Shown: positions 1 to 64,000 of the stretch, in pieces
Layout: each line of letters opens with the position of its first letter
Position numbering within the stretch: the first letter of the stretch is position 1
From: Octopus vulgaris
Taxonomy: Eukaryota
Assembly: GCA_951406725.2 (NCBI GenBank)
Contig: OX597817.1
Span: forward strand, 55,552,001-55,616,000
Direction: 5' to 3'
Length of the DNA: 64,000 nucleotides
Notes under the pieces: generated by a model
What the model was told of the DNA's origin: nothing
The model's input: the letters and a program-made list of their open reading frames with translations, nothing else
Database searches by the model: none
Translations under genes and position numbers: made by a program

Positions 1-767
1 GGTGCCCTGATAATTGATTTTTCTTATGCTTTTCTTTTTAATAATTTGAATATTTAAAATCTTATGCGATATCTCTCCATCACACGGTCTTTGCCTCCAT
101 TAAGCATTGTCCTTATGCTCCAGCACCTTACACAATTTGTGGTTTCTGACGTTGCCAGTGACATCATCGGCCGCTGGGCTTCCTCTTAGGCTTTATACAT
201 TGGCGCCATTCTGCTTCCGGTTGCCATCCCTTCCACGATCATGGCTTCGCTAGATTTTTTATCTGTTGCGAAGGACCATTGACAAGGAATGGACAAAAGA
301 ATGGTGTCGAAACTGGGACAAGATCAGAACAGTGGAAGGAAACAGAACAGGTTGGAGAGATCGTTTATGGCCATATGAGCATCGTGGCACTGAGAGAACT
401 AAATAACTATGTGATAACTAATGTAGCAGGTATACAGATTGAGGTTGAATGAAATTTCTGGTCGATTTAACCTGAACATTTGTAAAAATGTTACAAATTC
501 CTTAGCTGTTACACATCACACAAATTTGTTACACATGAATAATACAGGAATTGATTACTCAGTGACAGACATCATAACATCCGTTGGTCACTATGAAACA
601 TTGCAGGCAGGTTTTGCGAGAAAGTGTCCGAATAACTTTTAAATATTTAAAGTTTACCTAGATTGCAATTTCAACATATCGGTGTGAAATGACACTACAG
701 TGTTTCGAATCACAGTGAACCAAAATATTAGTTTCAAATTTTGATAGGTGGGCCATATCAAGGGCAG

Positions 768-930
768 AGTAAATCGATTTCCTCGACCTTAGTGTTCTAC
801 TGGTGCTTTTATTTTATCAACCCTGAAAGGACGACGGGCAATGTCGGCCTTGACGGAATTTCGAACTCAGAACGTAATGATGGAAGAAATGCCGCTAGAA
901 ATTTTGCTCGGCATAGAAACGATTTTGCTA
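768..930 (-). mobile_element. SINE family A, diverged copy
   Basis: Reverse complement aligns by eye with the family A copy at 63313-63530 (TTACGTTCTGAGTTCGAAATTCC...CCTTTCAGGGTTGATAAAAT). Confidence 0.7.
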
Positions 931-1759
931 ATTAATTTTTTCTCATTACAGCCAGCGAATGTATTTTCTTCAAACGAAGAGATATTCGTTTACCCTAACA
1001 GAAGTAACATTACTCGAAATCGTAAGTTCTTAAACAATATGGAATCCCAGCTCAATTCGCAAGTACCCACTTCAGGTTATTGAAATGATTAGATATGGGC
1101 TAACGAGGGTACCTCCTTTTCGTGGACGTCTAATTTGACCGACTAGAAATATCACCCAAATTTCGATCAGATCACACTCTAACACCTTCCTAAGAAAACA
1201 GGGACAAATTGATTGAATGCGATTCTCGGTTCTCGCTTCCCGCTGTTTTTAAAAAAATCAATTTCTGGACTTGGATAAGTTCATTTCTTGCGCGCAGAGA
1301 GATGTTGCGTCACCAGAAATTAAATGATGGGGGTTTCGAGCTTATATTGTGAGAAATAAACTCTCTGGTTATGGTTGGCATACTTTGGATCGCATGTCTG
1401 TTCGATCGGTATTCACAGCAACAAAAACAACATAGAACAAACAATGTTACGTCTTAAGAGTCTTCAGAAGCGTATCTCACAAAAAAGCACTTAAATTTTA
1501 TCCAATCGAAATTCGTGGCAAACTCAATGGAAATTAATTAGAAAAGAGACTTGTGAAATAAACAAGACAATACAAGTCAATTATATAAAAGGAGGCTATT
1601 TGTGTTTTAACAATGAAAGCTGTATCGTTAACATGTCCCTCAGGCTACACTCCACCGAAATATCATATTCAGTGACAGACAAAACAGTCACGAGACGATG
1701 GATAGAGTCTTCCAAGCGATTAAATTGACGAATCTCTAACAAAAATGACATAAACATGT

Positions 1760-1850
1760 CATTCATGGAGTTGGAAAATAAAATAAAATGCTGCGACTTA
1801 ATGGGAGAGACCAGTCAGAGAATCAAGGCCTGGTGAATACATAAAAATCA
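1760..1850 (+). pseudogene. Possible Penelope-like GIY-YIG endonuclease relic
   Basis: Frame from 1780 reads KIKCCDLMGETSQRIKAW*IH, resembling YxIxCxxCxxxYIGETxRxxxxRxxEH of PLE endonucleases. Short and interrupted by a stop. Confidence 0.3.
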
Positions 1851-2038
1851 ACAATTAAAACCGCTTCAATACATTTGAAAATAAAGACTTAAAAAATATA
1901 ACTCACTGCAAGCGATCTCAACTGAAGTGGAATATTGAATGAATTACACCCAAAAATATTTTCACTACCTTCCTGGTAGACATGGAATCTTCTAAACCAG
2001 TTCAAGAATATATATGTTGTTTTTACGAATATTTCGAG

Positions 2039-2100
<62 letters not shown>

Positions 2101-2390
2101 TTTGTGTGTGTTTGTGTGTATGTGTGTGTGTGTATTGATTTTATTGTCGCAATTGGGAAACAATAGCGTCGGTTGGTTATTGCGGGTCTCCAACAAATTA
2201 ATTATTGTTTCACTGCATTGCCGAGGGTGTGTGTTAATTATAATGATAGTAATTATTATTTTTAAATGAGACAATCAGTTCAAAGCTTGAACTGAATTCG
2301 GATTTGAAATCTTGCCTCCCAATTTTAAAGAATCAATATTGGACTCTAACAAACAGTAAATAATGAGTGATTTAAAAGTTAACGTTTATA

Positions 2391-3158
2391 CTAGGTCTGA
2401 TCAATAAGTAACCGGACTATTGCCATAGTAACGAAGCTAAAGAACGCAGAGCGATGCTGCTTATCACAGATTGGCCTTAGACCCAGTTGTGCAGGCGCAC
2501 TAAGTTTTAACGCTCTAGCTCACTTCTGCTGCTTACGGGAAGGAACGTGTGTAGCGTGTGATTATCGCATTGACTATGATAGAGAAAGCTGTCATGGCGA
2601 TACCGCGTAGAGGCCTCTGCAATGTTGCGGAAAGTGTATGGAGAGGAGTATATGAACCGCACACAAGTGTACGAGGGGTTCAGACGTTTCCAAGATGGCC
2701 AAAATGTGTCGATATAAATTAATGGTTTGGGAGACCCGCAACCAGCAGAATTAAGAAACTCGTCGCAGGTGTGCGTGCAGCTGTGAGGAGAAATCGCCGA
2801 ATCACCATTCGTGAGTTATCAGAGGATGTGCAGATAAGTTGCAGTTCAGTTCAGTCCATTATCATTGAAGATTTGGGTATGACACGCATGTCTGCCAAGT
2901 TTGTGCCAAAACTGCTTTCAGCTGACCAAAAAAATCATAGGTTTCAATTGCACAAGAACTCCTTGATTGTGTCGAGGTTGGTCTCTGAGCTTTTGGCAAA
3001 ATTTGATGCAGATTCTCTGCTCAACTTTTTCTGTCAGGATCAATGCGACGATCTCACGCTATGCACCTTTCTTCCAAGTTCTTCGTGTGCATACATAGCA
3101 GAGTTCAAGTTCAATATGTGACAAGTGGTTTCACTCCCCATGCTTTAGCTTCGTTACT
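2391..3158 (+). mobile_element. Decayed mariner element (N-terminal HTH region) followed by an inverted copy of its 5' part
   Basis: TA then TIR-like CTAGGTCTGATCAATAAGTAACCGGACT. Peptides MLRKVYGEEYMNRTQVYEGFRRFQDG and RRITIRELSEDVQIS...SAKFVPKLLSADQK (mariner WVP-type linker). 2987-3158 is an inverted copy of the 5' region encoding EQRICIKFCQKL. Confidence 0.85.
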
Positions 3159-3767
3159 CTGTCCACCCACAATCGCTTGCCAAATGATGCTGGTGCGTGT
3201 ACCCGCAACCTAGCAGTTCGTCAAGAGACACGATAGAAAAAGGGAGCATGTGAGTGAGTGACAGGGAATCGTCAGCACGACAAACAGAGTGCTAAGATCC
3301 GTAATCTAGGCCTGAACATTACTTCCATTGCTCCATGCCTAAATATTATATGTGGTACTGACTCGATCCTTCGATTTATTTCTTCATATTTCTCTCTCAC
3401 ACTCCTTCCCCCACCCCACCCCTCTCACTCAATCTCTTCCTGCTTTTTCCTCTGTCCACTTCATGTTCCTTTCACTCTGGGTTATCAAGAAATTCAAAGA
3501 GACACACCTTACACATCTCACTAGAATTAAATATTTTGTCAGACACCTCAATGCTCATCGTCGAGAGTGACGGAGACTATTTCATTTAGATATATGTAAC
3601 GATGCAACAGCATCAAGATAGCTGTACTATTATAGAACACGGTTGTTTTATCGCGAAGTTGCTTCCAGGCCGAATAATTACGGCTAAAACCATTAAATGA
3701 ATAGCGTTTAGGTGTATAGGTATGCATATGCATGATTGTGTGTGAGTGTGTGTGTACGCATACACAC

Positions 3768-3821
<54 letters not shown>

Positions 3822-3873
3822 TGAAGTACGAAATGTTTTTGGCAGCGCGTATGTGAATGTGTGCCTGGTTTAC

Positions 3874-3932
<59 letters not shown>

Positions 3933-4075
3933 ATGCAAATATAAATATATACATATATAAATATATACATACATATATACATATATATACATATACTTAT
4001 ATATATATATATATATGTCTATATATTTATACATACATGTATACATATATATATATATGTATATATACACAAATA

Positions 4076-4120
<45 letters not shown>

Positions 4121-4669
4121 GTAGGTGTTTTTGTTCTTTAATCTAATTTGGCTGACTGCAAGTTCATTAATTCCCTAGTTTTTGTTTGTGTGTCTTTTTC
4201 TGTTGTGTTTTTTCCCCCCGCCACGACAGCTGTCCGTGTTTCTAATTAATTTATTGGCGAGAGACTCATTGACACTGAGCGCAATATAAGATCCTCCTTT
4301 ATTTAACCGTCTCTGATTTCGCCAGATAATTTCGCTATTATATTTTACTGTTCAATGTGATTCGACTTTATATGAAACTTCTGCAATCCTGATCTTTCAA
4401 AAGTAGAAGCCGCGGTGCCGACATAGAAATCAATATATTTTATAGATCTCTGGAGAAGGAAATTTTGGAGTTTTTGTTATTATTGTTTATCTACTAGACT
4501 CATCATTTCTTTGCGGTTAGTGGCTATTTATTATTTCTATATGGGAATTAACGTAAGGTAATATGCTGACTTCGTATATATCCTTACAAATATTTCTCAT
4601 TAATTTGCTCAACTTTTTGTGTAAGTTGTGTTCTGATATTGCCCTCTCTGTACACACGCGAACCGCGCT

Positions 4670-4733
<64 letters not shown>

Positions 4734-4788
4734 CATATACATATACATACACACATATATATATATATATATATACATACATGCATAC

Positions 4789-4825
<37 letters not shown>

Positions 4826-4912
4826 CATACACGCATACATATACATATACATACATGCATATATATATATATAAAACATTGAATGAATGTCAAAGTTATT
4901 GTTTGTGTTCTG

Positions 4913-4955
<43 letters not shown>

Positions 4956-5192
4956 TGCTGTGTCTGGGGAAAGTCATTCTCTTTTAGTACCATATAGTTG
5001 AACACACTCACCAGTAAAATTTCCACTTATTTCTGTTTTATTTTTCTAAAATTTTTTTGTCTTGCAACCTTCTCAGTAGTTTTGACTCTAATAGTTATGA
5101 CTATTAAAAAGGTTGCAACACGCAACGAAAAGTTTGGAAAAACTAAAAAAGAAGTGAAAATTTTACCGGTGAGTGTGTAAAATTATAAGGCA
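4956..5192. mobile_element. Fold-back MITE-like repeat, copy 1
   Basis: Self-complementary (ACACACTCACCAGTAAAATTTCCACTT / AAGTGAAAATTTTACCGGTGAGTGTGT). Homologous to 48167-48372 and 59927-60222. Confidence 0.75.
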
Positions 5193-5254
5193 GACAGACA
5201 GGCAGATACATAGCTGGTTAGATTTATGGATACCAAATGCAATATGTAGAGTAG

Positions 5255-6115
5255 ATTCAACTGATTTTGAATTAATGCAACTCTCGTAGTTATACCAGTC
5301 TCAATAAAGGAACTGATAAGTTTGTCGTTGACGGTACCTAGGTTACTTATAACAACTGAGTCTACTTTAGAAGGGACCCTCCACAATCTTCATATTCTCT
5401 GAGCCAAATCCTGGTATCTTCCTATTTTCTCACATTCTTTCATCACTACACTCATGTCCGCCGAAGTAACCACATCTATGATGATGTACTTTCTTCCCCT
5501 TGTCCAGAACCCTCCACAATCTTCATATTCCCTGAGCCAAATCCTGGTATCTTCCTATTTTCTCACATTCTTTCATCACTACACTCATGTCCGCAGAAGT
5601 AACCACATCTATGATGATGTACTTTTTCCCCTTGTCCAGAACCATAATATCTGGTCACCATGCATAAAGGTCACCATCGGTCCCTACATTTATATTCCAT
5701 AAAATCTAATCTTGATTTTTCCCTATTGCACATACAGGTTCCTATTTTAAATCCACCTCTCCGTGTCTTTATTCTTTCTGTGCCTAAAATCTTCAAGAAC
5801 TTTAGTGCAAAACGGATTCTTCTTTCTCATTATTTTGCACTTTTTGTGGATTTGTCTATTTTACCTTTAATGATATTCGTGAGTAATGACTGGTTTTCAG
5901 CAGCGATTATGGGCATTGCTGTTTCTTTATTAAGGTCTCCATCCTTCAGCCGTAACCAAAACTCTTCTGTTGCAATGTCCTTCGTTGTTCTGAGATGCTG
6001 AACGTGTAATTCTTTTCCACATATGTATCTTTCTCGCTCCTGTTTTCTTGATTTTCTTGTATTGCATTGCCGTCTCCACAATTTCTTTCTCCTCTTCCTT
6101 GGCAGCTGAAGTCAG
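5255..6115 (-). mobile_element. R4/Dong-like non-LTR retrotransposon remnant (RLE endonuclease end)
   Basis: Peptides WLRLKDGDLNKETAMPIIAAENQSLLT, ILWNINVGTD..PDIMVLDK..IIIDV..KECEKIGRYQDLAQ and WRVPSKVDSVVISNLG match the PD-(D/E)xK RLE tail of R2/R4-group elements. Contains stops, frameshifts and an internal 133-bp tandem duplication. Confidence 0.8.
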
Positions 6116-6129
6116 TCTTTTTGAGTTGC

Positions 6130-6245
6130 TTCGCATATCATCGTCGTCGTCATTATAATCATCATCATCATCAAAATCATCATCATCATGAATTGCAGCA
6201 TCTGTGGCAAATGAAAAAGTAGCACTCGCAGCAGCAACATTATCA

Positions 6246-6297
<52 letters not shown>

Positions 6298-6371
6298 CAT
6301 CATCATCGTCATTATCATTATTATTATTATTAATATTATTATTAATATTATTATTATTATTATTATTATTA

Positions 6372-6440
<69 letters not shown>

Positions 6441-6525
6441 CAGCAGCAGCAGCAGTAGTAGTAGTGATGGTGGTGGTGGTGATGATGGTGACAGCGGCAA
6501 CAGCAGTAGCTGTCGTTGTTGTTGT
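6130..6525. repeat. Compound trinucleotide microsatellite (ATC/ATT/AGT/AGC/GGT)
   Basis: Directly visible. Confidence 0.95.
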
Positions 6526-7474
6526 AAGATGTCAATCATAAACAACTTTAGAAGATATATTTCTGGGAGTAACAATAAAAAAAACAAAAGAATAACAATA
6601 ACAACAACAACAGCAGTATTATCAGCAAGAGAATTCTGAAGAAACGAAGCAATATTTGTTTTGAAAATATATAAACAACAACAACAACAACAACTTCTAA
6701 AAAAAACATTAAATACATGGAAAATACAAACGAAGCGAACATCAAGAAACGAAGTAAGAAGATCTTGAAAAATAAAAAGGGAAAAAGTGCGTTGCCATAT
6801 ATAAGTAAGAAGATCTTGAAAAATAAAAAAAAAAAAAAGACCGTTGCATAAACAGCATTGCGCAAGAAAAACATTTCACAAACCTCAAGTTACACTCTAG
6901 AGTTCTACAACAACATTTACAATAACAATTATAAGTCATGGTGAGTAGAAACAGAGAGAATGTGGATGGAATAAATGCGTTTTGAATGGTTGTTCTGTTG
7001 ATTTCTCATTTCGGTTGTAATCCGGTATGAAATGTACACGTTAAATGATGGGGGTTTTTGCAACATTATGGAAACGTAATTACGTCACTGTGTGATAGAG
7101 AGAGATGGATTGATAGGTGAATAGAGAGGTAGACAAGTAAATAGACAGACACGTTCACACACATAAACAACATACATACATACATACATACATACATACA
7201 TACATACATACATACATACATACATACACAGACATATATATATATATTGAGAGAGTAAAAGAGAGAGAGCGAGGGAGAGAGAGAAAAATAGGCTGCCAGA
7301 CTAACAAACATATACATACAGAGAGGGAGCGAGAGAGAAAGGGAGAGAGACACTGACACAGGGACAGAGGGGGAAGAGGCAAGGAGAGAATCAGAGAGAG
7401 AGAGAGAGTGAGAGACATAGTAACATAGAAGAAGTAGGGGACAAGAAGATACCAGCGAGAAAACAGGAAATGAT

Positions 7475-7520
<46 letters not shown>

Positions 7521-7920
7521 AGAGGAGAGAGAAGAGAGAGAAAAATGAGAAAGAGAGAGGGAGAAATATAAGGAGACAGAAATGAGGAATATTGATGGTT
7601 ATGGGGGAAGAGGATGAGAGAAAAAGTTGAAGAATAAAAATTTAAGTGTTGGGGGTGGGACATGGAAATAGGTATATGGGGGGAGAAGAATTGTCTGGAA
7701 GTAGGAATCAGATTTTATTGAAGTGAAGTTGAAGTATACAAATCGTAAGATGTAATCAAATGGACTTAAGAAAAAGTTTGATGAAAGCCCAGAAAAAATA
7801 TGCAAGGGAACTGGGTGTATGAATTGAAGATTGATAGAATAAATGGCTTATGGAATGTGAAAATGAATGGTCTAAATAACCGTAAATGTCAAAAAGGTAG
7901 AAATGAATAGAGAATACAAA

Positions 7921-8135
7921 AAGGCGGTGAGCTGGCAGAAACGTTAGCACGCCGGGCGAAATGCTTAGTATATCGTCTGTCGTTACGTTCGGAGGTCAAA
8001 TTCCACGAAGGTCGACTTTGCCTTTCGTCATTTTGGGGTCGGTGAATTAAGTACCAGTTGCATATTGGCGTCGATCTAATCGACTGGCTCCCTCCCAAAA
8101 ATTTTTGGGAATTTTACCTAGAGTAGAAAAGAATA
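7921..8135 (+). mobile_element. SINE family A
   Basis: AGGCGGTGAGCTGGCAGAAACGTTAGCACGCCGGGCGAAATG head and GGTCGACTTTGCCTTTC body shared with other copies in the window. Confidence 0.85.
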
Positions 8136-8141
8136 TATCTA

Positions 8142-8447
8142 AAGGCGGCGAGCTGGCAGAAACCTTAACATGCTGGGCGAAATGTTTAGCAGTATTTCGT
8201 CTGTCTTTGCGTACTGGGCTTGATCTAATTTACTTGCCCCTTAACCAAAACTTGTACATATAATAGAGGACGAAATACTGAGCGGTATTCGCCCGTCGCT
8301 ACATTCTGATTTCAAATTCCACCGAGGTCGACTTTGCCTTTCACCCTTTCGGGGTTGATAAATTAAGTACCAGTTGCGTACTGGAGTCGATCTAATCGAC
8401 TAGCCCCCTCCCCCAATAGTTAGGGCCTTGTACCTAGAGTAGAAAAA
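8142..8447 (+). mobile_element. SINE family A, two partial copies in tandem
   Basis: Head at 8142 with an internal deletion, then a second body from about 8270 ending TAGAGTAGAAAA. Confidence 0.8.
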
Positions 8448-9993
8448 GATAAAGAATATAAACAAGAGAAGGGGATGATCTTTCCATTTATGATAATACA
8501 AACTTCGATCCTCAAACTAGAAGTCTTACTTAAATTATTTCAACAGAATGAACTCCTCTAAATACAGGTTGTAAAACCTGGTGAGAACTGAAATCTACTG
8601 AAGTCAAATAGGCTATCGTAGGATTTGATTTTAAGAACGTAAAGAGCCGAAACAAACACGACAATGCACCCAGTCCGTGGTTCAAATTACTACAAGCCGA
8701 TTCCCTTCAGTCATAACTTTTCATCGAACCCCTACGTATTGAAAGCAAAGTTGACATCGGAGTGATCCGATTTCCGAGCAAGTATAAGAAATCGGGACAA
8801 ATACAGAGAAACATTCTAGATGAAACTCTTACGATTCTACCAATTGTACCCTAAACAATATCGGTTTTATACACAAAACAGCATAGACCATAAGAATAGA
8901 TATGAATTGAAATATTAATAAAGCCTCACGCTGAGTGAAATAACAATGTAAACAGTGGGTAGTGAGAAATGCTCTCATCGGAAATAATACAATCCCCTCT
9001 TGTTCTTTCGACCCAATGAACTTTAAGTTCGAATAACATCAGTGATATATTTAGTGCATGATTAAAGCATCAATGCAACTTAATAGAAATACATAAGAGA
9101 GAATGAACCAAAAATAGTGAAAAAAAGAAAAGCGTAAAATATTTTCATACTTTCTCTTATTCATGACAGCGAACTTAAGAACATCACTGTCAATGCGGGG
9201 CTATTTTGAGCCCCTGGACATCATCCAGATTGTAAAAGTAGCTGCATTCTTCCTTTTGTGCAGACTAAATTTAATGGTCCGCTTCACTGGGTAAATTCGT
9301 CCTCAACTCAGAGGGAATGACAACCAAAAGTAATAGATGTTGGTGTGATGTGGACATTGAAGTATCTATTAGTTACGGTTGTAATGTTCCCTGTTACACA
9401 GATCTCTTTGCCTCACTTCACAAACAAATAATCAGGCACACAGAGAGACTCTTCCCCAAGAACGCACTCATATATAATCTAAAAACACATAATCTAGCAG
9501 TGTCTTGGCAATAATTGTCGACGCCTGATTGATCAAAAAAGTGGAAATGCCTGATTTGGTTTCTTTCGTCGCTGCTTTGATGATCTATTCAAAAAAAAAA
9601 AAAAAAAAGTAAACAAGAATAGAAAGGAAAAAAAAAGAGAAAAGAAAAAAGATAGAAGGAAATGAAAAAGATGTTTGAATCAAAAACTAAAGTTTTTAAC
9701 TATAGAATAAGAAAAAGATGTACAAAGAAAATACAGAAGAAACTCCTGTCACAAAACTCAAATTTCTTCCACACACATAAAGACACACAGACACATGTTT
9801 GTATTCCTCGTAAACACAGATAAACTAACAACTGTGAACATGCACACATGCGGAAGTGTGCGTACGCGCATGTGTTTTATGGTTTTTTTTTCAGATAATC
9901 ATCACTTGAACTCAACAATTCTTTTATCTCTCTCTCTCTCTCTTTCTCACTCTCTCTCCCCACAAATACTTTCTCTCCCTCTCCCTCTATATA

Positions 9994-10056
<63 letters not shown>

Positions 10057-10695
10057 TATGTATATATAAATATGTATATATATGTATACATATGTATGGA
10101 TGTGTCTCTCTCTCTTTATATATATATATGTATATGTATATATATATTATAGATAGATAGATATGCAAATGTGTATGTACGTATGTATGTATGTGCGTAG
10201 GTATGTAGGTATGTAAGTATGTATATTTGGAGTTCATAGTATGTTTGAAAGAACATTGTCACGTGCCTTAAATGGAAGAAATAAAAGGAAGAAGATAGAA
10301 GTTGGATTAAATGTATTCATAAAAACATATTGTCATGTTACGTTAGATAACTAAAATAACTACAATATACATCTTTCACAGACTTTTTTTTTCAATATTT
10401 AGATTGCAAATATAGTTGATCACGGTAATTTGGGAAATGATTCTTATTTTGGTGTCAAATTTTTAAAAGAAAAAAAAAAAGCTCTTTTTCCTGGCTCTCA
10501 AATAACTCTCGGAGTAGAATCATATAGTAAAAATCGAGGCCCCATCGTTACACTCATACACAGTGAATATCTTTGAATGTTTGTCTATATTGTTGGAATT
10601 CAGGCTAAATTTTCATGATCTTCATGAAGCAGTTATTCTAAATCCCGAATCAGCTGCGAAAATTAGACATTTTTGATAATGATATACTTCAGATG

Positions 10696-10918
10696 AAATA
10701 CTCCCTCGAATACTGTGGATGTTACGTTCCAAAACCCTCCGCGATTGGTGAAAATCCGTGAAGTAGAAACAGTACTGTACTGTATATATGTTTTATCATT
10801 TTTATAAATTGTATATATTTATTTTATTACAAATTGAACATAACACCACGGAGGAATTAGCGTAAGCTTAAATGATAATCCGCGATAGGTGAACCGAAAT
10901 ATGGCGCGGGATCACAGT
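10696..10918. mobile_element. Tigger/pogo-like MITE
   Basis: Decayed TIRs (TACTCCCTCG... / ...CGCGGGATCACAG) and repeated subterminal CCGCGAT(A/T)GGTGAA motif. Confidence 0.5.
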
Positions 10919-11189
10919 ATTTGAAAACTCACAATATCAGCCTCGTACGACGTTGAGATTTTTATTATATATTAGTTCGGCTTCCTAAAATATTATCTCG
11001 GGTTTATGCTTAAGGTATTCCAATGAATGTAACTTATATTATCAACACTGAAAAATTCGCGAATGTCTTCCCTAACAGAAATCTAATTCACCTGGCCACC
11101 ATGTTTAATGGATTCATCTGAGTATCATTATCACAAATGAAAATATGAAACTTAATGTGGACCGCTTTAATAACTGAACATCACGTAAG

Positions 11190-11207
<18 letters not shown>

Positions 11208-11220
<13 letters not shown>

Positions 11221-11441
11221 TTAGAGACAAAACCACTATTTTGCAAATCAAACAAAGAAAGACTTAATCCAATACATAAAAAAATTTTAATATAAATTAA
11301 ATAAAATTATATTCGCCACTACAATTGTTGTGGCGAATATAATTTTATTTAATTTATATTAAAATTTTTTTATGTATTGGATTAAGTCTTTCTTTGTTTG
11401 ATTTGCAAAATAGTGGTTTTGTCTCTAATTAATATTATATA
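11208..11441. repeat. 234-bp spacerless palindrome, probably an inverted Penelope-like terminal repeat
   Basis: Arms pair about 11324/11325 with a single T-T mismatch (11320/11329). Lies next to (TA)n. Confidence 0.95.
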
Positions 11442-11549
11442 ATATTTTACTATAAAATTAGATTCAATCCTAAATCTGATTTTCCCTGTAAATTTGGATT
11501 TATTCCCTAATATTTATTAACGCCGGCTATATATATATATATATATATA

Positions 11550-11724
11550 GTTAATCCAAACATGAACAAAGAGAAGACACAGCAACGCGAGGACAGGGAA
11601 CAAGTATAGTGATATTGGACGCTCAGGAAAGGAAAGTGCTCTTCGTCAGAAACATAGAAAAAGGAAAGATCCAAGGAAGGGAAGACGGAGAAAGAAAACC
11701 GCCAACGATACACACGCGGTCACA
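11550..11724 (-). mobile_element. Penelope-like terminal repeat fragment with half hammerhead core
   Basis: Minus strand contains TCTGACGAAGAGC (CUGANGA plus stem II 5' side) with the GAAA half missing. Abuts (TA)n. Confidence 0.5.
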
Positions 11725-12409
11725 CCTAAATAATTAGATGTATAGGCGTCAAAAAGTAAATTTACTTTTATTTCGAAATTTATTGCTAACAACGTGTTAA
11801 CCGCCGATTCGTCATTTCAATGAAATAATTAAGATTAGCTCAAACAATCGTTTGAAAAGCAGAAAAGCATTACTTTCAAATATATACTTCATAATTTAAT
11901 TATCCTCCACACTTCTTTGAAGGGCATAAGGCATCATTATCTACATCATTAAGGAATTAATAAATTAAGGAAGTAATAAATTAATTTAAGAAGACTGTGT
12001 TCCTTATATTTTGCGGTGGTGAAACGGTAATCACTGCTTCCAAATTATGGTTTCGTGATTAACTATTCTTCTACTCCTGAAGATATGGTAGACACATCCT
12101 TTTTTTCAAATTGAGCTGAATAATTAATAATGCATGTTAATTAACTAATTATATAAATAATGATACTCTATAGCACTGAAACGATTGTGCAAATCTATTA
12201 ATTTTTGCGAAATATGTTTTCTAAATTCTGCTTTATTTATACAAATACATAAAACATAATTTGTATTAATTACTATCCATATATGTATTTATGTATATGT
12301 ATGAATATACGTGTATATATATATGTGTAATAAGATACATAATATATGAGTATATGCATATATACATATATGTACATACCTACATTTATATGTATATATA
12401 CATGCATAT

Positions 12410-12690
12410 ATGGGTACAGGACATCTAAAAAACGTTGAATACAATGAGAAACGGAAACATGAAAACAAAAACATCTAAAACGAACCTTTTTTTTCGAACA
12501 ACGAAAAAAACAGAAACGAGTCATGCAGCATAAAGAATATTCCTCTTCTTCAGTTGCCCTGTTTCATCTACTCCGCGTTACGACGGCAAGTACAATACGC
12601 TACTTCGTTGAAACAGTCCTTCCTGCAACGCAAATTAAATAAAGTTTGGGATTTTTTACAGAGAACGAAAGTGGTAACAAGAACAATATA
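12410..12690. mobile_element. TA-associated interspersed repeat, possibly Penelope-like terminal repeat
   Basis: Non-microsatellite block bounded by TA runs, with minus-strand CTGAAGAAG. Family assignment from memory only. Confidence 0.3.
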
Positions 12691-12699
12691 TATATATGC

Positions 12700-12905
12700 T
12701 TTTATTCTTTTATTTGTTTCAGTCATTTGACAGTGGCGATGCTGCAGCACCGCCTTTACTCGAACAAATCGACCACAGGGCTTATTCTTTGTAAATCTAG
12801 TACTTGTTCTAGCGGTGTCTTTTACCGAACCTCTAAATTTGGAGGCGTAAACACACCAACATTAGTTGTCAAACGATGGTGGGCGGACAAACACAGACAC
12901 ACAGA
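12700..12905 (-). mobile_element. SINE family B, 3' half
   Basis: TTGTTTCAGTCATTTGAC..GCTG.AGCACCGCCTTTA..GGACTTATTCTTTGTAA-like block shared with 44136-44557 and 58477-58826. Confidence 0.8.
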
Positions 12906-13019
12906 CATACACACATATGCATACACTCGCACACACACAATCAAAACTATCTGACGAACAGGAATGTGAATCTCTGAATAGCAGTTTTTGTGTTTTTGCA
13001 GCTTTAATAATAGAGTACA

Positions 13020-18300
<5,281 letters not shown>

Positions 18301-18327
18301 GAGATTATTTAAATGACAAGTGATCAA

Positions 18328-18410
18328 GAAATTATGTAATAATCTCCATTACCTTACAGCTGTTTCGTGTATAAGTTCACATGTGCACATATTTGAGTGC
18401 CTCATTATCA
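18328..18410 (-). ncRNA. Decayed minimal hammerhead ribozyme
   Basis: Minus strand GAAAC-AGCT-GTA (18366-18355) gives GAAA, a 1-bp stem III with palindromic tetraloop and a GUA triplet. The CUGANGA core is degenerate (TAATGAG). Confidence 0.4.
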
Positions 18411-20359
18411 CTTGATACTGGATTATTCATTCCGTTGCCTTTCGTAGGTAAAATTTGAACTCAAAATATGGAGTGGCGGAAGATATGTATACAAGGCGTT
18501 TCTGCCGATGCGCCATCGGTTCTGCCACTTTTCACTCAGAAACAATCTGCAAAGAAATGCTTTGCTCAAGAATACAACGCACCGGTCGGCCTGACAATCG
18601 AACCATGTTATAGAGATCGTGACTTCCACACAATAAACCCTAGGCCACGTGACTCCACAGACTATTATTCACTGGTAAGGTGCAACTACGACGCTTTATG
18701 GATATATACTTGAGAAACAGGAAGGACGTTGATCGCCTAATATCATTAAATGCTGGGATTAGCTCATGGGTTCGACAATCTTGGAATAGAATTTCTCTTT
18801 CTTTCTCAATCAATATTACCAACTTATTGGAATGACGTAACAGTATCAGCGGCAAGATCTTGTAAATTCACGCAATTTCTCACAAAATTCTCTCAAAACT
18901 TCCTAATTTGTCAGTCGCATTGCAACCATCTTGTAACATTAAAATTATTCTGCACGCAAAGAAATTTATTTTCTATTTAGAAAACTCATTCTGGAATAAA
19001 ATTATTTACAAGCGAAACGAACTGTTTGCCGTTTCCTTGTAAGCATACGATGATGTCTAATTGTGTGAAAATATTGGAATCTCTATGTTGAACGCTTCCA
19101 TAAATTATTTCTAACATTGTGCGGAGGTTTATACAGAGATAATGTCTCTCTTGTCAAACTCAGTATTCTAAGCTGGATATCATTACAGACGCTATCATAG
19201 AATTATCTTGTAAAATAGGTTTAAGGATTATAATCTCAGTACATTTATTTTTCTGGATATCCAAACAAATAATTTTACTCATGTACAGAATCTTATTTAC
19301 GATTATTTTATATACATAGTTATTCCACACATCCATATGACCATCATTTTATAACATTTATTTCCTAATATTAGTAAACTTATATCCTCCCTTATTTTCA
19401 GCGGAACTCACGTTATTATAAGCTTCGTTCTAGTCGTGACTGACTTTACTGTTAAGATGCATTGCTCAACCCATTATGTTGTCTCCAAGAGAAAAATTCG
19501 ACCAAGAAACATATTTAAAGTATAAGAAAACTTCTATTTTAAGCATTTAGATACATTTCCAAGAGATTTTAAATTTTGTCTTCAGTTTCCTATGAATCAC
19601 TGATAAAAACACTTTGGAAATCACTTCAATTAGTTAAGGCTAGTGGTATTACAAATACATTGATGGCTCCATACGCCTTTCAAATCCAGAACCTTTTCCA
19701 ATAATAATCATAGAACTCCGTCATCTACTTTAGTTGTATTATCCAATCAGCTGCTCTGTTAACGGAAATTTACTCTCTAAATCTTGACTATTTTATCCTG
19801 CGACCCAAATAGAAAACGACAGCATCCCGGGAAATTATACTGTTTAGGCCAAAGCTAGCTATGAATTAACTTTTGTAAATATATTCGTACACGAAAGAAA
19901 CCGGGAAATTATTTTCCATAATCTTTTCCTCGTACATATTGTTCTTAAAAGAATCAAGGCCGACCACATTTAACACTCAATTGACAATGTTAGGCGACGC
20001 ATTATCTCCATAGTAATTTTCGTTAAAGTTTACGTCGTAATTTTTGCTTAAGTGAGAAATTATATGAATTTCTAGACACCAAACACTATCAGAGATGAAC
20101 AAATATAGACAAACAACGAAGAAATTACTTGTAAATTTTCTGTCTTCAAGTAGTTTATTCAAGCAGTAACATGTTCGTTATGTAATTCAAAACATAAGAA
20201 AAGTGGGAATAGCCTGGAACAGCTATATTATAAAGGTAACTAAAAGCTCTCAAATTATTTCTCTTCCAATCTGGAATTTACACACGGACGCGAATATCAA
20301 GTTTAAATCGTTTCTAAGATATATATTTCTCTTTTCTTTTACTTTCTAATTGTTTTAGA

Positions 20360-20573
20360 GTGGAGGCACAATGGCCCAGTGGTTAGGGCAGCGAACTCGC
20401 GGTCGTAGGATCGCAGTTTCGATTCCTAGACAGGGCCTTGTGAGTGTTTATTGAGCGAGAACACCTAAAAGCTCCACAAGACTCCAGCAGGAGGTGGTGA
20501 CAAATGCTGCTGTACTCTTTCACCACAACTTTCTCTCACACTTTCTTTCTGTTTCTGTTGTACCTGTAATTCA
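20360..20573 (+). mobile_element. tRNA(Arg)-derived SINE family C, 3' truncated
   Basis: A box TGGCCCAGTGG, TCG anticodon-like loop and B box GTTTCGATTCC. Homologous to 58877-59272. Confidence 0.85.
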
Positions 20574-20574
20574 C

Positions 20575-20822
20575 GGGGAAGTGAACGCACCAACACCATT
20601 TGTCAAGCTGAGGAAAACACAGACACAAAGACACACACACACATATATACATATGCGGCAGGCTTCTATCAGTTTTCGGGTCTACAAAAATCACTCGGAA
20701 GGTTTGTTCAGCCTGAAGCTGTATTAGACGACAATTACACAAGGCGCCACGCAATGAGGCTGAACCTGGAACCATGTGATTGGAAAGCAGACATCTTTCC
20801 ATACAGACACGCCTGCGCCTAT
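20575..20822 (-). mobile_element. SINE family B, diverged
   Basis: Ends in the reverse complement of the GGCGCAGGCGTG head with GGTTCAG B-box-like motif. Body matches 44136-44557. Confidence 0.7.
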
Positions 20823-20988
20823 ATATACATTGTCTAGATATGTGTATATATGTGTGTTATATAGAATCGCATACATACATGTACATATATTCTTGTTTCT
20901 GTGTGAATGCGCATTTCTATATAAAAAGAAGCTTCATTTTGTAGATCTGATATCTATTCCTCCAGTTCTCTAACAATATTTTATTTGA

Positions 20989-21218
20989 AGGGCGGCGAGT
21001 TGGCAGAAACCTAAGCATGCTAGGCGAATCGCATGGCGGTATTTCGTCTGCCGTTACGTTCTCAATTCAAATTCCGCCGAAGTTGACTTTGCTTTTTATC
21101 CTTTCGGGGTGGATAAAATAAGAAACAGTTACGCATTGGGATCGATGTTATTAACTTAATCCCATTGTCTGTCCATGTCTGTCCCTTCTATGTTTAGCCC
21201 CCTGTGAGTAATAACGAA
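20989..21218 (+). mobile_element. SINE family A
   Basis: Head and body match other copies. Tail TTTAGCCCCCTGTG. Confidence 0.85.
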
Positions 21219-21432
21219 TATATATATATATATTTTTTGTTACACCTTAACATAATCGCCCGAAAACTGGCATCGAAATGAAGATCGGATTAGCGATTTG
21301 TGAATTTTCAAATTTCTGAAACATTAATTTGTACATCAATTTTTATCTATTCGTCTGCCTGTCTATCTGTCTATTTATCTATCTAGCCCTCTCTTTGTCT
21401 CTCCCTTTCTCCCTCTGTCTCTCCCTCTCTCT

Positions 21433-21499
21433 TTCTCTCATGCACACTTGACTGTATGCATCTCTCTCTATATATATGTCTATATGCACATACACCGAA

Positions 21500-21535
<36 letters not shown>

Positions 21536-21626
21536 ACATATATATATATATATAATATATAGTTTCTCTCATGCACACTTGACTGTATGCATCTCTATAT
21601 ATATATGTCTATATACATACACCGAA

Positions 21627-21672
<46 letters not shown>

Positions 21673-21698
21673 ACATATATATATATATATAATATATA
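21433..21698 (+). repeat. About 130-bp local tandem duplication
   Basis: TCTCTCATGCACACTTGACTGTATGCATCTCT...ACCGAAGTATA occurs at about 21434 and 21565. Confidence 0.9.
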
Positions 21699-22386
21699 AT
21701 TTGCGGGTCATTCTTGCTTTGGGGCAATGCGAATCTTTTCTGTATCGTTATTTTAGAAGATATACTGCCGTAGCTAGTATATATGTATGTGTATGTATAT
21801 ATGTGTGTATGAATGTATGTATGTATGTTAACATATATGCATGTATATATATTTATGCGTGTGAGTATATGCGTGCGTGTTTGCGTGTGTGGATGTCTGT
21901 GTATGTATTTGTGTAGGTGTGTGTGTGTGTGTGTGTGTGTGTGAGTGTGTGTGTGTGTGTGATTGTGCATATAGTATAGACAGAAACATTGAAAGTGAGA
22001 GACACAGAAAGCATTAAGAAAAACACAACGGTAATGCACTAAAAAACGTTTGGAATTTTTCACGCAAATCTGTCACACCTCACACATATTTTCTCATAAC
22101 CACATCATTTTTCATGCTCTGTGTTTGTTTTTGTCTTAAACGCTTGCTCAGACTCTGCAATCTCCTCTGATGTCCATCTTTAACAACTTCACAGACAGCA
22201 GAGGGGTAAATAAGGACACTACGAAATAACAACAACTTAATCGATATATTGATTCCTGATATACCAGCTTCTGTTGTTTTGTTGTGCGAATGCGAGTCAT
22301 GCAGTGCTTATGATTAGAAGAAATTTGAGTTCTACATTAATTCTATACACCTTGTTATCTGGTTATATATCCGATATTTTCAAATT

Positions 22387-22618
22387 AGGCGGTGAGCTGG
22401 CACAATCGTTAGCACGCCGGGCGAAATGCGTAGACGCATTTCATCTGCCGTTACGTTCCGATTTCAAATTCCGCCGAGGTCGACTTTGCCTTTCATCCTT
22501 TCGGGGTTGATAAATTAAGTACCAGTTACGCACTGGGGTCAATGTAATCGACTTAATCCCTTTCTTTTTCCTTGTTTGTCCCCTCCATATTTAGCCCCTT
22601 GTGGGCAATAAAGAAATA
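22387..22618 (+). mobile_element. SINE family A
   Basis: Near full-length match to 63313-63530. Confidence 0.9.
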
Positions 22619-22898
22619 AGAAGCTTGCTTCCCAACCACATAATTCCGGGTTCAGTCCCACTACGTGGCATCTTGGGTAAGTGTTTTCTACTATAGCCAC
22701 GGACCGACCATAGCCTTGTGAGTTGATTTGCTAGACGGAAACTGAAAGAAGCTCGTTGTAGATATACGTGTATGTGTGTGTATGTATGTGTGTGTTTGGG
22801 TGTCTGTTTTTGTTCCCCACCATTGCTTGACAACCGTAACCTAGCGGTTCGGCAAAAGAGACCGATAGAATAAGTACTAGGCTTACAATGAATAATCA
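22619..22898 (+). mobile_element. SINE family B directly abutting family A copy
   Basis: GCTTGCTTCCCAACCAC..GGGTTCAGTCCCACT..GACGGAAACTGAAAGAAGC..GCGGTTCGGCAAAAGAGACCGATAGAATAAGTAC. Confidence 0.85.
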
Positions 22899-24079
22899 TG
22901 TGAACTGGAAGCTGTCTATTTCTTCTTTTCTTTTTTTTTTTTTTTTTTTCGGTTTTGTCAATTTCCAGTTCTCACACCCCTCCTTGTGACTTTCAAACTC
23001 CGACTCCATTCCTATAGTCATTTCTACGTATCATAAATGCTAGAGAATGTTTAGGTCGCCTAACACTTTCGGGCCTTGGAAATTTCACTCCAAAAAGAGG
23101 AGCATATTCTGTTCCCATTCTCTCGGCATTCCTGAGATTAATAAAATACCACTGCGACGCAGGGAAACATGGGCACAAAACTTCAACTACGTGTGAGACA
23201 ACAAAATAAAAGTAGCATCTCCAGAGTTTCACTTCATTAAATCCAATACTCCTTCACAAAAACAGGTTGTCTCGTTTACCTGCACACACCAAGCTGTCCT
23301 GTGGACGCACACACATCTGGCTGTCCACATCCGGCTTTCTGTTGCAAGGATTTCCTGAAGTTTCTTTGGACGTAAAATGTGTCTCATTAAGTCTTTCATG
23401 TGATCGCTTGACTTGCTAGAAACTTCTTTATAACCATAGGATTTATCTGAAAATGAAAAGAAAAAAAAATATTAACGTAGTTCATAATACTTGCTGCTTG
23501 AAATAAATTATGGCTGGAATGCCTTCGACGATAAGTTTTATCAGGATGGCCTACCAGAACCACGCTTTGGCCTGTTCTGAGACTGATATGATTGACGAAT
23601 GTTCCTTAAGATGGTGCCATAGAATGTCCACTAATCAATAAATAAGGTAATAGTAGATTTAAGGAAATCTAAATTGATAACTAGCTCAAATTTTATAAAT
23701 CCCTTATAAAATACTGCTTAAAAATAAAAATAAAAACTATCGAATGAAATAGGAATTACAAGAAAATAGGAATTACATTTTCTTGAAAATAGCACCATGT
23801 TGTTTTACAAAAGTAAGATTGCAGTAAAAAATATATGTTTATCAAAACTCTATGTCTGAATGCTTAGGGAGGCTGTTAAGATGCTGTTCACGATATTTCT
23901 TCTCAATAGGAAACTACAAATTGCCGGCAGCAACAGTAGCAAAAACATTATGTAATTATATAGCAGTGTATTACCTCCTTGTTTATTTTTTTTACTTTTT
24001 TCTTGTTGTTTGGTGCTTGTTTTGTTTTTGAATGATTTCTTAGGCAAGATCTCTCGTTGATATCGTATTTTCTCATAGA

Positions 24080-24290
24080 AGGTGGGGAACTGGCAGAAAC
24101 GTTAACGCGCCGGAAAATACTCAGGGGCATTTCTTTCGACTTTACTTTCTCAGTTCAAATACCGCCGGAGTCGACTTTGCCCATCGACCTTTCGGAGTCG
24201 ATAAAATAAGTACCAGTTCGTCACTGGGGTCGACGTAATTGACTTACCCCCTCATACCCCAAACTGCTGGCCTTGTGCTAATATTTGAAA
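24080..24290 (+). mobile_element. SINE family A, diverged
   Basis: Head and GTCGACTTTGCC..GTCGATAAAATAAGTACCAGTT body. Confidence 0.8.
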
Positions 24291-25856
24291 TCGATATTGT
24301 AGTTTCTTCCTTACTGGAAAATTTGTCTTGTATTTCCTAGTGTTACTTTACTCAATTGAATATAATAGAACCATATCCCCTACTGCCCCCATATCCATTG
24401 CTCTCTGAAGTTTTCACAACCCTACCATTATGTCACTATCAGAATCTCAATGAATGAATATATCAAATGGAACGTACGTCAGCATAAAATAATAAATATA
24501 TAATATTTCTGGTGACGTCATTCTGTAATAGAATCTGGAGACTGTTGTTGCAAACACTCGTAGTATTTTGCACGTAGTATTCTATCCGTGTTGCCAATAC
24601 AAGTCAAATTGGTATAACATCTAATAAGTGAATTAGTGTTATATTATGAATACAAGGCAACCACGAGGGTGGATTATTGTATCAAGTAGAACCTATTTTC
24701 TATAATTGTGTGACCATGTGCCAATTTCTGAAATAATTTTATATTTTCTTTTGACAGAGATCAATACGGCTTAATTATCTTAGATCCTTTGGCACAGTCT
24801 CGACATTGGCAACTGTCATGTCAATACACAGATTTAGAATGGTTTAGTCAGAAAAATACAGAATGTCAATGTTTTGTGTTGGGGAAAAGTAAAATCAATC
24901 TAATCGATACAAGAATATTACATTTACAAAGTTTATTGTCGTTGTCGAAATGAAAACACTGACTTGGGAAGGAATTTTTCTTTTCTAAGAATCAAATATA
25001 TTATCAAATAATTTTACGAATTTCAGCCAGCCCTTGTCGCTTCTATGTTTTAAATATTGTTTTGTATCAGATTCTAAATTTGTTTTTCTTCTCTGTGTGT
25101 CAATGGTAAATTATTTTTAAGAGTCTATGATCAGTTTTCTTTAATTGCCCATTATTTTTACTAAAAGGAATTACACAGCATTAGCAGGCTATATATGGCC
25201 AATATGAAAAAGTGTGACAGCTACATCATAAAAGAATCAGGTAATAACAAACGAAGCACTGAAATCCACTTTGTCAGTTGTCAGGTTACAAATGTGTGAC
25301 GACGATTTTGGCACTTCATGAAATATATTTAAATTGAAAGTGAATTTAACAAACTTATGAGTCATTAAATGGCTCCTCCATGCTGTAGTTCCTTCTGTGG
25401 CAACACAGTCTTAGATTAAGACGCTTGCAAGATAATTACAACTCCAAAAAATGAGCGTCCTAAATTTAAAATTCCATGGCTGGCTTTCGCTTCTGCACAT
25501 ATTGGCTGCAATAAAAATCTGAAATGAGAAGCAGTTTCGAATTCTAGCTAAAGCAAAAACGAATATCTTTCAAAAGAAATTACAAACGAAATAATTAGTT
25601 AAGTGCCGTCGCCATGAAAATAATGTTTGCGTAGCCAATTACAATTGAATTTTCACACCTGATTGAGATGCCGGATGTAGCCTGTGACTGCATCGGAATC
25701 TATCGACGTGTCATCAAGGACGTAGACAACCGGGAGAATGATACACAAATTCCTATTAGTGCTGTATCGGTAGACTGCATTCGACTACTCTCTAACTACT
25801 GCCTCGTCCTGAAGATTGCCTGTGGGTATGATACCTTTACTAACTTGATACAAACT

Positions 25857-25943
25857 TGCTTCTTCTTCTTCTTCTTCTTCTTCTTCTTCTTCTTCTTCTT
25901 CTTCTTCTTCTTCTTCTTCTTCTTCTTCTTCTTCTTCTTCTTC
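25857..25943. repeat. (TTC)n microsatellite
   Basis: Directly visible. Confidence 0.95.
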
Positions 25944-26682
25944 ATCTCACGTACAACGATTATAATTTTTACTACTTATTACTTTTAAACTAAATGAAAA
26001 CATTTGTACTTCTAGTTTAGAATAAAAGAAACTGAGGTATAACACTTTACTTTCATCGATAAAATTTTCGGGCAAGGAGGCACTTGCTTTTGTAACTGGC
26101 GTATCCACACATTTTCCCTTATTTACATTTGACCAATGTACAGAAGTTTTGTTTAGTTTTGGTTAGCAATTATAACAAAGCGAGTTTCGCTGCTTGCTTC
26201 GTTCGTGTAATTGTTATTCTCTTGTTGGTTGGCGTTTCTTCAAATATTTTTCTTTTATGCATTCTAAAATTAGATATCTTTGGTTATATCTGTGTTAAAT
26301 TAACATTTGTAGTGTTTCATTTTCTTCTAAAACTCTTTTTCTGTATTCAGTTAATTTGCTATTGTATTCATTGTGGCCACAGTGAATAATAGATCCTCTT
26401 CCCGCTTCTTCAAATTCGGCCATATACACCGAAGAAACTCATAAACGAAACAAGATGGATAATTGCAAACAAATGTTCCACAAAACAAATATCTAAAGAT
26501 AACTCTTCAATTTCTCCCCACCCACGATGAATTTTGTGGTGAGCATTCAAGAATTAATCCGATACATTCTGTTTGGCACAAAGAAAGAATACAAGACACT
26601 CCATTCATGAGATGATGATAAAAGAAAGTCCTCTCCATGTAGCTTTGCGAAGTGCATGCTTACAAAGATCATCACTCCTATT

Positions 26683-26779
26683 TCTTCTTCTTCTTCTTCT
26701 TCTTCTTCTTCTTCTTCTTCTTCTTCTTCTTCATTTTCTTCTTCTTCGATTTCTTCTTCTTCTTCGTCTTCTTCTTCTT

Positions 26780-26829
<50 letters not shown>

Positions 26830-26954
26830 GATAACAATAATGATAAAAGCAAAACAAACAGCAAGAACAAGAAGAAGAAGAAGAGGAGCAATAATAATGA
26901 TAATAATAGTCACTTTGATGGCATGCACTGCTCTCTCACACAGTAATAATAATG

Positions 26955-27010
<56 letters not shown>
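26683..27010. repeat. Compound (TTC)n/(TAC)n/(TAA)n microsatellite
   Basis: Directly visible. Confidence 0.95.
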
Positions 27011-27018
<8 letters not shown>

Positions 27019-27137
27019 GATAATAATTCTTCTTAGTGTTATTTCTTTCACCTGTTTTAATTAGTCGAAGGAAAATTAATAGCTGTCGACTTCCCCATTA
27101 CAACGACTGAAAATTAAATACACAGAACAATGTGTGT

Positions 27138-27178
<41 letters not shown>

Positions 27179-27571
27179 TGTTTGTGTACGTTTGTGTTCG
27201 TGAGTGAATGTCTGTGTGTGTGTGTGCATGTGGGTGTGCATGATGTTTGTGTGCGTGCGTGAGTGAAGCGTACACGTGTATGTGTTGAGTGTAACTGTGC
27301 ACACGCGCCGTGTGTGTGTGTGTGTGTAAATGAAATAAATAGATTCGAAATGAGTGAAGATTTCCAAGATAAAAACATGACGTCTCTCTTGGCGTGCTTT
27401 TATCTTTTAGTTCCATTCTTTCTTTACCATTTCATTTGAAGATGTTGGAATTCATCCCTGAAAATAAATTATTTTGGAAAGAAGAAAAAGGTTTTTATTT
27501 TTTATTTCCGTACATTTTGTATTCTCTTTTTGCACTATCATGCATTTTATTGATCACTGTTGTTGTTGTTG

Positions 27572-27654
<83 letters not shown>

Positions 27655-27669
27655 GTTGTTGTTGTTGTT

Positions 27670-28282
27670 TTTGCACATCTTCTAGCACTGGAAATGTACT
27701 GCGGTGTCGGCTGTTCATTACCAGTGAACTAAGGTAACACCTCTTATTTTTCAAGCACTTTTCGGAATATCCGAGCGGCGGTTCCAAGCAGTGCAGTTTT
27801 CTGCAAGTGCTCTACACTTATTGCAGCCCCTATTTGTTCCTCGTACTTCACGAGATCTTTGCTTACTGTTCCAAGGGCTCCGACAATTATTGGTACTACT
27901 GCTACCTTTTTTATCGACCACAACTGCTTAACTTCCCAAGATAACCTGTCATATCTCTCGACATTAATTTCTTCCTTATCGCATACATTGTTGTCAGTTG
28001 GGCATACTTATATCTATGATCCAGCATAGTTTGTTTTCTTTCTCAATTAAGACTATGTCCGGTTTCCCATTCTCTATCTCATGGTCTCACTGAATCATAA
28101 AATCCCATAGGATCTTTGCATTTCTATTTTCGACGATGCCTTGAGGTTTGTGGTCGTACCAGGTCTTTGCTCTGTCAAGTCCATACTTGTTGCAAAGTGT
28201 CCAATGGTGAAGTCTGGCTATATTGTCATGGCATCTCCTATATTTCTTCTGGACTAGTCGCGTATATTGGCTGGTAATATGT
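27670..28282 (-). mobile_element. R4/Dong-like LINE, 5'-truncated 3' end with RLE domain and 3' UTR
   Basis: Translates to YRRCHDNIARLHHWTLCNKYGL..WYDHKPQGIVENRNAKILWDFMIQ*DHEIENGKPDIVLIEKENKLCWIID..YDRLSWEVKQLW..VVPIIVGALGTV..LQKTALLGTAARIFRKVLEK*. Flanked by (TAA)n on both sides. Confidence 0.9.
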
Positions 28283-28303
28283 CATTATCATTATTATTGT
28301 TGA

Positions 28304-28378
<75 letters not shown>

Positions 28379-28389
28379 CCCAGCTTCTA

Positions 28390-28745
28390 CATTTATAACT
28401 GTAGAAGCTACAGTTATAGCTTCTACAGGTTTGTTCATATGTTATCTTTTCATGCCCAATGCTCCAATTATTATTTTATATTGTTTTTACCTTCATGCCC
28501 CACATCTTGACTACTTCAATTTCAAGGTCTTTGTACTTTGACAGTTTCTCCACTTCCTTTTTTGACAATATTTTGATCAGAAGAGGCTGTAATACATGTC
28601 ACTAAGCAGGGTTTTCCTCCATCCCACCCAATCCTTGATATGTTTGTTTGGGCGATTAGCTTAATTTCTTTGTCGGTTTAAACCGGCAGATTTCAGATGA
28701 TTGTGGCCCGGTCGTTGTCTTGAACTTTGTTTGGCACATGCTTAT
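28390..28745 (-). mobile_element. Second R4/Dong-like RLE remnant
   Basis: KKEVEKLSKYKDLEIEVVKMWGMKVKT..IIIGALGM and TDKEI..ANRPN motifs. Confidence 0.8.
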
Positions 28746-28957
28746 ACCACCTATTGTCAATTTTAATGTTGTAATGTTAGCATATTGTCCAGTAGATATA
28801 ACTGTTTATTTTTTCGTGTCAATAAAATTGAAAAACACATACACGCACAGTCACATATACACACCCCGCGTACGCGTGCACACACTCCTAGACGCACGCG
28901 TATTTCTAATTACATATATATACATACGTATATATGTGTACATATTGAGTATCTATA

Positions 28958-29512
28958 CAGGGTGCACCAAAATGATCTGACACATTTGGAGGCTTAATAA
29001 AAGCACAAAATAAGAAATAATGAAAAGAAAAATTTTATTTTCTGAATGAACATATAATGCCATTTTATTTCATTAAGTTTTAAAACTTAAATCAGCTAAA
29101 TGCTTCCCATCATTGTCAACACACTGTTGGAGACGTTCATGAAAGTTATCGATAACTCTATGGATCATTTCTTCTGGAATGGTGAAATGTTATTTCTTCT
29201 TGTGGGGATATTTAAAATCAAAATTATTCAGTCATCGCCCTCAATCTATTGATGAATTAAAACGTGCAATTTGTGTAGAAATAGCAACCATTCCAGAAGA
29301 AATGATCCATAGAGTTATCGATAACTTTCATGAACGTCTCCAACAATGTGTTGACAATGATGGGAAGCATTTAGCTGATTTCATTTTTAAAACTTAATCA
29401 AATAAAATGGCATTATATGTACATTCAGAAAATAAAATCTTTCTTTTCATTATTTCTTATTTTGTGCTTTTATTAAGCCTCCAAATGTGTCAGATCAGTT
29501 TGGTCCACCCTG
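28958..29512 (+). mobile_element. Palindromic Tc1/mariner (maT/rosa-like) derivative with 226-bp inverted arms
   Basis: TA-CAGGGTG...CACCCTG-TA. Arms 28958-29183 and 29287-29512. ORF 29179-29397 FFLWGYLKSK..RPQSIDELKRAI..NFHERLQQCVDNDGKHL is a transposase C-terminus. Confidence 0.9.
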
Positions 29513-32002
29513 TATATATATTACCTCATATATGCGTATATCAGTGTGTGTGCCTGTGTGTATGTGTATATGTTGGACAACTCAATTGAAATAGAACGAT
29601 AGTTTTATTATTATAAAGGGGATTTTAGCGATTATTACTGCAGCTTGTAGACACCAGTAACTAGTATCAAATACCTTGTGGTATTTCCATCCATAGTAAT
29701 TAATAGGACGTGAGCGGGCATTATTTTCAGTGCTTGTGACCATTCCAAAAGGACAACTGACTGGAATTCTCTTTAGATAAGTCTTTCGTTTCATTGATAT
29801 TTTTTATCAGAAAGAAAGTGGTTAGCAGGCAATATTCGTAGATTCCTTACCAGAATTTCAAGATTTCTATCACCAATAATATTTTTCCTCTCTTAGAATC
29901 ATTTCCGTCTTCATAGTGGTAACATTTTTGTCTTTTGGACGTAACCTGGCAATTAGTCTATAGATATATAATTGTTTTTCACCTCTTTTTTTTTCTATGT
30001 GATAACCACATATGGCTGGCGTATATTTATCATCCAGTCGGTAACATCTTAAACCTAACTCAAGGGCTCAATGCTCAATCATTTTTTCAGGTACTCTAGA
30101 GTATTGTTATATCATTTAGAGAATTCAGTTGTAGATCTGATAGCATTTCAATATATTAACTAGCGCCAGGGCTCAGCTGTTTTCTCATTGCTGTGTAATC
30201 ATTCAATGAGAGCTAATAACATTGCATCCTCTAAGCACATTTTCTATTATCTCATCAAATTCTCTTCTCACATAGCTTTTAGAGTTTCCTGACGTTGGCA
30301 ATATTGATTTCTTCTCGTAGTTGGTGTTAAGGTAAAGCTTTTATGCTGCAGTTGTCAGCTTCTTTCTCTACTCTAAGAGTTAGATTTAGCAATCATAACT
30401 CATACGTCGCAAATTTCTTCATAAATTCTCGGGGGATTCTTAGAAAGATAGATGCACATTCGCACTTGATGGATATTTTTTTTTCTTTCTGTTAACGGTC
30501 GCCAATGACTTATTTGCATATTTGTGACCTTGTGTCAAGGTTATAAGTTATTGTTAATATTATTGTTGTGTACTTTTTCTTTATTTTAGTTATTTTAATT
30601 TATGCTTACATTGTTACTGGGTTATGAAGAAGACATTCAACGACGTACATAAGACAGTTCTGCGCACAATACGGCGCTAAATTACTCTCAGTTGAAATAT
30701 CACCAAGGTTGACATAGTGCCAGAAATAGTTGAGTCCTGATTAATTACAGATAACCAGGAAAGACCCATATCGGAACACTGCTCATATATACTGAAAGTG
30801 GTCCTGCTACAAGTCCGAACACTATAGATCGCATCTAAAGAAGAGACCCAGTAAAAGGGTCAAAGGTGTTGTCGTTTCTCTCTCATTAAGCCACAAATTG
30901 ATAAATCTATATCACGTTTTACTATGATTTACCGCGTAATGTTGCCGTCTCTGCTCTGAAGTTCATCGTGTAATTAGTTTATTTGGCGATATTGTTGTAT
31001 GAAGATGTTTTTCTAACGTCTCTCATCGACCAAATAAATTTTGTAGGAAGAGGCACAGTCGAGAAAGAGTGGAGACTTATCTGAATCAGCGACCAAATAA
31101 TTTAGCCGTAAGGTAGACATTTTTCGGAGTCCCGAGAAGCCTGCCATTCAAATTATTGCGAAGATTAAGGTGAAATACTATTTGACGATATAGTGTAATT
31201 TAATGAATTATATTGAGAGTGAGAGGGGGGACGAGAGAGAAATAGAGCATAAGGTTGGGCGGCTGGGGGGGGGGGGGGGCAGATTGAGAGATATAAAGGA
31301 AGGAAAAAGAGGGGAAAAATCAGTGTAAATACCGAATTATATTTAGCGAATGTTTTCCTTTGTCTTCTGTTGCTGTGTTTGAAAAATATCTGTTCGGAAA
31401 CAAGTTCAACCAAACAGACATATATACACGCAAAAAACAAACAAACAAACAGAAGAACGAACACACACTTAAGCACACAACACAGTGGTACAGACATACA
31501 TACACGTGCACACATACACACGTACAAACATTCGTACACACACACACACATAAAACTAGGGTGAGGTCAGTGTCAGTAGAAATGAGATCGACAATTAAAG
31601 GCTGGACTTTCATGAAATTACGCAGGAATTCCCGGACAAAATTATTAATAACTTATTAAAATATTTATTTGCCGATGGCTGTGTTGTGGGAGAAGTTCGA
31701 AATAGAACTTGTAGAGATTTTGCAGTCGATAACAACAGGCTTTTATTGAATTAAGTCAATGAAAACATGTCTGTCAAATAAGAGAGGTCTAACGTAGCTT
31801 TTCGCCATAGCCTCGTTGCAACATCCGCTCTATGAATTATTGAGTACGATCTTTAATAAGCTGTTTGCGCCTATGTATAACAGGCATGAATACACAGTGA
31901 CTTGCCTGTATGGCAATTTGCGCTTAAACATCCACACTCCCACACATACATACATGTGTATGCGTGAATCCATGTACATATATACATACACATATATATA
32001 TG

Positions 32003-32044
<42 letters not shown>

Positions 32045-32227
32045 TACATATATATGAGTATATATACATATATGCATATATACTTATATACATATATTTA
32101 AATATACATACATATATATACATACATACATATATACATACATATACATATATATATATATATATATATACATACATACATATATATACACACACATACA
32201 TATATATATATACACACAGACACACAG

Positions 32228-32258
<31 letters not shown>

Positions 32259-32964
32259 GGGATAATATAAACACATAGACACACTTACATACAGACTCAC
32301 ACACACAGTGTCCACCTTTAACCCGATCAACGCAAATAACGAAGATGAACAACAAAATACAAAGACCAACAGCAACATCAACAAAAACAAATATGAATAA
32401 AGATTAAAAACAAACCAAAAATGTTAGACACAAAAAAAAGGAATAAAACCAGCCTTGAAGCTAACGAGAATTCCATAAGTTGCTGCGATATTAAAATTAT
32501 CCAATGACAGAGGAATGATGCGGAAATAGAATTTGTACCAAAGGCTATTGAGAGAGTGCAACAAACGACACAAAGTAAATGCTTCACGTGGGTTTTCGTG
32601 TATAAAGTCTTGTACACACAGACACAATTATACAAAAATATACAAAAACTAATCAGAAAGGCATAAATTTGATTTTTCTGTGATTAGTCGGACTGGTTCT
32701 ATCGATAGATTGGCGTCAATGTAAAGAAGAATAGAATACGTAATTGGCGGAGAGTTTAATCTTTTATGTGAAAGATTCGGTTTTTTTTTTTACACTTATT
32801 TCTTCAATAGCTTCCCTAAAACTTGTAATGTTTCGCACACTCGACATCATCCACAGAATGAGTGGACGAAATGCTAGCTGTGACATATCAAAGTTGCGTT
32901 TTGTAGAGGGCTGCGAAGGATCAAGACACTAAAGCAACATTTATATACCTTGTATATATATATA

Positions 32965-33356
32965 TCTTTATATATAAAACTGTAGTTGTGTGAGTGTCTG
33001 TCCCCTTCGATTTAGATTCCTAACTACTCCCACATTTTGCGGTGCAGTTTAACCAAAACCGGGTATCTTATAGTCGTGATTCATATCGAGCCCTTCTAGG
33101 TATTAGCGCGCGTCTATGATGAGTCTACGATTTAAAAAAAAATTTACCATCATTTTTTCCATTTTAATGCATATTTTTTTAAAGGGAAGTAACTCTCTAA
33201 AAATGTCTACGATGAGTCAACGATTTTTAAAAAAATTACCATCATATTTTTTCCATTTTTAATGCATTTTTTTGCTATTTTTTGGCTATAACTCTCTAAA
33301 AATGCTGTATAGTTATTTCCCTTACAAACCCGAGCAACGCCGGGCGATACTGCTAG
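32965..33356 (+). mobile_element. Non-autonomous Helitron
   Basis: 5' A|TCTTTATATATAAA, 3' hairpin CCCGAGCAACGCCGGG followed by CTAG|T. No TSD. Confidence 0.85.
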
Positions 33357-33413
<57 letters not shown>

Positions 33414-33416
33414 ACT

Positions 33417-33471
<55 letters not shown>

Positions 33472-33989
33472 TTTGAATATCTGTGTGAAATTTCTTGATG
33501 CAGTTTTTCAGTATAAAGAAGATTGTTTAAAAAATTTTTTTTTTTTAAATGTTATAAAATCTTTTGGGATAAAGTTTTTTCGTAATGTGTGCGAGTGCCT
33601 TCCATTAACATTCTGAAACATACGTGCTCTTTGCTAATGTATGAAAGAGGAAGTTGTTAATTTTTTGTAGTAGCGTTGGTCTTAATTATTTCCGGTTTAC
33701 TTTCGGACTTACAGATTTCATGAATTATTCTTCCTTTGTCTTTCGTCTTTCATAGTTGGTTATAAATATTCTTTCACCATTGTTTATTATATGAAATGTT
33801 GGCTATTTTCGGTTTAATTTCAGATTTAGAATTCTTATAAGGTAGTCTTTTTTTGCATTTCGAAGATGAACATTTTCGTCGTTTATTTTGTTAAATGAGA
33901 ATATTTCAAATTATCCATTTGCTCAGATATGTAACTGCTCACCGCATTGGACATCCATACATACATACATACATACATACATACATACA

Positions 33990-34023
<34 letters not shown>

Positions 34024-34061
34024 CGTACATACATACATACATACATACATACATACATACA

Positions 34062-34413
34062 TGATGGCTGCCCCCTTGATATCGAGTATAGCCATTGCAC
34101 GAAGCTTAACTGTTATTGGTGCTGTGATTGAATGTGACTTTTTAGCCCAGCTAAAGATCTACAATGTCTTGTACAGAATTGGCAGTTAAAACCTTTACCG
34201 GTAATAGCCGGCTGTTGATGTAACTGGGCTTCATGTACCTTTGCATGTCGTTTAAGTCCTCCTGCCGAATTACACTCTCTTCCACATGCCTTACAGATAT
34301 GATTAGTATGGTGTGCAACACCACCACCAGTGGCAAGGTTGTCACTCATCTGTCTCGCTTTATGACTACGAAGATGACTCTTGAGTCCAGCTTTACTGAG
34401 GCTGGCTGTAGCT
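34062..34413 (-). mobile_element. RTE-clade LINE 3' end encoding C2H2 zinc fingers
   Basis: ORF 34113-34481 contains SKAGLKSHLRSH, CKACGRECNSAGGLKRHAKVH and CQFCTRHCRSLAGLKSHIQSQH. A short 3' UTR runs into a (GTAT)n tail. Confidence 0.7.
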
Positions 34414-34831
34414 TTAAAAAAACATGCATGCATAAATACATACATACATACATACATACATACATACATACAGACATACATACATACATATATATATAGA
34501 TATATGTAAGAGTGTATAGTAGCTTGGGAAAGAAGAATGTAAATGAACAGATATACATCTCATTCAGTGTAGGTTTTGGTGAAAGTCTTACAGAACTTGG
34601 ATCAAGTACAATAATGCAGTGAATGCGTAGGTGAGTGAGATAGTGTGACAGAGATACTTTTGAAAGTCTGTGTGTGACAAGGTATTAAACAGACGATAAC
34701 GAAAATGGAGAGAAAAAATAGTAAATACACCAATATAATGCCAAAAAAAAAATGAAACTAAAACTAACATCAATAATCGACTTTGTTGAATCGGAATGTT
34801 TTCTCTCGAAGATTTAGTAATAATAATAACG

Positions 34832-34899
<68 letters not shown>

Positions 34900-35107
34900 T
34901 ACAAAGCAAATACAAATATTAAGATACACACATGCACAAAAGAAAAAAAAACAGGAACACCATAGTTAATCTTCATTCTCCATTGACCTTTATAAATATT
35001 ACTCACACACAGACCCACACACACGGGCATACAAACATTTAATTATATATATGCATATGCACATATGTACATGCATGCTTATCTATCTATGTCATTCTAT
35101 CTATCAA

Positions 35108-35158
<51 letters not shown>

Positions 35159-35323
35159 CGGTGTGTGAGCGAGTGTTTGCGTCATTTGCGACAAGAAATT
35201 GTATGTGCTTAATCCATCTGAGAGAATCTCAGATAATCCATTGAGACAACGAAAGTAACATGTGCTATTAATGGTTGGATGTCTGTCCTTCCAGTTTTGC
35301 TGATTCGCTCAGACTTAAACCAC

Positions 35324-35373
<50 letters not shown>

Positions 35374-35375
35374 TC

Positions 35376-35429
<54 letters not shown>

Positions 35430-35568
35430 CTTCTCTCTCTCTCTCTCTCTCTCTCTGCCTGTCTCTCTCTCTCTGTAAACTACACCAAAAATTTGTTTCG
35501 TTTAATCATACAATATGAGCATACGAGCAATCGTATAAATGTAAAAACACGCACATAATATGAGTATG

Positions 35569-35638
<70 letters not shown>

Positions 35639-35814
35639 GAGAGAGAGAGGGATACTATATATATAAATATATGTATATGTATATATATATTTATGTATGT
35701 ATGTATGTATGTATGTATGTATGTATGTATGTATGTATGTATATATGTATGTATGTAGGCATGTATCGAAGCACCACTAATAGTGTTAACATTATTGATG
35801 TGAAATACTTAAAC

Positions 35815-37215
35815 GCTTACTATCTGCGAACCTTCGTCCAAGGGAAGACCATTTAAGACATAGCGATATAAAGAGCACTTTATGCTTCAGAACCAGGGGA
35901 AAGAAATCGTCCAGGGTATAATCACTGGATGTTAAACCACAGACTGAATGCGCTTACATGCAACGTATTAAAATGTTCTGTAGACTCTACGAATACTAGC
36001 GGATTTCTCTATGAATTTCAGGTAAAAGAAGTCCTGTATGATAGCATCTGGTAGCTGATAACGACAAGGAGCTTTGACAAACGTGCTTATAACACAAGAG
36101 AGCCAGAATGAGACGAGCAGGCTGGTGGAAACAAGTTAGTGTAGGGATGTGTCGAACAACATTTGAAAAACAAAGCTGTTCTTCACGAAGTGAAAAAGCA
36201 TTGTAGGAGCCTGGCAACAGTATGGCTTGATTTTAGGAATGCATTTGATGCTATTACGTGACAGCTGAAGTGTCTACATTTAAGAAAAGTACATGGTATC
36301 TTAACTGACTGCCGTTGAGAGGCTCACAAAGACCTCGGCAACAGTTCTTACACTTAAAACTGAGAGCGGAATGATTGTCTCCAATGTTAAATATTTCACT
36401 GGTAATATTCCATGGAGAAAGGCTTTCTGTAATGCTCTTCACTTTAGTAATGAATCCATTTACATTCCTGTTACAAAGAACAAATGGCTACATGCTGTAA
36501 TCTGCAGCTGCTAGCGATATTAATGTAAACCACCATTTTTTTGTGTATGACCTCAAGATTTATGCTAGAAAGGTGAACAATTCCAAAATCAGCTGGAAAT
36601 TGATGACAATAGTTTCAGCTGACATAGGAATGGAATTTGGTCAAAACAAACGTTAATATTTGATTGTTGAACGTGGAAAATGAGTGGCCCTGACCTAAAA
36701 CCTGTGCATCAATTCTCTCACTATCACTCCTGTCTCACACAAAGAATGCTCAATACTTGGGTATCGATGAAAATATATATTAATGAACTGTGAATAAAAA
36801 TAGTGATCAAAGAATGTTATGCCAGACTTAGAAAAATATGGCAGTCGGAATTACCGCCTTACAACAAAAAAACATCCAACAATGGATTTCTAAAACCAGT
36901 GCTGATTCCAACGTTTGTGATGCTTGACAAGTTTGGAGAATATATCCACACCATAGACTTTAAAACCCCAAGATGCTCTCATAAACTGGAATTCTCTACA
37001 GAAATAGTAGTAACGGCAATCTCTACATAAAGAACACTAAATGTGGTAGAAACTTTCGAAAGCCTTATAGTTCCACCCAGGCAGCACTTGCTAAACAACA
37101 GCAGCAAGTCTATAGGCATTAACTTCTTGCTGATCAGTAAAGAGTACGATATCCTGCGTGTCGGCAGTGAGCTCCTCAGGAAACACTCTCTGACTTCCTG
37201 TGATGACCTCGAATA
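35815..37215 (+). mobile_element. Decayed R4/Dong-like reverse transcriptase region
   Basis: Colinear RT motifs: VWLDFRNAFDAI, IFHGERLSVMLFTLVMNPF, NHHFFVYDLKIYA, DIGMEFGQNK, QYLGIDEN, ECYARLRKIWQSEL..NK. Many stops and frameshifts. Confidence 0.85.
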
Positions 37216-37308
37216 AGATATATAAATATAAATAAATATGTGTGTGTGTGTGCTTCTCTCTCTCTTTCTCTCTCACTCTCTTTCTCTCTCTCTGTCTCTC
37301 TCTCTGTC

Positions 37309-37410
<102 letters not shown>

Positions 37411-37462
37411 TATAGACATATAATTATATATGTATATACATATACAGACAAATATATATATA

Positions 37463-37849
37463 CTAGCAGTATCGCCCGGCGTTGCTCAGGTTTGTAAGGG
37501 AAATAACTATAAAGCATCTTTAGAGAGTTATAGCCAAAAAATAGCAAAAAAATGGAAAAAAAAATGATGGTAAATTTTTTTTGAGAGTAAAAAAAGGTTG
37601 AGTTGCGTCCCCTAGACAGTCTGTGGTTTGTTTTTTTTTATTCTCGACCCCATGTCGAATTTATCGATTTTTTTCAGAACTGGGGGAACTTTTCAAAATT
37701 TTCGCTGCGTTAGTTTTGAATTATGACATTGGGCTATGCGTGTGTCAAGTTTCATCAGAATCGGTTGAAAGCCGTGGTCAGGGTGAGGGTACGAGAAAAC
37801 AGACACACAGAAACACGCACAGACAAACTGCCGTTTATATATAGAGAGA
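37463..37849 (-). mobile_element. Non-autonomous Helitron
   Basis: Minus strand starts TCTCTCTATATATAAAC and ends GCAACGCCGGGCGATACTGCTAG|T. The 3' end matches the element at 32965-33356. Confidence 0.85.
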
Positions 37850-37951
37850 TATATATATTTATATATATATACATATACTTATACGGACATATAATTATAT
37901 ATATATACATATAAATATATATATGTATATGTATTTTTATATATATATATG

Positions 37952-38021
<70 letters not shown>

Positions 38022-38642
38022 CATTTATGTACGAATGTATACACATTACGGAATGTTGCTGTATATATCATCACGTTCGCTGTTTGTATTTCCGCATATT
38101 GCATATTTCTATAACAATCTAAGCGGACGCTAGCAATGCCGGATTCAGACGTCATAATATTAAAAACGCAAAATTGATAATAAATGTATCTGGGGTGACA
38201 ATGACAAACCGAAGCCCTTTAACATCCAGTTATAGATTACAGAATATTCTGGATACACTCCAGAACCTCTGAATATAGGGGATCTGTGTGTGGCTCTGTA
38301 GGGGCTGGACTAAAGTCGATGGAGGTAGTATTGGAGACGATGACTACGAAGTTGCTGCTGGTGGTGGTGGTGGTGGTGAAATATGCTTCGTGTGTGTGTG
38401 TGTGTGAGTGTGTGTGACAATGTGTGTGATAATGTGTGTCTGTTTCAGTTTGAAATGGAATGAGGTCAGGGGTCAGGGGTTAGGAGAAATTATTTGGAAG
38501 AAGATATGATAATGAAAGAGGAAACGACTAATCCAGTTGATGGCTGATTTGTGACTTACAACACTCTATCTGCTGTCTTGTCTGTTTCATGCTTTTTACT
38601 GCCACCTACATATACACATCTCTCTCTCTATCTCTCTCCCTC

Positions 38643-38705
<63 letters not shown>

Positions 38706-38714
38706 CTGTACATA

Positions 38715-38877
38715 TATATATATATATATTGAAAGAGATAGATATACAGATAGGTAGATAGATAGATAGATTGATAGATGGATGTATAGATATATAGGTA
38801 TGTATATATGTATATATATATATGCACATGTTTATATGAGGAAAAGAGGGAGAGGTTGTATGAGTCTGTGTGTGTAT

Positions 38878-38928
<51 letters not shown>

Positions 38929-39065
38929 ATGTATACATATTGAGAGAGAGAGAGAGAGAGATACATATTGATAGATTGATAGATAGATAGGTATATATAT
39001 ATATGTATATATGCACGTTTATATGAGTGAAAGAGGGAGACGTTGTATCAGTGTATGTGTGTATC

Positions 39066-39137
<72 letters not shown>

Positions 39138-39140
39138 ATG
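38715..39140 (+). repeat. About 190-bp diverged tandem duplication of a microsatellite-rich unit
   Basis: ATGCAC.TTTATATGAG.GAAAGAGGGAGA.GTTGTAT..GTGTATCATACATAC recurs at about 38822 and 39011. Confidence 0.75.
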
Positions 39141-39438
39141 AATGTATATTCAAATACAAACACACACACACTGAAACGGTGAGCTAGCAACCAGTCAGTC
39201 AGTGGATACAAACATAATTAGTTCAGTAACGTATGGATTGATAAAGCTTTGATTGGAGGTTCTCCCTCAGAAATGGAAACGACACAACTTCGTTATTTCA
39301 ATGGGTGATTACATGCTTATTAAAATGGAGTAAGAACGCGCGCTCACGCACGCACACATAGACACGTAGACACTGACACATCCCTTTATATAAAAATATA
39401 TGTATGCATACATATATACACCCAGACATACATACATG

Positions 39439-39496
<58 letters not shown>

Positions 39497-39525
39497 TATT
39501 TATATATGTACATATATATATATAC

Positions 39526-39600
<75 letters not shown>

Positions 39601-40231
39601 TCGGTGTGTATATCAGTCTGTGTGCTTGTATGTACGCGGCTTGACATGGTAGAAGCAGCTAGAGCTATATTGGAATGGCAGCGACAGATTTAAACTGGAA
39701 AAGTTGGCACTGATAAATGAAGAAATTTGCCAATTCACTGACATCTAACTAAGTCATTTCAGCCTGAATTAAACCATTTCAACGGATCCAAAACCAAGAT
39801 TATCAAACTCTCACCATAGCTAGGAGAAGTGTGTATTTGTGTGTTAGCGAGTAAGAATGTGACATGTAGTGGAACAAACTCATTTGTCATTGGGTCGAAA
39901 GTGAAAGTGAAAGTTAAAAGAAAGGCACTATGGATGGAGCATATTTAAATTGGCTGAGAGGAAGAGGAAGTGAGAAGAGGTAGAATTGCAATGCAAAAGA
40001 GAGGAAAGAAGGAGACATAAGAAGAGAAGTGTTGAGGAGGGAAAGAGATTCTTAATGTAATGTGATATGATTTAACAAGAGTGTTTCGAGGGCGGCGGGA
40101 AGAGGAATTTTGTAATTACGTGTGTGTATGTATGTGCGTACGTTTGGACGTGTGTGAGTTCGTGCGTATGGATGCACAGATACATGTATATGCATACTAA
40201 GATGCATATATACATAAACATACATATATAG

Positions 40232-40286
<55 letters not shown>

Positions 40287-40357
40287 TATATACATATATA
40301 CACACATACATACATACATACCTATATATATGAATGTATGCATGCGTACGCGTATAT

Positions 40358-40436
<79 letters not shown>

Positions 40437-40905
40437 CATACACACACATACACACACACGCGCACACACTCATCGGAGTGTAATTACGATTATGTATGAT
40501 TAAGAATGAAACTTTGAAATAATCGGATTTCCTTTCGGCGTAGGATGTCCTGTAGACTATTGGGATTTCACTGGTGCTAAATGGTAGCAGTATTTTTGAC
40601 ATCACTGGCCAAACATAATAAATTTTGCCGAATGGTTGAAGCGAATAATTACTTGGAAACAATTATGCATTTTTGTTGGATGATATACACGTATGCACAC
40701 AGACACACAGGCACACACACGCACATTTACATATGTAGAATGCCTGCATATATTGACACAGATTTCAACACACGTATCTTCTCAAAGACACACCCGTATG
40801 CATTCGAAAGCGCATACATATGTTTATACGCACAGAAACTAACACACACAGCTGCATAGAGTTATATGTATCCGTGAATGACAGAATATATATATATATA
40901 TATAT

Positions 40906-41824
40906 AGCAATATAATTCTCTAAAAGAGATATATATGCACATATATATACTTACATATATATGTACACACACACATACATACACACACACACATGGTTTC
41001 AAGGTGTATTGCCTACTCATATATTCTCACTCTATATATATATATATATATAAAAGAGATATAGACAGTAACTGCTCGATAACATAAGGGACTAAAGCCA
41101 TCTGAATATGGCTAGGGACAGGGCAGGGTGGTGGGGGTGTTACTGTTGCATTTAGCTCCAGGCGAACATCGACGTTACCAGAAAGGCCCGACACCGTCAC
41201 GGTGTCCTTTAACCTGCAAAGGGAGGTAATTCCCCGATGAAGCGGAAACCACACACGGACCATGGTTTCAAGGTGTATTGCTTTCAAGGTGTGTGATTTC
41301 CGCTTCATCGGGGAATTACCTCCCTTTGCAGGTTAAAGGACACCGTGACGGTGTCGGGCCTTTCTGGTGACGTCGATGTTCGCCTGGGGCTAAATGCAAC
41401 AGTAACACCCCCACCACCCTGCCCTGTCCCTAGCCATATTCAGATGGCTTTAGTCCCTTATGTTATCGAGCAGTTACTGTCTATATCTCTTTTAGAGAAT
41501 TATTATTGCTTTCGAACAGATTTTCGAAATCAGCAAATGTATTTTGCTTGAAAATCTATATATGAATATACTGCAGAGTGAGAATTCGTCGAGGAAGCGG
41601 AAGCCTACCACACGCCGACGATAGGCAATACACCTTGAAACCATGGTCCGTGTGTGGTTTCCGCTTCATCGGGGAATTACCTCCCTTTGTAGGTTAAAGG
41701 ACACCGTGACGGTGTCGGGCCTTTCTGGTGACGTCGATGTTCGCCTGGGGCTAAATGCAACAATAACACCCCCACCACCCTGCCCTGTCCCTAGCCATAT
41801 TCAGATGGCTTTAGTCCCTTATGT

Positions 41825-41827
<3 letters not shown>
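40906..41827 (+). mobile_element. Retrozyme / Penelope-pLTR-like element: 361-nt monomer, about 1.5 direct copies plus inverted copy and fragments
   Basis: 41289-41466 repeats at 41650-41827 (offset 361). 41051-41256 is the reverse complement of 41289-41494. Contains a hammerhead and sits in (TA)n. No coding capacity recognised. Confidence 0.8.
41594..41667 (+). ncRNA. Minimal type I hammerhead ribozyme (U4C core variant)
   Basis: Stem I CACACG 41609-14 / CGTGTG 41649-54, extended by GAAGCGGAA / TTCCGCTTC. Core CCGACGA 41615-21. Stem II AGG-CAATACA-CCT with U.U closing pair. GAAA 41637-40. Stem III C-CATG-G. GTC cleavage triplet 41646-48. Confidence 0.8.
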
Positions 41828-41862
<35 letters not shown>

Positions 41863-42199
41863 CATATATATGCACATATATATACTTACATATATATGTA
41901 CACACACACATACATACACACACACACACACGCACTCATATATATATATATATATACACATATATATATATGTGTGTGTGTGCATGCTCATAGTCAGAAG
42001 TACATATATGGAGATAGAAATTACACAAACACACACACACACACGCGCGCACGCATGCAAGTGCATGCATTCACTCACAGCACACCTATAAACAAATCAA
42101 GCAAACATACAAACAGAAATATTCCAGCAAAATCTTTTTTAAAACAAAAACGCAGCATAGGAAGAATTGAAATTCCAAATAATACGAAAGAAAAACAAG

Positions 42200-42211
42200 T
42201 TAATAATAATG

Positions 42212-42288
<77 letters not shown>

Positions 42289-42304
42289 TATAATAATGAT
42301 GATG

Positions 42305-42335
<31 letters not shown>

Positions 42336-42515
42336 TAATAATAATAATGATAATAATAATGAGGAGGAGGAAGAGGATGATGAGGAGGTGGAAGAGGTTT
42401 ATGATGATGATGATGATGATGATGATGATAATGGTTATGCTGCTGCTGCTGATGATGATGAGAAAAATAATAATAACAACAATAATGATGATGATGATAA
42501 TAATAATAATAATAA
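42200..42515. repeat. Compound (TAA)n/(GAT)n/(GAG)n microsatellite
   Basis: Directly visible. Confidence 0.95.
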
Positions 42516-43043
42516 ACTGAAATACTTGTTGATGTGAAAAATGCCACCAACCTCATATGTTGTTACATAAACACACACACACACCTACACACACACACAC
42601 ACACACAAATGCACTCAAACACTCTGAAGAACACTCCCGCATACACAAGCCGTGTTACACTCGTATTCTCAGACATGCGCACAGAATCATATTCTCATCC
42701 ATTTAATAAAGCAACACTTAAAATTTACAAACACATATGCTGTAGATGTTATATAAAATACACTCACATCCGTATATACACATACAAGAGTACATGGATG
42801 GCTCTCTCAACGATTTAGTGCCGTGCTTCCTAGCGGCTTCCTCCTCGTAAGAGTATAGTTACCCCACGTGGGCATAGTAAATATCAGTAGAACAGGATAG
42901 GAGGCGCTGGGTGATTCATATTTTACTACTACGAGATTTTTATTTAATTTACAAGAACTTCGTTAAAATGTTGAAAAGTTTGGACGAACCTTGCTGCAAA
43001 TTAATTACATTATTTAAATCTTCAGTAATATTTTCTGTAAGAT

Positions 43044-43280
43044 AGGCGCATGAGTGGCTGTTTGGTAAGTAGCTTGCTTTCTAGCCATATGGTTCCGGGT
43101 TCAGTCCCACTGCGTGGCTCCTTGGGTAAGTGTTTTCTACTATAATCTCAGGCCGACCAAAGCCTTATGAGTGGACTTGGTAGACGGAAATTGAAAGAAG
43201 CCCATCGAATATATGTGTGTCTGTGTTTGTCCCTCTCCTACCATCGCTTGAAAACCGATGCTGGTATGTTCTCGTCCCCG
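43044..43280 (+). mobile_element. SINE family B, 3' truncated
   Basis: GGCGCATGAGTGGCTGTTTGGTAAG head, GGTTCAGTCCC B-box-like motif and conserved body. Confidence 0.85.
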
Positions 43281-43518
43281 GAACATGCGCCCAACAATGT
43301 GTTTTTTTTTTCTTTTTTTTCATATTAAGCTCTGATATAATCTGTGTCTAAACAAACTTTAATTCCATCAAAGGATATCTATTTTCTGAGTCTGGAAAGG
43401 AACACAATTTGAGAGGCCACACTTGTAGTTATGCCGATATAAGATTTCTATTGAGTTTTAAGTCTCTTGACAAACAGACACAGTTTATACTTTAAATGTG
43501 ATATGTATTCCGTTGTGG

Positions 43519-43710
43519 CGCACGGTCGTGAGATCGCGGTTTCGATTCCCAGACCGGGTGGTGCGAGTATTTATTGAGCGAAAATACCTAAAGCTCTACG
43601 AAACTCCGGCAGGGGGTGGTGGCGAACACTGATCTACTCTTTCACCACAACTTTCTCTCACTCTTTCTTCCTGTTGTACCTGTATTTCAAAGACCCAGCT
43701 TTGTCACACT
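43519..43710 (+). mobile_element. SINE family C fragment
   Basis: GGTTTCGATTCCCAGACCGGG..CTCTTTCACCACAACTTTCTCTCAC. Confidence 0.8.
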
Positions 43711-43828
43711 CATAAAGCAAAATATGTCGGATATTCTCCTTTGTCACTCCTGTTAAAATCGAACCTCAATGCGAGTGTGATAAATCAGAAGTTGATGCAA
43801 TTGAAAAAAACGCATTATTTATGGAATG

Positions 43829-43875
<47 letters not shown>

Positions 43876-43880
<5 letters not shown>

Positions 43881-43909
43881 TCTAGAATTTTTTGCTACCC
43901 TAAAATGTA

Positions 43910-43955
<46 letters not shown>

Positions 43956-43989
43956 TACATTTTAGGGTAGCAAAAAATTCTAGAAAAAT
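43876..43989. repeat. 114-bp perfect palindrome centred on (TA)n
   Basis: TTTTTCTAGAATTTTTTGCTACCCTAAAATGTATTAAT-(TA)n-ATTAATACATTTTAGGGTAGCAAAAAATTCTAGAAAAA. Confidence 0.95.
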
Positions 43990-44098
43990 TCTCCGCTACC
44001 AGCGGTCAAGTGAGAAAGAATAGATAGTCAATAGACTATATAATATACATTCAAATATATAAGGGATGGCCATAATAGGACATCCCTTATATGTTTGA

Positions 44099-44135
<37 letters not shown>

Positions 44136-44137
<2 letters not shown>

Positions 44138-44349
44138 CTCTTTACTCTTTTACTTGTTTCAGTCATTTGACTGCGGCCATGCTGGAGCACCGCCTTTAGT
44201 CAAGCAAATCGACCCCGGGACTTATTCTTTGTAAGCCCAGTACTTATTCCATCGGTCTCTTTTGCCGAACCGCTAAGTGACGGGGACGTAAACACACCAG
44301 TATCGGTTGTCAAGCAATGCTAGGGGGACAAACACAGACACACACAAAC

Positions 44350-44394
<45 letters not shown>

Positions 44395-44557
44395 TTTATA
44401 TCTACGGCAGGGTTCTTTCAGTTTCCCCGCACAAAGTATCGGTTGGCCCGAGGTTATAGTAGAAGACTTTTGCCTAAAATTGGACACAGTGGGAATGAAC
44501 CCGAAACCGTGTGGCTGGAAAGTAAGCTTATTACCACTTCAGCCCCACCCGCGCCTA
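44136..44557 (-). mobile_element. SINE family B, near full length
   Basis: Tail (AAAAGAGT)n, internal CA/TA microsatellite and tRNA-like head at about 44480-44557. Confidence 0.9.
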
Positions 44558-45167
44558 TATCATGGAAGTACAACCAAGTAAAAACATATAGATTTTAACA
44601 ACAAATTATCATATGGACCCCACAAGGCTCACAAAAACCCCGATTGTTTTATATTAATGTAAGTGGGTGATATTTCTTATTTGAGTGTTCGTCTCTCTCT
44701 CTCTCTCTCTCTCTCGGTGTTCCTGCAGAATAAAAAAAAAAAAATCTCTAAGACAAGGCTATATTTGTTCAGGGCACTCCACCGAAAAGGTTCCTCTCTC
44801 ATTCTGCTCAAAGCAGAAAAGAGACTGCAGCAGCATAGGATAGATTAAATTCGCAAGGAGAGTAGCACAGCATTGCTGCAGTCCGAAGATGGTAAAAATG
44901 TAAAGTAGAATGTGTGTGTGTGTGAGTGAATATGGATACATTCATAGAAATGCGCAAGGATATGTATGTGATGTGTACATAAACATATGTACACAAGTAC
45001 ATATCGTAAGTATATATGTGTGTAGGTGTTTGTGTACATATATATATGTATATATATGAATATATATACATACATATATATGTAAATATATGTACATAGA
45101 TGCTTGTACACAAATACATACACACACATGCACGCAAACGCACTCACACACACGCATATACACACAC

Positions 45168-45212
<45 letters not shown>

Positions 45213-45251
45213 CATGCATATATATATATATATACATATATATATACATGC

Positions 45252-45313
<62 letters not shown>

Positions 45314-45589
45314 CGGAGCTTCGAAATTACATTCCGATGTGAAAGTCCTTTCAAAGAATGTAAGACAAAAATGGCAAGAAGTTGCAAGATATGACTTTCA
45401 TTATGATGCCTCCTAATGGAAAAGAAGAATGCTACGAAATGGTTTCTGAAAAATTCTTCGCTGATAAATAGGCTCGGCGTCACAAGAACTTATCAGCAAG
45501 AGAGATTGCACCTATAATCTACACTAATTTTAAACTTCAAAGCTGTTACCGCTATTAAATACATACATCAGCCATATATATATACACAC

Positions 45590-45658
<69 letters not shown>

Positions 45659-45835
45659 TACACGTGTGCACCACACATAAATACGCATGCGCACACATGC
45701 CTGGAGGGAAGCAGGCAAACACACAGACATACAGACGTGCATATATGTATGTATGAATGTATGTATATACGTGTGCCTGTATATGCAACTCTGTGTAATT
45801 ACATACATGTATGTTTACATACACACACATATATA

Positions 45836-45950
<115 letters not shown>

Positions 45951-46727
45951 GTAATATATATATATATATATATGTATGTATATGTATATATATATACATG
46001 CTTATATATATATATATATTTGAATAGGGGAAGAGACAAGCATGGCGAGGGAAAGTGAGCAACAGAGAGGCAGAACGTCACTATATGTAATACATCTATG
46101 TATTTGTGGCTATATGCGTACGTATGCGATTATGTGAGCGTGTGAGGCATTCTTGAGTTTGTGTGTGTGTCTATTTAGCTTTAAGGCTTCTCTCTGTGAC
46201 TCTGTTGATAGCAAGCTAGAAAGACGAAGATAACTAACGCAACTGGTAAATCTGTCGAACAGCGCTGCAGTACTCACAAGACTTACTAGTTCAGCAAAAG
46301 ATTCTAACACTGCAAAATACCGCTGATACATAATCCCATTAGTTGCTAGCAGAGGGAAAGATTATCTTCACAAGCGACATAGCAGAAACGAAGTTCTCAA
46401 AAGCTTAATTAAACTCTGTCTACATATTAATGCCAGCTTTATCTCTGCTATCAACTAATTCTAATCCGGTGAATTTAATAACAAAAGATAAACACATAAA
46501 TCTCTTTCCATTATTGCTTTGCTCATTGATAGAAGCGACTTGCTTGTTGAATTGCGCCTTATCAACAGGCAATGGGATTCTCTTGACAAAATAAACGGCG
46601 ACTTTGAAGTCTGGCTTTGGAAATTGCTGAAGGTTATGGTGCAGAGTCGTAAATTATGATGCATAAATATGTATGTGTGTGTATGTATATATATATATGT
46701 ATATATATGTCTGTGTGTGTGTGTCAT

Positions 46728-46767
<40 letters not shown>

Positions 46768-46872
46768 TATATATATTTATATGTATGTATATAGATATAT
46801 GTATATATATGTGTGTGTGTGTGTATATATTTTATATATATAGTCATATATGTTTACAACTTTGTACATGTA

Positions 46873-46920
<48 letters not shown>

Positions 46921-46959
46921 AATATATATATACATATATTTTATTATTATTATTATAAC

Positions 46960-46996
<37 letters not shown>

Positions 46997-47230
46997 CTAT
47001 ATATATTATATGCGTCTATGTGTACGTGTCTGTGCTATATTTCTATTTCACTCTCCGACCCCTCACACCTCATTGGACACGCTCACATATACATCACAAC
47101 CCAGACCTTCTCCCTCCGTCCACTTCTTTTTTTTTCCTGCCCCAACTACTTCTGTTTCACTATATAGCTGCCGCTGTCAATGTTCCTCACCTATTCAAAC
47201 CATCCCTGCAGTTTACTACATTACATGAAA

Positions 47231-47760
47231 GCGGGCGAAATGCGTAGCCGTATTTCGTCTGCCGTTACGTTCTGGGTTCAAATTCTGCCGAGGTTGACTT
47301 TGCCTTTTATCCTTTCGCGATCGATTAGATAAGTACCAGTTACGCACGGAGGTCGATATAATCGACTTAATCTGTCTGTCTGTCCTTGTTTGACCCCTCT
47401 GTGTTTAGACCCTTGCGGAGAGTAAAGGAATAGGTATTTCGTCTGTCTTTACGTTTTGAGTTCAAATTCCGCCGAGTTCGACTATGCCTTTCATCCTTTC
47501 AGGGTCGATTAAATAAGTACCAGTTACGCACTGGGGTCGATATAATCGACGTAATCCGTTTGTCTGTCCGTGTTTGTCCTCTGTGTGTAGCCCCTTGTAG
47601 GTGGTAATAAAATAGAAATAGGTATTTCGTCTGCCATTAAGTTCTGAGTTCAAATTACGCCGAGGTCGACTTTGCCTTTCATCCTTTTTGGGTCGATAAA
47701 TTAGATACCAGTTGTGTACTGATTTCTATCTAATTTCAGACCTTGTGCGTAGAGTAGAAA
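47231..47760 (+). mobile_element. Three tandem SINE family A bodies (about 190-bp period)
   Basis: GTATTTCGTCTG..GTTCAAATT..CCGAG at about 47250, 47434 and 47622. Confidence 0.9.
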
Positions 47761-48166
47761 AAATTTACTATATTGCATGCTTTCTGCAACTAAATCAAAA
47801 TTTGCTGTTTAACTTGAAGCTCTCTATATACTCTAAGAAAGAGCACCATATATACACAGTACATAGTCACAAAGACCCATACATACACAGACATTCTCAT
47901 ACATGTACACACAAGGACACAGTGGTACACACACATAAAAACACACAAACACACAAACACATGAATATGCAGAATACATACAACCGTACACACACACATA
48001 CATACATACATACATGTATATATATATGCACACACAAACATAGATACATACATACACACACATACATGCATGCATACATACATGTATACATACATACATA
48101 CATATACGTGTATGCGTACACACACTGACCCCCCACACATGCGCACAGACAAACAAAACGAACGCA

Positions 48167-48372
48167 ACTTGAATAAGGGACAGAGTCAACAACTATTGAA
48201 AATTTTGCAAAACGCAACAAAAATTTTAGAAAACTAAAGAAAGAAAGCAGTGGAAATGTTACCGGTGAGTGTGTTAAATTATAAGGCACCAAAAGAGAAT
48301 GACTCCCCAGACATAACTGAATATGCTTTAACACATAAAGACTCTTGCAAACCAAATCCAAAAACGAAATAT
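48167..48372. mobile_element. Fold-back MITE-like repeat, right half
   Basis: Matches 60012-60222. Confidence 0.75.
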
Positions 48373-48989
48373 TGTTACAAATTGTATCAAAAATCGTTAA
48401 AATATTTTGTGTATCGTAGAAGTATGACTAGTTTTATTGGTTATACTATTAACATAATCTTATGTGGACCGTCAAGGGCCATTTGAACCCCGTGCGAAAA
48501 CCAATGATTTAGCCAATATCTACCTAAATATGCAAAAAGGTGGAATGGTCAAGACTGGAATACGTTTCCTCGTAAGTCCACAATCACGCCTGTCACATGG
48601 CTACGACCTGCTATAAATAGCAGCTAAATCTCCCTCAAAATCACACCTTACCTTGTTCACTATGGAAACAAGCCATTAGGTGATGCAATGGGATGGTCAA
48701 GCCTGGAATGGCTTCTGTCAGATATTATTGGTCATGTTGTTACTGTTGTAGCTAAATAGTAAAAGACTATCTCAAGAACACAAGAACCTCCTACATTACG
48801 ACGGCATTTACCATTAATACCACATCCAACACCATTACAATCACCACAGCCGCCACCACTAACACCACCACTCCTACCAGTTCAAACATTGCACAATCTA
48901 TCAATCAATCAATCGCTAATGATGTAAAAAAAATAATAATCGATCTAAAGGGAAACAAATGATGATAACGAAGACTATGATGGCGCCGA

Positions 48990-49206
48990 TGAAGAGGAAG
49001 TGGACGTTGGTGATGTAAACGATGATGAGGATGACGATGATGATGAAGATGATCATGATCATGATCATCATCATCATTTTCATATTAATGATATCGATGA
49101 TGAAGATGGCGGCTTCGATGAGAGTGTTGACGATGTTGGTGCTGCTGGTGGTGAGGATAATAGTGCTGGGGCAGATGGTGGTGTTGGTGACGTTAATAAT
49201 ATTGGC

Positions 49207-49251
<45 letters not shown>

Positions 49252-49445
49252 AATGATGATGATGACGATGATGATGGTGGAGGTGGTGGTGGAGGTTGTT
49301 GTTGTGGTGGTGGTGGTTGTAGTGGTGGTTTAGGTGGTGGTGGTGGTTGTGGTGGTGGTTTAGGTGGTGGTGAAGGTGGTAGTGGTTGCGGAGGTGGTGG
49401 TGGTGGCGGTGTTAATGATGGTGATGCCAATGATGAGGATGAAAG
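48990..49445. repeat. Degenerate (GAT)n/(GGT)n low-complexity tract
   Basis: Directly visible. Confidence 0.85.
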
Positions 49446-50167
49446 AGGAGGCGTCTGACTAGATGTAGGTTCTTGATTGTGAAATCACTGATGTCTCATA
49501 GAGCTCTAGCCAATAGCTAATTAGAAGGGTCTACTGGATCTAGTATTGATTAGTTTTGATTAATGATCAGTGATTGCTGCTACGCACCACCACCACCACC
49601 ACCAAAAATAACAACAACAACCTCTATACCACTATACATTATTGCACCCCCACCCTTCCGTTCCATTGTAGAACTTTGTTAATACACCACCACATACAGA
49701 ACTATCTCTGATTTAACAATCATCTATAGTATATCTACTCTCTCTCTCTGTTGCTCTCTCTCTCTGTCGCTTTCTGTCTGTCACTTATTCGCTCTCTCTC
49801 CCTCTCTCTGTCGCTCGCTATCTCTCTCTGTCGCTCATTCGATCTCTTTCCCTCTCTCTGTCACTCGCTATCTCTCTCTCTGTCTCTCACTCGTCCTCTC
49901 TCCCTCTCTCTCTTTCTCTCTCACTCTCTTTCATTGTGCGTGTTAGTATTTGTATGTGCATGCATGTATATCTACATACGTAGAAACACACATAGATACA
50001 CACACAAGCACACACACATAAACACACATACACACACACACACAAACACACATACACACACACAAACACAAACACAAACACACACACGCATAAACACACA
50101 CACACAGACATACACACACACTCACACATACACACACACAAACACACACACACACAAACACACACAT

Positions 50168-50261
<94 letters not shown>

Positions 50262-52277
50262 GTTGTAGGATTTTTAAACGCAAAAGATTATAGAATATAC
50301 TGCAATTTTAGCAGAGCCTTTCATGAAAATGTTTTTTTTTAGACTATTGTTTTCGCCAGACAATTCTCAGGTCTGTCCTCTCTCAGGTCATTTTGTACTC
50401 TAACTTATTTTGCCCTTATGAAATCATATTATGTCCAATCAAAATATTTTCGTTAATATATTCTTACTTATTATACAACTCTGAGTCTTCTAATTTAATT
50501 CTAAATTATTATTTGAGTTTAGATTTGTTTATTACAACTTTTATGACTTTCCAATAAATTTATCGCTGTATAAAGGCGGGACTTGGTACTGTATTTGCAA
50601 CAAGTTCTCAAAACCAGACATTGTGCTTTTCTGTAGACGTCCTTTCTTTAGTTTATAAACGAATTTTTGGTTCATTCGTAAATATAAAAGTTTGGTTTCT
50701 TTAATCTACAACCCAAGCCTACATCTCCTCTACTGTTTCCCTGTCTAGAATTTGTTTTTGCGAAAACATCCCCACAATTTCAGTGCTTTAGAAATTGCTT
50801 GTTTTACTTTCGCTAATCAGATGCCAAGTTCTTAGTTAGATAAGGTTCGAAAATAGCTTGCAGTAGCTCTGTTGTTAATTTCCAATCAATTTTACACCGG
50901 CTTCTCCTTTCAGCTACTCCATTATGTTGGAGTAGTTATAATCAGAATAGTCAATATCTGAATGGTCGTTTAACCAACAATAGATTGACAATATTTATAA
51001 ATCAAAAACAAATAATTGAAATCTTAACGAAGTTCAACCAAAAATATATCAAATGCATAAATACTGGGTACTAAGTGACAGTCTATAAATATGACTTTTC
51101 ACCTTGATCGAGATTTCATGTTTACGAAACGGAGAGGATTTATTGCATGAGATCAATTTGCCATACGATGGACCGCTAGTTCACCATGGGTAGATAAATG
51201 TCCTCAATACCATACTGAGCGACTCTACAATTCGATTTATAATTAACATTCTTCAACCAGTGGATTCTAGATATGCTGATGGCCCATAAAAGAAGCCGAT
51301 AACTTTCAATTCCTAAGAAAGAGTCTTAAATATATTTGCTAGTAAACCAACATAATGGGAGTATATTCAATGAATCTAATGCATAAAATAACAACCCTGC
51401 AGTCTTAAAGATCCTTGTAACTGCCCCTTAATGATAATTTTATGGTCGAATTGTATATGCAGCAACACTCCAGTCAATAAGAGCCCTGTATAAATCATTT
51501 CCAATAGAGTCACCGAAAAAAAGCTTTGGAAAGACATTCTAAAAATCTTATAAATACCAGGAAAAAGTTCATCAATTATCAAAACATGGAAGAAATATCT
51601 TCTGTTTCTATCAGAGGCTAATGATCTATTTTAGAAAGATTAAACAGCAAAGATCCTGCCGCCATTCTTTGAAACGCGATTAATACATAAGAGGAAAATA
51701 TTTCCTCCTATTTCGAAACAAATCGGCCAGTAAATATGAAATATTGAACTGTTGTTGGCATTCTTCGAAGATTCTAATTTCGAAGATTTTATGCCACATA
51801 GAGATTAATGTGTCAATATATTGCATAGAAGGCGCTAGTCTAAGGTGCCACGCAGTGGAACTGAACTCGAAACGTAGTGATTAGGAAACAATCTTCTCCC
51901 CACACAGCTAACCCTGTGACTGTAATGTTTCAAATTTTCCGTCAACGCTTTATGATCGCCATCGAATAGGTCCCGGTTGTTCTGATAAGTCATACCCAAA
52001 AGGTTCGATTAAATTTAGATATTCATTTAACGAGTTACTAAGTACTTAATATTGTAGCGTTTGTAGGCATTTATAAGCTATGATATCGTTTTAAAATAGC
52101 CACAAAACTCACGGTTCTCTGACGATCAGTAACATGAAATTCTGAAGGACAATTTGCTTAGTTTTTCAACTGATTCAATGCAGTGTATTGCTCTGCCATA
52201 GGTATTCCAGTGCTATTCTCTGTCTTGTTTAGCCCGTATGTGTTCGTGTATCTACGTGTGTTTGTGTGTTTATGTAC

Positions 52278-52431
52278 AGATAGATAGGTAGATAGATACA
52301 TAGATACATAGAGAGATAGATAGATACATACATACATAGAGAGAGAGAGAGAGATAGACAGACAGAAAGACAGATAGACAGATAGATAGATAAGAAGAAA
52401 GATAGGCAGACAGGCAGAAAGATAGATAGAT

Positions 52432-52472
<41 letters not shown>

Positions 52473-52473
52473 T

Positions 52474-52513
<40 letters not shown>

Positions 52514-52522
52514 GTAACTTGG

Positions 52523-52601
<79 letters not shown>
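52278..52601. repeat. (GATA)n microsatellite
   Basis: Directly visible. Confidence 0.95.
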
Positions 52602-52602
<1 letters not shown>

Positions 52603-53373
52603 AATGAGATCCTTTGAGAGAATTTCGTTTCATCTTTAATGAGAATCCCCCGTGCAGAGAGCAAAATTATATTTAATTATGCATTATATTCAATTCTTGC
52701 GATTATCCAAAAAAAAGTTCAGGTGGACTACTACAGCAAATCCCCCCTGTATATTGTAGGATCATGATCTACCTAAGTTTACCTTTACCCTGCAAACTTC
52801 GGAAGTTGAAATGCTTTCAGCTGATTACATAGTTTACAAATGGTCCGGCATTCCTTTCCATACATCTCCAACCAATATGGACACACAGATAAGGGACACA
52901 TTAAGGACAACACGAAGAAACACAGAATATTGCTTGACTCGTGCTGTTAGAATGAAGGACATACTATACATGTATGTATACAAGCATATAGTCACACAAA
53001 GGCACGCAAAGCCGCATAAGCAGAAACATACGAACTCATATAAAGACAGGAAGAAACAATATGGCCGAGGCAAGAATGATTTTTGCTGGTTTTACAGATT
53101 CTGTATAGCATCAAAGATGACCATTTATATTTGCGCAGTATATTCTGCAGTCCATTCCCGATACCCTTCACGCTGAATGGGAGTTAACCTCCAGCATAAA
53201 AGAACCTTAGCCTGGAAGTGTTCATTATCTAACACACTATCAGCAATTTCTACTGAAGGTCACAATGTTTCGAGCCACGGTCGGGATTACTTCGATGTGT
53301 AATATATACACTGACATACGCACAAACACAGACACAGATGCGCACAGACCACTCTTACAAACATACGTAAGTG

Positions 53374-53452
<79 letters not shown>

Positions 53453-54253
53453 ACAAACATATATATATATAATAATATATATGTACAAAAATACATATGC
53501 ACATATATATATATGTCTGTCTGCACATGTATATATAAATATATTAAAAGGATATGTATAAACACGCATATACTCATTAATATGTAAACACATACATCTA
53601 TATATTTACATGTATATGTATGCATACGTGTGTGTATATATGTATATATATGTATTTTCGTACATCTATACTTCCACACACACACATACTTACACATGCA
53701 CCCACACGCTGTTTACAGTATTTAATGCCCGTTGACATGTCAGTGGTCGAGATACGTTTCATGTGTCCTTTCGATTCATTCTCTCGCAATTTTCTTTGTG
53801 ATTTTTCGAAGATGGAAGCTGGACAGATTTTGGTGTTTTTATTCTCCTATTTACGGCAGAAACTTTGCCCAACTTCCGACCAATCTCTCGTTCTCTTCTC
53901 TGATCTCAACCTGATATATCCTTTAAACCTATTTCGTTTCGCTCATTAACAGGAAACATTACTCTCGTTCCCCCTCGTTTTTGTTACCTGGTTATTTCTT
54001 TAAATTCTATAACGCAAGCAAAACCGAAGCTAATGGACGCTAACCGAAAATGCGTCCTTGGAATCTGCATTTAACTGCTCTATCTCTCTCTCTCTCTCTT
54101 CTCTCTAACTCACTCTCTCCCTCCCACTCTCCATCTCTCTGTCTCTGTTTCTCCCTCTCTTTGTTTGTCTCTCTCGTTTTCTTTCTCTATCCCTCTCTCA
54201 GTCTCTCCATTACTCTCTCTCTTTCTCTCTCTCTTTCCTTATCTCTGTTTGTC

Positions 54254-54289
<36 letters not shown>

Positions 54290-55574
54290 CATCTAGCTCT
54301 ATGATCGTTTCAACGTAATATTCTTCGCCATGATGAGAATGGGATCTAAGGAGAATATTTAATCTTTTCCTTTTTTTCGGTTCCACGTTGCACATGGAAC
54401 ATCAAACGATCTGTATCGTTGCATTCTGGATAAGAAATGGCTGTTTGAAAAATTGAACAAAAATAGGAAAAACAAAACGTAAAATATTCAAGGCTACAGT
54501 GTTATACATTTGTGTTTTCGGCCGGAAACAGAAAATTAGGCCCTGAAAGGGATCAACCGTGGGTTTTCTTGGTTTCGTTATGTGTGTGTGTGTGTGTGTG
54601 TGAATGTGTGTGTGTGTGTATACATTTAAAAAATGTAACTGCACGTGAACTGTTGGTAATTTTTTTCCTCCTCCTTCCTTTTCTTTTGGATTTTCCTATG
54701 TCACCTGTTTCCGAAGAAGAGGAATGCTCGAAAAGTAAAACACCCACTCTTTCTTTCCTCTTCTGAGCGTCTTATTAATACTTTGCATGTGGTATGTCCT
54801 CACGTTGTTGATTTTTTCTTGTATTTTTTTCAACAATAAATATATATATATATATTTATAAACAAAAAACAAAACAAAATCTTCATGATAAGCATTTTTT
54901 TGTCTTCCTATTTGGGGTTCAGTACAATTTTCTTTCTAACTTCTTTCTTTCTCTCTATTTCTGTTGGTTCTTTTCAAATTTCATCATCACCAGTAACACC
55001 GCCATCGCCACCTCAACAGCCATACACAAAACATTCAGACTTCTGATGCCACCACTATATAAACCTTTGACTTCGCTGCCTTCCCCTCCACTACCATCAA
55101 CATTGTCTTTCACATCCTTTATTCTCACCATCAGCCCTGACCACCACCACAACCACCATCATCATCACCGCCGCCTCCACCTCAAACACAACTACAGTTC
55201 ATACTATTGAAGCTAAGTGTCTGTTACTTCAGTGTTCAGTGAATCTTTCTCTCACTTTTCCTCTTTTCGCACTCTTTTCCTCTCTCTGCCAGCATCAATA
55301 CTACTACTTTTCATAAAAACATCAATTCTCCCTAAATTTCTTTGTCTCTCTTTCTCTCCCTTTCGTTTTCTTTCTCCTTCTCTCTGTCTGTCTTGGCCAC
55401 CGCCCTCACCGTCACTATGCTTACTATTACTCTCATTCCATCATGAGGAATAGTAGCAGTGTCATTGAATAGTGAGAGAAGAGGTCTAAGTATGACACAC
55501 TGACACACAAAAAATAGTTTATTATATATATACAGATAGATAGATTGATAGATAGTTGCAGATATAGATATATA

Positions 55575-55618
<44 letters not shown>

Positions 55619-56205
55619 CAAAACTTTTACCATCGAGTTTCATGGACCAATTGGTTTCTGATTTTAGTTTAGCAAATAAGATAATTTGCTAAGTGAAATC
55701 GTTATCAACAGGTACACCTCAGATTAAATATATAAACAGGAGGCAATCAATTATATGTCTCTTGTTTATACATCCTAATTTTTTTTCCAAATCTACTGCG
55801 CAGGCGCTGCTCCTCGTCGGTATTAAAAAAAATGCCAACTTTTAAAATTCGAAATTTATCCAAAAACTTACAATGCCTAATCATATCGAAGTGGAAATGG
55901 AAATTAATAGAAATTTTCACTTCCACTGGCCTAGCGTGTAAAAATTTAGTCGAAAGACTATGTATTACTCATAAGATGTAGTGTACGTTCAAACACTTAA
56001 GAGGAATCCACTCATGGGATTCATTTATCGACTGGTGTTTTATGCAAGCAACCCTGACAAATGAACTCTAAAATATTCAAATCCCAACAGGACTGGGACT
56101 TGAACGCAGAACGAAACGAGCCTGGAGAGCTGCCATAAGGCATTTTCCGATGCTGTAAACATACGCTCATTCTGTCGTCCCATAGCTACATAGCTACTGC
56201 TGCTG

Positions 56206-57128
56206 TTGCTTCTTTTTCTTCTTCTTCTTCTTCTTCTTCTTCTTCTTCTTCTTCTTCTTCTTCTTCTCCTTCTTCTTCTTCTTCTTCTTCTTCTTCTTCT
56301 TCTTCTTCTTCTTCTTCTTCTTCTTCTCATCCTCCTTCTTCTTCTCTTCTTCTTCCTTCTTCTTCATCCTCCTTCTTCTTCTTCTTCTCCTTCTTCTTCT
56401 TCTTCTTCTTCTCCTTCTCCTCCTCCTCCTTCTTCTTCTTCTTCTTCTTCTTCTCCTCCTTCTTCTTCTTCTCCTTCTTCTTCTTCTTCTTCTTCTTCTC
56501 CTTCTCCTCCTCCTCCTTCTTCTTCTTCTCCTTCTTCTTCTTCTCCTCCTCCTTCTTCTTCTTCTCCTTCTTCTTCTTCTTTTTCTTCTCCTTCTTCTTT
56601 TTCTTCTCCTCCTCCTTCTTCTCCTCCTTCTTCTTCTCCTCCTTCTTCTTCTTCTTCTCCTCCTCCTCCTTCTTCTTCTTCTTCTCCTCCTCCTCTTCTT
56701 CTTCTTCTTCTTCTTCTTCTTCTCCTTCTTCTTCTTCTCCTCCTCCTTCTTCTTCTTCTCCTTCTTCTTCTTCTTCTTCTCCTTCTTCTTCTTCTCCTCC
56801 TCCTTCTTCTTCTTCTCCTTCTTCTTCTTCTTCTTCTTCTTCTCCTTCTTCTCCTTCTTCTTTTTCTTCTCCTCCTCCTTCTTCTCTTCCTTCTTCTTGT
56901 CATCCTTCTTCTTGTCCTCCTTCTTCTTCTTCTTCTCCTCCTCCTCCTCCTTCTTCTTCTTCTTCTTCTTCTTCTTCTCGTCCTTCTTCTTCTTCTTCTT
57001 CTCCTCTTTCTTCTTCTTCTTCTCCTTCTCCTCCTCCGCCTCATTCTTCTTCTTCTCATTCTTCATCTTCTCCTTCTTCTTCTTCTCCTCCTCCTCCTCC
57101 TCCTCCTTCTTCTTCTTTTTCTTCTTCC
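56206..57128. repeat. About 920-bp (CTT/CCT)n polypyrimidine tract
   Basis: Directly visible. Source of the poly-K/R/L/S ORFs. Confidence 0.95.
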
Positions 57129-57394
57129 AATCAGGACTCACGCCATTAGCCACAAGGAATAATATCTAATTCGAGCCTTCTCTAAGCTACTAAGAATGCG
57201 TGTGGCAACTTGAAGATCCACCCATCACATGTGATTGACTGGCGGTCGCACGCGTGCGAAAGCTACATTATTATCCTCATTCCGTAAACAGTGGTTTTTA
57301 ACGGGTGGAGAGCTGAACCAACCTGGGTTACAGAGGATTCGCAATCTAAACGAGGGCCTGAAAGTTTACCACACCATAGTGGGTTACACCATGG

Positions 57395-57603
57395 TTCCTC
57401 TGCTTTGTGGCAGAAGTAGGAATAAAGGGTGAGAGAAAGTTGTGGTGAAAGAATACAGCGGGGTTCACCACCACCCCCGCCGGAGCCCCGTGGAGTTTAG
57501 GTGTTTTTGCTCAATAAACACTCACAATGCCCGGTCTGAGATTCGAAACCGCGCTCTTACGACCGCAAGTCCGCTGTCCTAACCACTGGGCCATAGTGCC
57601 ACC
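57395..57603 (-). mobile_element. SINE family C, 5' half
   Basis: Reverse complement of the tRNA-like head (CCTAACCACTGGGCCAT) and GAGAGAAAGTTGTGGTGAAAG body. Confidence 0.85.
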
Positions 57604-57626
57604 ACTGGTGCTGCTGTTGCTGCTGC

Positions 57627-57657
<31 letters not shown>

Positions 57658-57989
57658 AAGCAACAAGACGGATAAGGGTGACTAGGTGATGGTCTAGGGC
57701 TTAGGGGCGAGAGACCCCAGACCTTGGAAAAACAAAAAACTTTGGTCGTCTTGTTGTAGTCGAGGGCTCTTCGTTGACGCCCGACACCACTGGGAGGTGG
57801 CCCTCGAAGTCGCTGGAAATGGAGATCTCCAGGCCCATACTCTTGAACAGGCCCATACTCTGCTGCTGCTACTGATGATGCTGATGATGATGATGAGAAA
57901 GAGAAAGTGGATTTCGACAACGACGATGACAATAGGAATGACAATAACACTAAACAATAAATCCATTCTATTAGATTGAGGATTTAGTT

Positions 57990-58460
57990 TTATGCTCATG
58001 AGACAGCAGAAAGCTCTGGAATCTACTAAAAGCTGTAGTTGCATTCAATGTTGATAAGAAAATGAGCGTGGGATTAGGCAACCGTAGCAAAGTTAATCTA
58101 AGGAGAGGCGAATTAATTAAAACTGAAATATTAAATTAGATTCAGACAGTGAAATCAGAAAATTACAAGAGAACCTCATAGACAAGTACGTAGCTGTAGA
58201 TGAAGGTGATAAGATACAACAGAGAAGAAAGAAGAGCCAGAGAGACAGAGACAGAGAAGGAGAGAGGTGGGTGATGGGGGGTGGAGGGGTGAAGTGAGAA
58301 ACTCGTAAAGATTACAAAAGAAAAATCAAGCTAATGTTAAAGGAGAACTCAATGCCAAGAAATGGGATATTGTAGTGAATGCACTTACCATTCCAGACAT
58401 ACATAAATTACTAGTTCAAGGTACGATAATGAAGAGACCCGAAGAAAATTGCAGAATTTA
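57990..58460 (+). mobile_element. Old R4/Dong-like RT-thumb remnant
   Basis: KYVAVDEGDKIQ and DYKRKIKLML..GELNAKK..VNALTIP resemble YKYLG and EYxxRxxxILxSxLNAxNKxxAIN motifs. Confidence 0.4.
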
Positions 58461-58476
58461 AGGAGGGAAATATAAT

Positions 58477-58826
58477 ATTCTTTTACTTGTTTCAGTCATT
58501 TGACTGTGGCCATGCTGGAGCGCCGCCTTTTTAGTCGAGCAAATCGACCCCAGGACTTATTCTTTGTAAGCCTGGTACTTATTCTATCGGTCTCTTTTGC
58601 CGAACCGCTAAGTTACGGGGACGTAAACACCCAAGCATCGGTTGTCAAGCGATGTTGGGGGGGAGGGTGACAAACACAAACACAGAAACATACACAGACA
58701 GATATATATACATATATACGACGGGCTTCTTTCAGTTTCCGTCTACCAAATTCACTCACAAGACTTTGGTCGGCCAGAGGCTATAGTAGAAGACACTTGC
58801 CCATGGTGCCACACAGTGGGAACCAT
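58477..58826 (-). mobile_element. SINE family B
   Basis: Close match to 44136-44557. Confidence 0.9.
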
Positions 58827-58876
58827 GTTTATACAGAATAAGGTGACTGATGCATTGAGAAAACTACTACAATGGA

Positions 58877-59272
58877 TGGATGGATGGAAGCACTCCGTCG
58901 GCTACGACGATGAGGGTTCCGGTTGATCCGAATCAACGGAACAGCCTGCTCGTGAAATTAACGTGTAAGTGGCTGAGCACTCCACAGACACGTGTACCCT
59001 TAACGTAGTTCTCGGGGATATTCAGCATGACACAGAGAGTGACAAGGCCGGCCCTTTGAAATACAGGTACAACAGAAACAGGAAGTAAGTGTGAGAGAAA
59101 GTTGTGGTGAAAGAGTACAGCAGGGATCACCACCATCCCCTGCCAGAGCCTCGTGGAGCTTTAGGTGTTTTCGCTCAATAAACACTCACAACGCCCGGTC
59201 TGGGAATCGAAACCGCGATCTTATGACTGCTAGTCCGCTGCCCTAACCACTGGGCCATTGTGCCTCCACTAG
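58877..59272 (-). mobile_element. Full-length tRNA-derived SINE family C with 12-bp TSD
   Basis: TACTACAATGGA at 58865-58876 and 59273-59284. A and B boxes present, (TCCA)n tail. Confidence 0.9.
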
Positions 59273-59564
59273 TACTACAATGGAACCACATTAGGTCAAG
59301 AAAAACAGTTTCTCCTACAACATTCTTTTGAATGAGTAAAATATTTTCCGAAAACCTTCAATAAGTAAAATAGCCTCTTCTGTTATTTGTAACGCAAATA
59401 TATTATTTTTCACGTTCATAAACAATAATTGTGAGATTAAAAAGAAAATCAGGAGAATATTTTGTCTCGTCAACAAATTTAACTCACTAAATTTTACAAT
59501 TTTATTTAAGAACGACGACGTTGAGGCTGGCATTTTACCGAAGTGTTACGTTAACGTTAACATA

Positions 59565-59746
59565 GGTTTCAAATTTTGGCACAAGCCAGCATGTTCGATT
59601 AGGGGTAAATCGTTTATATCGACCCCAATACTCAACTGGAAGGCAAAACCGACACCGGCAGAATTAGAACTCGGAACATAAAGACGGACCAAATGCCGCC
59701 AAGCATTTTATCTGATGTGCTAACGGTTCTGCCAGCTCGCCGCCTT
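59565..59746 (-). mobile_element. SINE family A with internal deletion
   Basis: TTCTGCCAGCTCGCCGCCTT is the reverse complement of the family head. Confidence 0.8.
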
Positions 59747-59926
59747 ACATTGCGTAAATATTACAAACAAAATTAGAATTTAAAATATTCCCTTTGTCAT
59801 TCATCGCCTGCAAAAATACATCTAACATACACACACGTGCATACACACCTACACACGTAACCGTTCAATACATTCACATACAATCTTTCCCAAAATAAGT
59901 GTTAAAAAGTTAATAATCATTTTATT

Positions 59927-60222
59927 CAGTTGTGTCTGGGGAGAGTCTCTTTTAGTGTCTTATAACTTAACACACTCACCGGTAAAATTTCCACTTAATA
60001 ATTGGCAGTGTGAATAACGGACAGAGTCAAAACTATTGAAAAGGGTGCAAGACGCAACGAAAATTTTAGAAAAATAGAAAAAGAAATAAGTGGAAATTTT
60101 ACCGGTGAGTTTGTTAAATTATAAGGCACTAAAAGAGAATGACTCTCTCCAGACACAACAGAATCTGCTTCAACACACGAACTCACATAAAGAATCTTGA
60201 AAACCAAATCCCAAAACGAAAT
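59927..60222. mobile_element. Fold-back MITE-like repeat
   Basis: About 70-bp inverted repeats TTGTGTCTGG.GAGAGTC..AAAATTTCCACTT / AAGTGGAAATTTT..GACTCTC.CCAGACACAA. Confidence 0.8.
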
Positions 60223-61961
60223 AATCATTTTATTATTTCTTATGCATTTAAATTGAACATACATTATATTAAATATAGTTTTGTAAATGGACAACCAGTT
60301 TACATGTAAAGTAATAGCATCTTGCCCTCAAGAATGTGACCGTTATTGGAGGAGAAAAACGACGTGGAACTATAAGGAGAACAAGAATATCTCAACGAAA
60401 GTTCTGGACAGAATTTTGTTTAAGTTTGGTTTCTGTCCAGAATTATGACGCCAAAACACTACGACTTACAAAACAAAATTCGTATTTGTCATTAAAATCT
60501 ATAAATTCATTCTTCATATCAATCTTCGTATATAAGTTATGTGATTGGTTTATTGTCACAAATATCTTACCTCTTTGATCTTCGCCATCTTAGTAATTTC
60601 TGTATCTATAATGAAACTTTCATATCCCGCACCTCAAGCTGCTTTCTGTTAAAGAGTGAAACGGTAATGTATTATTAAGGGAAATACACTGGACAGCAAC
60701 CAAGTGACCAGAGGGCATTCTCTCTAATGGAGTTCAGTTAGGGATGGTGAACAGGAGTACGAGAGAGTGAGAGTGGGGAAGAAATATGCGTGGGGTTGCT
60801 TGGTTGATAGAAATATATAAAAAGAAGATTGAGAGATACTGAGGGAGAGGGTGAGAGAATATGAGAAAAAGGATAGAGAGGAAGAAGGTTGGAGAGATAC
60901 AGAGACGGGAAGGAATGTGTATGTCTTCGAGAATGACAAAGATTCTGGGAAACGGATAGTAGGAATGGGTATAGAAGCAGAGAGAGGATAAGAGAGAAAG
61001 GGAACAATAGGATGAGTCAGAGGGCGGGAAGATATTAGATGTGGTATTAATGCAGGTATGTCTGATATAGAGAAAGAAATAAAAAGGGTCAGAAAAAAGG
61101 AGGAAGAGAGAGAGACATTGCGAATGTAAGAAAACAGGGGCTATGAGAAGAGGATATAAAAAAATCGCAAAAGGGAGAATAAAAAAAGAGGGAGAAATGT
61201 AGGGAGATTTAGAGACAGAGGTTGAAAGGCGAAAGGGAGAGAAGAGGGTAAGGAGGAAAGAGAGGGAGAAAGAGAAACGGAGAAAGAAGAGTAAAATGGA
61301 GAGAGGTAGGAGAAAAAGAAGGGGAGAGAGAAAGTGAGAAGACATTATGAGCAAAGAGAATGGTGCGTATCTGTTTAAGAGAATGATATAGAGGGAGATG
61401 TTAAAATGGGGCTGGTGGGATGCTGCAGAAGGCGGGAGATTTACACACAGACAGACATAGAGTTACTTTAGCCGGGGGTCATTTTTGGTTGCTTACATTA
61501 ATTCAAATAATTTCTGAGTTTTAATGAAAATAATATAGTCGGCTAATAGCAAAGAAATGTATCAATGACTACGAAGTTTAGTATTTTGGACACAGCATGC
61601 CTGCCAGCCACTTACGTGGCGTGGATGATCTTTCTTGACATTAGACCTTCGATTTGGAATCAAGTATTCAGTCAGGGATTTGCGAGAAATTTCTACATTT
61701 ATTTTTATATTCCTTTTATTTTATTATTATTATTATTATTTGTTATATTTGTTTGTGTTATATATAGAGACTTTTAGCTTTCTTTTTTTAGTTTTATTAT
61801 GAAACGAAATTTTCCAGTTGCAACTGCCGTAGGGTAGGTAGTGCAAAGAATTCTTCGCTGAAAAGAAAAATATTTCCAGCTTTGGGATCTAAAGTCAAAT
61901 GGGAAATCCAAAGTGAGGTCAAAATGTGATAATTTCGAAGTAAAAGGCCTTTTATGTATGC

Positions 61962-62040
<79 letters not shown>

Positions 62041-62679
62041 CGTATGTATCTATGGGTTTGTATAGATATATATATATATATATATATATGTACGTATGAA
62101 TGTATGTATCTGTTTATATATATATATATATATTGTAATGTAATGCGTATATGAATAAGTGTGCATGTTTGTGTATGCGTGTATTATGTATTGTAGCGTT
62201 TTCCCTAGTTCACCCCCGTTCACCCTTTTACTCTCTCGTACGTAAAGTCCCCTCTCGTTGCCATTTTCCCCTCTGCCTCTTTCTTTCACACTCTCTTCCT
62301 TATTCTCTATATTCTTCCTTCTTTCTTCTCAGTCAAGATATTTTGCAATTACCTTTGAAATTGGAAAATTCTGTGTGTAGAGATAACGAGTTCCTTCTGC
62401 TGGCACTCCAATAAACAGAGGTCACTCTCTTGTGGAAACGTGGCCATCTAATGGACATCGAAATCAGTCTTCGGTTATACACTCCCTTATGGTGCCTATT
62501 TAACGGTAACTGTCTCCAGCAAAGTTAATTCTATTTCAGTTTTAACTGCTAAATTGTGAAATGGAATACCAGTGTGTTCCAGTGTGCACGGAAATATATA
62601 AAAACTCGAGAGTTCGGTTACATCTCTCTCCCTCTCAGCCTATATGTGTATATATAAATATATATATATGTGTGTGTGT

Positions 62680-62714
<35 letters not shown>

Positions 62715-62866
62715 TGTGTGTGTGTCTGTGGGTGTTTGTGTGCGTTTGTCTTTGGATGTATGCATACCCTTGTATCTATATGTATGCATCTGTAATTACA
62801 TATTGATAAATTTCTCCCTATCTGTCTCTCTCTCACTATATATATTTATATATATATTTATGTATC

Positions 62867-62903
<37 letters not shown>

Positions 62904-62936
62904 TTATATATATACTTTGATACTTTGATACTTTGA

Positions 62937-63567
<631 letters not shown>

Positions 63568-63571
63568 AGCG

Positions 63572-64000
63572 AGCCCCCATCTACAGAATTCATACTTTTT
63601 CCATGCAAATGATTTTGAAGACTGCAGAATAAAGAATGATCAAATGGGGCAATGTCTGGCGAATATGGTGGGTGGGGCATCATCTCGCATTCAAACTGCT
63701 CCAGCCTTTGGAATGTCATCCTCGCAGTATATGGCCAAGCATTATCCTGATGAAAGAACACATTTCGTTTTGAAACCCCCAATTTTTTTTTCTTCTAAGC
63801 CGCCCAAGTTGCTCGCAGTACATCTCATTTGTTATCGTTTGGTTTGGGTTCAAAGTGGACTAAACCTTTCATATCAAACAGATAACAACATCTTATGTGG
63901 GTGAAGATCTTTAGCCTGGGCTACCAGTGTTTCTCCTGTCTTTACTCACTGTCTTCGGCGCTTCACATTTTTATTGAGGACCCATTACTCGTCACTATTC
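63572..64000 (-). mobile_element. Mariner DD34D transposase remnant (runs off window end)
   Basis: SDE*WV, LHPHKMLLSV, FHQDNAWPY and HPPYSPDIAPFD. 34 residues lie between the second and third D. Confidence 0.9.

Follow-up and report, generated by a model that had tools for sequence, protein, structure and literature searches.

Alignment of copies from one genome indicates that a retrozyme family of Octopus vulgaris carries a nested, covarying RNA domain that is real beyond chance. Because the insertion ends of these elements fall at two fixed sites in or just behind the fold, we read the domain as an element for reverse transcriptase (RT) binding and initiation, namely a handle bound by a Penelope (probably Neptune-clade) RT to start internal copying at two sites, and would give this reading a probability of about 0.68. 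The element class and its tail are already known, but searches of the literature, subscription papers and Repbase/Dfam entries aside, returned no description of a covarying fold at the two ends or of the strict rule by which the ends are paired.

The retrozyme unit and its relatives

The window (the whole 64,000-nt stretch of DNA analysed) contains a monomer of the retrozyme family F1 on the forward strand, running from hammerhead site to hammerhead site (41289–41648) and delimited by a direct repeat (41289–41466 and 41650–41827, spacing 361) and by the tandem spacing of the F1 unit, which is 360 nt in 56 cases. The minimal type I hammerhead (41608–41657, +) comprises a core at 41615–41621, stem II, GAAA, and a palindromic stem III, with cleavage predicted after 41648; its core was counted 111 times in the fetched loci, overlapping fetches included. 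Across eight core types, the hammerhead-to-hammerhead spacing of tandem units is 353–364 nt. A DNA search of the genome with F1 returned 877 candidates, with 196 matches from the 40 scored and 99% identity among the top copies, which occur as dispersed tandem arrays. The 360-nt unit has no long ORF, and no contiguous RT or endonuclease (EN) was found at the retrozyme loci. The remainder of the F1 monomer (41289–41338 with 41570–41607) folds as a long rod closing the circle (monomer z-score −3.9), and comparable long-range pairing is visible in families F4 and F5. We also noted that position 4 of the hammerhead is C, not U, in young F1 (41615–41621) and in one autonomous Penelope-like element (PLE) family (L280, L281, and L286).

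Judged by its sequence, the element is a non-LTR retrozyme with Penelope-like insertion anatomy. The typical insertion is two-armed, the 5′ ends meeting centrally and the 3′ ends pointing outward into (TA)n. In the window, the insertion is more complex: a second, partial copy (41649–41827, +) ends at site A (defined below) into (TA)n, an inverted arm (41051–41281, −) ends into (TA)n at an atypical position equivalent to 41494, and a short fragment with a site-B end (40906–40933, −; BLAST match to 41482–41510) forms the outermost left end. Inside the left end of the insertion, between this site-B fragment and a hammerhead fragment, lies a ~66-nt duplicate (40929–40994) of the right flank (~41864–41929), which suggests template switching onto the target DNA or two successive insertions.

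Approximately 11 related retrozyme families, F1 included, were found in this genome. The additional families F4, F5a/b/c, F6, F8, F9, F12, and F13 came from hammerhead patterns and DNA searches, the pattern scans giving 595 hits with a control of 0 and 511 hits with a control of 14, and all further families have the same domain downstream of the hammerhead. Other hammerhead-bearing repeats (L213–L215) end ~50 nt past the ribozyme and lack the domain. F2 is an older family (1377 candidates, ~90% identical), of which the window holds a decayed copy (63000–63305, −) with the same domain (covariance model (CM) hits of 66.8 and 20.2 bits), split at site A by a (TA)n run. The strings on which the earlier note built its model are present as given (41386–94, 41449–57, 41400–06, and 41473–79), with their 63-kb counterparts on the − strand. 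The hammerhead that it ascribed to the 63-kb element is not there: this F2 copy is 5′-truncated and has lost its own hammerhead, which sits upstream of the domain in other F2 copies, and the stretch at 62925–62997 is a separate 75-bp dispersed element without the CUGANGA core. The latter element has two small hairpins, ends in (TATCAAAG)n, is flanked by TA runs, and has 133 candidates, many 100% identical and at times in inverted pairs (L094). A repeat at ~63315–63530, which we take to be a common SINE-like one, adjoins the truncated 5′ end of the F2 copy.

The F1 unit also occurs, at 95–99% identity, in sequencing runs that bear five organism labels. None of these runs is recorded as RNA, although 14 may be; the 361-nt loop-back joint in their contigs is also expected from tandem DNA, and contigs do not resolve strand, ends, or circles. 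A metagenome pattern scan yielded 50 loci, the best CM score of which (20.1 bits; E 0.014 after pattern selection) was treated as chance.

The nested fold and the crossing helix

The fold was assessed in an alignment of 16 real copies (A1) and in an extended set of 18 family rows, which adds the held-out families F12 and F13 (majority of 20 copies each); all rows come from one genome with shared ancestry, and the covariation counts ignore kinship. Run on A1, RNAalifold gave a structure of 25 pairs, of which 14 vary on both sides (its covariation term is −4.1 kcal/mol); it recovers the helices H1, H2, P2, P2b, and P3. The first of these, hairpin H1 (41339–41355, +), is paired in 93/96 cells with two-sided changes in 2/6 columns. 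It is followed by the long hairpin H2 (41357–41391, +), whose lower stem (41357–60/41388–91) keeps 4/4 pairs in 18/18 rows and whose upper stem (41366–70/41380–84) is paired in 74/80 cells, with 4/5 columns two-sided. Helix P2 (41399–406 with 41473–80, +) closes the core domain (41399–41480) and carries two-sided changes; in A1, 5/6 of its pairs change on both sides, and partners slid by 1–3 columns are only 32–48% paired, the structure string used in this test containing the crossing helix discussed below. Hairpin P3 (41433–41448, +) is nearly invariant in the 16 training rows. Behind the core, hairpin H4 (TCTC/GAGA; 41486–41498, +) is 89% paired with zero two-sided changes; it is conserved, not proven by covariation.

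Together, H1, both stems of H2, P2, and P3 (the nested set) show pairing in 455 of the 468 cells (97%) over the 18 rows in structure-anchored registers, and 26 alternative states keep pairing, 17 of them two-sided, while 8 break it; the best-register choice inflates this score and that of the crossing helix alike. When the structure proposed in the earlier note is imposed on A1, H1 is 96.9%, P2 94.8%, P3 88.8%, H4 89.1%, and the crossing helix 56.9% paired, the F2 rows lying one column out of register in this scoring. The held-out families add new two-sided changes, in H2 lower, P2, and P3 for F13 (where the P3 base turns from G-C into A-U) and in P2 for F12. Some runs carry the F1 unit under the labels of three other organisms; there, substitution at 41357 replaces a G.U pair in the lower stem of H2 by A-U, and substitution at 41340 leaves H1 paired, as G.U. 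For the window's own copy, nested thermodynamics do not favour P2 and H2: the probability of P2 is 0.001–0.03, and the conserved fold lies 5.0 kcal/mol above the minimum free energy, level with a fold containing the crossing helix. The probability of P2 is at least 0.59 in 12/16 rows.

Of the conserved, pseudoknotted motif that the earlier note had described, the nested structure stands (RNAalifold and the covariation of P2), but the crossing helix is not conserved. A 'conserved GAGCW' reported alongside it is missing from F4–F6 and F13. The crossing helix itself, GGGGCTAAA with TTTAGTCCC, is complete in 5/18 rows (56.9% paired in the MAFFT register of A1) and is incomplete in most because its 5′ strand pairs upstream, within the H2 lower stem, in 18/18 rows, a pairing that the earlier note did not contain. 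Even in its best register, it is paired in 99/126 cells, with seven states keeping and six breaking the pairing over the 18 rows. Being broken in 13/18 rows, it was rejected as a conserved HDV-like pseudoknot. Two further candidate interactions were also set aside. The GCUAA strand pairs favourably with the P3 loop only in F4, F5c, and F6, so this interaction is not conserved, and a helix of the linker with the AU tail, bringing sites A and B together, is better than shuffles only in F1 (4/300) and F13 (13/300).

We considered whether the crossing helix is one state of a switch, in which the GGGGCUA strand would leave the upstream hairpin for the crossing helix or the P3 loop; the telomerase-like pseudoknot so formed would expose site A. 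The helix is complete in F1, F8a, and F2, reaches 4 bp in F13, and shows two two-sided states; its register scores 89/112, ranking at the top of 98 offsets (mean 73 ± 8), and in F4, F5c, and F6, the P3 loop offers the strand an alternative partner (−4.3 to −6.6 kcal/mol). However, unrelated offsets reach 86, the register was chosen from F1, and besides the 13 broken rows, the duplex energy is ~0 in F4, F5, F6, F9, and F12. With six states breaking and seven keeping the helix, compared to 8 and 26 for the nested set, we regard the switch as improbable.

Insertion ends, their pairing, and the putative role of the domain

The linker between P3 and P2 (41449–41472, +) holds end site A at 41466, the putative first RT start site, and the AU tail behind H4 (41499–41510, +) ends at site B (41510), the putative second, so that site A to site B delimits a 44-nt 'tail' in F1. 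The linker is 23–24 nt long in 18/18 rows while its sequence drifts, and site A stays ~7–11 nt before the P2 3′ strand despite this change. A regex search found 253 arms, of which 9 were unassigned and 10 were references; the 234 left comprise 56 that run into the next unit and 178 that terminate. With site A defined as 8–24 nt and site B as 52–82 nt after P3 (windows set post hoc and spanning 48 of ~110 offsets), the terminating arms, from 10 family groups, end at site A in 73 cases, at site B in 94, and elsewhere in 11 (167/178 at A or B). Among the F1 ends, 18/37 lie exactly at 41466 and 11/37 exactly at 41510. A and B are homologous sites across families, and the ends mostly run into (TA)n, with 2–5 nt of TA microhomology to the target.

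The pairing of these ends is strict. Two-armed insertions (n = 42) comprised 36 with one A and one B end, 0 AA, 0 BB, and 6 with an odd end, an A+B excess with p = 1.5e-11 against independent 50:50 choice. The F4 and F12 loci came from queries spanning site B; among loci found by hammerhead pattern, and hence without end bias (L148–L218), 16/17 were A+B. The window's own insertion was scored as odd+A, yet its site-B fragment (40906–40933) is the outermost left end.

Covariation of the nested helices and the mapping of insertion ends to fixed sites of the domain support one suggestion of the earlier note, that the RNA has a further functional domain, for instance one recognised by an RT. In PMC11167929, a PLE RT starts inside its RNA at two sites in vitro, the interval between them being the genomic tail; the PLE protein cuts and extends both target strands, with a dimer predicted, and a nearby RNA binding motif is hypothesised, narrowed to 172 nt of one element. 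Based on published retrozyme and PLE work, retrozyme arrays would be transcribed, cut by the hammerhead, and circularised, and a PLE RT/GIY-YIG protein would bind the domain and make a double-strand cut in a (TA)n tract. Priming from the resulting DNA ends would then take place at A and at B, aided by the 2–5 nt of UA microhomology; rolling-circle copying would generate tandem arms, and the two cDNAs would join at their far ends, producing the head-to-head inversion. From the strict A+B rule, we infer that a single asymmetric and probably dimeric complex primes both break ends, perhaps from the same RNA circle. A stronger form of this idea, which we put forward tentatively and would not bet on, is a telomerase-RNA-like initiation domain, in which a folded circular RNA gives a dimeric RT two start sites, so that a single complex primes the two (TA)n break ends, A always serving one and B the other; if true, one mechanism would explain the PLE tail, the head-to-head inversion, and the tandem arrays.

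The genome contains candidate partners for such an RT handle. A search for GIY-YIG returned 6136 candidates, of which 150 were scored; the candidates include uninterrupted 781-aa RT+EN frames bearing a CxxC knuckle, which we take to be Neptune-like. The RT+GIY-YIG elements here possess hammerheads and have (TA)n at their ends; in one family, two ends lie ~31 nt apart. One young family of this kind (L111–L114; G000:C16, C17, and C9) has an intact 781-aa frame, an upstream frame of 330–380 aa, tandem TGACGTC/CCAAT-like repeats past the ORF, a U3-A8 hammerhead ~70 nt from the 3′ end, and (TA)n targets. Against the RT-handle reading, the autonomous families sampled lack the domain fold at their AT-rich ends. 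The domain model R1, applied to 54 GIY-YIG loci (30+4+20, partly overlapping), matched two retrozyme copies in the neighbourhood and nothing in the terminal repeats of the loci themselves, and tblastn of five PLE proteins against 210 retrozyme loci found no contiguous partner.

An alternative places the fold in a single-stranded cDNA or integration intermediate, where the endonuclease would cut at A and B, resolving rolling-circle products, so that the ends are cut sites. The tail has been attributed to EN-mediated resolution (PMC8557442), recognition by the D. virilis EN is reported to depend on the tail (PMC11167929), and a staggered cut would likewise give one A and one B end. However, where the nested helices depart from Watson–Crick pairing, they mostly form G.U when read on the + (RNA) strand, in agreement with the earlier note; on the cDNA, these pairs would be A.C. 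In addition, the in vitro mapping of PMC11167929 puts RT starts at the tail ends. We therefore think this alternative unlikely.

A second ribozyme or ligase of a new type acting on the retrozyme RNA is, in our judgement, very unlikely. Its attraction is that Rfam offers no match to the domain and that P3, H4, and a UGGRGYUA stretch contain invariant nucleotides. At the gathering threshold, the sole Rfam match in the window was U6, away from the domain, and none of the 36 matches at E ≤ 10 overlapped 41339–41500. (The U6 snRNA-like copy, at 21677–21780 on the − strand with 57.8 bits, runs into (TA)n and is probably a retrocopy.) However, the invariant positions lie mostly within helices, and the HDV catalytic signature is absent, as the earlier note had already observed: CNAA or a catalytic C before the P2 3′ strand occurs in 0/16 rows, and no P1.1 was seen by eye. 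The new ribozyme that it had entertained is not supported, and the tandem units repeat from hammerhead to hammerhead. The genomic ends, moreover, are joined to target DNA and are not alike in the two arms, consistent with priming, and circularisation is ascribed to protein ligases in PMC7229834. An IRES, also raised earlier, would have no ORF to serve in the window, where only low-complexity frames occur. Least credible of all is that the fold does no more than stabilise the circular RNA or serve as a promoter, with the ends reflecting AU-rich microhomology to (TA)n: the 2–5 nt of TA microhomology fits, but other AU-rich stretches of the monomer are unused, microhomology alone cannot yield 36 A+B with 0 AA/BB, and site A keeps its place ~7–11 nt ahead of the P2 3′ strand even where the linker differs in sequence.

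The RT-handle reading addresses the open question of how PLE RTs, the sister group of telomerase RT, choose their RNA and internal start sites. Approximately 11 natural families now offer a fold backed by covariation, precise candidates for the start sites, and a strict rule for how the ends pair, in a 180-nt RNA open to mutational tests, and retrozyme spread would be tied to the PLE machinery via a mechanistic signature, beyond co-occurrence.

Comparison with known systems

HDV-like ribozymes combine a P1 crossing P2, a P1.1, and a J4/2 catalytic C followed by NAA before P2. The same outer strand topology can be drawn here in F1 alone; unlike in these ribozymes, ~26 nt separate P2 from P3, and there is no conserved crossing helix, P1.1, or catalytic C/CNAA. 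In the telomerase RNA template domain and the 3′ stem-loops of stringent LINEs, a structured RNA recruits a related RT. The domain described here would likewise bring in such an RT and offer it an unpaired stretch whose length is fixed. The present data, however, show neither a conserved pseudoknot nor a triple helix in it; the RNA is copied in its entirety, and from two putative start sites.

The elements resemble the metazoan non-LTR retrozymes (PMC7229834; bioRxiv 10.64898/2026.07.22.740005) in their tandem units (~300–390 nt) with a type I hammerhead each and no ORF, their dispersed arrays, and their co-occurrence with PLEs. Mobilisation of retrozymes by PLEs is proposed there without a mechanism, and the available text of the two papers, supplement folds aside, mentions no second conserved RNA domain, fixed 3′ ends, or two-armed insertions.

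The closest parallels are with the pLTR/tail of PLEs. Minimal and U3-A8 hammerheads are described in PMC4209133, and a tail at one end only with a (TA)n preference in PMC8557442; together with PMC11167929, these sources share with the present elements the minimal hammerhead, palindromic stem III, U3-A8 core variant, inverted 5′-truncated arm, two alternative 3′ ends, one-sided tail, and (TA)n targets. The inverted 5′-truncated arm with a one-sided tail, as in PLE-mobilised elements, is seen here in 36/42 two-armed insertions. The tail is 44–62 nt here, compared to the published 30–40, and the ends here are U/A-rich with target microhomology, whereas the anole element starts in an AC-rich stem-loop without homology. 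Unlike the PLE tail as described in these sources, the two sites here lie within a predicted five-helix covarying fold, and their A+B pairing is strict.
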